Below are positions 1 to 32,000 of a stretch of DNA of 32,000 nucleotides, one piece after another. Made by a program: the position numbers and the translations under genes. Location of the stretch: assembly GCA_025340205.1 (NCBI GenBank), contig CP006868.1:690001-722000 (forward strand), read 5' to 3'. Source of the DNA: Ignicoccus pacificus DSM 13166. GTDB taxonomy: Archaea; Thermoproteota; Thermoprotei_A; Sulfolobales; Ignicoccaceae. A model generated the notes under the pieces. The model was not told where the DNA came from. It worked only from the letters and a program-made list of their open reading frames with translations, and ran no database searches. How positions within the stretch are numbered: position 1 is the stretch's first letter; the number at the start of each line of letters is the position of its first letter.

Positions 1-17
1 TAGGTGTAGGGAATTTC

Positions 18-2675
18 GTGAAGACGCTCACCAACACGGTCACACTCTTCATCTCGACTACTATATACTCTACCATAACCTCAATAACCACTTCGACGTT
101 CATTAAGACCATAGTTAACACAGTAACTACTGTAATAACATCACTAATAACAACTACCAGCGTCCTAACCAAAACAGTAACGACCACCGTAACACAGTTG
201 AAATTCTTATTGGCTACAACCACCACTACGCTGCTTAAGACGGTAACTCAGACGCTGACCGAAACCTTGACCTCGATAGTGACTACTACGTTTAGCACTA
301 CCTTAACCAGTATCAGTACCATAGTAACAACAACAACTAAGGTCATAACAAGCGTCCTAACTAGCACAATAACGCACATACTCTCATTAGTAAAGACCAC
401 CACTCAGACGTTAATTAAATCAATAACCTACAGCACAACACTAACTTCATACATAACCAAGTTAAAGACGCTAACGTATTACATAACTAAGACTCTAACG
501 CTAACTAACAACATAACCACAACAAAGTTAGTCCCAGTAACTAGGATAGTGACAGCTACGTCTACGCTGACTAAGACCTTAACTCTGGTGAACACTACAA
601 CAGTAACTAACATGGTAAAGGTGATATCAAGTACCACTGTAGTGAAGCCAGTAACCGTAACGTCAGTAAAAACTGTATTAATGACGGTAACTACAACTAC
701 CCCAACGACGATAACAAGCGTGATCACCAAAACTTACTATTCTACTATAACCCAAACAGTTACCAATAACTTGACCATAACGAGGATAGTCCCAGTTACG
801 GAAACGCTCACATCCATAGTGACGAGGAACATAACTACCACCTTGACTAAAGTGCTGAAGTTTACCTATACTAGCACGGTTGAGAAGCCCGTCACCGTTT
901 ACTCGACTGTCAGCGCCTTAGTGACACTGCTCAAGACGATCTATAGTACCATAACCGAAGTAACTCCCGTTGCAGTAACCACTACAGTGACTAACGTACT
1001 TACTAAGGTGTTAACCAGTACCGTAACCACCACGTTTACCTCTATATCTAAGATAGTCAGCACCTTGGTCCTTCCAATTAAGAGCGTAATCACTAAGACA
1101 GTAACCAGCACTGTATTAATGCCCGTCACAAAGACTGTAGTAAGTAAAGAAATCGTCCCAGTAACGACCACAGTAATGGTTCCTAAGACGGTAACTTACA
1201 GTACTACCTACACTAAAGTCGTGATAGAGAATCGCACGAAGATAATTCCTGTAACGACCTCTACAGTATTGTACAAGACTCTGACGACAACTTACGTAAC
1301 CACTTCGACGGTGACTCAGGTTGTGCCATTAGTGGTAAGCACATCTAAGGAGATCACACTCACAAAGGTACTAAGAGTTACCTCCACCGTAACTAAGCTG
1401 ATAAGAGTACCAACGACCGTAACGTTCAAGACCACGATAATAAAGACGGTACAAGAGACGCTCACGAAGACCTTAGTAAGCACAATAACCTCAACCGTAC
1501 TCGTTCCAATGAAGTTAGTTACTACATTGATCAGCACAGTAAAGGTGACGGTATCCAAGGTCGGATTACTACCCATATTCAAGACAATCACAGAAACGAG
1601 CAGCACGACAGTAACTGTTACCACACCTACGACGTTGATGATAACAAGTACCAAGATTCTCTTCAAGACGCTTACCACAACAGTAGAGAAGTTAGTATCT
1701 GCAATTAGTACCGTAACGAAGACTATACTTAACGTCATAAAGCTTGTAGTGACAACGACTAACAACGTCGAAAGAGTAGTCCCAGTGATCAAGACTCAGA
1801 CTTACACGACGACCCTTACTACCTTCTCCACTATAAACGTAACCAAGACGATTACGTATACCAAACTCCTCACTACAACTCTCATTAGTCCCCTGACTCA
1901 GAGGGTAACCACTACCTTGACGTACACCTCAATAATAGTAGAGCCTATGCTAGTGCCAAAGACTAAGACATTAACCGTTACCAAGGTTCTGGTGAAGACG
2001 AGCGTTAAGAGCTCTACACTAACGTTGATAGTAAACATAACTCAAACGATCAGCAAGACCTTAACGAAGATAGTGCCTCTCACGTTAACCTTAACGCAGC
2101 CTCCGGTGACGTTAACCACTACCTTAACCAGACTACTAACCAATACCATAACGACAACTTACACTCAAACGGTGACGCAAGTCAAGGTAGTAACGGAGAC
2201 CGTTACTCACACTCTAACTTCAACGTTAACTACTACCTACACCACGATAATACCGATGATAGTGAAGCTCACCACTACAGTCTTTAACACAATAATAAAC
2301 GTATTAACAAGCACTGTAACTACCTTCTTCACCCTATCACTGTCAACCACCTACACCCAGAAGGTATTCATACCGGTGACGCATACGACTACCGTTACTA
2401 AGTTAAACGAGGTCTTAGTAACTACCACGACTACCTCTGTGCTCTACAAGGTAATATCAATAGTAAGCACTACTGTGAGCTTGGTAACTACAACAGTAAT
2501 AAGCACCGTGACGACCACTCTAACCAAGACAGCTACCACCACAGTCACGCTGGTGTCCAGTACGGTAGTGAAGCTGATAATGAATAACACTACAACTATT
2601 ACTAAGACACTGGTAAAGACAATAACCTCGATAATACCGGTGATAATAAACTTCTTCCAAGCTCTGCTGGGGTGA
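18..2675 (+). CDS. Thr/Val-rich low-complexity protein (885 aa in window), probably secreted or surface beta-rich; no family recognised
   Basis: A 2.66 kb frame stays open although TAA/TAG triplets are abundant in the other frames of this A/C/T-rich DNA. The protein is almost only T, V, I, L, K and S. I see no D, C or W and only two G. It has a recurrent (I/V)VPVT-like motif and many N-x-T/S sequons. GGTG at 3-6 could serve as an SD for GTG at 18, but the frame is also open to the window start. Confidence 0.6.
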   Translation: MKTLTNTVTLFISTTIYSTITSITTSTFIKTIVNTVTTVITSLITTTSVLTKTVTTTVTQLKFLLATTTTTLLKTVTQTLTETLTSIVTTTFSTTLTSISTIVTTTTKVITSVLTSTITHILSLVKTTTQTLIKSITYSTTLTSYITKLKTLTYYITKTLTLTNNITTTKLVPVTRIVTATSTLTKTLTLVNTTTVTNMVKVISSTTVVKPVTVTSVKTVLMTVTTTTPTTITSVITKTYYSTITQTVTNNLTITRIVPVTETLTSIVTRNITTTLTKVLKFTYTSTVEKPVTVYSTVSALVTLLKTIYSTITEVTPVAVTTTVTNVLTKVLTSTVTTTFTSISKIVSTLVLPIKSVITKTVTSTVLMPVTKTVVSKEIVPVTTTVMVPKTVTYSTTYTKVVIENRTKIIPVTTSTVLYKTLTTTYVTTSTVTQVVPLVVSTSKEITLTKVLRVTSTVTKLIRVPTTVTFKTTIIKTVQETLTKTLVSTITSTVLVPMKLVTTLISTVKVTVSKVGLLPIFKTITETSSTTVTVTTPTTLMITSTKILFKTLTTTVEKLVSAISTVTKTILNVIKLVVTTTNNVERVVPVIKTQTYTTTLTTFSTINVTKTITYTKLLTTTLISPLTQRVTTTLTYTSIIVEPMLVPKTKTLTVTKVLVKTSVKSSTLTLIVNITQTISKTLTKIVPLTLTLTQPPVTLTTTLTRLLTNTITTTYTQTVTQVKVVTETVTHTLTSTLTTTYTTIIPMIVKLTTTVFNTIINVLTSTVTTFFTLSLSTTYTQKVFIPVTHTTTVTKLNEVLVTTTTTSVLYKVISIVSTTVSLVTTTVISTVTTTLTKTATTTVTLVSSTVVKLIMNNTTTITKTLVKTITSIIPVIINFFQALLG

Positions 2676-2710
2676 TGAACTAGGTATATATTTTTCATAT
2701 CAAAGGAGTA

Positions 2711-2728
2711 GTTTATACATGTATAAAC
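2711..2728. promoter_or_regulatory. Perfect 18-bp palindrome GTTTATACATGTATAAAC containing TATA-like TTTATA on both strands, 32-49 nt upstream of the por operon ATG
   Basis: The sequence equals its own reverse complement. Its position fits an archaeal TATA box or operator for the gene starting at 2760. Confidence 0.4.
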
Positions 2729-2759
2729 CCCCTATGCTGTTTTGTAACGGGTTCACCCT

Positions 2760-3314
2760 ATGTCTTTAGTAGAGATAAGGTGGCATGGGAGGGGAGGACA
2801 AGGAGCGGTGACCGCGTCGGAGATTACTGCCATAGCTGCGATAGACCAAGGTAAGTACGCGCAAGCCTTCCCCTCCTTTGGTGTAGAGAGAAGAGGAGCT
2901 CCTGTGGAGGCGTTCACTCGAATCGATGATAAGCCGATATACATAAGGACCAAGGTGTACGAACCCGACATAATTGTAGTACTAGACCCAACTCTCTTAG
3001 GCCCTGAGATAGCGAGGGGCCTCAAGGAGAACGGCCTAGCTGTAGTCAACACTGACAAGAGCCCTGAGGAAGTTAAGAAGCTCCTAGGAAGGGATGACAT
3101 AAAGGTAGCCATCGTGGACGCTACTAAGATTGCCCTCGAGACCTTGAAGAGACCTATAGTAAACACCGCAATATTGGGTGCCTTCGTAAAGGCCAGTGGT
3201 CTGGTCGATCTTGACCACGTTTTGAAGGCTGTTAAATCCAAGGTGCCTCCAAGAACTGTGGAGGCGAACCTTGAAGCTGTTAGGAGAGCGTATGAGGAGG
3301 TGGTGATAGCATGA
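2760..3314 (+). CDS. porG: 2-oxoacid (pyruvate-type):ferredoxin oxidoreductase, gamma subunit
   Basis: N-terminus EIRWHGRGGQGAVTASE...FPSFGVERRGAP is the typical POR/VOR gamma signature. It is first in a gamma-delta-alpha-beta operon with 4-nt gene overlaps. Confidence 0.9.
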   Translation: MSLVEIRWHGRGGQGAVTASEITAIAAIDQGKYAQAFPSFGVERRGAPVEAFTRIDDKPIYIRTKVYEPDIIVVLDPTLLGPEIARGLKENGLAVVNTDKSPEEVKKLLGRDDIKVAIVDATKIALETLKRPIVNTAILGAFVKASGLVDLDHVLKAVKSKVPPRTVEANLEAVRRAYEEVVIA

Positions 3315-3610
3315 CCTTACCCGGTTGGAAGGAGCTACCCGAAGGAGCGGTCGTTAGGGAGCCAGGAAATACCGTTACCATAAGCACCGGCGAGTGGAGG
3401 GTCTTCAAGCCAGTAATAATCGACGAGAAGTGCACTAGGTGCAGGCTATGTTGGATCTACTGCCCCGATGGTACCATAATTGAGGTCGACGACCCCAACG
3501 CCCCTCTTGGCAAGAGGTACGAGGTGGACTACGAACACTGTAAGGGATGTGGTATTTGTTGGAAGGAGTGTCCGGTTAATGCTATAGAATGGGTACCTGA
3601 GGAGAGGTGA
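3311..3610 (+). CDS. porD: 2-oxoacid:ferredoxin oxidoreductase, delta subunit (2x[4Fe-4S] ferredoxin-like)
   Basis: Two Cys clusters, CTRCRLCWIYCP and CKGCGICWKECP. Size is 99 aa. ATGA-type overlap with the gamma gene. Confidence 0.9.
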   Translation: MTLPGWKELPEGAVVREPGNTVTISTGEWRVFKPVIIDEKCTRCRLCWIYCPDGTIIEVDDPNAPLGKRYEVDYEHCKGCGICWKECPVNAIEWVPEER

Positions 3611-4806
3611 TAACCATGGTGAAGATGGTTAGGAAGGCTCTAACCACCAACTACGCGGTAGCCCACGCCGCCAAGGACTCAGACGTCGACGTAATTGCCG
3701 CTTACCCGATTACGCCCTCTACTCCGGCTGCTGAGAAGCTAGCCGAGTACGTGGCAAACGGAGAGCTCGATGCAGAGTACGTCCACGTGGAGTCCGAGCA
3801 TTCCGCAGCCTCCGCCCTAGTAGGGGCCTCTGCAGTAGGGGCTAGGGCTTTCACGGTTACGGCCAGTCAAGGTCTAATCTACATGAGTGAGGTACTGTAC
3901 ATAGCATCCGGTCTGAGGCTCCCGATAGTACTGGGAGTTGCCTCCAGAGCTCTCTCCGCTCCCCTGAGCATCTGGGGCGACATGCACGATATAGCTCCAC
4001 TAAGGGATGCTGGTCTAATCATATACTTCGTGAGCTCCGCCCAAGAAGCCTATGACAGCGTAATCCAAGCGTTCAAGGTTGCTGAAGATCCCAGAGTTCA
4101 CCTACCGGCCATAGTCGATTACGATGGCTTCATAATGAGTCACGTAACCGAGCCCGTGGACGTAATCGACAGAGAGGACGTGCTGAAGTACATACCTAAG
4201 AAGGTCACTTGGAACACCCTAAATCCTAAGCAGCCGATAAGCATAGGTACCGTTGGAGATCCCGATTACTACTACGAGTTCAAGTACCAGCAGCAAGTTG
4301 CCATGGAGAACGCCGTAAAGGTCGCCGAGGAAGCTGATAAGGAGTTCGAGAAGATGTTCGGAAGAGGATATGGTCTGATAGAGGAGTACAGGATGGATGA
4401 CGCAGAAGTGGCTATGATAGCCTATGGCGCTCACGCTGGAACCGCTAGGGTAGCAGTAGACAAGGCTAGGGAGGAAGGAATCAAGGTAGGCCTGATCAAG
4501 CTAAGGCTGTGGAGGCCCTTCCCCACTGAGCACTTAATGAAAGCCTTAGAGAACGTAAGCGTAGTCGGCGTCTTGGACAGAGCTATGGCTCTGGGAGCTC
4601 CTAGGCAGGGCCCGGTAGTCAAGGACGTCATAAGCATGTATGCGAGCGATCCAAGCAAGGCACCGAAGGTAGCTAGTTACGCCCTAGCGATTGGCCAAAG
4701 AGACGTAAAGATAGAGGACCTCGTAGCTGTCGCCAAACAACTCGATGAGTTCGCCAAGGGTAAGGAGATACCCAACAAGACAATCTGTATAGGTCTGAGA
4801 GAGTGA
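3607..4806 (+). CDS. porA: 2-oxoacid:ferredoxin oxidoreductase, alpha subunit
   Basis: AAYPITPSTP...HVESEHSA...ASQGL motifs are typical of POR alpha. The start is ambiguous: GTG 3607, ATG 3616 or ATG 3625. Confidence 0.9.
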   Translation: MITMVKMVRKALTTNYAVAHAAKDSDVDVIAAYPITPSTPAAEKLAEYVANGELDAEYVHVESEHSAASALVGASAVGARAFTVTASQGLIYMSEVLYIASGLRLPIVLGVASRALSAPLSIWGDMHDIAPLRDAGLIIYFVSSAQEAYDSVIQAFKVAEDPRVHLPAIVDYDGFIMSHVTEPVDVIDREDVLKYIPKKVTWNTLNPKQPISIGTVGDPDYYYEFKYQQQVAMENAVKVAEEADKEFEKMFGRGYGLIEEYRMDDAEVAMIAYGAHAGTARVAVDKAREEGIKVGLIKLRLWRPFPTEHLMKALENVSVVGVLDRAMALGAPRQGPVVKDVISMYASDPSKAPKVASYALAIGQRDVKIEDLVAVAKQLDEFAKGKEIPNKTICIGLRE

Positions 4807-4842
4807 TTTTTGTTAAAGGAGTTATATTAAATAATCTAGGAG

Positions 4843-5832
4843 GTGATTGATATGGCGTTAAAGGAAGTAGGACCCATGGAGCCGATTAGGACCCACATGC
4901 AGATTCCAAGGGAGGAGCTCATAGCTCCCGGTCATTCAGCTTGCCAAGGTTGTGGTCACTTCATAATAGTGAGGCACTTACTGAAGGCAGCCGGACCTAA
5001 CACGATAGTGGTAAACCCCACAGGATGTCTAGAGGTAGTGACCACCGTCTTCCCCTACAGCAGCTGGAAGGTGCCGTGGATCCACGTCGCATTCGAGAAC
5101 GGCGGTTCGGTAGCCTCTGGAGTGGAGGCTGCCATCAAGAGCTTACAGAAGAAGGGTATCCTCCCTAAGGATGAGAGAATAAACGTGGTGGTCTTCGCCG
5201 GAGACGGAGGTACCGTTGACATAGGTTTCCAGAGCCTCTCGGGTATGTTCGAGAGAAGGCACAAGGTTGTCTACGTACTGCTCGACAACGAGGCCTACAT
5301 GAACACCGGTATACAGAGGTCCGGATCCACGCCCTACGGAGCTTGGACCACCACCACTCCGGTAGGGAAGAGATGGAAGGGAGAGTGGAGAGTTAGGAAG
5401 GACATGATGCAGATAGCGGTGGCTCACCATGTACCCTACGCCGCCACCATAAATCCAGCTTACCCAGTAGATATGTACAATAAGATGGTGAAGGCTCTGA
5501 AGGCCGAGGGACCCGCCTTCCTCCACGCCTACAGCCCGTGCCCGACCGGATGGAGGTTCGATCCCTCTCTAACCGTGGAAGTAGCGAGGATGGCCGTCCT
5601 AACCGGCTACTGGGTGCTGTACGAATATGATCATGGAAACTACAAGGTCACCGTACCTGTGCTGAAGAGGAAGCCGGTGAGGGAGTTCGTGAAGATGCAA
5701 GGCAGGTTCAGGCACATGACGGAAGAACAGATCAAGAAGCTACAAGAGATCATCGACGAGCAAGTAGAGCACATAAACAAGCTAGTAGGAAAGACTGTAA
5801 TTGGACCGGTAGTGGAAGAACAGAAGAAGTGA
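4843..5832 (+). CDS. porB: 2-oxoacid:ferredoxin oxidoreductase, beta subunit (TPP-binding)
   Basis: CxGCG at the N-terminus and the TPP motif GDGGTVDIGFQSL...LDNEAYMNTGIQ. The likely true start is ATG 4852, preceded by GGAGGTGA at 4839-4846. Confidence 0.9.
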   Translation: MIDMALKEVGPMEPIRTHMQIPREELIAPGHSACQGCGHFIIVRHLLKAAGPNTIVVNPTGCLEVVTTVFPYSSWKVPWIHVAFENGGSVASGVEAAIKSLQKKGILPKDERINVVVFAGDGGTVDIGFQSLSGMFERRHKVVYVLLDNEAYMNTGIQRSGSTPYGAWTTTTPVGKRWKGEWRVRKDMMQIAVAHHVPYAATINPAYPVDMYNKMVKALKAEGPAFLHAYSPCPTGWRFDPSLTVEVARMAVLTGYWVLYEYDHGNYKVTVPVLKRKPVREFVKMQGRFRHMTEEQIKKLQEIIDEQVEHINKLVGKTVIGPVVEEQKK

Positions 5833-5835
5833 CTT

Positions 5836-6882
5836 TTATGAGAACTCCTTCGGATCGCCCTTAATTATTTCTCTTAGCAAGGTCGTCGCGTAATATCCTT
5901 TAGGTAAGGTAAAGATCAAGAAAAGTCCCTCGGCACTCTTCCTAAGAACTACCTTGGCGTTATACTTTGGAGATCTTCGGAAGCTTCTTACCTTGAACTT
6001 CTTCAAACTCCTCTTTTCAATACCTTCCTCTTTAAAGTATTCCTTATAAAGATCATAAGTGTCATAGCCGGGCGTCCTGTTATACCACTTGAGGTCGGTT
6101 AGCGCCTTATTGTAAATATATGCTTGGAAGGCACCCAAGAAGATCTCGAACTGAGGGAGGGAGAGTAAGGCCTTTCTCGGAGGAAGGCCCTTAAGCAATG
6201 CCCTAGCCACTTTCCTCTCGATATTTAGATAGGGAGGGGCATCTAGGTAAGCTTTAGGACCCATTTCGTAATACAGTCTCCTTACCTCACGAGCCCTCTC
6301 AGACTCCCAAGGAGTTGGCTCACCTAAGAGTACGTTAATCGCCTCCTCCCACCTTCCTAACAACACCATCTTACCGACCACGTGAGTGATCGGTCTTCTA
6401 GTTCCGAACCTCTGGTAGGAGTATATTCCGGGAACGTCTTTCATTTCATCCAACGTTTCCTTGACATAACCCTCTATGTCACACTTAGATCTCAATCTTA
6501 TTATAAACAAGTTAGCCTTCAGATCGCCTCTCTTTACGCCGCCTTTTCCTATTTTCTTGAGGTAAAGACACTTGTTCTTCCTTTTCCATCTCCACTCACC
6601 GACGTCTACTTTTGACGAGACGTGCTGTACCGTTATCGCGTTAGAGTCCTTGAGACCTGACCAGACCCACCTTCCTCCTAACCCTTTCTCTATTTCCTCA
6701 ATGGCGTTAAAGGTATCCACGTTCTGCTTCAACAGTAGGTATAAGTTCTCATCAACGTCATACACCTTGGGTATTTCAATTACATGAAAGTCCTCAGGGC
6801 GTTGGAGCCAGATCCTACAGGGAGGTATGGTCGACGTGAAGAAACGCTTGAGTCCTATGTAAGCGTCTATTGGGTGAATCAT
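5836..6882 (-). CDS. truD: tRNA pseudouridine synthase D (TruD/Pus7 family)
   Basis: [11 protein letters not shown] (catalytic Asp motif) and [15 protein letters not shown] (FGxQRFG-like motif). Size is 348 aa. 4-nt overlap with rpl14e. Confidence 0.85.
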
Positions 6883-7190
6883 TGGTAGGCGGCTAGGGTT
6901 GGCGGAGTAGGTATTTGAAGCTTCACGGGCTCCTTCATGAACTCCTCTAGACCAGCCTGCTTGATGGCCTCGAGTACTTGCTCGTCGCTCGCTCCCTTCT
7001 CTATTTCTATCTTCTTGTCAAGAGGCTCTATGTGCTTTATGTTTACCCTCCTCCTCTTCACTCCAGTTAAGGACTTGGGGCCGGTTATTACGACGAACTT
7101 ATCATCCACCAACTCTACTATCACGCACTTCCTACCGGCTTCCCTACCAGCTATCTTCACGCAGATCCTTCCGACCTCGATTGCCGGCAC
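6879..7190 (-). CDS. rpl14e: 50S ribosomal protein L14e (eL14)
   Basis: [25 protein letters not shown]...[21 protein letters not shown] closely matches crenarchaeal L14e sequences as I remember them. Confidence 0.95.
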
Positions 7191-7245
7191 TACTTCACAC
7201 CCCTCGTGCCTATCCTAGTCCAGTTTTTAAGGAGTCCGTGAGGGT

Positions 7246-8385
7246 GTGAAGCTCTCCTTGAAAAGGACTGGGGAGTGGGGGTATACAGGTGCTTATGAGT
7301 TGAATCTAGCGCTACTACTGATAGCGATACCATCAGTAATTTCCATCATAGCCTACTTCATACCGTCAGTAAGGGAAGGGAAGAGGATATTCTCTCCAAT
7401 GCCGGGAATGATAGCCTTGAGAATAGGACTAGAGGGAAGGTCGAGGAGGACCACGAGTAAGAGTACTATGTTCATCCTGAACTTGTTCATATTGCTATTC
7501 GCAGTTGCACTGGTATTCGGATATAAGATAATTATAGAGGCGCTGGTTTCAACCCTTCTCCCCAAGTCAGCAGCGAGGGGTCCTGTATTCGTTCCCATAA
7601 TACCGGGAGTGACCATTCCCCTTAATCAGATGGTTACCTTAGTGTGGATTATAGCGGTTAGCATTGCGTTACACGAGTTAGCTCACTACTGGAGTGCCGT
7701 GAGGCAGGGGATTAAGGTCAAGGGCGGTGGCATAGGTTGGTTCCTCTTCTTTCCCATAGCCTTCGTCGAGCCCGACGAGGAAGAACTCATGAGAGCACCA
7801 TTAATAGATAGAATTAGAGTCTACAGCGCCGGTCCAGCTACCAATATGGCACTAGCTCTACTCACTTTGCTTCTCATTCAATACAACACTCATCCGGGTA
7901 TCTACGTCGTTGGGGTAGAGAGGGGTTCGGTGGCTTGGAAGGTTGGCATAAAGCCAGGTGATGTTATAGTGGAAATCAACGGAGTAAAGGTAACGAGCTT
8001 GAAACAGCTTGGTTCTATTATAGAGAAGGCTGGGAGATTTGAGCTCGTAATAGATAGGAACGGAAAACTCATTCACTTGGAAGTCGTAAAGAAGAAGGGA
8101 AGGTTGGGCATTTACGTTACCCCTTGGGCCCCGAGCGGACTATTCAGATCCTTGCCCCCAGAGACAGTAATGGGATTAGTAATGACTTTGTTCTGGATGA
8201 ACGGCATTAACACAGGCTTAGCGGTAATTAATGCCTTACCTCTCTTCATAACTGATGGAGGAAAGGTCTTCTTAGATATAGGGTCGAGATTCAAGAAACT
8301 CGAAAAACCCTTAATGATACTACAAGCAGTAACGGTAATCATGGTAGTTGAGGTATTGATAAACTCTCTCATCATGCTGAGGTAG
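7246..8385 (+). CDS. M50-family site-2 protease-like membrane metalloprotease with PDZ domain
   Basis: HELAHY (HExxH) lies in a TM segment. PDZ-like GIKPGDVIVEINGVKVTSLKQL. C-terminal NALPLFITDGG (NxxPxxxxDG). Multiple hydrophobic helices. Confidence 0.85.
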   Translation: MKLSLKRTGEWGYTGAYELNLALLLIAIPSVISIIAYFIPSVREGKRIFSPMPGMIALRIGLEGRSRRTTSKSTMFILNLFILLFAVALVFGYKIIIEALVSTLLPKSAARGPVFVPIIPGVTIPLNQMVTLVWIIAVSIALHELAHYWSAVRQGIKVKGGGIGWFLFFPIAFVEPDEEELMRAPLIDRIRVYSAGPATNMALALLTLLLIQYNTHPGIYVVGVERGSVAWKVGIKPGDVIVEINGVKVTSLKQLGSIIEKAGRFELVIDRNGKLIHLEVVKKKGRLGIYVTPWAPSGLFRSLPPETVMGLVMTLFWMNGINTGLAVINALPLFITDGGKVFLDIGSRFKKLEKPLMILQAVTVIMVVEVLINSLIMLR

Positions 8386-9307
8386 CTTCTTCGTAGACCT
8401 TCTTTATTGCCTCGGCTGCCCTCTTCAGTCTGGCCCTCTCCTCAGGAGAGAGGATCTCTGGCATAGGCCTAGGCCTTCCGGTAATCACTGTCGGAACGGA
8501 TACCGCTACCCTTCCCACACCCTCTATGTTGTATCTCACAGAAACTGGAATTATCTTGGCCTCGTTCGCTAAATAGGATACTACTATCTCTTGAAATGTG
8601 GCAGCCGGTCCCCATATGGTCGCTCCTTGTTTAGCTATGATGCTCGCGGCTACCTCCTTCACGTACTCCTCTATCTGCTCATGACTGATGTTAAGCCCCT
8701 TCTCTTTAATGTATTCATCTATTTGTTGACCCTTTATGGTAACGGTGCTCCAGGCTACGAAGGCTTCCTCTCCGTGCTCTCCTACAACGTATCCATCTAC
8801 CGCCGCTATTGGCACGTTTAGGAGCTCGCTGACGGCTGCCCTGAACCTAAAAGTGTCTAGGCTTGTCCCCGTTCCCATAACGGTGCCCTTGTTACCTATA
8901 ATGTCATCGAGTACCATGGTCATAGCATCTACAGGGTTAGTTATCACGAGGTAGAAGGCTCCAGGATTTCTATCCCTTAGCTTGTCTCCTATGCTTCTTA
9001 TGATATCGGCGTTTACCTTGGCTAGGTCCCTTCTGCTCATTCCCGCCTTCCTAGGCTTCCCCGCCGTTATGACTATGGCATCAGCGTTCTCTATTTTCTC
9101 GATCTGATCATACGCCTCGACGTTTATACTTCTCCTAAACACAGCAGCAGCATGCTTGATGTCCTCCATTACTCCCTTGCTGAGGCCAGGTACTATGTCA
9201 ACTAGGGTCATTCTAGCGACTCCCGGAACTATGGCCATGGTATAAGCGAAGGCCGCTCCTACCCTTCCGGTACCCACGACGGCAACCTTGTAGGGGACAC
9301 GTGGCAC
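8372..9307 (-). CDS. mdh: Malate (LDH-like) dehydrogenase
   Basis: KVAVVGTGRVG Rossmann motif, ITAGKPRKAGMSRRDL, ITNPVD and GEHGE. GTG start preceded by GGTGA. Confidence 0.85.
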   Translation of the reverse strand: MPRVPYKVAVVGTGRVGAAFAYTMAIVPGVARMTLVDIVPGLSKGVMEDIKHAAAVFRRSINVEAYDQIEKIENADAIVITAGKPRKAGMSRRDLAKVNADIIRSIGDKLRDRNPGAFYLVITNPVDAMTMVLDDIIGNKGTVMGTGTSLDTFRFRAAVSELLNVPIAAVDGYVVGEHGEEAFVAWSTVTIKGQQIDEYIKEKGLNISHEQIEEYVKEVAASIIAKQGATIWGPAATFQEIVVSYLANEAKIIPVSVRYNIEGVGRVAVSVPTVITGRPRPMPEILSPEERARLKRAAEAIKKVYEEATSA

Positions 9308-9366
9308 TCTAGACTCACCACTAAGGTAGTAACTTAGGCAGATTAAACTAGTTTATGCTGTATATA

Positions 9367-9554
9367 CTCGGAAGGCCGGAGAGGGGTGTTCGACCCCTGT
9401 CCGGCTCCCGGTCTTCATCATCCGCTCGTCGGCGGCCTCTGACCGGTCCATCCTGGGGGACGTTAACGTATTAGTCGGAGGAGCAGAAAAGCGTTGAGCC
9501 AGCCGATGAGGAGTGGCGACGGCTAGATCGGTGAAGAAAGGATACCTCGCTGAG
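9367..9554 (+). ncRNA. Unassigned GC-rich structured RNA: either an independent sRNA or the structured 5' leader of rnp3
   Basis: About 62% G+C by hand count over 9371-9550, versus AT-richer flanks. Closing helix 9367-9375/9545-9554. 11-bp hairpin 9376-9404 with a GUUCG loop. Long arm with 9425-9433/9502-9510 (9 bp) and 9412-9419/9530-9537 (8 bp). No credible ORF. AT-rich box ATTAAAC at 9342-9348 upstream. Confidence 0.45.
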
Positions 9555-9562
9555 GTGGTAGC

Positions 9563-10138
9563 TTGAAGTACTTCGTGGAGAGCTTTGCCAGAGGAGATGA
9601 AGCCGCAGAGGCTTCGCTCAAGTATTATCTAGCAGTCGTCTGTGATGGTTGTAAGTCGAAAGGGTTCATCCCTAGAACTACCGTGAACACGTGGAAGGGA
9701 AAGAGAACGAAGACCTTAGTCTTCGCCTCTCCGAGTGAAAGAGAAGCGCTTCGAGCCGCAGCTCGCCATCGTTTTGTAGACGTCGTCAGTTTCGGTGGAA
9801 AGACCTTGAGATATCTAGATGAAAGTGAAGTACTCTTAGTGCTTCAAGGGGGGAAGGGAATAGAAATAAGAATAAACGAAGTCCTAGAAAGATGGAAGAG
9901 CTTAAACGATTTGAAGAGAGTAGTAAACTTACTGCTGAACAAATGGGTTCCTACCCTCTTAACATGTTCTCCTTCATCGAGGTATGAGTTATGCCATCCC
10001 TTCCAAATTATCTCCTTAATAGCTACCTTGGGGTACAAAGAGGAAGACGTCGCCGCTCTATGGGGCCTCGGAAGCTCTTGGTTGATATCACTAATTGAAA
10101 GGAAGATGGGGATGAAGAAGGTTTTAAGAAGTGATTAA
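9563..10138 (+). CDS. rnp3: Ribonuclease P protein component 3 (Rpp30 family)
   Basis: The C-terminal half (LLTCSPSSRYELCHPFQIISLIATLGYKEEDVAA) aligns with the remembered Pyrococcus Rpp30 segment ([34 protein letters not shown]). Size is about 190 aa. TTG start with GAGGTGG 5 nt upstream. Confidence 0.75.
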   Translation: MKYFVESFARGDEAAEASLKYYLAVVCDGCKSKGFIPRTTVNTWKGKRTKTLVFASPSEREALRAAARHRFVDVVSFGGKTLRYLDESEVLLVLQGGKGIEIRINEVLERWKSLNDLKRVVNLLLNKWVPTLLTCSPSSRYELCHPFQIISLIATLGYKEEDVAALWGLGSSWLISLIERKMGMKKVLRSD

Positions 10139-10164
10139 ATGAACGGGAACCCACGCTCCAGACC

Positions 10165-11307
10165 CTATATTCCAATAAACGCGGTCTTTAGGTAATCTTC
10201 GATCCCCACCCTTGTGGGGTGATCAGGGGCGGAGCCCCTAACCTCCATAACCCTGTAAGGCTCATCCAAGCTCTCATATATTGCCTTAAGGAAGAGAGAT
10301 CTGCTCATCGATCTGGAGCAAGAGGAGAGTATGAGGAAGTTCCTCCCCACCGCTCTAGCCCCGGCGTAAGCTGACCTATAGAGTTCGTACCCATTCCTTA
10401 GGTCATCCATCAGCGCCGGCGGATCCACGCTAACTACATCAAAGCTCCTTCTTCTCTTCATAGTCTTTCTCAAGTACTTCCACGCGTCCTCTTTAACTAT
10501 TTCTACCTTATTTTCCGGGATATTATTCAATTTCAAGTTCTCCCTCAACAACTTGAGCGCTTGTTCGTCCGTGTCGACAAATACTACTTTCTTAGCTCCT
10601 CCATGAAGAGCGTTAAGTCCGAACCCTCCTGTATAGGAGAATAAATCTAAAAAGGAGGAGTTCTTGGAAATCCTTTGAGCTAGGACTCTGTTTTCTCTTT
10701 GATCGAGGTAGAGTCCAGTCTTCCTTCCTCTGACGTCGACCTTGTACTTAATTCCCTCTACGTCCACTTCCACTACCGTCTCCTTCTTAGAGCCGATGAG
10801 TGTCCTCTCCCTAGGCCTTAGTCCGGCCTTACTCCTAACCCTTTGGACGCTCTTCTCAACTACCGTATCGACTCCCGTTACCTTCTTCACCTTTGCGGCT
10901 ATCTTGTCCACCAGTACGTCTATAGCGGCGCTTGAAGATTGTAAAACGGCTATATCCTTGTAAATGTCTACTACCAATCCCGGGAAGAGGTCTCCATCGC
11001 CGTGAACCAAACGATAGGCGTTCCAGTACCCCACACGCTCTCTTAATTTCTTGGCCCTCATTAGATTTTCCTCTATTAGGTCATCGATGCTTGAAGGACA
11101 TGGTTCGAAGGAGAGTATCCTAACTCCTATCCTGTCCCAGATACCGCACCCCAGGACGTAGTCCTCAGATACCAACTCCACCATCTGACCAAGCTTTATC
11201 GGCTTCTTCTCAACCCATCTCTTATAAATTATTAGTTCACCTCGCTCTATTGCCTTAACTCCATCACCATAAACTTCAACGTGAAGCATAGTCTGCTTCC
11301 TACTCAC
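10165..11307 (-). CDS. PUA-domain class I SAM-dependent rRNA (m5C) methyltransferase, RlmI-like
   Basis: SAM-binding LDLFSYTGGFGLNA, FVDTDEQAL and the catalytic-region FDVVSVDPP. The N-terminal PUA-like region and the 380-aa size fit the RlmI/PH1915 family. Confidence 0.8.
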   Translation of the reverse strand: MSRKQTMLHVEVYGDGVKAIERGELIIYKRWVEKKPIKLGQMVELVSEDYVLGCGIWDRIGVRILSFEPCPSSIDDLIEENLMRAKKLRERVGYWNAYRLVHGDGDLFPGLVVDIYKDIAVLQSSSAAIDVLVDKIAAKVKKVTGVDTVVEKSVQRVRSKAGLRPRERTLIGSKKETVVEVDVEGIKYKVDVRGRKTGLYLDQRENRVLAQRISKNSSFLDLFSYTGGFGLNALHGGAKKVVFVDTDEQALKLLRENLKLNNIPENKVEIVKEDAWKYLRKTMKRRRSFDVVSVDPPALMDDLRNGYELYRSAYAGARAVGRNFLILSSCSRSMSRSLFLKAIYESLDEPYRVMEVRGSAPDHPTRVGIEDYLKTAFIGI

Positions 11308-11433
11308 AATATCTCAAGGAGTACTTGAGTGGTATGCACCTAGGCGATAGTACAATTCCTTATGGAACGGTAATACTGCGTAGGAAGTTTTATTAAGATA
11401 CGCCGTGTAGTCAGTAGTGAGAGAGGTGGGGAA

Positions 11434-11649
11434 GTGATGAGGAAGAAGTTGTTGAAGTTCGGCGGAATCGGTGCGGACCTAGTAACTGTGGCTGCCGCTC
11501 TAATCTTGGCCGTTGGTGTGATTGGCTTCATCGTCAAGGTGCTAAGCGCTCTGGGCGTTAACGTGCCCGTGAGCGGCCTACCTGTCGCCACTGCCACCGT
11601 CAGCGCTAGCCCCTTCGGCAGCGTAAGCGGCATCAGCATAACCGCTTAA
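11434..11649 (+). CDS. Small membrane or secreted protein (71 aa): basic N-terminus plus one hydrophobic helix
   Basis: MMRKKLLKFGG followed by a roughly 25-residue hydrophobic stretch. GAGGTGGGG lies upstream and a T7 run downstream. The competing antisense ORF looks like junk. Confidence 0.45.
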   Translation: MMRKKLLKFGGIGADLVTVAAALILAVGVIGFIVKVLSALGVNVPVSGLPVATATVSASPFGSVSGISITA

Positions 11650-11669
11650 AGTCCAGCAGATTACAGTCG

Positions 11670-11676
11670 TTTTTTT
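11670..11676 (+). terminator. Oligo-T (T7) archaeal-type terminator after the small membrane protein gene
   Basis: TTTTTTT lies 21 nt after the TAA stop at 11647-11649. Confidence 0.35.
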
Positions 11677-11809
11677 GTGTCCACTACCCCTATACATTCC
11701 TTCCCTTAAATCTATCCTACCTTAACTTGAAAGATACATGGCAAAAATTCGAAGGGCTCCACATCTAAGATAAAAAATCTCCCACTCTAATCCCACCGAG
11801 GGCAAAGCT

Positions 11810-12673
11810 TTGGTAGTCCAAGTGCAAGAAACCGTTAAAAAAGGAAAAGAGGAGATCGTCTCTGAGATCTCAGAGTATGCCAAGCTGGCTAGGAGATACG
11901 TGATAGAGATGGCTAGCGTTGAGAAGACCGTTCACGCCGGATCCAGTCTCTCAGTAGTAGACATCCTCACAACCATATGGTACATGGACATGAAGAACAG
12001 GACTTGTAGGGAAGGTCCTCTCGACCATAATTGGCTCATCTTGAGTAAGGGTCACGCCGTTCCTGCTTTCTACGGCGTACTAGCTGCGTTCGGTTTGATT
12101 AAGCCGGAGCTGGTAAGAACAATTAGAGATATCTCCAGTCCTCTCCAAGGTCACCCAGATGACACCCTCTCTTGCGTAGATGCTCCCACCGGAAGCTTGG
12201 CTCAAGGCTTCAGCTTCGGAGTAGGGGTTGCTAAAGGCCTCAAAATGAAGGGTAGCGACAAGTGGGTGTACGTGATCCTAGGCGACGGTGAACTTGACGA
12301 AGGTGAGGTATGGGAAGCTGCCTCTACCGCCGCGTCCCTTAGGCTGGACAACTTGATAGCGATAGTGGATTGGAACAGATTCCAGTTAGATGGAGAGACC
12401 GAGAAGGTGAAGAGTAAAGGAGATCTCCAAGGAAAGTGGAGGGCCTTCGGTTGGCACGTACTGGTACTAGATGACGGTCACGATCATGAAAGAATTATGG
12501 AGAGCATTCTGGAGGCAAAGAAGTTGACCAAGGAACTCAAACGCCCCGTGGTGATACTGGCGAAGACGACCAGAGGAAAGGGCATTCCTACTATTGAGAA
12601 CACCAAGCAACAGAGGGTGAGTCCAGAAGAGGCGAAGAAGCTGTTGGAGTCAATGAAGGAAGACACTCTTTAA
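11810..12673 (+). CDS. Transketolase, N-terminal (TPP-binding) subunit
   Basis: HAGSSLS, LSKGHAVPAFY, GSLAQGFS and ILGDGELDEGEVWEAA motifs. The start is uncertain (TTG 11810 or GTG 11822). No C-terminal-half gene is adjacent. Confidence 0.85.
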   Translation: MVVQVQETVKKGKEEIVSEISEYAKLARRYVIEMASVEKTVHAGSSLSVVDILTTIWYMDMKNRTCREGPLDHNWLILSKGHAVPAFYGVLAAFGLIKPELVRTIRDISSPLQGHPDDTLSCVDAPTGSLAQGFSFGVGVAKGLKMKGSDKWVYVILGDGELDEGEVWEAASTAASLRLDNLIAIVDWNRFQLDGETEKVKSKGDLQGKWRAFGWHVLVLDDGHDHERIMESILEAKKLTKELKRPVVILAKTTRGKGIPTIENTKQQRVSPEEAKKLLESMKEDTL

Positions 12674-12696
12674 TTCCTTGCGCCTAATCCTCATGG

Positions 12697-13131
12697 GTGA
12701 AAGTCTTTCCAATAAGAGATTGGCCTTACGAGAAGCTCTTGGAGAGAGCGTACAGCATGTTACCAAGTAAGGTAGAGCACAAGGAGAGGTTCCAAGTACC
12801 CAAGCCCAGAGTGATAATTGTTGGTGATAAGACAATAATTCAGAACTTCAAGCAAATATGTGACGTTATCCATAGGGAACCAAAGGTCGTAAGTAAGTGG
12901 TTCGCAAAGGAGCTAGCTATACCCGTCCAGATAGACGAGAAGGGAGAGCTCATCTTAACCGGAAGGTTCTCCAGAGCCATTCTCGAGAAACTCTTGGATA
13001 AGTTCGTTGAACAGTACGTGATATGTCCAACTTGTGGCGGTCCCGATACCGAGCTCATAAGACTGGACAGGAAGGTGTGGATACTGAGATGCCATGTCTG
13101 CGGAGCAGAAACCCCTGTGCCGCCGCTCTAA
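12697..13131 (+). CDS. eif2b: Translation initiation factor aIF-2 beta subunit
   Basis: The C-terminal zinc ribbon CPTCGGPDTEL...CHVCGAETPV and the central region resemble Sulfolobus aIF2-beta. GTG start. Confidence 0.9.
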   Translation: MKVFPIRDWPYEKLLERAYSMLPSKVEHKERFQVPKPRVIIVGDKTIIQNFKQICDVIHREPKVVSKWFAKELAIPVQIDEKGELILTGRFSRAILEKLLDKFVEQYVICPTCGGPDTELIRLDRKVWILRCHVCGAETPVPPL

Positions 13132-14077
13132 GGAAGTGAAGAGGGCCTTAGGAGAGGTCACCGGCGTCCTCACGCACTGGGACGCCGACGGAATTATGGT
13201 AGCTAACAAGTACATGACGTTTTTCAAAGATAGGTATGTCAATCTTTACATACCCGAAATAGGCTCGTGGTCCATACGAGCAGTTCCCGAGGAGGTCAAC
13301 CTAGAGGACGTGCTAGCGGTTTTCGATTATAATATCCCTACTCATGAAATGGGTCAATTAAAACCAAGGTTAGTTATCATCGATCATCACTCAATACCGG
13401 CTCCAGAGGGGGCGATAGCTTGTAATCCCTTGGTAGAAGGGGGATGGGCTCCTTCAGCCACCTACGTCCTCTCTAGTCTCTTTGACTCCTACGACTGGAG
13501 AGATGCCGTTTCCATAGCTGCTGACTTGGTTGAACCGGAGAAGTGGGAAGGGTGGAAGAGGCTTAGCGAGGAGCTAGGAATCGAGACTGAAGAAGCCAAG
13601 GAAGCTGCCGCTATAGTCAACGCTTGTCACAGAATAGGGGACACCTTCTGTATTCTGAGCTTAAGCGAGAGAGCTCATCTCTTAGGTCTAAAAGGGATAC
13701 TGGAGAGTCCAAGTTTGAGGAGGAGAAGGGAAAAGGTTTTGAAGCTCTTGGACGAACTGGAGAATTTGCTTAAGTGTGTTGAAAGCGATGGCATAACTTT
13801 CTGTGAAATAGAAAGCGATGATAAGAGACTCATCCTCATAAGCGCTCTATGGAGGAGGTTGTACAAGAAGATTAAAGCAAAGGAATTGATTATTTTAATG
13901 AAGGGAAAGAATAAGGCAAGGATATACTGCAGAGGAGAGCTGTTCGATCACTTGAAACTAATAGAAATGTTAAGGGGTAAGGTCTATGAGGTCGGCGGAA
14001 AGCCCGAGGTGTGCTCGGCGATAATGCCGTTGCATGTCGTAGAACGCGTGCTTAACGTATTAGGAGTGCCAAGGTAG
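13094..14077 (+). CDS. DHH-family phosphoesterase (DHH plus degenerate DHHA1)
   Basis: THWDADG (motif I), VFDYN, IIDHH (motif III) and a C-terminal VGGKPE (degenerate GGGH). The more likely start is GTG 13136, just after the eif2b stop, rather than ATG 13094 inside eif2b. Confidence 0.7.
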   Translation: MSAEQKPLCRRSKEVKRALGEVTGVLTHWDADGIMVANKYMTFFKDRYVNLYIPEIGSWSIRAVPEEVNLEDVLAVFDYNIPTHEMGQLKPRLVIIDHHSIPAPEGAIACNPLVEGGWAPSATYVLSSLFDSYDWRDAVSIAADLVEPEKWEGWKRLSEELGIETEEAKEAAAIVNACHRIGDTFCILSLSERAHLLGLKGILESPSLRRRREKVLKLLDELENLLKCVESDGITFCEIESDDKRLILISALWRRLYKKIKAKELIILMKGKNKARIYCRGELFDHLKLIEMLRGKVYEVGGKPEVCSAIMPLHVVERVLNVLGVPR

Positions 14078-14095
14078 CTCCCTTAGGGAGAGAGC

Positions 14096-14290
14096 ATGGG
14101 GAACATCTTGTGTCCCAAGTGTAAAATTCCGATGGTTCTGAATATAGAGACCTCGCCGACCGCTGAGGGCTTACGCGTTAATTATTTTTATAGGTGCAAG
14201 AACTGCGGCTACAAGCTCGAGGACGCCATAATGCTACTCAAGAAGACCGAAGGAGGATATGAGGCAAAGATGGTCGAATACGTTTCTTAG
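14096..14290 (+). CDS. Small zinc-ribbon protein (64 aa), function unknown
   Basis: CPKC...17 aa...CKNC pattern. It lies 18 nt after the DHH gene, with GGGAGAGAG upstream of the ATG. Confidence 0.45.
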   Translation: MGNILCPKCKIPMVLNIETSPTAEGLRVNYFYRCKNCGYKLEDAIMLLKKTEGGYEAKMVEYVS

Positions 14291-16617
14291 TTCGTCTTCA
14301 GCTCTTCCCTATATTCTGCGAATCTATAATAACCCGCTACCACGAACCCTATGGCTATTGGTATTATCACTATCAACGCCAAGTACCATAAGGGTATCTT
14401 GACTTGTTGTATGTAGTATATCTTCGAGAGTAGGTAGCAACCATAATCAGCGAAGCTGATCAGCATCAGTGTAGTCAGAGGTATAGCCACTATTGCTATC
14501 ACATACCACTTAGTTACGGTAGTTACGAAGTAATCCTTAGTAGTAAGTCCTATTGCCTTGAACAGCGCCAACAATTTCTTCCTCGTGCTAACGTCGCTCA
14601 GAGCGAAAGCCGTGCTACCTAATGCAACTACTACGAAGCTGTTGAATATAGTATTCTTAACTGAGGTTGCTATGAACTTCAGAGAGTTAGATAGCTCCTT
14701 AGCGTAAGCTTTCCAAGTCATGGACACTGCAGCATAGCCTTCAGAGATTAAGGTGTTCTGAAAGTCTAAGGCCAAGGCATCCGGATGCTGCGTGGTTACT
14801 CTGATTACGAATACCTTCAACGTATTAATAGGAGGTGCTAGATTCCTCGGTATAACAATAGAAGGAGGATACACGGTCTCGTCATATATTCCTACTACCT
14901 TCACCTTGTCCACGAAGTCCTTATTCCTATAATGCCTGTATAGAGTGATAACGTCGCCTACCTTCAAGTTGAATAATTTACTCGCGAGCAGGCTTATCGC
15001 TATCTCATGATCTCCTCTGGGCCAGTGACCCTTTAGAAGAGGTGGCATAGCCTCCCAACAGCTTCCCTTCAACGCCATTAAGCAAGAATAGGTATAGACG
15101 TTGTGTATCTTTCCGTTTACGTCAATTTCGGATCTCATACCTACCGAGCCGTACAAACTTTCGAGCCACAAGCTGGCGCTCGTGGCCTTGTGAAAGTCGA
15201 GGGTGGAGAGGGCCGTTTGGAGCGGTGGACTTATCCTAGGAATTATCAGGAACGTGACTTTAACGTCGAAACCCTTGGCTACATGTATGGATGTTAACGA
15301 ATCTCCTATAGCAAATGGTAACACCAAGAGGGATACTGTTAGCGCTACGATGAGCACCGTCGCAAGGGATCTCCAAAGAACACTCCTGAGTTCCGATACC
15401 GCTAACATTAGGGAGAAGGGTAACGAGCTTTCCTCCTTTATTCTGAGCTTTAGTCCATAGAAGGTTAAGGCCTCTGAAATCCTGAGCCTCGAGAGCACTG
15501 CTAGAGATATTACGACGCTGAGTATTAACGTCGCTGTCGAGAGTCCTAAGAGCGTGATCACTGCCTTTGCTGGTACCACTATGTGTAAGAACATCAGAAG
15601 AGGTTGCAAGCGAGGATGAGAGAGCACGCTGTGAATTGCATATATGGCTACGACATAGCCTACCACTATCGCCGCTATTAGACCTAGGTAAATCCTCAAG
15701 CCCCATAGGACGAGTAGGTACTTGGCTAGATCCCCCTTGGTCGTACCTATTACTCTCAAGGTGCCTAGTTCCTTTATGTTCTTCTCAATGTAGATTATCG
15801 AAATGATAACTATTATTACAGTAGCCACAAGCCAGGACACCAAGGAAACGTACTTCAAAGCGTTGGAACTCTCCGCTATTACGTCCTGACCTGGATAGTA
15901 TATCAAGTCCTTCTTGGTATAATAAACAAAACCTATGTAGCCTCCGACCTCCTTAACAATTCTCTCTACTAATGGTACTACTTTATTCTCTGGCAACTCT
16001 TTCTTAAGTATAAATGAATAAACTGTGTACCCTCCGAAGTCGTTTACGAGCCTTCTACCATCCGGAGGAGAGAGGAATACCACCGGACCGGCTGGTAACG
16101 GAAGACCTCCTTCAGCGTAGCCCACTATGGTTTCATTAAAAGGAGTCGGCGCCCCGCTAACCGTTATTGCTAAATATATGGTGAGGTGCATGCCGGGATG
16201 CAGGAAAGATGATCCTTGCCTTAGGAGTAGGGCTTGACCTTCCTTTAATGGTTTCGCTTTGAAACCACCTAGTAACGTGTTATTTCTATAAGCAGCGTCC
16301 GTGTAACCTAGCAGCAACGGATACGTCTTACCACTTTTAGTGACGCCATACCCGGGAACTACGGCGAAACCGGCGTAATCCTTTACCCAAGAGAGGTGGG
16401 AAGCCAAGTTATCCATCTCCTTAGGGATATAACCGACTACCAAGACGTCTCCATAGCTTTCTCTCAAGTAGTTCTTGAAGAGGTTAGAGGTGCTAGCATA
16501 AGTAACGGACGCAGTTATGTACAAGGACAACGAGAAGGCTATTAGAGCTACTATTGCAATGAACTCGGCGACGTTACGCAGCGAAGACCTGAAGGCCGCT
16601 TTTACTAACGTGGACAA
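14287..16617 (-). CDS. ABC transporter permease, FtsX/MacB-type (two FtsX-like TM modules with large extracytoplasmic domains)
   Basis: 776 aa with an N-terminal TM and two clusters of 3-4 TM helices separated by soluble regions. 13-nt overlap with the upstream ATPase gene. Confidence 0.8.
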   Translation of the reverse strand: MSTLVKAAFRSSLRNVAEFIAIVALIAFSLSLYITASVTYASTSNLFKNYLRESYGDVLVVGYIPKEMDNLASHLSWVKDYAGFAVVPGYGVTKSGKTYPLLLGYTDAAYRNNTLLGGFKAKPLKEGQALLLRQGSSFLHPGMHLTIYLAITVSGAPTPFNETIVGYAEGGLPLPAGPVVFLSPPDGRRLVNDFGGYTVYSFILKKELPENKVVPLVERIVKEVGGYIGFVYYTKKDLIYYPGQDVIAESSNALKYVSLVSWLVATVIIVIISIIYIEKNIKELGTLRVIGTTKGDLAKYLLVLWGLRIYLGLIAAIVVGYVVAIYAIHSVLSHPRLQPLLMFLHIVVPAKAVITLLGLSTATLILSVVISLAVLSRLRISEALTFYGLKLRIKEESSLPFSLMLAVSELRSVLWRSLATVLIVALTVSLLVLPFAIGDSLTSIHVAKGFDVKVTFLIIPRISPPLQTALSTLDFHKATSASLWLESLYGSVGMRSEIDVNGKIHNVYTYSCLMALKGSCWEAMPPLLKGHWPRGDHEIAISLLASKLFNLKVGDVITLYRHYRNKDFVDKVKVVGIYDETVYPPSIVIPRNLAPPINTLKVFVIRVTTQHPDALALDFQNTLISEGYAAVSMTWKAYAKELSNSLKFIATSVKNTIFNSFVVVALGSTAFALSDVSTRKKLLALFKAIGLTTKDYFVTTVTKWYVIAIVAIPLTTLMLISFADYGCYLLSKIYYIQQVKIPLWYLALIVIIPIAIGFVVAGYYRFAEYREELKTN

Positions 16618-17297
16618 CTCAGCTCACCTCCTTCCATTCTGCAGACGACGTCCGCCACCTTGAGCAGCTCCTCCTCGTGAGTGGAGACGACTATTCCCCT
16701 TCCCTCGTCAGCCAATTCTCTAAAGAGCTTGGAGAGATACCTCCTGCTATTGAGATCTAAATTGGAAAGAGGTTCGTCCGCAATTATTATCTCGGGATCG
16801 TTTGCTAAGGCTCTGGCTATGGCTACCCTCTGTTGCTCTCCTCCGGAGAGCTCGCTTGGATACCTATCGGCCTTCTCAGCCAATCCTACCCTCTCTAATA
16901 GCCTCATGGCCCTTTTCGCTCTATCTCTATACTTCTTCGAAAGCTCGAGAGGGAGTAGCACGTTTTCGAAGGCGGTTAAGGTCGGAACTAAGAATATGAA
17001 CTGAAGGACCAATCCCACATGTTCCCTGCGCCACTTGGCTCTCCAGTCCTCGCCCTTATCGCTGACAATCGTTCCTAAGTGTTCAACCCTTCCTTTATCG
17101 GGTCTATCAATAGTACTCAGGACGTTCAATAGAGTACTCTTGCCAGCTCCAGATGGACCCACTATCGCTACTAGTTCACCACACTCTACGCTGAGGTTGA
17201 TTCCTTTGAGGGCCTTTATCTTCTTGTGGCCAATGGTATAGCTTTTAACCACGGATACAGCGTCAATGCACCTCAATCTTGGGGGACCATGAGTCAA
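16605..17297 (-). CDS. ABC transporter ATP-binding protein (MacB/LolD-like)
   Basis: Walker A GPSGAGKST, signature LSGGEQQR, Walker B IIIADEP. TTG start; an alternative TTG lies at 17276. Confidence 0.9.
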   Translation of the reverse strand: MTHGPPRLRCIDAVSVVKSYTIGHKKIKALKGINLSVECGELVAIVGPSGAGKSTLLNVLSTIDRPDKGRVEHLGTIVSDKGEDWRAKWRREHVGLVLQFIFLVPTLTAFENVLLPLELSKKYRDRAKRAMRLLERVGLAEKADRYPSELSGGEQQRVAIARALANDPEIIIADEPLSNLDLNSRRYLSKLFRELADEGRGIVVSTHEEELLKVADVVCRMEGGELSCPR

Positions 17298-17331
17298 AGA
17301 TGGGAAATGGTAATAAGAGTCGAGGGATCGA

Positions 17332-18183
17332 TCAACTTACCTCTAATTTCCATTCCCTAGAACCACTGTCGAATATTATCGCTCCCTCACTCCTTAACGC
17401 CATGAACAACTTCTTCAACGCCTCTTTATCCAACCTCTCCAATACTTCCTCCTCATCACCACTCTTGCTCTCCCTCAACGCTTGGAGGAATTCCTCCCAC
17501 GCTTCTGGGTGCACTGCCACCCTTCCATGTCTCTGCGTGGGAACTATTATGGCTCCGCTTCGCTCCAACTTCTTGAAGAAATAGTCCTTGGATCTTATGG
17601 TCCTAAGCTCATCCTCAAAGACGGCTCCTTGCTGTCTAAGCCTATCCATGGCTGTAAACCTTCTTTGGACGTGTTCAGTCCTTTCTTCCTGAACCTCTCT
17701 GTGCTCTCTTCTGAATTCCCTTCGCTCTACCGCTTCGCTTCTCTCCTTCCTAGCCTCCTTCAGCTCATCTAGTTCTTCTTTAACCTTCTCCAGTTCTTCC
17801 GTGAGGTCGGCTATCTTCTTTGCTAGCTCATCTATCTTCTGCGTCCACGGTATTATCATATCTTGCATCTTCCTTTCCATTTTCCTTTCAATCTTACTCA
17901 AACTCTCGGCGTCTACCGCTCCCTCCTCTAAGTTACCTACAAGCTCGGGCAGCTTGGAACTTAGCACCTCTTCGACGATGTTCCATAGAGCATCGTAAAG
18001 CCTTGGAGGAAGAGAGCCGCTTTCCAGCTTATCCAATCTCTCTTGAATGGCCCTTAAGTCGACTGGAGCCCTTCCCAGCTCTCTCGAGATCAGTTCCTTC
18101 ACGTAGTCGCTAACTAAAGCATAGCCCTCCGCCTTCGCTCTCCTCTCAAGTTCTTCGTAGACGTCATCTGGCAACTTCAACAT
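17332..18183 (-). CDS. Ribbon-helix-helix (CopG-like) N-terminal domain, long coiled coil, and a duplicated C-terminal module; putative DNA-binding regulator
   Basis: I place the start at Met37 of the listed ORF (MLKLPDDVYEELERRAKAEGYALVSDYVKELI, an RHH pattern), with AGGTGA upstream. The centre is E/K/R-rich heptad-like. The C-terminus has two similar GAII(V/F) segments. Confidence 0.6.
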   Translation of the reverse strand: MLKLPDDVYEELERRAKAEGYALVSDYVKELISRELGRAPVDLRAIQERLDKLESGSLPPRLYDALWNIVEEVLSSKLPELVGNLEEGAVDAESLSKIERKMERKMQDMIIPWTQKIDELAKKIADLTEELEKVKEELDELKEARKERSEAVERREFRREHREVQEERTEHVQRRFTAMDRLRQQGAVFEDELRTIRSKDYFFKKLERSGAIIVPTQRHGRVAVHPEAWEEFLQALRESKSGDEEEVLERLDKEALKKLFMALRSEGAIIFDSGSREWKLEVS

Positions 18184-18258
18184 GATTACTTTGGTCACCT
18201 TACAATCCCTATAGTGCTCAAAACTTTCTGGACTAAATAGTGAGGTGGGATAGAGGAG

Positions 18259-18750
18259 TTGAGCAAGGTCATCGCACCCATACCGACACACTTCAAGGTC
18301 GGAGAGAGGTTCGTCGCCACGGGTCTCTTACCTACTTGTGAGACATGTTGGCTGAAGGAGAAGTGCGGTCAACTGAAGAAGGGGTGGATTTACGAGGTTA
18401 AGGCAATCATAGGGAGGATTGAACATCCTTGCAAGCTTCACGGAAAGGTAGTGGTAGCGGAGCTCGAGGAACTGGGCGTCTCCTTGGTAGTACCCTCGAA
18501 ACTCGCCATAGAGGGGGCGACCGTCGAGTATACTCCAATAGCCTGTGACAACAAGAATTGTCCTCTCTGGGGAGATTGTACCGGCAGAAAGCACAGACTC
18601 GGAAGGAGGGTGAGGGTCAAGATAGTGAGCGTTATAGAGAAAGTTGATTGCCCCAAGGGAGAGTCTTTATACAAGGTGATAGGCATTCCGGAGAGGGTCG
18701 AGAGAAGACCGAGGAAGGGCCATAGAAGAAACAAGAGGAAGAATTTATAA
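18259..18750 (+). CDS. UPF0179-family Cys-rich archaeal protein
   Basis: The pattern CxxC...C...G.Y.V....EHPCKLHGKV.V.E...EG.TV.Y.P..C.N..CP....C matches my recollection of UPF0179. TTG is the only in-frame start and GAGGAG lies upstream. Confidence 0.6.
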   Translation: MSKVIAPIPTHFKVGERFVATGLLPTCETCWLKEKCGQLKKGWIYEVKAIIGRIEHPCKLHGKVVVAELEELGVSLVVPSKLAIEGATVEYTPIACDNKNCPLWGDCTGRKHRLGRRVRVKIVSVIEKVDCPKGESLYKVIGIPERVERRPRKGHRRNKRKNL

Positions 18751-18751
18751 A
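18744..18751 (+). promoter_or_regulatory. TATA box (TTTATAAA) for the tRNA-Arg transcription unit
   Basis: It lies 31-38 nt upstream of the mature tRNA 5' end and overlaps the UPF0179 stop codon. Confidence 0.4.
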
Positions 18752-18781
18752 CGAGCCTAACCTCTCCCCTCACGGCGGAAT

Positions 18782-18888
18782 GGGCCCGTAGCTCAGCTAG
18801 GACAGAGCGCCGGCCTCCTAACCACATGCGGGGTTCCGTAAGGGAAGAAAGCCGGTGGTCCGGGGTTCAAATCCCCGCGGGCCCGCCA
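18782..18888 (+). tRNA. tRNA-Arg(CCU) with a canonical roughly 29-nt intron after position 37; CCA encoded
   Basis: Acceptor GGGCCCG/CGGGCCC. D arm GCUC..GAGC. Anticodon stem CCGGC/GCCGG with loop CU-CCU-A, interrupted at about 18821-18849. T arm CGGGG-UUCAAAU-CCCCG. Discriminator G plus CCA. Confidence 0.9.
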
Positions 18889-18921
18889 CAGCAGGGCTTC
18901 GGGCTCCAGACGGGGAGGGCG

Positions 18922-18979
18922 AGCCGGGCAGGCGGGGAGAACCCCCGTGACCGGGGTTCGAATCCCCGCCCGGCTACCA
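18922..18979 (+). other. tRNA-like element: 7-bp acceptor stem (A1:U72), T-arm, discriminator A and CCA, but no D arm or anticodon loop
   Basis: AGCCGGG (18922-28) is the exact complement of CCCGGCU (18969-75). T arm CGGGG-UUCGAAU-CCCCG (18952-68). ACCA at 18976-79. Only 23 nt (18929-51) lie between the acceptor 5' strand and the T arm. Part of that folds as CGGGG-AGAAC-CCCCG. Confidence 0.4.
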
Positions 18980-19019
18980 CTTACCTAAAACCTCTCACAC
19001 CTCGTACCTCCCGGTAGCC

Positions 19020-20204
19020 ATGAACCTCAAAGAAATCGAGAAAGAGCTAGGATTTCCCATCGAGATCGTGGAAGAAGGAAGGACTAAGGTAATCGTCCCG
19101 AGAATGAGCGAATACCTCAGACCCGATGGAGTGTATGAGCCCAGCCACGCTCCAGTCTTCTACAATCCCAGAGCCAAGTTCAACAGGGACGTGGCTGTAG
19201 TCATAGGGAAAGCGCTCAGAGAGGAGCTCGGGAGGCTAGACGTCCTCGAACCCCTAGCGGGGAGCGGAGTGAGAAGCGTAAGGTATGCTAGGGAGTGCGA
19301 TGCGACGAAGGTATTAGCAGTTGACGTAGATCCCTTAGCAGTAAAACTGATAGAGTTTAATGCATTGATAAATAATGTTTATGATAAGATTAAGGTTTTA
19401 AACAACGACGCCAACGCTGTCTTGCATTCAAGAGAGCTTAGAGGAGGCTATTTCGATCTAGTTGATGTTGACCCCTTCGGGTCACCCATGCCCTTTGCGG
19501 ATGGAGCGATAAGAGCGACTAGGAGAAGGGGGATCGTGGCATTTACCGCCACTGACACCGCTCCTTTAACGGGAGCGAAACCTCAATCGGCCCTACGAAA
19601 GTATTGGAGTGCTGTAAAGAGGACTCCTTTCTCCAAGGAGCTCGCGATAAGGGTACTAATAGGAGCTGTAGTAAGGGTCGCTTCAGTAAGGGAAGTGAGC
19701 TTGAGGCCAGAAATAGCTTTCTTCAAGGACTATTATGTTAGAGTCGAGTTGAGGCTGGACAGAGGGGCGGGGAGAACTGATCAAACTTTGGCTCAATTGG
19801 GTTACCTTGCATATGACGAGAGAAATTACGACGTTAGGGTCCTAGAAGGTTTTCCTCTACCAAAAGAGGTTCCCAAAGGCTACACCGTATTAGGCCCCCT
19901 GTGGCTCGGAAACCTCACTGGACCCCTAAGCGAGAGGGCATTGAAGTATGAGGAGTTCCCGAAGGTCGTTGAATTCATAAAGAGGATTAGGATGGAGGAC
20001 GAAATTGGAGTTCCTTACTCCTACAAGATAGAGAAGGTGGCTAGCCTATTACACACTCACATGCCCAGCCCCAGACTCGTAGTGGAGAAGCTCAGAGAGA
20101 TAGGGTATAAAGCAGTACTAGCCCACTACGATCACACCGCCGTAAAGACCAACGCTCCTAGAGAAGATGTGTTTAAGGTCGTGAAGGAGCTCTCTCCACT
20201 TTGA
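19020..20204 (+). CDS. trm1: tRNA (guanine26-N2)-dimethyltransferase
   Basis: FYNPRAKFNRD, LEPLAGSGVRSVRYA and DVDPFGSP motifs. Size is 394 aa. Confidence 0.9.
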   Translation: MNLKEIEKELGFPIEIVEEGRTKVIVPRMSEYLRPDGVYEPSHAPVFYNPRAKFNRDVAVVIGKALREELGRLDVLEPLAGSGVRSVRYARECDATKVLAVDVDPLAVKLIEFNALINNVYDKIKVLNNDANAVLHSRELRGGYFDLVDVDPFGSPMPFADGAIRATRRRGIVAFTATDTAPLTGAKPQSALRKYWSAVKRTPFSKELAIRVLIGAVVRVASVREVSLRPEIAFFKDYYVRVELRLDRGAGRTDQTLAQLGYLAYDERNYDVRVLEGFPLPKEVPKGYTVLGPLWLGNLTGPLSERALKYEEFPKVVEFIKRIRMEDEIGVPYSYKIEKVASLLHTHMPSPRLVVEKLREIGYKAVLAHYDHTAVKTNAPREDVFKVVKELSPL

Positions 20205-20409
20205 TTCCCATCCATTCGGCTACTTCCAACAACGCCTTCAGTAATCTTCCTCGGGGCTCGTTGAGTACCCTTATCTCCTCTGAGCTCAACATCTCAATAA
20301 TGAGAGAGGCCATAGTCCTCATGCTTACTTCTTCGTTCAGCTTAACCGTTATCTCACATTCTCCCTTTTCACATATATCCTTACAACCCTCATGACAAAC
20401 TTCTACCAT
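20173..20409 (-). CDS. Small Cys-rich hypothetical protein (78 aa)
   Basis: CHEGCKDICEKGEC at the N-terminus. The ATG overlaps the stop of the upstream phosphoesterase gene by 7 nt (operon-like). The 3' end overlaps convergent trm1 by 32 nt. Confidence 0.35.
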   Translation of the reverse strand: MVEVCHEGCKDICEKGECEITVKLNEEVSMRTMASLIIEMLSSEEIRVLNEPRGRLLKALLEVAEWMGIKVERAPSRP

Positions 20410-20981
20410 GCTCTCAACCTCTTCAGGACAACACGTCCTTGATCAGCAATAACGATGGCGTAATAACCGTCCCTTAGAGGCCCTGGGTTTACGACTAGCG
20501 TTTCACTGAAGAACTGGTACCCCCTTGACTCGTGCACGTGACCTACAAGGGCCAGCTTTGGTCTTTTCTCCTCGAGGAGCTCCCTTATCTCATACAAGCC
20601 GATGTGAGCACCGCTCCAAGCTCTGTCAAGAATTCCCTTTGGGGGGTAATGGGAAACGAGGACGTCGAAGTTCTTCTTTCTTATAATATTTACTGAGGTT
20701 TCTATGGATTGTGCCGACACTCCAGCGAACCTTAGATCTCCTACTTCCACCACCTTGTTCTCAATGCTGTACCCCAAGCGCTCCAACTCGTCGGCGATCT
20801 GAGGGTCGTCCAAGTTCCCCGTGACCGCTAGTGTCTCGCTCCTCGCCTCTTCCAATGCCCTCACAGTGCTCAAGCACTCGAGATCTCCGCTAACTACTAC
20901 TAAATCATATTCCTCCTCGTTAAGGACCTTCCTCAAAGCATCATCATTACAATGAACGTCACTTATATGAAGGATCTTCAT
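20403..20981 (-). CDS. Metallophosphoesterase (calcineurin-like, YfcE/MJ0936-type)
   Basis: ISDVH, VVSGDL, GNLD and GHVHE motifs in the canonical order. Confidence 0.8.
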   Translation of the reverse strand: MKILHISDVHCNDDALRKVLNEEEYDLVVVSGDLECLSTVRALEEARSETLAVTGNLDDPQIADELERLGYSIENKVVEVGDLRFAGVSAQSIETSVNIIRKKNFDVLVSHYPPKGILDRAWSGAHIGLYEIRELLEEKRPKLALVGHVHESRGYQFFSETLVVNPGPLRDGYYAIVIADQGRVVLKRLRAW

Positions 20982-21283
20982 CTTCTCTTCCTCTTCTTCG
21001 GGACTAGTGCGTCTAGTGATATCCCTTTCTTATTGTCGACTAACACGAAGGTTCTTCCCCTGACGTCGAGGAGCTCGGCTCCGAGTCTCTCCGCTACCTC
21101 CCTCGCCACGTCCTTCCTATCATATTCCAGAATTCTAATTACGCTCTTCTCTATCTTCACCTTAACATAGCCCTTGTCCCTAAGTTGCCTCTTTATCTCG
21201 TTGAGCACCGCTTCGCTCAAGCCGTTCTTCCCTATGTGGACCGTGGGCTTCATCTGAGATAGTCTTCCCCTCAGTTCCTTCAA
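20978..21283 (-). CDS. YhbY-like CRM-domain RNA-binding protein
   Basis: LRGRLSQMKPTVHIGKNGLSEAVLNEI matches the YhbY N-terminal signature (KP.v.IGKnGlt..v..ei). Size is about 100 aa. Confidence 0.8.
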   Translation of the reverse strand: MKELRGRLSQMKPTVHIGKNGLSEAVLNEIKRQLRDKGYVKVKIEKSVIRILEYDRKDVAREVAERLGAELLDVRGRTFVLVDNKKGISLDALVPKKRKRR

Positions 21284-21593
21284 CGCTAGCTACCGGGTAC
21301 CTCCTCACGTATCCGCAGTTTAAGCACGCGCGTACGACGGTAGGAATCCCTTTGTTTCTTATACGTACCCTTAAGGTCCTTCCGGGAATTAAGGGTACGA
21401 AGCACCTTCTACACACGCTTCTCTTTGCATATCTAGGAACCTTGTAGCCTCCCTTCTTAGCGATCTTAAAAGCTGATCTCATTATCTCTGAAGCCCTTTG
21501 GAAGTTTCCTTTTTCCGCTTCCTCGAAGGCTATATGATAAAGGTTCCAAAACCTTTGCTTGGCTAGGTCCCTTAGCAACTTCCTCGACTTCAT
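21180..21593 (-). CDS. rnp4: Ribonuclease P protein component 4 (Rpp21/Rpr2 family)
   Basis: The N-terminal helical part plus the zinc ribbon CRRCFVPLIPGRTLRVRIRN...VVRACLNCGYVRRYP is typical of Rpp21. A 37-aa tail overlaps the yhbY-like gene. Confidence 0.8.
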   Translation of the reverse strand: MKSRKLLRDLAKQRFWNLYHIAFEEAEKGNFQRASEIMRSAFKIAKKGGYKVPRYAKRSVCRRCFVPLIPGRTLRVRIRNKGIPTVVRACLNCGYVRRYPVASVEGTEGKTISDEAHGPHREERLERSGAQRDKEAT

Positions 21594-21641
21594 GTAGGGC
21601 TGAACACCAAGGAGAGAAACTGAGGGTTGAGCTAAGAAAGC

Positions 21642-21833
21642 TTAGAAGAATAACGAGAGTCTGAGCACTTCCTCTTCCAAGCTCTCGATATAGTCGATTG
21701 CCTCCTGAAGCTTAGCCTCATCCACGCCAAACACCCTAGCAGCCGCAAGGGTGGTTTCCTTCCATTCCTCAAGAGTGTTCAGGACCATGTTAAAGAACAT
21801 CTCATCAGACTGAGCCTTGACTTGTACCTCCAT
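21642..21833 (-). CDS. Small acidic hypothetical protein (63 aa)
   Basis: ATG preceded by GGGGAGAT. No recognised motifs. It sits between feoB and rnp4 on the same strand. Confidence 0.35.
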   Translation of the reverse strand: MEVQVKAQSDEMFFNMVLNTLEEWKETTLAAARVFGVDEAKLQEAIDYIESLEEEVLRLSLFF

Positions 21834-21913
21834 CTGATCTCCCCGCCCATACTATAGTGCTTTGGAGAACTAAGGAGAGAGTCGGGTAGTAGCATTTTGG
21901 AATTATCTGGCTA

Positions 21914-23968
21914 TTACCAAAGTCTCAAAATAGAGACAGTTATGTAAGAAACCACCATTGAGAGGGTTATGGATATCACTATCGAGAGGAGCGTCCACTT
22001 CCAACTCCCCGTTTCGCTTCTTATTACAGCTATGGTAGCAACACACGGTATGTAAAGGGTTATCGCTACCATCAAGCCTAACACTTGCGGGACGCTCAAC
22101 CCTAGTTTGGTAACCATTTGATAGACGTTAGAAGTACCGGTAAGTATCGCTAGGGTCTCTAGGACCACTTCTTTAGCAACGGTGCCTACGAGCATGGATA
22201 AGGACACTATCCAAGAGGCTTCCTTCCCAAGACCCAAGACTGCCATGGGAATATATTCCAACGCTTTACCGATTATTGCTCCCCAGCTCTGATCAATGCT
22301 ATTCACGAAGCCTTGAGGACCCGTATTGACCAAGAACCATAGTATTACAGAGAAGATCAAGATCACAGTGCCCGCCTTCTCTAAGAAATGCTTAGCGTTA
22401 TCCCACGCGATCCAAGAGATCACTCGCAGCTTAGGTACGTGATAAGGAGGGATTTCCATTATTAATTCCTCTACCTCGTCGGATCCTATAATTTTCTTTA
22501 TTATTGCAGCTATTATTAGAAATAGACCTAGAGCTAGGGTGTAAACGTAAAGTATTGAGAGGGCCTTGAGCATTCCTGGTAAGACGCTAGCTAATGCTAA
22601 CAGTACCACCAGCCTTGCTTGACAAGGTACTAGCGGGAGTGGAATTATAGTCGCTATCTTAGCACTCTTGGTTCTCATAACTCTGGCTGTAGGTACTCCA
22701 GCTACATTACAACCCATGCTAATTACTATTGGAAAGACGGCCTTCCCGCTAAGTCCCGCTGGACGGAAGAGCGGATCCATAGCCACTGCTATTCTGGAAG
22801 CTAGCCCAGAGTCCTCTAATAGAGCTAGAAGTAAGTAGACAGTAAAGACCAGCGGGAAGAAGGACAACACCGTACCAACTCCTAGTATAATTCCGTCGCC
22901 TATGAGAGAACCTACAGGCGGAGGCAAGGCGTTCTTCACCACTACTGAGATGGCGTTAAACACTTCCCCGAGAATACCGGAAATGCTGTAATGCTCTAGA
23001 AGAGTTGCTATGTCTTTTCTCCCTACCGCTTCCATTATTATGTTTAAAGGAAAACCTGTGTTTACAGTGAACGCAATACTCATTATAGTAAATAGAATGA
23101 GAAACGACGCTATTATACCTAGGATCGGATGCAACATTATCTTATCCATCCATTCCAATATCTTACTCTCCTTCGTCGTGACCACGCGCTCTTTCTCGAT
23201 AACTCCAGAGAGAAGCTCCTCTATCTTCTTCCACCGACTTTCAATAACTATCTTGCCTAGGTCGCCTAGCTCCTTCTTTGCTTCCTCCCTTAGGGAGACT
23301 AACTTCTCATAGACTTCCAGTGCCTTAAGTTTCTCTTCTACGACCTTATTCCCTAACATGAACTCTGCGGCATACCACCTAGGATTACCCTTAACCTTTC
23401 CGTAGAGCTCCTTCTCAATCATGGTTATGTAGTACTCTAGATCGCCGTAGTTTACGTCAAGGTATCTGACGTGTTGTCTTTCCATGGCCTTTCTTATTAC
23501 TTCGTCGACACCCTCTCCGTCAGCTGCACTCATTAACACGACGGGCTTCTGCAGCCTCTTCTCTAGGAGACTTTTGTTAATGTGAATACCGGCTTTAAGG
23601 GCCATGTCTATCTTGTTTATCGCGATTACCCCTATTCCACGAAGTTCGAGGATTTGAAGGGCCAAGTACATGGATCTTTTTAAAACGACTGCGTCCACCA
23701 CTATGACTACGTTGTCATAATCCTCCTCTATAAGGAATCTGGCGGCTATTCTCTCCTCCTCACTCCCTCCTGAGAGCGAGTTCGTACCAGGCAGATCTAT
23801 CAAGCAGACCTTTTCGTTATCGATTAAGGCTTCGATTACGTTTATACTAACCGTGACTCCGGGCCAATTAGCTACATGAGAAACATAAGAGCCTAACACT
23901 GAATTTATGAAAGTAGACTTGCCTACGTTAGGCTGTCCGGCCACGACTATCCTGTGACGACATTCCAA
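21914..23968 (-). CDS. feoB: Ferrous iron transporter FeoB (G-domain plus polytopic membrane domain)
   Basis: GQPNVGKST (G1), DLPGT (G3), NKID (G4), then about 10 TM segments. Size is 684 aa. Confidence 0.9.
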   Translation of the reverse strand: MECRHRIVVAGQPNVGKSTFINSVLGSYVSHVANWPGVTVSINVIEALIDNEKVCLIDLPGTNSLSGGSEEERIAARFLIEEDYDNVVIVVDAVVLKRSMYLALQILELRGIGVIAINKIDMALKAGIHINKSLLEKRLQKPVVLMSAADGEGVDEVIRKAMERQHVRYLDVNYGDLEYYITMIEKELYGKVKGNPRWYAAEFMLGNKVVEEKLKALEVYEKLVSLREEAKKELGDLGKIVIESRWKKIEELLSGVIEKERVVTTKESKILEWMDKIMLHPILGIIASFLILFTIMSIAFTVNTGFPLNIIMEAVGRKDIATLLEHYSISGILGEVFNAISVVVKNALPPPVGSLIGDGIILGVGTVLSFFPLVFTVYLLLALLEDSGLASRIAVAMDPLFRPAGLSGKAVFPIVISMGCNVAGVPTARVMRTKSAKIATIIPLPLVPCQARLVVLLALASVLPGMLKALSILYVYTLALGLFLIIAAIIKKIIGSDEVEELIMEIPPYHVPKLRVISWIAWDNAKHFLEKAGTVILIFSVILWFLVNTGPQGFVNSIDQSWGAIIGKALEYIPMAVLGLGKEASWIVSLSMLVGTVAKEVVLETLAILTGTSNVYQMVTKLGLSVPQVLGLMVAITLYIPCVATIAVIRSETGSWKWTLLSIVISITLSMVVSYITVSILRLW

Positions 23969-24009
23969 GCTCGACCCCAGTTAGGTAAGCCTAACTGAAT
24001 AAAATAGTT

Positions 24010-25056
24010 TTAGAAGGAGGCGATTTTACTGATCACTTCATCAAAGGTCCTTACTAAACCTAAGCTCTCATCTGTCTTTCTGATACTCTCCTCCTTCGTA
24101 GCTAGGCCGAACATAGCTCTTATCGCATCTACGTTTTCTGGCGTAACTATGCTCTCTTGGTGAACTGCTTGCATCAAGAATAGTTCCTTTCCATTAACGC
24201 TTATGCTCTCTTCAAACACCGCTAGCTCATACAAGTCATGCCTTTTTCTTCCCATGTCCCTAGCCATCTCAATTAACTTAGCCGTATCCTTTATTCCACT
24301 GATCTTGGTTGGAACGAGGAGTATCCTAGGAGCCTTGTTAAGTGCTTCAATGACTTGATCTCTGCTCACCTCTTCCTTTAGTATCACGTTAACTACGTGA
24401 ACATGCATCAAGGTAGTAGGTACTACTACGGCGGTAGTGGCGATGTCTACCGGTAGCACCGTCCTCACGTCTATTCCATGATGACTTGGCAAGGTGACGG
24501 GGTTGGGGACTATAGCATCTATGGGTCCCTTCTTGGTCTCATGAGGATCCGCTCCTCTCCTCACTATGGTGGCCCTGACCCTTTCTACACCGAACTCCTT
24601 GTTTAAGGTACATAGAAGCCTGAGGAGGCCGGTGGTATTACACGAAACTACTCTTACGAACTGCTTATCCTTAGCGTCATCGTAATTACATAAAGTTGAG
24701 AAGCTGAAGCCTGCCACCTCATGCTTTTCACCACCTTGAAAGATCGCTCTAACACCATACTTCTCGTATAATGGTTTGTACTCCTTTCCTACTCCTCCAG
24801 GAGTGGCGTCAACCACTACGTCGACCTTTTGGAAGAGTTCGTCTATCGTACCAGCGACCTCCAAGTCCGCCTTCTTGAAGTCCTCAAGCTTGTTCTCAGG
24901 AACGTAAAGCAACCCTCTCTTACTTGCTGCCATAGCCAAGTAATCGGGCCTGGTCTTAGTTACTCCTATTAGTTCCATATCATCTTGTTTTACGATGGCT
25001 TCAGCCACTCTCTTTCCTATAGTACCGAATCCGTTTATTGCTACCTTCACCGCCAA
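24010..25056 (-). CDS. gap: Glyceraldehyde-3-phosphate dehydrogenase, archaeal type
   Basis: VAINGFGTIGKRVA Rossmann motif and the catalytic SCNTTGL. The roughly 348-aa size is typical of archaeal GAPDH. Confidence 0.9.
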   Translation of the reverse strand: MAVKVAINGFGTIGKRVAEAIVKQDDMELIGVTKTRPDYLAMAASKRGLLYVPENKLEDFKKADLEVAGTIDELFQKVDVVVDATPGGVGKEYKPLYEKYGVRAIFQGGEKHEVAGFSFSTLCNYDDAKDKQFVRVVSCNTTGLLRLLCTLNKEFGVERVRATIVRRGADPHETKKGPIDAIVPNPVTLPSHHGIDVRTVLPVDIATTAVVVPTTLMHVHVVNVILKEEVSRDQVIEALNKAPRILLVPTKISGIKDTAKLIEMARDMGRKRHDLYELAVFEESISVNGKELFLMQAVHQESIVTPENVDAIRAMFGLATKEESIRKTDESLGLVRTFDEVISKIASF

Positions 25057-25090
25057 AGGATTCTCCCATGGTATTGAGGAGGCAAGCGTG

Positions 25091-25717
25091 TTAAGTTTGT
25101 CCTTCCGCTCCTCGCTTGCTTAGTCGTAGGTACTCTTCAATCGTATGGACAAAGGTTAACGGATCTATGCACGTAACGCCCAACTTCCTAGCCATCTTAC
25201 AAAGTCCTTCATCATTGCTTACGAGGACAGCGCTCATCTGGTAAGCTAACATAACCGCTTCTAGGTCTGCCACCGAGTCAAGTAAGCCCTTTCGGGTACT
25301 TTCTCTATATTTCTCTCTTAAATTCCTAATGTGCTCTCCCACATCTCCTCCGCTGAACGCTTTCCTCGTGCTCTCTTCGGCAACCCTCAACCCCTTGTCA
25401 AGTCTTCTCCTGACCTCCTCAACGTACTCGAGGAAGACCAGCGCCGGTATCTTGAGATCGTTGAGGGAAGGAGTGGCCGGGGTCAACCAAACGTTGAGCC
25501 TAGCAACTACTTCGCTGGGAGAGGAGCTCCTCTCTAAGAACCCCTTGATCTCCTTTAGGACGGAAGGAGTGGTGTAATAGGTAAAGCCTAGCCTCACCCT
25601 CCCTAGGGCCATTAGATCTAAGCATTTGTCTACAGCCTCCCATAACTCGCTTACTTGGAACCTCTTCCGGAGCCTCGGATCGGTGAGGGCGCTAGTATCT
25701 AGGACGAACTTCATCAA
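25091..25717 (-). CDS. PIN_5/UPF0278 protein, a homologue of Aquifex RNA-free RNase P (HARP)
   Basis: FVLDTSAL..., LEYVEEVRRRLDKGLRVAEESTRKA, LREKYRE..RKGLLDSVADLEAVMLAYQ and VSNDEGL...IDP closely parallel the Aq_880/HARP sequence as I remember it. Size is about 208 aa. Confidence 0.75.
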   Translation of the reverse strand: MMKFVLDTSALTDPRLRKRFQVSELWEAVDKCLDLMALGRVRLGFTYYTTPSVLKEIKGFLERSSSPSEVVARLNVWLTPATPSLNDLKIPALVFLEYVEEVRRRLDKGLRVAEESTRKAFSGGDVGEHIRNLREKYRESTRKGLLDSVADLEAVMLAYQMSAVLVSNDEGLCKMARKLGVTCIDPLTFVHTIEEYLRLSKRGAEGQT

Positions 25718-25766
25718 AACTTCTCTGCCCTGGCCAGATACTTAAATGAGATATTTAATAGAGGGG

Positions 25767-26147
25767 CTAGCAAGTTAAGTGAAGTATAACACTCGCTTTG
25801 ACGCCTTTCATTAAGTAGTAATCGTAGAGGGCCACTGCTTGTGGAGTTCTCATCTCGATTAACTCGATGCCTTTATCCTTCAAATATGACTTGACCTCAT
25901 CCATAACTACCATCTTTCCCTCAAAGCCGGTACCGACGATCAGTAATTCCCCTTCTAATACATCTTCGTATTGCTTCAACTCCTCTAGGGATAAGGGAGT
26001 GTGAAAGAACTTCCAAGCGTAACGCTTGGAGGGTTTCCTGTCCCTCCACAACACCCTAGAAGGGGTGATGATCACATCTTGCTCATAAGCAGTGCCAGTG
26101 ATTAATACCTTCCGCCAACCAAGGCCCGTTATAAAATTATATTTCAA
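25767..26147 (-). CDS. Mth938-like domain protein (DUF498/NDUFAF3-like)
   Basis: About 126 aa with LLIVGTGFEGKM and a C-terminus ending ILHLTC, resembling Mth938. 11-nt overlap with the upstream aconitase-family gene. Confidence 0.65.
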   Translation of the reverse strand: MKYNFITGLGWRKVLITGTAYEQDVIITPSRVLWRDRKPSKRYAWKFFHTPLSLEELKQYEDVLEGELLIVGTGFEGKMVVMDEVKSYLKDKGIELIEMRTPQAVALYDYYLMKGVKASVILHLTC

Positions 26148-27426
26148 GGTCCCTTACCCTCATGTTCAAGTACTTCCTTGGATCAGTTATCTTGCCCTCT
26201 ATAGCACTGGCCGCTGCCGTGGCTGGACTGGCTAGGTACACCTTGCTGCTTCTATGTCCACTCCTCCCCTTGAAGTTTCTGTTGGTGGTGAACAAGCCGA
26301 CCTCGTCAGGACCTAGAACTCCGTAGTGAGCTCCCACACAAGGTCCACAGGTTCCGAAGGTCACCATACATCCCGCTTCGGTAAGAATGTCTACATATCC
26401 CTTCTTCAAGGCCTCTAAGTAGACGTTCCTCGAAGCAGCTATCACTATACACCTCGTATTGTTGGCTATCTTCTTACCCTTCAATATCTTGGCTGCAACA
26501 GCTAGGTCTTCTAGCCTTCCGTTAGTACAGCTTCCTATGAATACTTGATCTATCTCTAGACCCTCTAGCTCGCTTACGGGAACTCCGTTGGCGGGAGAAT
26601 AAGGTTTGGCCACCATGGGCTCTATCTTGTCTAACTCGTACGTGAACTCGTCCTTGTAGTGAGCTCCGGGATCGGGGAACGTGAGCTCGGGCTTAGGAGT
26701 ACCCTTTGCTCTTCCCTCCATGAACCTCATCACTTCCTCATCCGCTGGCATAAGACCTACCTTAGCGCCCATCTCAACTACCATGTTGCTTACCGTTAGT
26801 CTAGAGTCCATCCTCATGTCCTTTAGACCTTCACCCACAAATTCCGTACTCATATAAGTTGCTCCGTCCTCCTTTAGATCAGATATTATCTTCAGAATCA
26901 AGTCCTTACTCATAACAGCGTTTTGGAACTTACCCTTTAATTCAAACTTAAGCGCTTCTGGTACCTTAAACCACAGCTTTCCAGTCATCATGGCTATAGC
27001 GGCATCAGTGGAGCCCACACCGGTGGCAAAGGAGCCGACGGCCCCATAAGTTACGGTGTGTGAATCTGCTCCCACGACCACGCTTCCGGGATATGGATAT
27101 CCGTTCTCTACCATCACTTGATGACATATACCATTCCCCACATCGAAGAGCTTACATCCATGCCTCCTGCAGAACCTCCTCATAAGGATGTGGAGCTCAG
27201 AGGTGCCAGGGTTGTTACTCGGGGCGGTATGATCGATCACTAAGACCACTTTCTTCGGATCGGCTACCCTTTCTCCACCAAACCTTTCGTTCATGACCTT
27301 AATGGCCAAGGGCGCCGTTCCATCTTGTGCCATCACTGCATCTACTTCCACGGCAATTATGTCGCCCGGCGATACTTCCTTGCCTACCTTGGCTCCTAGT
27401 ATCTTTTCAGCTATAGTACTCGCCAA
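26137..27426 (-). CDS. Aconitase-family dehydratase large subunit (3-isopropylmalate dehydratase or homoaconitase type)
   Basis: IAEKIL...D.VMAQDGT, IDH..PS, GICHQ, GADSHT and the Fe-S Cys motifs GSCTNGR and CGPC. TTG start with GGGGTG upstream. Confidence 0.85.
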   Translation of the reverse strand: MASTIAEKILGAKVGKEVSPGDIIAVEVDAVMAQDGTAPLAIKVMNERFGGERVADPKKVVLVIDHTAPSNNPGTSELHILMRRFCRRHGCKLFDVGNGICHQVMVENGYPYPGSVVVGADSHTVTYGAVGSFATGVGSTDAAIAMMTGKLWFKVPEALKFELKGKFQNAVMSKDLILKIISDLKEDGATYMSTEFVGEGLKDMRMDSRLTVSNMVVEMGAKVGLMPADEEVMRFMEGRAKGTPKPELTFPDPGAHYKDEFTYELDKIEPMVAKPYSPANGVPVSELEGLEIDQVFIGSCTNGRLEDLAVAAKILKGKKIANNTRCIVIAASRNVYLEALKKGYVDILTEAGCMVTFGTCGPCVGAHYGVLGPDEVGLFTTNRNFKGRSGHRSSKVYLASPATAAASAIEGKITDPRKYLNMRVRDLEI

Positions 27427-27525
27427 GATAGCACCCCATGCCGCGTTCGCTTACAATAAATAAACTGTTTCTTCCGTCCCCATTTACATAGGTGAGAGAG
27501 GATTAGGGTTTCTGAAGAGATTTAC

Positions 27526-28155
27526 TTGGTAGCCGGTCCTCCTCTTAATGATGAAGGACAAGCCTTCTTAGTAAAAGCAGAGTGTCCGTTCTTAGTGGAT
27601 TCTGGAGCCTTTGGCGAGGTTGCGTTTCAAAACGTACTCTATTATGGTGTTCAACCCTCCGAATTGGAAGTTTTGGTTAATACTCATGCCCATGTAGATA
27701 GGGCTGGAGGTGATTGGCTCTTCCATGAAGCTGGTGTTACCGTAGCAGCTGGAGAAAGAGACGCTATAGCGATACAGCGAGGTGATCGTGAATACACGGC
27801 AGCAGACATGATAGGAGTAGAGCTCAAGCCTACGCCAGTTGGTTGGATAGTTAAGGAAGAAGCGTTGGTATGTGGAGCCGAGCTCCTCTTGCTTCCAGGC
27901 CACACGGCGAGTAGCTTAGGCATTTACTACGAGGGCGTTCTACTCGCTGGAGACTTACTGGGTCCGCTTTGCACAAAGTGGGGGAGCGAGGGGGAGGCTT
28001 GGATTAAGAGTATCGAGAAAGCCTTGTCATTAGAGCCTAACGTTATGTGTGCAAACAACGAATGTTTTTACGGGAAACATAAGGTTCGCTTTATGTTAGA
28101 GAAGTCTCTCGAAATGGGGCCACCTTGGCTGGAAGAATGTAAACCGAAAAATTAA
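27526..28155 (+). CDS. Metallo-beta-lactamase-fold protein with a degenerate metal motif
   Basis: NTHAHVDRAGG (HxHxDH with the last H replaced by R), LPGHTASS and AGDLL. The N-terminus appears clipped; see findings. Confidence 0.6.
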   Translation: MVAGPPLNDEGQAFLVKAECPFLVDSGAFGEVAFQNVLYYGVQPSELEVLVNTHAHVDRAGGDWLFHEAGVTVAAGERDAIAIQRGDREYTAADMIGVELKPTPVGWIVKEEALVCGAELLLLPGHTASSLGIYYEGVLLAGDLLGPLCTKWGSEGEAWIKSIEKALSLEPNVMCANNECFYGKHKVRFMLEKSLEMGPPWLEECKPKN

Positions 28156-28214
28156 TTAACCCAACTCTCCACCCTACCAAACGGAGGCCTCCCGGGAGAG
28201 GCGGGAGGCCCGGT

Positions 28215-28315
28215 GGGCCCGTAGCTCAGCTTGGTAGAGCGGCGGGCTCTTAACCCGTAGAGGCGGGGCTTGACCGTCGCGGAAGTCCCGGGTTCAAATC
28301 CCGGCGGGCCCGCCA
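28215..28315 (+). tRNA. tRNA-Lys(CUU) with a non-canonical roughly 24-nt intron in the variable region (near position 45/46); CCA encoded
   Basis: Acceptor GGGCCCG/CGGGCCC. D arm GCUC..GAGC. An intact anticodon arm GCGGG-CU-CUU-AA-CCCGU. An extra approximately 28261-28284 sits between AG and GUC of the variable loop. T arm CCGGG-UUCAAAU-CCCGG. G plus CCA. Confidence 0.85.
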
Positions 28316-28558
28316 CGACCCAATGGGCTCCTACACCTCCCTCCTCCATTACACTTCTCAACTCAGTACATTCCAAAACACCCAGCGTAATCACCAAACC
28401 GCGCCTAAGCCTCACTTCAGCAAACCATCACTCGAAAAGCCTTCTAAGTAAGGAGCACAAACATAAGTCAAAGAACATTAGTCTTCACAAGAGAAGCAAG
28501 GCTTGTAGATTTTCATCTATAAATATATAGAAAGTGCAAAACTCGTGAGACTTTACGT

Positions 28559-29416
28559 TTATCTCTTAACTTTACCCTTAATATACTCAGCTACTTTCTT
28601 AGCTACATCCATCCCCGTAGCTCTCATAAAGCCTTTGAATTCGGGCACGCCGTTGACTTCGTTAACCAAAAGCCCGTCTTGATACTCGAAGAGATCTATC
28701 GACACTACTTCTCCCTTTAGGGCCTTGGCAGCTTTCAGTGCAAGCTCACAAGCATCACACGAGTCCTCGAGCTTCTTCACGTTGGCTCCTAGGGCTACGT
28801 TTGATCTCCACTCACCCTCTTGAGGTATTCTGTAGATACAGCCTAGGCACTCGTCTCCCACTACGAAGCATCTAATGTCTCTGTTACTTGGCATCTTGAC
28901 GTATTCTTGGACTATGTGTGCCTTCATCTGGGGTGAGCTCATCATGCTTCTATGCTCAATTACTATATTGGCCTCGTGCCAATCTCTAATCAAGCTGACT
29001 AACCTTCCCCAGCTTCCTATAGGAGGCTTATCGACCAGCGGGAATCCCATCTGTAGGTATGCCTTGACTGTAGAGTCTCCGTTGAGGGAGACTATAGTCT
29101 TCGGTATTGGTATATTGTGGGAGGCAAGGATTGAATAGGTCAGTATCTTGTCGCCAGAGTACATTATTGTAAACGAACTGTTAATTGGCTTTAGGGAGTT
29201 TGCCTCCAAGGCGGCTGCCGTGTAGAGAGACTTGAACATGCTGACTGCTCTTATTAACGGTATATGTTCCTCTATTCCGTTTAGTGGTAGCGGTTCTCTG
29301 GTAACGTTGAACGGTACTGCCTTCAGTCCCGCGTCCTCTAGAGCCTTCAGTAGTTTCTTCTCCTCTATTCGGGGCATATCATAATAGACCTTAACAACGA
29401 ACTGGAACCAACTCAC
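28559..29416 (-). CDS. lysX: RimK/LysX-family ATP-grasp ligase (amino-group carrier protein ligase, LysX or ArgX)
   Basis: Strong resemblance to Thermus LysX throughout, for example DKPPIGSWGRLV, IVQEYV..P.RDIRCFVVG, VSIDLFE and GLLVNEVN. It lies 7 nt downstream of lysW. Confidence 0.85.
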   Translation of the reverse strand: MSWFQFVVKVYYDMPRIEEKKLLKALEDAGLKAVPFNVTREPLPLNGIEEHIPLIRAVSMFKSLYTAAALEANSLKPINSSFTIMYSGDKILTYSILASHNIPIPKTIVSLNGDSTVKAYLQMGFPLVDKPPIGSWGRLVSLIRDWHEANIVIEHRSMMSSPQMKAHIVQEYVKMPSNRDIRCFVVGDECLGCIYRIPQEGEWRSNVALGANVKKLEDSCDACELALKAAKALKGEVVSIDLFEYQDGLLVNEVNGVPEFKGFMRATGMDVAKKVAEYIKGKVKR

Positions 29417-29423
29417 CTCCCCC

Positions 29424-29594
29424 TCACTCGCCCCAGTCCTCAGCTGCCTCCTCGGCGACCTTGAGCTCTATTTTATCACCACTCTTCTTTACCTCTAATT
29501 GAGCGCCACAGCTCTCGCACTCGATTATCTCTCCATCCATGACGTCCTCGGGTAGCTCTATCTCAGCTCCACATACCGGACACTTAACCTTCAT
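29424..29594 (-). CDS. lysW: Amino-group carrier protein LysW (56 aa; not in the supplied ORF track)
   Basis: Hand translation gives MKVKCPVCGAEIELPEDVMDGEIIECESCGAQLEVKKSGDKIELKVAEEAAEDWGE. It has a zinc ribbon plus the diagnostic C-terminal EDWGE tail. GGTGGGGAGGAAAG lies upstream. Confidence 0.85.
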   Translation of the reverse strand: MKVKCPVCGAEIELPEDVMDGEIIECESCGAQLEVKKSGDKIELKVAEEAAEDWGE

Positions 29595-29646
29595 GATCTT
29601 TCCTCCCCACCCGTCCAGCCGGAAGGGGACTTAAAAGGGTTTTCGT

Positions 29647-29685
29647 AGAGTCCTCAGCTTTGCTACTTCAGTAGTTGAGGACTCT
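29647..29685. repeat. Inverted repeat (hairpin) between the carB stop and the lysW start
   Basis: AGAGTCCTCA (29647-56) and TGAGGACTCT (29676-85) are perfect complements. An inner CTAC/GTAG pair (29663-66/29671-74) closes a 4-nt loop. Confidence 0.4.
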
Positions 29686-29698
29686 TTAGCAATATATT

Positions 29699-32000
29699 TT
29701 AATCCTCAAAATACTCCGAATATTCCCTAATATCTAGTTCTGTCAACTTTTTCTTGCTTGATAAGAGACCAGTAACGTCTAACGCCTTCGTCAGTTCCAT
29801 AGCTAGTCTAGAGTTTAATATTATTGGAACGTTTAAGTCGACAGCAGTCCTCCTTACGACGTAATCTACTTCCTTGTTACTACCGCTCGTTATTACCCAC
29901 GTTATCTCACCTTTATTCATCATATCCTTAGCTTCATTGACATTTATCTCCTCCAAACCTTCAAGAGGGCTTTCCTTTAACGTTAGTACTTCGAAGTCGT
30001 TCTGCTCCAATATCTTAACGGCTTCAGTTAGGTACTTACTATCTGAAGGGTCATTCTTCTCTAAGGTGTATGCCAGTATCTTCTTTCCTTCCCGAGGCAG
30101 CTCGTTTGGTACTGCTGAGAGCCATGAAAGGATTAACGCTTCTTCATACACCTTGCTGAAGACAGCTACCTCACCGGTACTCCTCATCTCAGGCCCTAAG
30201 TCCGGATACACTCCCTTCATCTGCGTCCAACTGAACTGAGGGCTCTTCACTCCCCAAACAGGGGTGGGAGGCTCCAAGAGCTCTTCATCTATTCCTAGGG
30301 ACCCGTTCAGCACGGCCTTGGCAGCGTATTCCATCAAGTTAATCCTCCTAGACTTACTCGTAAACGGCATACTTCTACTCGCTCTAAGATTTAGTTCTAT
30401 TACATAGGGTTCATTGTTAACGATGACGAACTGAATGTTGTATGGACCTACTATCTCTAATTCGTTAACGAGCATAAGAGCTATTTCCTTCATCCTATTC
30501 TTGGTGTAATCACTCAGTCTCGCCGGCGTAACCATAGTGGAATCGCCAGAGTGAACTCCAGCGGGCTCTACGTGACTAACTGGAATCACTATCGTGTGCC
30601 TACTATCGCCTACGCCGTCCAGTTCAGCTTCCTTGGCACCCACGAAGAACTCAGAGACGACTACGGGGTATTCTGGACTGATCTTGGCTGCCAGTTGCAA
30701 GAACTTCACTAACTCCTCCCAACTCCATATAATTCTCATTGCAGAACCGCTGAGAACATAACTCGGTCTGACGATTACTGGGAAGCCTACCTCCTCGATG
30801 AACCTCCGTACCTCATTTAGATCTCTAGCAGCGATCCACCTCGGTTGCTTTATTCCGAGTTTATCCAACAGGGCACTGAACTTACTCCTATCTTCGGCTC
30901 TATCTACGCTCTCGCCCGAGGTTCCTAATATAGGAACCCCGTAGCTCTGGAGCTTCTTGTATAATCGATTGGCTATTTGACCTCCTGCAAACGCTATTAC
31001 GCCCCATGGTTTCTCCTTCTTGCTTATCTTGTATACGCTCTCCAAGCTCAATTCATCGAAGTACAGCTTGTCGCTTTCATCCCAATCGGTTGAAACTGTC
31101 TCGGGGTTGTAATTTACCACTATTACCTCCTCTGAGCCCATTTTCTTTAATGCCTTAGTTACGTTGACTACCGCCCAATCGAACTCGACTGACACGCCTA
31201 TCCTGAAGACACCCGCTCCTAGAACTATCGTCTTCATCCTCTTAGGAGAAAAGTCTGGATCGTCTTCCATTCCATCGTAGGTTAGATACAAGTAATTGGT
31301 TACCGCAGGCCACTCCGCGGCTAACGTATCTATTCTTTTCACATAGGGCAGCGCCCCTTCCCGGATATCCTTCTTAAGTTGTTTATCCGTAAAGCCTAGT
31401 GACTTGAAATATTCATAATCTATCTTCCCTTGATTTATCTCCTTTTGAGCGTCCACTATCTCCTGAATCCAATAAAGGAAGTACTTGTCAGTACCATAGG
31501 CTTCGTGGACTTCGTCTATGCTTGCTCCCTCCCATAAGGCCTTAGCAGCGTAAAGAGGCCAATAGGGTTCCCTCTTCCTAAGCTTCTCTAGAGCCTCATC
31601 CTTGCTCATATCCCTTATATCCTTAAAGTCTGTAATCCCTTCGTAACCGAGATCCAACATCCTTATTGCCTTCTGAAGGGCTTCAGCGACGTTTCTTCCT
31701 ATGGCCATTACCTCTCCTATGCTCTTCATCTCACTATCCAAGTTTCTTATAGATCCTTCAAACTTATCCAAGTCCCACCTAGGCACTTTTATTACAACGT
31801 AGTCAAGGCTCGGCTCGAAACACGCACACGTTATACCGGTAACCTTATTCAATATTTCGTATATCTTGTATCCCAAGGCTATTTTTGCTGCTATATAGGC
31901 TAGAGGATATCCGGTAGCTTTACTGGCTAACGCACTGCTTCTGCTCATCCTAGGGTTAGTCTCAATAACATAGAAGGTCTCGCTCTTAGGGTCCAACGTA
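29699..32000 (-). CDS. carB: Carbamoyl-phosphate synthase large subunit, 3' part (N-terminus lies beyond the window end)
   Basis: The ETNPRMSRSSALASKATGYPLA end of the first ATP-grasp half, the oligomerisation region, a second ATP-grasp half (VLGAGVFRIG..., IELNLRASRSMPF) and an MGS-like C-terminal domain. The frame is open to the window edge. Confidence 0.9.
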   Translation of the reverse strand, partial: TLDPKSETFYVIETNPRMSRSSALASKATGYPLAYIAAKIALGYKIYEILNKVTGITCACFEPSLDYVVIKVPRWDLDKFEGSIRNLDSEMKSIGEVMAIGRNVAEALQKAIRMLDLGYEGITDFKDIRDMSKDEALEKLRKREPYWPLYAAKALWEGASIDEVHEAYGTDKYFLYWIQEIVDAQKEINQGKIDYEYFKSLGFTDKQLKKDIREGALPYVKRIDTLAAEWPAVTNYLYLTYDGMEDDPDFSPKRMKTIVLGAGVFRIGVSVEFDWAVVNVTKALKKMGSEEVIVVNYNPETVSTDWDESDKLYFDELSLESVYKISKKEKPWGVIAFAGGQIANRLYKKLQSYGVPILGTSGESVDRAEDRSKFSALLDKLGIKQPRWIAARDLNEVRRFIEEVGFPVIVRPSYVLSGSAMRIIWSWEELVKFLQLAAKISPEYPVVVSEFFVGAKEAELDGVGDSRHTIVIPVSHVEPAGVHSGDSTMVTPARLSDYTKNRMKEIALMLVNELEIVGPYNIQFVIVNNEPYVIELNLRASRSMPFTSKSRRINLMEYAAKAVLNGSLGIDEELLEPPTPVWGVKSPQFSWTQMKGVYPDLGPEMRSTGEVAVFSKVYEEALILSWLSAVPNELPREGKKILAYTLEKNDPSDSKYLTEAVKILEQNDFEVLTLKESPLEGLEEINVNEAKDMMNKGEITWVITSGSNKEVDYVVRRTAVDLNVPIILNSRLAMELTKALDVTGLLSSKKKLTELDIREYSEYFED

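Follow-up and report, generated by a model that had tools for sequence, protein, structure and literature searches.

A Thr-rich protein in dipeptide register encoded upstream of porGDAB, a candidate head-and-rod envelope protein of archaea

Tetrabrachion and similar crenarchaeal surface proteins have stalks formed by hyperstable hendecad coiled coils (PMC5744192, PMC13580157). The Fap1-type serine-rich repeat glycoproteins (SRRPs) of Gram-positive bacteria are O-glycosylated, and (E/V/I)S repeats account for ~80% of their length (PMC3601411). Sulfolobales pili have Ser/Thr-rich, charge-poor, O-glycosylated surfaces (PMC7347861), and a preprint on giant Thermoproteota S-layer proteins reports Ig-domain proteins with TM anchors and contains no description of the rod family treated here (10.64898/2026.08.21.746120). 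The ST-linkers of Sulfolobales and the Thr clusters of haloarchaeal S-layer glycoproteins are hydrophilic, Thr/Ser-rich stretches of exported proteins, tens of residues long and placed beside the membrane anchor, which are thought or have been shown to be O-glycosylated spacers. In the TxT-ladder beta-solenoids of insect antifreeze and bacterial ice-binding proteins, coil length is constant, the turns are made of Gly, Cys or Asn, and TxT motifs occupy a single face. In the fungal Als/Flo adhesins, Thr/Val/Ile-rich beta-aggregating sequences stand behind a globular head.

Here we analysed the 3′ part of a gene for a Thr-rich rod in a 32,000-nucleotide stretch of DNA (hereafter, the window), together with three orthologues (L001, L002 and L003) found by synteny using porGDAB as an anchor. 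The protein resembles tetrabrachion-type stalks (Staphylothermus marinus, Desulfurococcales) in order, in being an apparently exported protein of ~1,200–1,500 aa with a long rod, in its very hydrophobic seam and extreme-temperature habitat, and possibly in a hydrophobic periodicity near 11/3 (3.66–3.72); on the other hand, no sequence similarity was detected to the RHCC fragment in the PDB, Thr makes up 34% of the rod and keeps a period-2 register, 26 Pro are present, a conserved C-terminal membrane anchor is missing, and the N-terminal head seems to be helical instead of forming beta-sheet arms, the helicity of the rod being a prediction. With the SRRPs (Fap1, GspB, SraP) it shares a signal peptide, a globular region (there used for binding) and a very long tail in which every second residue is a hydroxy-amino acid and the other register holds V/I/E-type residues, but the hydroxy-amino acid is Thr and not Ser (Ser 7.7%), DNA tandem repeats are missing, the chain is much more hydrophobic and basic, the host is an archaeon, there is no LPxTG anchor, no accessory Sec or Gtf genes lie nearby, and length and positions are kept where SRRP tails expand and contract. 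The order of a head followed by a Thr/Val/Ile-rich region recalls Als/Flo adhesins, and a role in cell-cell or cell-surface adhesion is plausible, yet those proteins are eukaryotic and GPI-anchored, with 36-aa tandem repeats and Ser/Thr/Pro stalks, and no homology exists. The rod is far longer (~900 residues) than ST-linkers and Thr clusters, has 37% hydrophobic residues and is conserved by position; it shares local T-x-T motifs with the TxT solenoids but lacks coil periodicity and has very few turn residues; and it differs from the Ig-domain S-layer proteins SlaB and PySLP in lacking an Ig-like array, a ~100-aa periodicity and a conserved TM segment.

The features of the locus are listed in the table below. 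No stop was found in the frame between the window edge and the GTG at position 18, so this GTG is not the true start; the ORF counted from it (18..2675, +) has 885 aa, the numbering used throughout. The suggestion in the preliminary description that the protein may continue upstream agrees with the frame being open to the window edge and with the lengths of the orthologues (1301 aa for L001, 1162 aa for L002 and 1301 aa for L003). The window holds the last ~890 residues of a gene for a protein of ~1,200–1,300 residues, which is coding and under purifying selection.

Table. Features of the rod protein locus and its downstream region (window coordinates)
Feature	Positions	Strand	Remarks
Thr-rich rod protein gene, 3′ part (890 codons + TGA)	3..2675	+	Open from base 3; stop 2673–2675; 5′ end beyond window
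Pro-free segment, residues 1–172 (from GTG-18)	18..533	+	hh-pp hydrophobic patterning; Thr in odd register
Pro-punctuated central part, residues 173–696	534..2105	+	22 Pro in Thr register, usually [KRE]-h-h-P-[VLI]-T
Register slip, CCT CCG = Pro695-Pro696	2100..2105	+	Thr/Pro phase change
C-terminal part, residues 697–885, shifted register	2106..2672	+	Thr even; hydrophobic tail; terminal I-P-[VI]
Hydrophobic tail VKTITSIIPVIINFFQALL	2613–2669	+	Most hydrophobic 19-residue window, KD 1.64
Second in-frame TGA, then T5 run (2691–2695)	2676..2695	+	Read from sequence
TATA-box-like A/T block TTTATACATGTATAAA	2712..2727	+	33–48 nt upstream of porG ATG
porG-porD-porA-porB (2-oxoacid:ferredoxin oxidoreductase)	2760..5832	+	Pfam matches; outside feature, synteny anchor

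Positions 1–2700 contain 2 stops in the coding frame vs. 23–182 in the other five frames, the longest open frame among 300 shuffles reached 186 codons vs. 890 in the real sequence, and the codon-position pattern is of the coding type. Since base use at third codon positions is balanced and Thr is encoded by all of its four codons (ACC 93, ACT 84, ACG 70, ACA 58), the bias sits at the amino-acid level; the other proteins in the window contain 2.4–7% Thr. The product is composed mainly of T (34.5%), V (15.0%), L (10.4%), I (8.8%), S (7.7%) and K (7.3%), with 26 Pro and 23 Asn; the preliminary description was right in counting exactly 2 Gly and no Asp, Cys or Trp. The extreme low complexity and the lack of a database homologue would fit a non-functional gene, an ORF that arose by chance or is decaying in DNA of skewed composition. 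Against this stand the length of the frame relative to shuffles, its intactness in four genomes that share only 46–90% identity in their housekeeping proteins, and a pN well under pS with Thr and Pro kept by position, and this reading, to which we assign a negligible probability, is effectively refuted; the initial claim of a real coding ORF under selection was upheld.

All three orthologues lie directly upstream of porG on Desulfurococcales/Thermoproteota metagenome contigs, with the conserved gene order porGDAB-TruD-M50-MDH. Each begins with a Sec signal peptide, continues with a head of ~270 aa that contains Cys, and ends in a Thr-rich rod of ~900 aa; their N-termini (MRAVLAAVALLSAVMALTP... 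and MKRAVMLALALAVAALAAEN...) are followed by heads that are 32.6% identical (E = 4e-45) and have three invariant Cys. When the head was searched with tblastn against 82 loci, matches were obtained in these three alone. The Sec signal and the head belong to the orthologues and would be expected for the window gene, whose 5′ end lies outside the window. Between genera the rod diverges rapidly and BLAST gives no alignment, and rod alignment scores exceed those of register-preserving shuffles (z 5–6 for L002, about 4 for L001). The closest pair, L001 and L003, is 62.8% identical over an equal length of 1301 aa with few small gaps, has a pN of 0.22 and a pS of 0.76 (synonymous sites being saturated), and conserves 82% of Thr, 89% of Pro and 81% of Tyr, the changes being I/V/L and S/T swaps. 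As judged from these substitutions, selection on this pair is purifying and position-specific. The comparison of orthologous loci proposed as a check in the preliminary description thus found the frame intact, without disruption, in all four genomes.

The alternating TxT pattern described initially is real and much stronger than first stated, with 194 Thr at odd and 42 at even positions over residues 1–695 (p = 1.6e-24), while Lys shows 9 odd vs. 47 even over the same residues. From residue 173, where the first Pro occurs, to residue 695, 22 Pro in a row are odd and none even (p = 4.8e-7). A single register slip at Pro695-Pro696 separates Thr and Pro in odd positions from those in even positions, with 53 even vs. 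16 odd Thr in residues 697–885; L002 has the same Thr/Pro register and likewise one slip. Polar residues or Lys take up half of the register opposite Thr. The recurrent Pro motif proposed earlier stands in so far as the 26 Pro are mostly found in the context [KRE]-h-h-P-[VLI]-T, but not as a regular or protein-wide feature, as spacings vary irregularly from 4 to 88 residues and none precedes residue 173. Degenerate repeats, also proposed, were not recovered: TRF found no relevant tandem repeat in the DNA, a further repeat search of the DNA gave only compositional matches of 60–80%, the lag-autocorrelation of the protein had no peak past lag 4 and no domain-size (~100-aa) or solenoid-size repeat, and no unit longer than 4 residues was detected at either level. 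The Pro motifs are a sequence grammar, not repeats.

Hydrophobic periodicity was assessed against register-preserving shuffles. Power at 3.4–3.8 residues was strongly elevated in all four proteins (z = 9–10), hydrophobic spacings of 3 and 4 were enriched (z +4.7 and +5.3), spacing 2 was depleted (z −5.5), and hydrophobic power in the beta band was not above the null (z −1.6 to −2.6). Coherent whole-rod peaks beyond the 99th percentile of shuffles occur at 3.72 in L002 and 3.66 in L003; the global peak of the window protein (3.68) is just under that percentile, and none is seen in L001. Locally, residues 1–172 have a best period of 3.76 and high power in the 3.4–3.8 band, and residues 173–696 form a mosaic of helix-like and period-2 windows, period-2 hydrophobic power being seen in central windows at ~141–300, 361–500 and 600–620. 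Chou-Fasman averages are 1.21 for <Pb> vs. 0.96 for <Pa>, 98.5% of 8-residue windows have a Pb above Pa, and beta-branched residues make up 58% of the chain. The hydrophobic pattern is helix-like (i/i+3/i+4), while the propensities favour beta structure. The rod has a GRAVY of +0.58, and its strongly hydrophobic content of 37% is close to 4/11. As a C-terminal TM segment the tail of the window protein is borderline, and the C-termini of L001, L002 and L003 are too short or charged; the terminal I-P-[VI] motif is common to the window protein and the orthologues.

In agreement with the earlier statement that no family could be recognised, homologous-protein searches with the rod, the L002 head and the head alignment each returned no match, Pfam and NCBIfam gave no domain, and PDB sequence searches yielded nothing credible. 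An exhaustive phmmer search against 1.84 billion representatives produced one match, P0001, a bacterial protein of 3130 aa containing many Val/Thr/Asp-rich repeats of identical sequence; the match was judged compositional and rejected. None of the three orthologues occurs with its exact sequence in the protein collection searched. Single-sequence AF2 models reached a pLDDT of 41.7 for the whole fragment and 36.3 for residues 160–470, and both are too poor to interpret; residues 1–172, predicted as helix, were the sole region reaching 50–58.

Downstream, the second TGA and the T5 run are likely an archaeal termination signal, and the A/T block suggests that por has its own promoter, both by inspection of the sequence; a scan with sigma-70 promoter and bacterial-type terminator models, which are not applicable to archaea, gave no terminator. 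The neighbours are housekeeping genes (POR, TruD, M50, MDH, MBL-fold, TatD-like and PurL), and no genes for surface assembly, glycosylation, glycosyltransferases or dedicated export were found nearby. A tRNA was matched by Rfam, and none was reported by ARAGORN.

Several structural readings of the rod were weighed. Amphipathic beta-strands with a Thr face could build a beta-rich fibre, as a solenoid or stacked hairpins (the model of the preliminary description) or as a long in-register beta-ribbon or amyloid-like adhesive rod, with Pro motifs marking the turns. The Thr alternation over hundreds of residues, the beta-branched content, the Chou-Fasman preference for beta almost everywhere, the period-2 windows of the central part and the precedent of the Als/Flo adhesins argue for such a fibre. 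Nevertheless, neither a constant coil nor a repeat length exists, the 2 Gly, 23 Asn and missing Asp contrast with the ~100 turns needed, i+2 hydrophobic spacing and beta-band power point the other way, and half of the face across from Thr is taken up by polar residues or Lys. The absence of a constant coil length, the scarcity of turn formers and the i/i+3/i+4 hydrophobic pattern speak against the solenoid or stacked-hairpin fibre as first put forward, and we consider a beta-rich fibre possible, if somewhat unlikely. Alternatively, the rod might be an extended, mostly unfolded O-glycosylated brush or spacer of the SRRP or mucin kind, a mere hydrated stalk in which (Thr-X)n would serve glycosyltransferase recognition. 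The Fap1-like layout of signal peptide, head and long dipeptide tail, the placing of all Pro in the Thr register, the low AF2 confidence and the fast divergence between genera would all be accommodated, but the hydrophobicity of the rod, the lack of DNA tandem repeats and the missing glycosyltransferase or dedicated export genes would not, and the equal length of L001 and L003, their position-specific conservation and their near lack of indels despite saturated synonymous sites are unlike the evolution of disordered spacers. We regard this as quite improbable. Heavy N-glycosylation, which the preliminary description had read from many N-x-S/T sequons, is not borne out by their number, which is at chance level (9 seen vs. 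9.7 expected from composition); Thr O-glycosylation of the rod is possible.

The protein could also be the S-layer (canopy-plus-stalk) protein of its clade, a counterpart of tetrabrachion, SlaB or PySLP. Its size of 1.2–1.3 kaa, Sec signal, rod-like tail and hendecad-like periodicity fit, and Desulfurococcales S-layer proteins are mostly unidentified (PMC5744192), yet three of the four orthologues have no C-terminal TM helix, no Ig-like or other domain and no domain-size periodicity were found, the tetrabrachion coiled-coil fragment shows no similarity, and the net charge of the rod varies from +11 to +60; this assignment appears very doubtful. A bolder proposal, which we hold to be unlikely, is that of an undescribed hyperthermostable fibre, defined by a ~700-residue Thr-X register without DNA repeats, position-specific selection and a ~3.7-residue seam, which might be a Thr-coated (possibly glycan-coated) helical or mixed alpha-beta rod or a new single-register beta architecture, and might serve an uncultured clade related to Desulfurococcales as the stalk or adhesive matrix of its envelope.

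We tentatively favour, at a little less than an even chance, a lineage-restricted, Sec-exported head-and-rod envelope protein with the rod as a folded stalk bearing a hydrophobic seam. Because the N-termini of the orthologues comprise a signal peptide of the Sec type and a globular head, the gene product is best read as an exported surface or fibre protein, in keeping with the surface fibre, adhesin or sheath component first envisaged. As for its fold, oligomerisation, glycosylation, location and role, we infer that signal-peptide cleavage would leave a globular head of ~270 residues, including Cys, and behind it a rod of ~900 residues, with Thr (or Pro) in one register and V/L/I alternating with K/S/T in the other. 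The rod would be a folded structural element of fixed length rather than a floppy linker, in which a hendecad-like hydrophobic seam of ~3.7-residue period may drive self-association, and helical segments, probably oligomeric, would be broken by Pro-marked extended stretches. A helical rod of ~900 residues would reach a length of about 130 nm, and one folded back on itself would be far shorter. Thr hydroxyls, possibly O-glycosylated, would coat the outside and could keep a very hydrophobic, Asp-free and Gly-poor chain soluble and heat-stable. Such a rod may serve as a stalk, spacer or adhesive fibre holding the head off the cell, a role likened to that of the stalks of crenarchaeal surface proteins. 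Against the helical seam in particular, the 26 Pro would break long helices, more than half of the residues are beta-branched, and there is no evident reason why an alpha-helix should carry Thr with period 2. Also counting against the favoured reading are the missing conserved C-terminal anchor, the low AF2 confidence, the global peaks (below the percentile in the window protein, absent in L001) and the housekeeping neighbourhood.

The rod family was missed by standard homology tools and single-sequence AlphaFold and was recovered by synteny only. To our knowledge, the envelope proteins of most Desulfurococcales have not been identified, and the conserved head-and-rod protein of 1,200 aa, apparently exported, offers a concrete candidate stalk, adhesin or matrix component for an uncultured hydrothermal clade. 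With one-third Thr, a fixed dipeptide register, no Asp, almost no Gly and a helix-like hydrophobic seam set in a beta-prone composition, all conserved without repeats or indels, it tests low-complexity folding and selection at ~100 °C, and its sequence design may be of interest for the design of heat-stable fibres.

The open frame at the window's edge, encoding the Thr-rich product (hereafter the rod), was present as claimed in the preliminary description, and the evidence that it is a coding sequence is strong. The frame has no stop from window base 3 onward, so that GTG-18, from which residues are numbered here, is simply the first start-like codon past the edge; the other five frames of the same 2.7 kb contain 23–182 stops, and the longest open frame in 300 shuffles reached 186 codons. 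A makes up 59% of first codon positions and C/T 79% of second ones, third positions are balanced, and all four Thr codons are in use, which places the bias in the protein and not in a DNA repeat. Repeat detection, as had been proposed, revealed neither tandem nor long dispersed repeats in the gene's DNA (TRF and repeat search), nor any periodicity above four residues in the protein. Stop counts, shuffles and codon bias thus bear out the coding claim, and it is extremely improbable that the frame is not a gene. The product consists of T 34.5%, V 15.0%, L 10.4%, I 8.8%, S 7.7% and K 7.3%, with 26 Pro, 2 Gly and, as described before, no Asp, Cys or Trp, and is strongly basic (74 K+R vs. 14 E); the other window-encoded proteins contain 2.4–7% Thr. 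The gene closes on a tandem pair of in-frame TGA codons, with a T5 run 13 nt beyond it; this and a TATA-like block 5′ of porG suggest that it is probably a separate transcription unit.

Anchoring the orthologue search on the downstream por genes (porG-porD-porA-porB, 2-oxoacid:ferredoxin oxidoreductase, POR) gave positional orthologues directly upstream of porG in a Desulfurococcales MAG (L001, 1301 aa), a Thermoproteota MAG (L002, 1162 aa) and a metagenome contig (L003, 1301 aa), all with the gene order porGDAB-TruD-M50-MDH. Each starts with a classical Sec signal peptide, followed by a ~270-residue non-repetitive head (L001 vs. L002: 32.6% identity, E = 4e−45, three invariant Cys) and a rod of ~870–1010 residues with 29–34% Thr, 0–2 Asp and few Gly. 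BLAST did not align the window's rod with these rods; the rod's alignment scores nonetheless exceeded register-preserving local shuffles (z 5–6 vs. L002, ~4 vs. L001). Judged by these orthologues, the window ORF is the 3′ portion of a conserved gene whose product is exported, which supports the earlier suggestion of a surface protein continuing upstream. Within the syntenic block, identity to the counterparts in the three loci is 80–90% for the POR subunits and MDH but only ~46% for TruD and the M50 protease. Either the genes evolve at widely differing rates, then, or these MAGs are rather distant relatives of the window's organism. Asp is near-absent in all four rods (0, 0, 2 and 1 per ~870–1010 residues), Glu is tolerated (14–27), and net charge spans +11 (L002) to +60 (window); speculatively, an extracellular protein might keep Asp scarce because Asp-X bonds are heat-labile.

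No family had been recognised initially, and neither rod nor head matched Pfam, NCBIfam or PDB, nor did word-indexed searches of 5.8 billion proteins return a match. The sole match of an exhaustive HMMER search (1.84 billion representatives), a bacterial repeat protein, was rejected as compositional. The family so far comprises four sequences, recognisable only via synteny and architecture. The frame is conserved in relatives: the L001 and L003 rods share 62.8% identity with a handful of small gaps only, at pN 0.22 and pS 0.76 (synonymous sites saturated), and retain 82% of Thr, 89% of Pro and 81% of Tyr, substitutions being chiefly swaps within I/V/L and S/T. At dN 0.27–0.42 (vs. 0.04 for porG and 0.12 for a TatD-like gene), the rod changes several-fold faster than the adjacent genes, yet purifying selection acts on it position by position and its length is fixed; it hence evolves like a folded element and not a free spacer.

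The neighbouring genes in the window are housekeeping ones (POR, TruD, M50 protease, MDH, RNase P subunit, methyltransferases, transketolase, ABC/FtsX transporter, FeoB, GAPDH, aconitase), MBL-fold, TatD-like and PurL genes lie upstream of the orthologues, and no glycosylation or surface-assembly genes were found at any of these loci. A ~60-nt near-invariant intergenic block upstream of the orthologues (ATCGGCATAGGGCGATGAACGATCGGATTTCGGCCGA...TGAGGA...CCCGGGGGTGAGCCAA) is kept in all three loci despite diverged flanking proteins; it carries C/D-box-like motifs (GATGA, CCGA, GGATGA, GTGA), matches no Rfam family, and is a candidate small RNA or, alternatively, a possible shared divergent promoter/5′ UTR element. 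Rfam also identified two tRNA genes in the window that ARAGORN at default settings did not report; both probably contain introns, which are common in tRNA genes of Thermoproteota.

Coordinates of the rod gene, its landmarks and associated features
Feature	Location	Strand	Remark
Rod ORF	window 18–2675	+	5′ end outside window
Register slip	window 2100–2105	+	Pro695-Pro696
Rod gene 3′ end	window 2673–2695	+	TGA TGA, T5 run
TruD	window 5836–6882	−	
M50 protease	window 7246–8385	+	
tRNA gene	window 18782–18885	+	104 nt
tRNA gene	window 28215–28312	+	98 nt
~60-nt block	L001:5040–5110		outside window
~60-nt block	L003:2801–2870		outside window
~60-nt block	L002:5503–5570		outside window
Cys landmark	L002 residues ~710–725		
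Cys landmark	L001/L003 residues ~555–570		
GLLPIFK motif	window's rod, near residue 517		possibly related to Cys landmark
Helix-like Pro-free stretches	window's rod, residues 1–172, 318–352, 538–588, 697–745, 787–873		

The most striking feature of the rod is its dipeptide register. The TxT alternation noticed previously is stronger than claimed: over residues 1–695, Thr occupies 194 odd and 42 even positions (p = 1.6e−24), Pro 22 and 0 (p = 4.8e−7) and Lys 9 and 47 (p = 2.6e−7), with Ser and Leu also preferring even positions. A single slip at a Pro-Pro pair inverts the Thr phase through to the C-terminus. The L002 rod likewise slips once, and those of L001 and L003 every ~80–120 residues, so local alternation is universal and very long coherence is not. 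Such coherence is probably best explained by two things jointly: the rod would derive from an ancient short even-length unit, and indels would have been strongly selected against since; the high Thr conservation indicates that the register itself is also maintained. Each orthologous rod has a lone Cys, embedded in a short stretch of non-Thr character (RGTCAPNF, LGMCHFSS, IGTCKLSR); in L002 this landmark coincides with the slip. Proline usually occurs as [KRE]-h-h-P-[VLI]-T, confirming the recurrent motif of the preliminary description but not its spacing of roughly 15–40 residues, which is irregular (4–88), the first 172 residues being Pro-free.

Rod composition argues for beta structure (58% beta-branched residues; Chou-Fasman Pb > Pa in 98.5% of 8-residue windows), and hydrophobic placement argues for helix. 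Against shuffles preserving Thr register and local composition, hydrophobic power in the 3.4–3.8-residue band reached z = 9–10 in all four proteins and did not exceed the null in the beta band (z −1.6 to −2.6). Hydrophobic residues followed one another at spacings of 3 and 4 more often (z +4.7 and +5.3), and at spacing 2 less often (z −5.5), than in the shuffles. Whole-rod spectral peaks at 3.72 (L002) and 3.66 (L003) exceeded the shuffle 99th percentile, the window's peak (3.68) lying slightly under it. These values are close to the 11/3 hendecad period of the tetrabrachion stalk from the same archaeal order (PMC5744192; PMC13580157), and the hydrophobic content (37%) is near 4/11. Locally the rod is mosaic, with helix-like Pro-free stretches and period-2 power in parts of the Pro-rich centre. 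Single-sequence AF2 models were mostly helical and were given no weight, since pLDDT was only 42 and 36.

We tentatively favour an exported head-and-rod envelope protein whose rod would self-associate through a ~3.7-residue hydrophobic seam and serve as stalk, spacer or adhesive fibre; that it is an exported structural surface protein we hold more firmly, and the fold less so. Its surface would be coated with Thr hydroxyls, plausibly O-glycosylated, resembling the Ser/Thr-rich, charge-poor, O-glycosylated Sulfolobales pili (PMC7347861). The beta-rich fibre proposed at the outset agrees with the composition and ranks next, though we consider it unlikely: the absence of longer periodicity rules out both regular solenoid coils and arrays of domains, leaving the beta-solenoid unsupported, and ~100 beta-turns would fit poorly with the near-absence of turn formers (G 2, D 0, N 23). 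Still less probable is an unfolded glycosylated brush of SRRP or mucin type, whose layout parallels Fap1 (PMC3601411), as the rod is hydrophobic and lacks repeats and indels; the heavy N-glycosylation and "many" sequons envisaged earlier find no support either (9 N-x-S/T vs. 9.7 expected from composition). An S-layer protein of this clade seems slightly more doubtful again. For the fold, a helical-seam rod interrupted by extended, Pro-marked stretches is accordingly ranked over the beta fibre, and the latter over the brush. Judged from sequence and gene context, the rod protein would be a lineage-restricted, uncharacterised variant within the Ser/Thr-rich exported stalk or adhesin class, set apart there by its unusual sequence design.

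Follow-up and report, generated by a model that had tools for sequence, protein, structure and literature searches.

The locus treated here, the intergenic region between the genes mdh and rnp3 of Ignicoccus pacificus, raises the question of what kind of RNA, if any, is encoded by a compact G+C-rich block that fills most of a 255-nt spacer (positions 9308-9562 of the window, that is, of the whole 32,000-nt stretch of DNA analysed). The original prediction, made from the letters alone, described an ORF-free block of about 62% G+C, and this was borne out: the G+C content is 0.617 over 9367-9554 as compared with 0.477 over the whole window, reaches 0.709 in the first (5') 86 nt, and forms in the conserved module a spike of 0.65-0.71 against about 0.46 in the flanks. 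The 39-aa and 32-aa open reading frames found in the block are disrupted in the relatives by 1-nt indels, which leaves no conserved ORF and excludes a coding function of the module. The block had also been described as a single RNA of 190 nt with a closed three-way architecture. However, the interval 9367-9554 is composed of two adjacent and probably co-oriented elements, a structured module on the 5' side and a C/D box sRNA on the 3' side, the coordinates of which are collected in Table 1.

Table 1. Coordinates and composition of the elements at the mdh/rnp3 locus (window positions, except for the I. hospitalis entries)
Feature	Position	Strand	Description
mdh	8372-9307	-	gene flanking the intergenic region on the 5' side
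TATA-like box A	9343-9350	+	ATTAAACT; putative promoter of the block transcript
Further TATA-like elements	9352-9367	.	TTTATGCT, GTATATAC; in a nearly invariant AT-rich 25-mer
Module	9374-9459	+ (putative)	about 86-95 nt, two hairpins
Hairpin H1	9374-9406	+	12 bp; outer stem 9374-9380/9400-9406, inner stem 9382-9386/9394-9398
H1 G.G mismatch	9381/9399	+	
H1 loop	9387-9393	+	UGUUCGA
P2 5' strand	9408-9413	+	CCGGUC, pairs with 9441-9446
J2	9414-9421	+	8 nt, pyrimidine-rich, 5' side of internal loop (UUCAUCAU)
Hairpin H2	9422-9435	+	CCGC / loop UCGUCG / GCGG
J3	9436-9440	+	5 nt, CCUCU, 3' side of internal loop
P2 3' strand	9441-9446	+	GACCGG
Tail	9447-9459	+	UCCAUCC, then UGGGGG
Linker	9460-9499	+	40 nt, variable, purine-rich, not conserved
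C/D box sRNA	9502-9556	+	about 55 nt; boxes C, D', C', D, guides, terminal stem
sRNA terminal stem	9502-9504/9554-9556	+	
Box C	9506-9512	+	AUGAGGA
D' guide	9513-9523	+	11 nt
Box D'	9524-9527	+	UAGA
Box C'	9531-9537	+	GUGAAGA
D guide	9538-9549	+	12 nt
Box D	9550-9553	+	CUGA
rnp3	9563-10138	+	gene flanking the intergenic region on the 3' side
I. hospitalis counterpart locus	CP000816.1, ~1,126,050-1,126,400		
Expected 3' end of a putative discrete + strand module RNA in I. hospitalis			near ...AUCCUGGGGG

The 3' element is a canonical double-guide archaeal C/D box sRNA and the orthologue of sR147 of Ignicoccus hospitalis, with which it shares an identical D' guide, an identical core of the D guide and the position directly upstream of rnp3. 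The organization is that of the class, with box C near the 5' end and box D near the 3' end, GA/GA k-turn potential, internal D' and C' boxes, and guide spacers of 11 and 12 nt. Box C (AUGAGGA, against the consensus RUGAUGA) and box D' (UAGA) are variants of the canonical boxes, with the k-turn GA dinucleotides retained here and invariant in 10 sRNA orthologues. The alignment with IHOsR147 and eight orthologues showed the box cores and guides to be invariant, such variation as occurs in the guides (AGGAYRCCUC, GGYGACGG) consisting of transitions compatible with G.U pairing to one target. In the cmscan search, the sRNA gave full-length sub-threshold matches to 11 archaeal C/D families, the nearest models being sR28, sR5, sR1 and sR47, and stayed below the gathering score of every Rfam family; its best match, sR28, scored 24.4 bits (E = 2.2e-4), while the gathering score is 39. 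The archaeal sR families of Rfam are defined by their guides, and therefore a score below the gathering value was not counted against the C/D membership. The likeness to C/D sRNAs covers the 3' third of the interval alone. The opinion that the interval fits no family was right for the 5' part of about 90 nt and overlooked the C/D box sRNA in the 3' third.

In this family, the C/D and C'/D' k-turns bind L7Ae and, subsequently, Nop5 and fibrillarin, by a mechanism that is well established. The two guides are predicted to pair with 16S rRNA at places 20 nt apart, and would direct 2'-O-methylation opposite the fifth guide nucleotide upstream of box D' (a U, corresponding to U1038 of I. hospitalis) and of box D (a G, corresponding to G1058). 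These are the positions predicted as 16S targets of the D' and D guides, respectively, of IHOsR147, an sRNA with an RNA-seq coverage of 1650 in I. hospitalis (PMC4644070 suppl. 1, a paper that cites the small-RNA data set GEO GSE38821 of this species). At N+5, the guides of the window carry A9519 and C9545, the complements of the U and the G predicted for sR147.

Since 9502-9556 is a separate C/D box sRNA, the interval is not one RNA and the three-way architecture dissolves. Comparison with the relatives revealed compensatory changes in the hairpins of the module, but the other two parts of the predicted fold were not conserved. The closing helix 9367-9375/9545-9554 does appear in the single-sequence minimum free energy (MFE) structure; however, its 3' strand falls within the C/D sRNA, where it takes in the last five nucleotides of the D guide (9545-9549), the whole of box D (9550-9553) and the terminal-stem base 9554, and its 5' strand is unconserved, CUCGG being replaced by CGUAU or CGCGU in the lineages L003 and L005. 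The long irregular arm with its GGAG/AGCA loop (9477-9485) falls within the linker, which is unalignable among the relatives and ranges from 40 to 65 nt across the loci, with an identity to the window of 43-65%, as compared with 75-84% for the module core and 74-93% for the sRNA. The hairpin placed at 9376-9404 exists, with a covarying inner stem, and is slightly larger (9374-9406) than had been proposed. Folding of the 188 nt gave an energy z-score of about -2, and that of the block, computed in eight species, gave values between -1.8 and +0.85; the block-linker and block-sRNA duplexes did not outdo their dinucleotide-shuffled counterparts (z from -1.6 to +2.3). Folding energy alone is thus weak, and it is the comparison of species, not thermodynamics, that supports the structure.

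The 5' element is a conserved, single-copy and covarying module, which is conserved as strongly as the sRNA. H1 is present in the MFE structure of most orthologues, and the closing pair of its inner stem covaries (A-U five times, U-A and G-C); in the islandicus clade, by manual reading, the 5' strand of the outer stem changes from GGCCG to AGUUG and pairs with the invariant CGGCU via A-U and U.G. The stem P2, with 94.9% of cells paired in 10 sequences and both sides changed at three of the six pairs (UC/GA, CC/GG, GA/UC), encloses the 8/5-nt pyrimidine-rich internal loop and the short hairpin H2, in which the 10 sequences have 97.5% of cells paired; its fourth pair is C-G, U.G or C.A, and its loop varies from 3 to 6 nt. 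The single-stranded parts conserve their pyrimidine-rich composition more than the exact sequence: J2, nearly free of G, reads YUCWUY in nine of the ten lineages and UUCCCCGA in I. hospitalis, and J3 keeps the pattern CCUYN. The UCCAUCC of the tail is found in all the lineages (UCCCAUCC in the islandicus clade, where the UCCA after P2 becomes UCCCA), with GUCC(C)AYCC invariant in the module alignment, and the UGGGGG that follows is restricted to the pacificus and hospitalis clades. No partner was found for the conserved tail or for the other single-stranded parts.

In the structure test, 89.8% of cells were paired and four pairs had double changes, the slid controls being paired in 25-53%; the observed covariation score was reached by none of 500 shuffles, a control that overstates the significance with ten phylogenetically related sequences of one genus. 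The covariance model R1, built on the module, recovered exactly one copy per locus, scoring 58-109 bits, at ten Ignicoccus-clade loci, those of I. islandicus and I. hospitalis KIN4/I among them. No other copy was found by R1 in the window, in the Pyrolobus mdh locus, where the synteny is different and the match was not significant, or among the 42 pattern hits of a viral scan, which were chance hits with none confirmed by the model. The metagenome DNA-pattern scan gave no additional lineage, and the protein scan of genome contigs for further family members led to one metagenome-assembled genome only. On the genomes and scans covered, the module appears to be restricted to Ignicoccus. The sRNA lies directly upstream of the rnp3 start or overlaps it; the rnp3 gene model of I. 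hospitalis is probably over-extended. In the locus L001, the rnp3-methyltransferase pair is inverted, with one breakpoint just beyond the sRNA, and the block and the sRNA remain beside mdh, as a unit upstream of and co-oriented with the methyltransferase gene; hence, the linkage of the block to rnp3 is not obligatory. In the locus L012, the module is absent and the sequence diverges exactly at the module 5' edge.

Among the known families, Rfam gave no SRP, RNase P, tRNA, H/ACA or ribozyme match on the window at the gathering score, and chance miRNA or partial matches only at E<=10 on the 451-nt and 109-nt segments and the I. islandicus block. The module has some likeness to archaeal H/ACA sRNAs, as P2 corresponds to their lower stem, the J2/J3 internal loop to the two-sided pocket and H2 to the upper stem, with a single-stranded 3' tail starting about 14 nt from the upper stem. 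However, the upper stem has no k-turn or k-loop, H2 lacks tandem G.A, the tail (UCCAUCC or UCCACCC) contains no ACA/ANA box, the lower stem is of 6 bp, and the loop nucleotides beside the upper stem vary between species, unlike those of a guide directed at conserved rRNA; with no meaningful Rfam H/ACA match, this family was rejected. A k-turn or k-loop was likewise rejected for H1, H2 and the internal loop, the GA positions of which either covary as ordinary P2 pairs or are missing. A tRNA or tRNA-like RNA was dismissed on the negative ARAGORN and Rfam tRNA results and on the loop UGUUCGA being out of T-arm register, and the self-cleaving ribozymes (HDV-like, hammerhead, twister, pistol, hatchet) on the lack of Rfam matches at E<=10. 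H1 does resemble the HDV P1 (GGCCGG...CCGGCU, with a G.U pair), but, on reading the sequence, no space is left between this P1 and the inner hairpin for the 5' strand of the HDV P2. Mimicry of the 16S target of the sRNA, or of the 16S ends, came down to short unconserved word matches.

As for the transcription of the block, box A may serve as its promoter, judging from the TATA-to-TSS spacing of archaea: TTAAAC begins 31-34 nt ahead of H1 in five lineages (the window, L001, L003, L010 and L009), CTTATACG lies about 28 nt upstream of H1 in I. hospitalis, and H1 would begin 0-4 nt from the predicted transcription start. The neighbouring TATA-like elements, read on the - strand, are probably the mdh promoter; the AT-rich 25-mer containing them is conserved in the window, L001, L009, L010 and also in L012, which is without the block, and direct reading shows that mdh starts with GTG at 9307, preceded by the Shine-Dalgarno-like GGUGAG at 9319-9314. 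The linker has an A/T-rich octamer (9485-9491, AGAAAAG) located 20-30 nt 3' of the block in eight of nine lineages. In L003 and I. hospitalis, the mature sRNA begins about 14 nt after the sole A/T-rich element of the linker. This spacing is too short for the sRNA to be initiated there, and the sRNA, therefore, needs upstream transcription in these two. Several linkers (L013, L014) contain T-runs at which the module RNA might end short of the sRNA.

With moderate confidence, we regard the module as a separate, unclassified structured RNA of the + strand, the promoter of which may also supply the C/D sRNA. The strand, the transcription start, the co-transcription and any function of the module we infer as follows. 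Transcription of the module would proceed on the + strand, driven by the conserved TATA that precedes H1 by about 31 nt, and the RNA would act as a protein- or RNA-binding module; the promoter of the module would also drive the downstream sRNA, apparently promoter-less in the hospitalis clade, and the sRNA would then be set free through assembly of the RNP and trimming, in the manner of the archaeal tRNA-sRNA dicistrons. Promoter-less sRNAs co-transcribed behind tRNA genes have been reviewed for archaea (PMC7994747), and the present arrangement is similar to the dicistrons of I. hospitalis tRNA-Ser, T. tenax tRNA-Pro and N. equitans tRNA-Val (PMC7994747) in that a promoter-less sRNA follows, in the same orientation, a promoter-bearing structured ncRNA gene. 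It differs from them in a module that is not a tRNA (no Rfam or ARAGORN match and no cloverleaf), in the variable linker of 40-65 nt, and in a co-transcription of module and sRNA that we infer.

The first of the competing explanations, unlikely in our estimation, is that the module is nothing more than a structured leader at the 5' end of the transcript of the pre-sRNA or of rnp3, without a function of its own as an RNA, with a role in stability or processing and degraded once the sRNA is released, such as a 5'-terminal hairpin blocking 5'-to-3' decay or a fold aiding k-turn assembly. The proximity of H1 to the predicted start suits such a leader, as do the sRNA that adjoins or overlaps the rnp3 start and the L001 unit in front of the methyltransferase gene. 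However, the module is conserved as the sRNA is, including the unpaired segments and the tail, beyond the need of a generic protective hairpin, and its complementarity to the linker and the sRNA does not exceed that of the shuffled controls. J2 as an anti-box-C element was rejected: its YUCAUC complements GAUGA or GAAGA in nine lineages, but is missing in I. hospitalis, and the complementarity does not rise above the shuffled controls. Moreover, the maturation of C/D sRNAs was reportedly found by Tripp et al. in 2017 to be independent of context, which was counted against the leader. Both a new sRNA and a cis-leader, as proposed in the original prediction, stay live for the 5' part of about 90 nt.

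Rather improbable is also a functional RNA of the - strand, purine-rich, structured and running from near 9459 toward mdh, be it an sRNA in its own right or a long regulatory leader of that gene. The module always lies beside mdh, even after the inversion of rnp3 in L001, and the A/T-rich octamer past its end suits a - strand start equally. The unpaired parts of such an RNA would be purine-rich, as is usual in the transcripts of thermophiles. The wobble test for strand was balanced, the counts of G.U and A.C showing no strand preference: U.G pairs are formed on the + strand in H2 and in H1 of the islandicus clade, and the C.A pairs of the + strand, in P2 of L004, L010 and L013 and in H2 of I. 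hospitalis, become G.U on the - strand. On the other side, the - strand would acquire C.A mismatches in H2 and in the H1 outer stem of the islandicus clade, and the consensus (alifold) and single-sequence energies slightly favoured the + strand at 37, 70 and 90 C. In addition, mdh has its own nearby TATA-like boxes and Shine-Dalgarno-like motif, which are kept in the module-less L012, and a C/D-like reading of the - strand (AUGAUGA ... CAGA/CGGA) was valid in the window only and was rejected.

Little credit is given to the block as a DNA-level element, be it a recombination site or nested inverted repeats bound by a regulator of the divergent promoters of mdh and the RNA. The absence of strand preference in the wobble pattern, the divergence of L012 precisely where the module begins and the L001 inversion breakpoint shortly beyond the sRNA are compatible with it, but the block lies downstream of the promoters, not between them, and combines nested helices, variable loops and compensatory changes in a 6-bp stem with strands 27 nt apart with the spike of G+C, a pattern typical of hyperthermophile RNA genes and not of operator sites. 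The leading idea of the original prediction, a reduced SRP-like or RNase P-like RNA over the whole 190 nt, is regarded as already refuted: beyond a G+C-rich hyperthermophile RNA adjoining rnp3, with a few 6-7-nt words superficially resembling CR-I (GGAAGGCCGG), CR-V and P4 (CCGGCU) and helix 8 (GGAG/AGCA), the covariance searches with the SRP and RNase P models, type T included, gave no match at the gathering score or at E<=10 on the 451-nt and 109-nt segments or I. islandicus, the size is wrong (about 300 nt in archaeal SRP RNA), the words stand at unconserved positions (GGAG/AGCA in the linker; GGAAGG, likened to CR-I, being UGAGG, AGAAGG or missing in the relatives), the P4-like stem encloses just a 5-bp hairpin, whereas the P4 helix of an RNase P RNA of the A, M or T type, along with the conserved CR-I, CR-IV and CR-V, would enclose the catalytic core, and the interval is composite, its 3' third being the C/D sRNA, the 5' end of which is processed in I. 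hospitalis.

Returning to the separate + strand RNA, a further and tentative step may be made. The module might represent a new, genus-restricted class of stable structured non-guide ncRNA, with a protein or RNA partner of its own engaged via the exposed pyrimidine-rich loops and the UCCAUCC tail and with a strong promoter co-opted by a hitch-hiking C/D sRNA, or else the first dedicated cis-acting assembly or processing domain of an archaeal C/D sRNA precursor; the likelihood of this is, in our opinion, clearly lower than that of the separate RNA as such.

For the biology of Ignicoccus, this means that one third of what looked like a mystery RNA turns out to be a methylation guide of the ordinary kind, for which two 16S targets are predicted, while the remainder is a cleanly delimited covarying element, seen in Ignicoccus only, without a match to the known families and described in no database. 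To our knowledge, very few non-guide small RNAs have been characterised in hyperthermophilic Crenarchaeota. The module with its promoter-like box, apparently feeding a promoter-less sRNA, may therefore serve as a test case for the transcription of C/D sRNAs, and would also bear on the other products of such transcription units.

The region between mdh, a malate/lactate dehydrogenase gene, and rnp3 measures 255 nt, as originally predicted, and the G+C fraction of 9367-9554, put there at about 62%, was computed as 0.617 vs 0.477 in the whole window. The interval had been described as a single structured RNA; it is indeed GC-rich and ORF-free, one-nucleotide indels inside the upstream block excluding candidate small ORFs, but a C/D box sRNA makes up its 3' third and ~90 nt form a separate element. 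The 191-aa rnp3 ORF is 100% identical to an I. pacificus DSM 13166 protein, and scores 32.7 bits with the Pfam model of RNase P p30 (Rnp3), below the cut-off of 35. RNA-modification and RNA-processing genes are abundant around the locus (SAM methyltransferase, Rnp3, TruD, C/D sRNA), with TruD adjoining in L003, L009 and L061.

Features in the window; parts of the sRNA are from direct sequence reading
Feature	Position	Strand	Remark
mdh	8372-9307	-
Intergenic region	9308-9562
AT-rich 25-mer	9343-9367		TTAAACTAGTTTATGCTGTATATAC
H1	outer stem 9374-9380/9400-9406; inner stem 9382-9386/9394-9398		conserved fold; loop UGUUCGA
P2	9408-9413/9441-9446		conserved fold; encloses J2, H2, J3
J2	9414-9421		inside P2
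H2 hairpin	9422-9425/9432-9435		inside P2
J3	9436-9440		inside P2
Tail			UCCAUCC, then UGGGGG in pacificus and hospitalis clades only
Terminal stem, 5'	9502-9504	+	GCC
Box C	9506-9512	+	AUGAGGA
D' guide, 11 nt	9513-9523	+	GUGGCGACGGC
Box D'	9524-9527	+	UAGA
Spacer, 3 nt	9528-9530	+	UCG
Box C'	9531-9537	+	GUGAAGA
D guide, 12 nt	9538-9549	+	AAGGAUACCUCG
Box D	9550-9553	+	CUGA
Terminal stem, 3'	9554-9556	+	GGU
rnp3	9563-10138
PUA-domain SAM methyltransferase	10165-11307	-	RlmI/Methyltrans_SAM type
tRNA gene	18782-18885	+	Rfam tRNA model 56.5 bits; insert ~31 nt
tRNA gene	28215-28312	+	Rfam tRNA model 62.8 bits; insert ~25 nt

With cmscan on 9250-9700 at E≤10, eleven archaeal C/D box families matched 9502-9555 end to end, the best being sR28 (24.4 bits, E = 2.2e-4), while no SRP or RNase P model was returned, which refutes both proposed family likenesses; the GGAG/AGCA motif compared with SRP lies, moreover, in the variable linker between block and sRNA. 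At gathering score, the whole window gave only two matches, both intron-containing tRNA genes away from the interval; ARAGORN reported no tRNA in the entire window. The I. hospitalis orthologue IHOsR147 (sR147), listed at position 1,126,304 (+) with an RNA-seq coverage of 1650 (PMC4644070 supplementary file 1), shares an identical D' guide and D-guide core with the window sRNA, and is predicted to direct its D guide to 16S G1058 and its D' guide to 16S U1038 (PMC4644070). A9519 and C9545, each the fifth nucleotide upstream of its box (D' and D, respectively), are complementary to U and G, in agreement with these targets. In the alignment of ten orthologues, the GA cores are invariant in every box and the guides differ by transitions only. 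By its canonical boxes, the guide identity and this alignment, 9502-9556 is a C/D box sRNA of canonical anatomy, an ordinary RNA of a kind described before.

The locus was recovered via Rnp3 and mdh homologues from ten lineages of the Ignicoccus clade: I. pacificus (window), I. islandicus CP006867 (L009 = L008), I. hospitalis KIN4/I CP000816 (L061), a hospitalis-like MAG (L003 = L007), a partial contig (L004), and further MAGs or metagenome contigs (L001 = L002; L005 = L006; L010 = L011; L013; L014 = L015, L017). Both the sRNA and the conserved block upstream of it are present in 10/10 lineages; the linker between the two, 41-64 nt long, is unalignable across lineages. Identity to the window is 75-84% in the block core (CGACCCC...AYCC, 62-63 nt), 74-93% in the sRNA and 43-65% in the linker. 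R1, a covariance model of the block, detects a single copy at each locus (58-109 bits) and no further significant match in the 32-kb window, the Pyrolobus mdh locus or viral contigs; scanning the metagenome collection by DNA pattern brought no new lineage, and Rfam restricted to the block of two species gave no meaningful match. A weak second R1 match inside the I. hospitalis TruD ORF (L061 5427-5520, +; 18 bits, E = 0.0014), being without a counterpart in the window, is probably due to chance.

In the ten-sequence block alignment, 89.8% of cells are paired and four pairs are changed on both sides, with a covariation score reached by 0/500 shuffles, and sliding the structure by 1-3 columns leaves only 25-53% of cells paired. 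Support is strongest for helix P2, where lineages differ in the inner two pairs (UC/GA, CC/GG or GA/UC). On the outer 5' strand of H1, AGUUG replaces GGCCG in the islandicus clade, and pairing with the invariant CGGCU is kept via A-U and U.G. The folding energies are unremarkable (z -1.8 to +0.85). The comparison retains, from the three-way architecture proposed earlier, only the hairpin H1, and adds the covarying P2/H2 fold; the closing helix is lost, since its 3' strand falls in the sRNA (last part of the D guide, box D, first terminal-stem base) and its 5' partner is not conserved, as are the long arm and its loop, both in the variable linker. Block-linker and block-sRNA duplexes in eight species are no stronger than those with dinucleotide-shuffled partners. 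The comparative evidence indicates that the remaining ~90 nt are a genuine, genus-restricted, covarying RNA element, as constrained as a guide RNA, unpaired parts included. The core has 31-37% purine in all lineages vs ~65% in linker and sRNA, and the constraint on the strikingly pyrimidine-rich unpaired parts argues for a specific partner over a generic protective hairpin. An anti-box-C function of J2 was rejected (I. hospitalis J2 differs; no excess complementarity over shuffles), as were k-turns, an H/ACA pocket (no k-turn, no ACA), a tRNA-like end (UCCCA in place of UCCA in the islandicus clade) and an HDV-like ribozyme.

A TATA-like TTAAAC precedes the first nucleotide of H1 by 31-34 nt in five lineages, as does CTTATACG by ~28 nt in I. 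hospitalis; both spacings suit an archaeal transcription start at the base of H1. The sole A/T-rich linker element of L003 and I. hospitalis precedes the mature sRNA 5' end by ~14 nt, too short a distance to initiate the sRNA, so that the expressed sRNA must derive from upstream, on the + strand through the block. In the working model, the block would be an unclassified gene for a structured RNA, with a promoter that may also feed the promoter-less sR147; dicistrons of tRNA and sRNA, described for I. hospitalis, T. tenax and N. equitans, offer a parallel (PMC7994747). The foremost rival takes the block as a pure pre-sRNA or rnp3 leader. Next comes a minus-strand RNA, whose start at the block end would likewise be suitably spaced from the linker A/T box, and G.U vs C.A evidence is balanced between strands; however, consensus and single-sequence energies at 37, 70 and 90 °C slightly favour the + strand, and the sRNA of L003 and I. 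hospitalis needs upstream + strand transcription. A + strand block RNA is, on the whole, rather probable. A DNA-level element ranks last. In L001 (5001-7980), the convergent rnp3-methyltransferase pair is inverted vs all other lineages, with one breakpoint just 3' of the sRNA, and block and sRNA stay beside mdh, now facing the methyltransferase gene, so the unit is not tied to rnp3.

The 25-mer preceding the block is almost invariant in the window, L001, L009, L010 and L012; besides TTAAAC it holds two further TATA-like elements that probably serve mdh on the opposite strand, a gene with GGUGAG 6 nt ahead of its GTG start codon. As the conservation of the 25-mer exceeds the need of two TATA boxes, a regulator may bind there as well. 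In contig L012 (1-325, minus strand), whose mdh is 92% identical to that of the window, the 25-mer is kept up to GTATATA and followed by unrelated AT-rich DNA, with neither block nor sRNA within the 260 nt of sequence at hand; an insertion or rearrangement may have occurred exactly at the block's 5' edge. An A/T-rich octamer 20-30 nt from the block 3' end (window 9485-9491, L001, L003, L005, L009, L010, L013, L014, L061) is fixed in position although the remaining linker is not conserved, and could be an rnp3 promoter, a minus-strand promoter or a terminator remnant.

The linker element of L003 and I. hospitalis would be well placed for an rnp3 mRNA start inside the sRNA. In L003 (4960-5010), the D guide contains the rnp3 ATG, and box C' (GGUGAAGA) occupies the place expected for a Shine-Dalgarno sequence; the matching I. 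hospitalis codon is AUA (L061 2760-2800), so its start must be further downstream, at the GTG of ..FVES. The called I. hospitalis model (L061 2194-2928, CP000816.1, minus strand of the locus; 244 aa) begins with a GTG of the H1 loop and runs on across block, linker and sR147; since Rnp3 orthologues have 186-205 aa and the extended frame is closed in other species (TGA, window 9440-9442), it is probably over-extended by ~50 codons. Overall, one third of the interval belongs to a known RNA kind, and ~90 nt to a genus-restricted covarying element.

Follow-up and report, generated by a model that had tools for sequence, protein, structure and literature searches.

The window, meaning the whole 32,000-nt stretch of Ignicoccus pacificus DSM 13166 DNA analysed here, carries a short tRNA-like element between a tRNA-Arg(CCU) gene and trm1. 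The genes around it encode FtsX/ABC, UPF0179, Trm1 (Pfam PF02005, E = 1e-81; ATG at 19020), metallophosphoesterase, YhbY and FeoB proteins. An earlier note described the element as an acceptor stem, T arm and CCA lacking the rest of a tRNA, and that description agrees with the sequence in its details. A 33-nt spacer (18889-18921) follows tRNA-Arg(CCU), and AGCCGGG is the exact complement of CCCGGCT at 18969-18975. The T arm consists of CGGGG (18952-18956), TTCGAAT (18957-18963) and CCCCG (18964-18968), with a single A (18976) between the CCCGGCT strand and CCA. The 23 nt that separate the 5' strand from the T arm (18929-18951) include a CGGGG/AGAAC/CCCCG hairpin and contain neither a D arm nor an anticodon loop.

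The element is also present in relatives, a point the earlier note had raised. The order tRNA-Arg(CCU), G-rich leader, element and trm1 is syntenic in Ignicoccus islandicus (L124) and recurs in two uncultured relatives, the MAG GCA_054016855.1 (L121) and a vent metagenome contig (L130); the Trm1 proteins of the three are 55-70% identical to that of the window. Aligned across these four genomes, the tRNA-Arg(CCU) exons are invariant in 77 of 78 columns. The body of this gene (18782-18885) is interrupted at 37/38 by a 29-nt intron (18821-18849) and ends in an encoded CCA (18886-18888). The A/T-rich block upstream of tRNA-Arg can be aligned in all four genomes and is the sole promoter-like element 5' of the tRNA-Gln piece; the 53 nt from the end of tRNA-Arg to the splice site (18889-18941) contain no A/T-rich box, which leaves the piece without a promoter of its own. 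In each of the four genomes, the GGGCTCC motif follows tRNA-Arg(CCU) and also tRNA-Lys(CUU), 9-16 nt past the CCA in either case; as judged from this placement, it is part of the upstream tRNA and not of the tRNA-Gln leader. Downstream, CTTACCTAAAA is probably the BRE/TATA of trm1, and CACTTACCTA(T)AAAA is common to the window and the vent metagenome contig 5' of trm1 (Table 1).

Table 1. Features of the tRNA-Arg(CCU)-trm1 interval, in coordinates of the window
Feature	Position	Strand	Basis
TATA-like box TTTATAAA	18744..18751	+	~30 nt 5' of tRNA-Arg, direct sequence reading
tRNA-Arg(CCU), including encoded CCA	18782..18888	+	Rfam RF00005, 56.5 bits
GGGCTCC motif, 3' trailer of tRNA-Arg	18901..18907	+	7/7 columns invariant
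G-rich leader, with pseudo-acceptor strand AGCCGGG (18922-18928)	18908..18935	+	Composition and position as in split tRNA-Gln leaders
Putative BHB splice motif, 3' strand (GGAG-AA)	18936..18941	+	Register from split and intron-bearing tRNA-Gln genes
tRNA-Gln nt 38-73	18942..18976	+	Exact match to tRNA-Gln genes
Genome-encoded CCA	18977..18979	+	Sequence and four-genome alignment
Short spacer with CTTACCTAAAA, up to trm1	18980..19019	+	Sequence, alignment with L130

By comparison with complete genes, the 38 nt at 18942-18979 are nt 38-73 plus CCA of crenarchaeal tRNA-Gln(CUG/UUG). They comprise C38, the 3' strand of the anticodon stem (CCCCG), the variable loop UGAC, the T arm, CCCGGCU and the discriminator A. 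The 22-mer 18955-18976, used as a search pattern, is found exactly in at least 119 genome loci, 101 of which are full tRNA-Gln(CUG/UUG) genes in which the preceding 13 nt are also near-invariant; the exact matches, in more than 100 genes, fall in the Desulfurococcales/Sulfolobales. CCA is likewise encoded in most tRNA-Gln genes of the order. Identity to the full genes begins exactly at nt 38, the 7-mer AGCCGGG is the only tRNA similarity further upstream, and the break at 37/38 is the canonical intron and split site of tRNA-Gln among the 119 loci. The same comparison identifies the T arm, the acceptor 3' strand and CCA as genuine tRNA sequence. It also overturns the initiator-like reading that the earlier note had given to A1:U72 with A73, a combination that in this clade is the signature of tRNA-Gln. 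The element escapes standard searches: ARAGORN, suggested earlier as a check, reported 0 genes in the window and missed both intron-bearing tRNAs too, the Rfam tRNA model left the element unreported, and other Rfam matches were sub-threshold (mascRNA-menRNA at 24.7 bits with a cut-off of 42.5, tRNA-Sec at 17.5 bits). Genomes of this kind may therefore appear to lack a tRNA-Gln.

Conservation is concentrated in the tRNA-Gln piece. All 38 of its columns are invariant in the four genomes, compared with 10 of 33 in the leader (4/19, 4/7 and 2/7 in its successive parts) and about 20% in the flanks. The invariant columns include the anticodon-stem strand and the variable loop, a pattern that, on this alignment, is the one selection leaves on a working part of a tRNA. 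Purifying selection on the half is thus seen across species. The neutral decay and patchy presence expected of a pseudogene are not: the piece has no substitutions in four lineages, and synteny has persisted since I. islandicus branched off. In relatives with trm1 elsewhere, the element was not found upstream of trm1. Two sites at which relatives carry tRNA-Gln, both candidate ancestral loci, are empty in element-bearing genomes. The agmatinase-TFB junction of GCA_054016855.1 is 6 nt long and holds no tRNA, and no tRNA lies upstream of S17 in I. islandicus; in a sister lineage (L075, L138, L139), an intact tRNA-Gln(UUG) occupies the S17 locus.

The sequence directly before nt 38 resembles that of a tRNA intron. 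Its last 9 nt (CGGGGAGAA) are identical to the 3' ends of tRNA-Gln introns in relatives (e.g., L002, L028), and GGRG-AR|C ends the leader at most of the independent 3'-half loci that were read. In a tRNA-Gln 5' half, C32-U33-Y34-U35 would be the pairing partner of GGAG (18936-18939), and AA (18940-18941) together with C38 would form a 3-nt bulge with the 3' splice site at 18941|18942. Within GGRGAA, five of six columns are invariant and the A to G change in the remaining one retains a U:G pair. The 3' strand of a bulge-helix-bulge (BHB) motif, GGAG plus the bulge AA|C38, is present and conserved in the register of proven cases, and its 5' strand would come from a partner. No cloverleaf was recovered when a model 5' half was cofolded with the locus without constraints. 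From its composition and position, we infer that the leader (18908-18935) serves to pair with the trailer of a 5' half encoded at another site.

The 7-mer AGCCGGG lies within this poorly conserved leader. When the 53-nt leader is shuffled at matched composition, the 7-mer appears in 3.9% of cases, and its counterparts are AGCCCGGG in GCA_054016855.1, which has an insertion relative to the window, and GACCGGG/GGTCTGG in the vent metagenome contig, which has two changes; the 3' half is unchanged in both. In the intact genes (n=101), the true 5' strand fits the 18-nt 5'-end pattern with at most 2 mismatches and is AGCCGGG wherever it was read. Since the window's copy lies in the leader, has a chance probability of about 0.04 and is altered in two relatives, it is not a strand of the mature tRNA; it would instead be a vestige of the ancestral 5' acceptor strand or a chance feature. 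The exact 7/7 complementarity, which had been advanced against random decay, is therefore a weak argument. The 8-mer AGGCGGGG does recur, as reported earlier, in the connector and the tRNA-Lys intron, but no more often than chance allows: the count is 2 against an expected 0.81, and 20% of shuffles give at least as many. Two cis arrangements were considered and rejected. In one, GGGCUCC would mimic nt 29-35 and form a bulge-helix-loop with the splice site; it was dropped because the same motif trails tRNA-Lys, which has no half. The other, a cis-spliced GGGCUCCNN-C38 product, has no conserved acceptor pairing.

On balance, and with a likelihood a little better than even, the locus is the promoter-less 3'-half gene of a trans-spliced tRNA-Gln that is co-transcribed with tRNA-Arg. 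An exact tRNA-Gln 3' half, an intron-type leader and strong conservation occur together, and the element is therefore most likely one piece of a two-half tRNA. Among the explanations put forward in the earlier note, a split tRNA joined through a BHB thus stands as the best supported, with the correction that what is missing is a complete 5' half (nt 1-37) and not a cassette of D and anticodon arms. The half would be transcribed from the tRNA-Arg(CCU) promoter as part of a dicistronic precursor, and 3' processing of tRNA-Arg would free the leader together with the half. The leader (18908-18935) would then anneal with the C-rich trailer of a separate 5' half (nt 1-37) bearing the anticodon CUG and/or UUG. 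Acceptor and anticodon stems would assemble in trans while C32-U35 pairs with GGAG, creating a helix-bulge-helix-bulge-helix motif. The splicing endonuclease would cleave at 18941|18942 and after G37, and an RtcB-type ligase would join the exons. Since position 34 may be C or U, either of which a G can pair with, both isoacceptors could be made with the same 3' half. The arrangement may have arisen when an ancestral intact gene lost nt 8 to mid-intron, leaving AGCCGGG in the leader, unless the 7-mer is there by chance.

Several observations count against this split reading. Whereas every described split half and the MAG examples possess a promoter, this one has none of its own; a TATA box is present at all other 3'-only loci. 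A promoter 20-25 nt 5' of the splice site is nevertheless a usual organisational feature of such halves rather than a part of the mechanism. The intact tRNA-Gln(UUG) of the sister lineage weighs on the same side, as does the missing partner. Neither a 5' half nor a leader-complementary trailer was found in the 32-kb window, which extends 13-19 kb to either side of the element, or in about 190 kb of Ignicoccus-lineage loci (L120-L132, L137). A pattern combining the 5' half with the predicted trailer gave 3 chance matches in JGI metagenomes, all non-tRNA, and 4 identical non-tRNA matches in viral contigs. Intact genes for both isoacceptors may, moreover, exist elsewhere in the genomes that carry the element. 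The trailers predicted for the 5' halves would read N-CCGCCTGCCCGGCT... for the window and N-CCACCTTCCCGGCTC... for I. islandicus.

Finally, the ability of the leader to pair with the half's own 3' strand, kept in all four genomes by way of bulges or G:U pairs, would also be explained by a cis structure. One such structure is compatible with a split tRNA. It is possible, if unlikely, that the pseudo-acceptor strand is functional and that cis pairing of AGCCGGG with CCCGGCU folds an acceptor/T-arm minihelix, making the locus a self-chaperoned split-tRNA half. The minihelix would recruit RNase P, whose cut at 18921|18922 would leave a leader of the typical 20 nt, as well as tRNase Z and the CCA-adding enzyme. 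The half would thus be excised, trimmed and protected until the decoy strand gives way to the true 5' half and trans-splicing can take place. Such a route, if true, would be new among the split tRNAs described.

In a second, similarly doubtful use of the same fold, the 58 nt from 18922 to 18979 would be an autonomous tRNA-like minihelix, with a pseudo-acceptor stem, a short hairpin and a T arm with CCA. Excised by RNase P and tRNase Z, it would work independently, for instance as a signal beside trm1 that mimics a tRNA, or as a substrate of tRNA enzymes or a decoy for them. These 58 nt alone fold at -37 kcal/mol (z = -3.9), but adding the full leader brings z to between -0.3 and -1.5 across the four genomes, no improvement on shuffled sequences. 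The leader block can still be paired with CCCGGCU in each of the four, where A to G and C to U substitutions produce G:U pairs and single bulges occur, yet RNAalifold finds no covariation, with compensatory changes in 0 of 25 pairs, and the pseudo-acceptor block is invariant in just four of seven columns. The element adjoins trm1 in four genomes, but is missing upstream of trm1 in the relatives that carry this gene elsewhere. Its resemblance to mascRNA is weak, the 24.7-bit match falling far under the 42.5-bit cut-off. An autonomous minihelix would also have no need of nt 38-48, every base of which is invariant and identical to tRNA-Gln, and it leaves the kept GGRG-AA splice strand unexplained.

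A slightly less probable alternative, and one we regard as rather unlikely, is a non-functional remnant: a tRNA-Gln downstream of tRNA-Arg would have lost nt 8 to mid-intron, and the piece would be kept identical to intact tRNA-Gln genes elsewhere by gene conversion or retained as a processing or termination spacer. The layout (nt 1-7, the 3' end of an intron, exon 2) is that expected from a single internal deletion, and another locus (L115) is comparable, its exon 2 being intact behind a 5' part that has decayed. The intact tRNA-Gln(UUG) of the sister lineage and the failure to find a partner in the window, the related loci and the JGI metagenomes are also as expected of a remnant. Decay is nonetheless hard to reconcile with 38 of 38 invariant columns in four lineages, next to a leader and flanks that are near saturation, and with synteny kept since the I. 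islandicus split. The sharp conservation edge at the splice site and the retained GGRGAA fit selection on splicing and not conversion, which would need a 41-nt tract with one-sided homology.

In a tri-partite model, both acceptor strands would be mature and a cassette of D and anticodon arms would be spliced in between. AGCCGGG does equal nt 1-7 of tRNA-Gln, and Caldivirga offers a precedent, but AGCCCGGG and GACCGGG, opposite an invariant 3' strand, would break the A1:U72 acceptor stem in two of the relatives, the 13-nt connector is too short for two halves of a splice motif, and an intron or split site at 7/8 occurs in 0 of 119 loci; we consider the model very improbable. A mini-tRNA that keeps both acceptor strands is likewise at odds with the alignment, in which no conserved, co-varying acceptor stem is seen. 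Archaeal integrative elements generally duplicate the 3' parts of tRNA genes. An att-site remnant, listed in the earlier note, would here stem from a virus or plasmid integrating at tRNA-Gln; this is hardly credible, since no integrase or mobile gene is seen near the element, the same housekeeping neighbours are syntenic in four genomes, the 22-mer has 0 matches in 2.9 million viral contigs, the duplication edge coincides with a splice site and carries splice-motif sequence, and no provirus bounded by the element and a full tRNA-Gln is seen within 13-19 kb on either side.

Whether tRNA originated from two half-genes is debated, and split tRNAs are at the heart of that debate; Ignicoccus is the genus that hosts Nanoarchaeum. 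The conserved tRNA-Gln 3' half of the Ignicoccus lineage, if split, would add a new case. If AGCCGGG in its leader is a vestige of the 5' acceptor strand, the split would be derived by deletion from an intact intron-bearing gene and would not be ancestral. I. islandicus is cultured and fully sequenced, and the question is therefore directly testable.

Related loci in MAGs show that split tRNA-Gln genes do occur in the Desulfurococcales. In seven of them (L009, L011, L091, L100, L102, L027, L052), a 5' half carries a trailer whose sequence complements the leader of a 3' half located 150-2000 nt further downstream, with a T-run after the trailer in most and an A/T-rich, TATA-like box before the leader. 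Cognate trailer/leader duplexes are computed at -35 to -56 kcal/mol, compared with -11 to -32 for non-cognate ones. Several MAGs combine one split with one intact isoacceptor (e.g., L009/L116, L011/L013, L100/L088). These tRNA-Gln(37/38) loci share with the window an identical 3' half, an identical GGRG-AR|C junction and a G-rich leader; they differ in having TATA boxes and cognate trailers 150-2000 nt upstream, of which the window locus has neither. Three of them also hold an antisense LAGLIDADG homing-endonuclease gene between the halves, which the window does not.

In the literature surveyed, split tRNAs come only from Nanoarchaeum, Caldivirga and four Desulfurococcales, and no report of a split tRNA-Gln in Ignicoccus or the Desulfurococcales was found. 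The published Desulfurococcales cases belong to the same order, are split at an intron position and have leaders of about 20-25 nt, as here. A Staphylothermus fragment was recognised in the same way, by an exact tRNA match from the split point to the 3' end and no similarity upstream. Those cases concern a different isoacceptor, however, and their halves lie 0.1-4.8 kb apart with strong promoters, whereas the window has no 5' half at such distances; here, in addition, the leader carries a copy of the 5' acceptor strand. Tri-split tRNA is known from Caldivirga (Fujishima 2009, as cited in PMC8450103). The tri-split tRNA-Gly of Caldivirga maquilingensis requires, as would the tRNA proposed here, more than one transcript, BHB junctions and shared end pieces, but each of its parts is a gene in its own right, with leaders and trailers at 25/26 and 37/38, while here the apparent 5' piece is variable and fused to the 3' half. 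The vertebrate mascRNA (RF01684) resembles the element in its acceptor-like stem and T arm, its length of about 55-60 nt and its potential as a substrate of RNase P, tRNase Z and the CCA-adding enzyme; the present locus differs in that its last 38 nt form a genuine tRNA-Gln half, while its 5' strand lacks conservation.

A close parallel is found in the trans-spliced tRNAs of Nanoarchaeum equitans. Its halves have promoters of their own and a proven partner, whereas the half described here is promoter-less, stands behind a complete tRNA and had no partner in the window, about 190 kb of related loci or metagenomes; the tRNA-Gln of N. equitans is split at 32/33 and not at 37/38. The N. equitans trans-spliced tRNAs nevertheless resemble the locus in a 3' half that starts at nt 38 and a G/C-rich leader, and have at 37/38 the BHB junction that is predicted here. 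The tRNA-Glu(UUC/CUC) of N. equitans share one 3' half (Randau 2005; PMC3218864; RNA-seq in PMC3491384), so that there, as proposed for tRNA-Gln in Ignicoccus, anticodons with either of two bases at position 34 can be joined to a single 3' half.

Behind tRNA-Arg(CCU) and ahead of trm1, the window holds a tRNA-like unit in which only 23 nt lie between a 5' strand, AGCCGGG, and a T arm (table). On re-reading of the sequence the observation proves real, and all coordinates in the earlier note are correct. The window has a G+C content of 47.7%. ARAGORN makes no call anywhere in it, missing both tRNA-Arg(CCU) and tRNA-Lys(CUU); Rfam detects only two intron-bearing tRNAs, Arg and Lys, and at relaxed thresholds the element gives sub-threshold matches only (mascRNA, 24.7 bits vs 42.5; tRNA-Sec, 17.5 bits). 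The tRNA-Lys(CUU) intron seemingly follows the anticodon stem, a non-canonical position, and the 5' half of this gene is near-identical to that of tRNA-Arg(CCU).

Coordinates of features in the window and in loci of other genomes, with invariant columns in the four-way alignment of the window, I. islandicus (L124), MAG GCA_054016855.1 (L121) and a vent-metagenome contig (L130)
Feature	Position or locus	Invariant columns	Remark
TATA-like box	18744-51
tRNA-Arg(CCU)	18782-18885, then CCA	77/78 (exons)
Spacer 3' of tRNA-Arg	18889-18921		33 nt
AGCCGGG block	18922-28	4/7	exact complement of CCCGGCT 18969-75
GGRGAA	GGAG 18936-39, AA 18940-41	5/6
Leader remainder		6/26
Gln piece + CCA	from 18942	38/38
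T arm CGGGG/TTCGAAT/CCCCG	18952-68
A; CCA	18976; 18977-79
5' flank; 3' flank		10/42; 6/41
CACTTACCTA(T)AAAA	window 18980-18995; L130 9959-9972
trm1	19020-20204
tRNA-Lys(CUU)	28215-28312
GGGCTCC(T)	window 18901-18907, 28325-28331; L121 8364, 17909; L124 9873, 18801; L130 9883, 19374
Leader, window			AGCCGGG-C-AGGCGGGGAGAA
Leader, I. islandicus			AGCCGGG-A-AGGTGGGGGGAA
Leader, L121			AGCCCGGG-C-GATGGGGGGAA
Leader, L130			GACCGGGTCTGGCGAGCGGGGAGAA
Split tRNA-Gln loci	L009, L011, L027, L052, L091, L100, L101, L102
3'-only tRNA-Gln loci	L003/L032, L020, L024, L025, L031, L051, L106, L119
LAGLIDADG inserts	L009 ~4700-5290; L102 ~3150-3770; L100 ~2270-2830		opposite strand to tRNA halves
tRNA-Gln locus with decayed 5' part	L115 ~970-1045
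tRNA-Gln locus with nt 26-37 and exon 2	L090 ~5520-5640		minus strand
Agmatinase-TFB gap	L132 2036-2042		6 nt, no tRNA

Searching one-genome-per-species contigs for exact copies of GGTTCGAATCCCCGCCCGGCTA returns at least 119 loci; the matches listed fall in Desulfurococcales, Acidilobaceae, Pyrodictiaceae, Ignisphaera, Sulfolobales and unclassified Thermoproteota/Thermoprotei MAGs, and in no other taxa. In 101 of the 119 loci listed, the matched stretch forms the 3' end of a complete tRNA-Gln, with the layout AGCCGGGTCGTCTAGCGGCCAAGGATGCGGGGCT[C/T]TGG followed by CCCCCGTGACCGGGGTTCGAATCCCCGCCCGGCTA. A stricter read of the 119 gives the anticodon CTG in 53 and TTG in 45, with no call in 21. Introns are absent from 40 of the complete loci and lie exactly at 37/38 in the remainder, many of them ending ...GGGGAGAA. 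The window from 18942 on corresponds to tRNA-Gln nt 38-73 plus CCA, and the preceding 9 nt (CGGGGAGAA) occur unchanged at the 3' ends of introns in the tRNA-Gln genes of relatives. Because the 101 matching loci are complete tRNA-Gln genes, A1:U72 with A73, previously read as an initiator-like signature, is the tRNA-Gln signature of the clade. Instead of an armless tRNA, the element is a conserved orphan 3' half of tRNA-Gln; most likely it adds a member to the split-tRNA class.

Split tRNA-Gln genes are found in other genomes. In 18 of the 119 loci listed, the 400 nt ahead of the 3' half contain no 5' half; two of these loci (L044, L046) are truncated at a contig end. Eight loci, namely five of these 18 and three with halves 148-226 nt apart, have a same-strand 5' half 148-1993 nt upstream. 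In the split loci the 5'-half trailer is complementary to the 3'-half leader, a T-run follows the trailer in most, and the leader has an A/T-rich, TATA-like box ahead of it. For cognate trailer/leader duplexes, seven of these eight loci score -35 to -56 kcal/mol, against -11 to -32 for non-cognate pairs. The splice-motif register was derived from one split locus, L009, where nt 32-35 pair with leader positions -6 to -3 (GGAG), the 3' bulge comprises leader -2, -1 and C38, the 5' bulge comprises G36, G37 and trailer +1, and the outer helix begins at trailer +2/leader -7. The window has the same 3' strand, which is compatible with both CUG and UUG 5' halves because G pairs with C or U.

Splitting at 37/38 with cognate pairing occurs widely among Desulfurococcales and Sulfolobales MAGs, and a literature search returned no report of split tRNA-Gln in Ignicoccus or in Desulfurococcales. 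Two metabolic genes separate the halves in L091, and MAG WYEQ01 has two separate 3' halves. Three Desulfurococcales MAGs carry inserts of 670-750 nt between tRNA-Gln(UUG) halves, encoding double-motif LAGLIDADG homing endonucleases that are I-DmoI-like, with matches to Pfam PF14528 and PF05204; the L100 gene is frameshifted, those of L009 and L102 are intact. The pattern suggests that these three loci were split when the 37/38 intron took up a mobile endonuclease gene. The split-tRNA papers found on this point do not mention LAGLIDADG. Another locus, L090, keeps GCGGGGCTCTGG (nt 26-37) and exon 2 and lacks nt 1-25, which suggests an extra split or intron near 25/26.

The Trm1 of the window (Pfam PF02005) is closest to proteins of uncultured archaea (70-74% identity), the best named match being Ignicoccus islandicus (55%). 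The order FtsX-ABC-x-UPF0179-[tRNA-Arg(CCU) + element]-trm1 is kept in I. islandicus and the vent-metagenome contig and partly in MAG GCA_054016855.1; the element, whose presence in close relatives had been in question, occurs in all three. The 58-nt unit folds well (z = -3.9), and there is a small chance that it acts as an autonomous minihelix RNA, an explanation that does not account for the invariance of nt 38-48 or for the retained splice strand. Slightly less probable again is a remnant maintained via gene conversion, which fits poorly with the complete invariance of the Gln piece beside saturated flanks.

In intact tRNA-Gln genes with the 5' end read, the true 5' strand is AGCCGGG, while the leader block varies between genomes; the AGCCGGG of the window is therefore not a mature-tRNA strand. 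Of composition-matched shuffles of the leader, 3.9% contain it by chance. The block can pair with CCCGGCU in all four genomes via a bulge or G:U pairs, which is weak evidence for a cis structure; RNAalifold finds no compensatory pairs among 25 in these genomes, and once the full leader is included, folds do not outperform shuffled sequences. The best supported origin is a vestige of an intact intron-bearing ancestor gene after loss of nt 8 to mid-intron. L115 is comparable to this supposed deletion route, with a decayed 5' part (AGCCGACGG...CCCGACTCTGG) ahead of an intact intron end and exon 2. Of the split-tRNA proposal in the earlier note, the version with a cassette inserted between the acceptor strands is very improbable, and an att-site remnant even more so. 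The 22-mer search pattern has no match in viral contigs, the genes around the element are housekeeping ones, and the 13-19 kb to each side hold no integrase, LAGLIDADG gene, 5' half or leader complement.

The stretch from tRNA-Arg to 18942 is free of A/T-rich boxes. Upstream of the Gln piece, the sole TATA-like box precedes tRNA-Arg, so co-transcription of the two is most likely; the other 3'-only loci all carry a TATA of their own. In all four genomes, the invariant motif GGGCTCC(T) sits 9-16 nt past the genome-encoded CCA of tRNA-Arg(CCU) and likewise of tRNA-Lys(CUU), across a spacer that is not conserved; since it also follows tRNA-Lys, it falls outside the Gln leader. It resembles the 5' strand of the anticodon stem/loop of both tRNAs and can pair with the palindromic acceptor sequence GGGCCC. 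Right after the Gln CCA, the window and L130 share CACTTACCTA(T)AAAA, probably the trm1 BRE/TATA because trm1 starts ~30 nt further on; the tRNA transcript would extend into this box.

The 5' half was not found in the window or in ~190 kb of Ignicoccus-lineage loci, and a pattern of 5' half plus predicted trailer gave three matches in JGI metagenomes, all by chance. The other evidence on the partner is indirect. In many Desulfurococcales (24 of the 119 loci listed) tRNA-Gln sits in a GlyRS-agmatinase-tRNA-Gln-TFB-SUI1 cluster; this position is empty in the element-bearing MAG GCA_054016855.1, where 6 nt separate agmatinase from TFB. In a sister lineage whose trm1 has different surroundings (L123, L131), a radical-SAM gene and GYD-S17 flank an intact tRNA-Gln(UUG) that lacks an intron (L075, L138, L139), and the S17 locus of I. 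islandicus contains no tRNA-Gln. In several MAGs one isoacceptor is split and another intact, as may be the case in the lineage of the window.

The reading best supported, at somewhat better than even chances, is that the locus encodes the 3' half of a trans-spliced tRNA-Gln, transcribed at the end of the tRNA-Arg RNA. Conceivably, though this is doubtful, the pseudo-acceptor strand forms a cis minihelix, letting RNase P and tRNase Z excise and trim the promoter-less half before the true 5' half displaces the minihelix. RNase P cleavage between 18921 and 18922 would leave a 20-nt leader, and 20 nt is the usual leader length of split halves (PMC3218864). The closest systems are the split tRNAs of N. 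equitans, whose tRNA-Glu has one 3' half for two anticodons, split at 37/38, and the recently split tRNA-Asp and tRNA-Lys of Desulfurococcales (PMC3218864). A Staphylothermus 3' fragment was likewise recognised by its exact identity to a tRNA all the way from the split point through the 3' end (PMC3218864). The window locus differs from these systems in isoacceptor and lineage, in having no promoter of its own, in lying behind a complete tRNA and in its still unproven partner, and it alone bears a vestigial acceptor strand.
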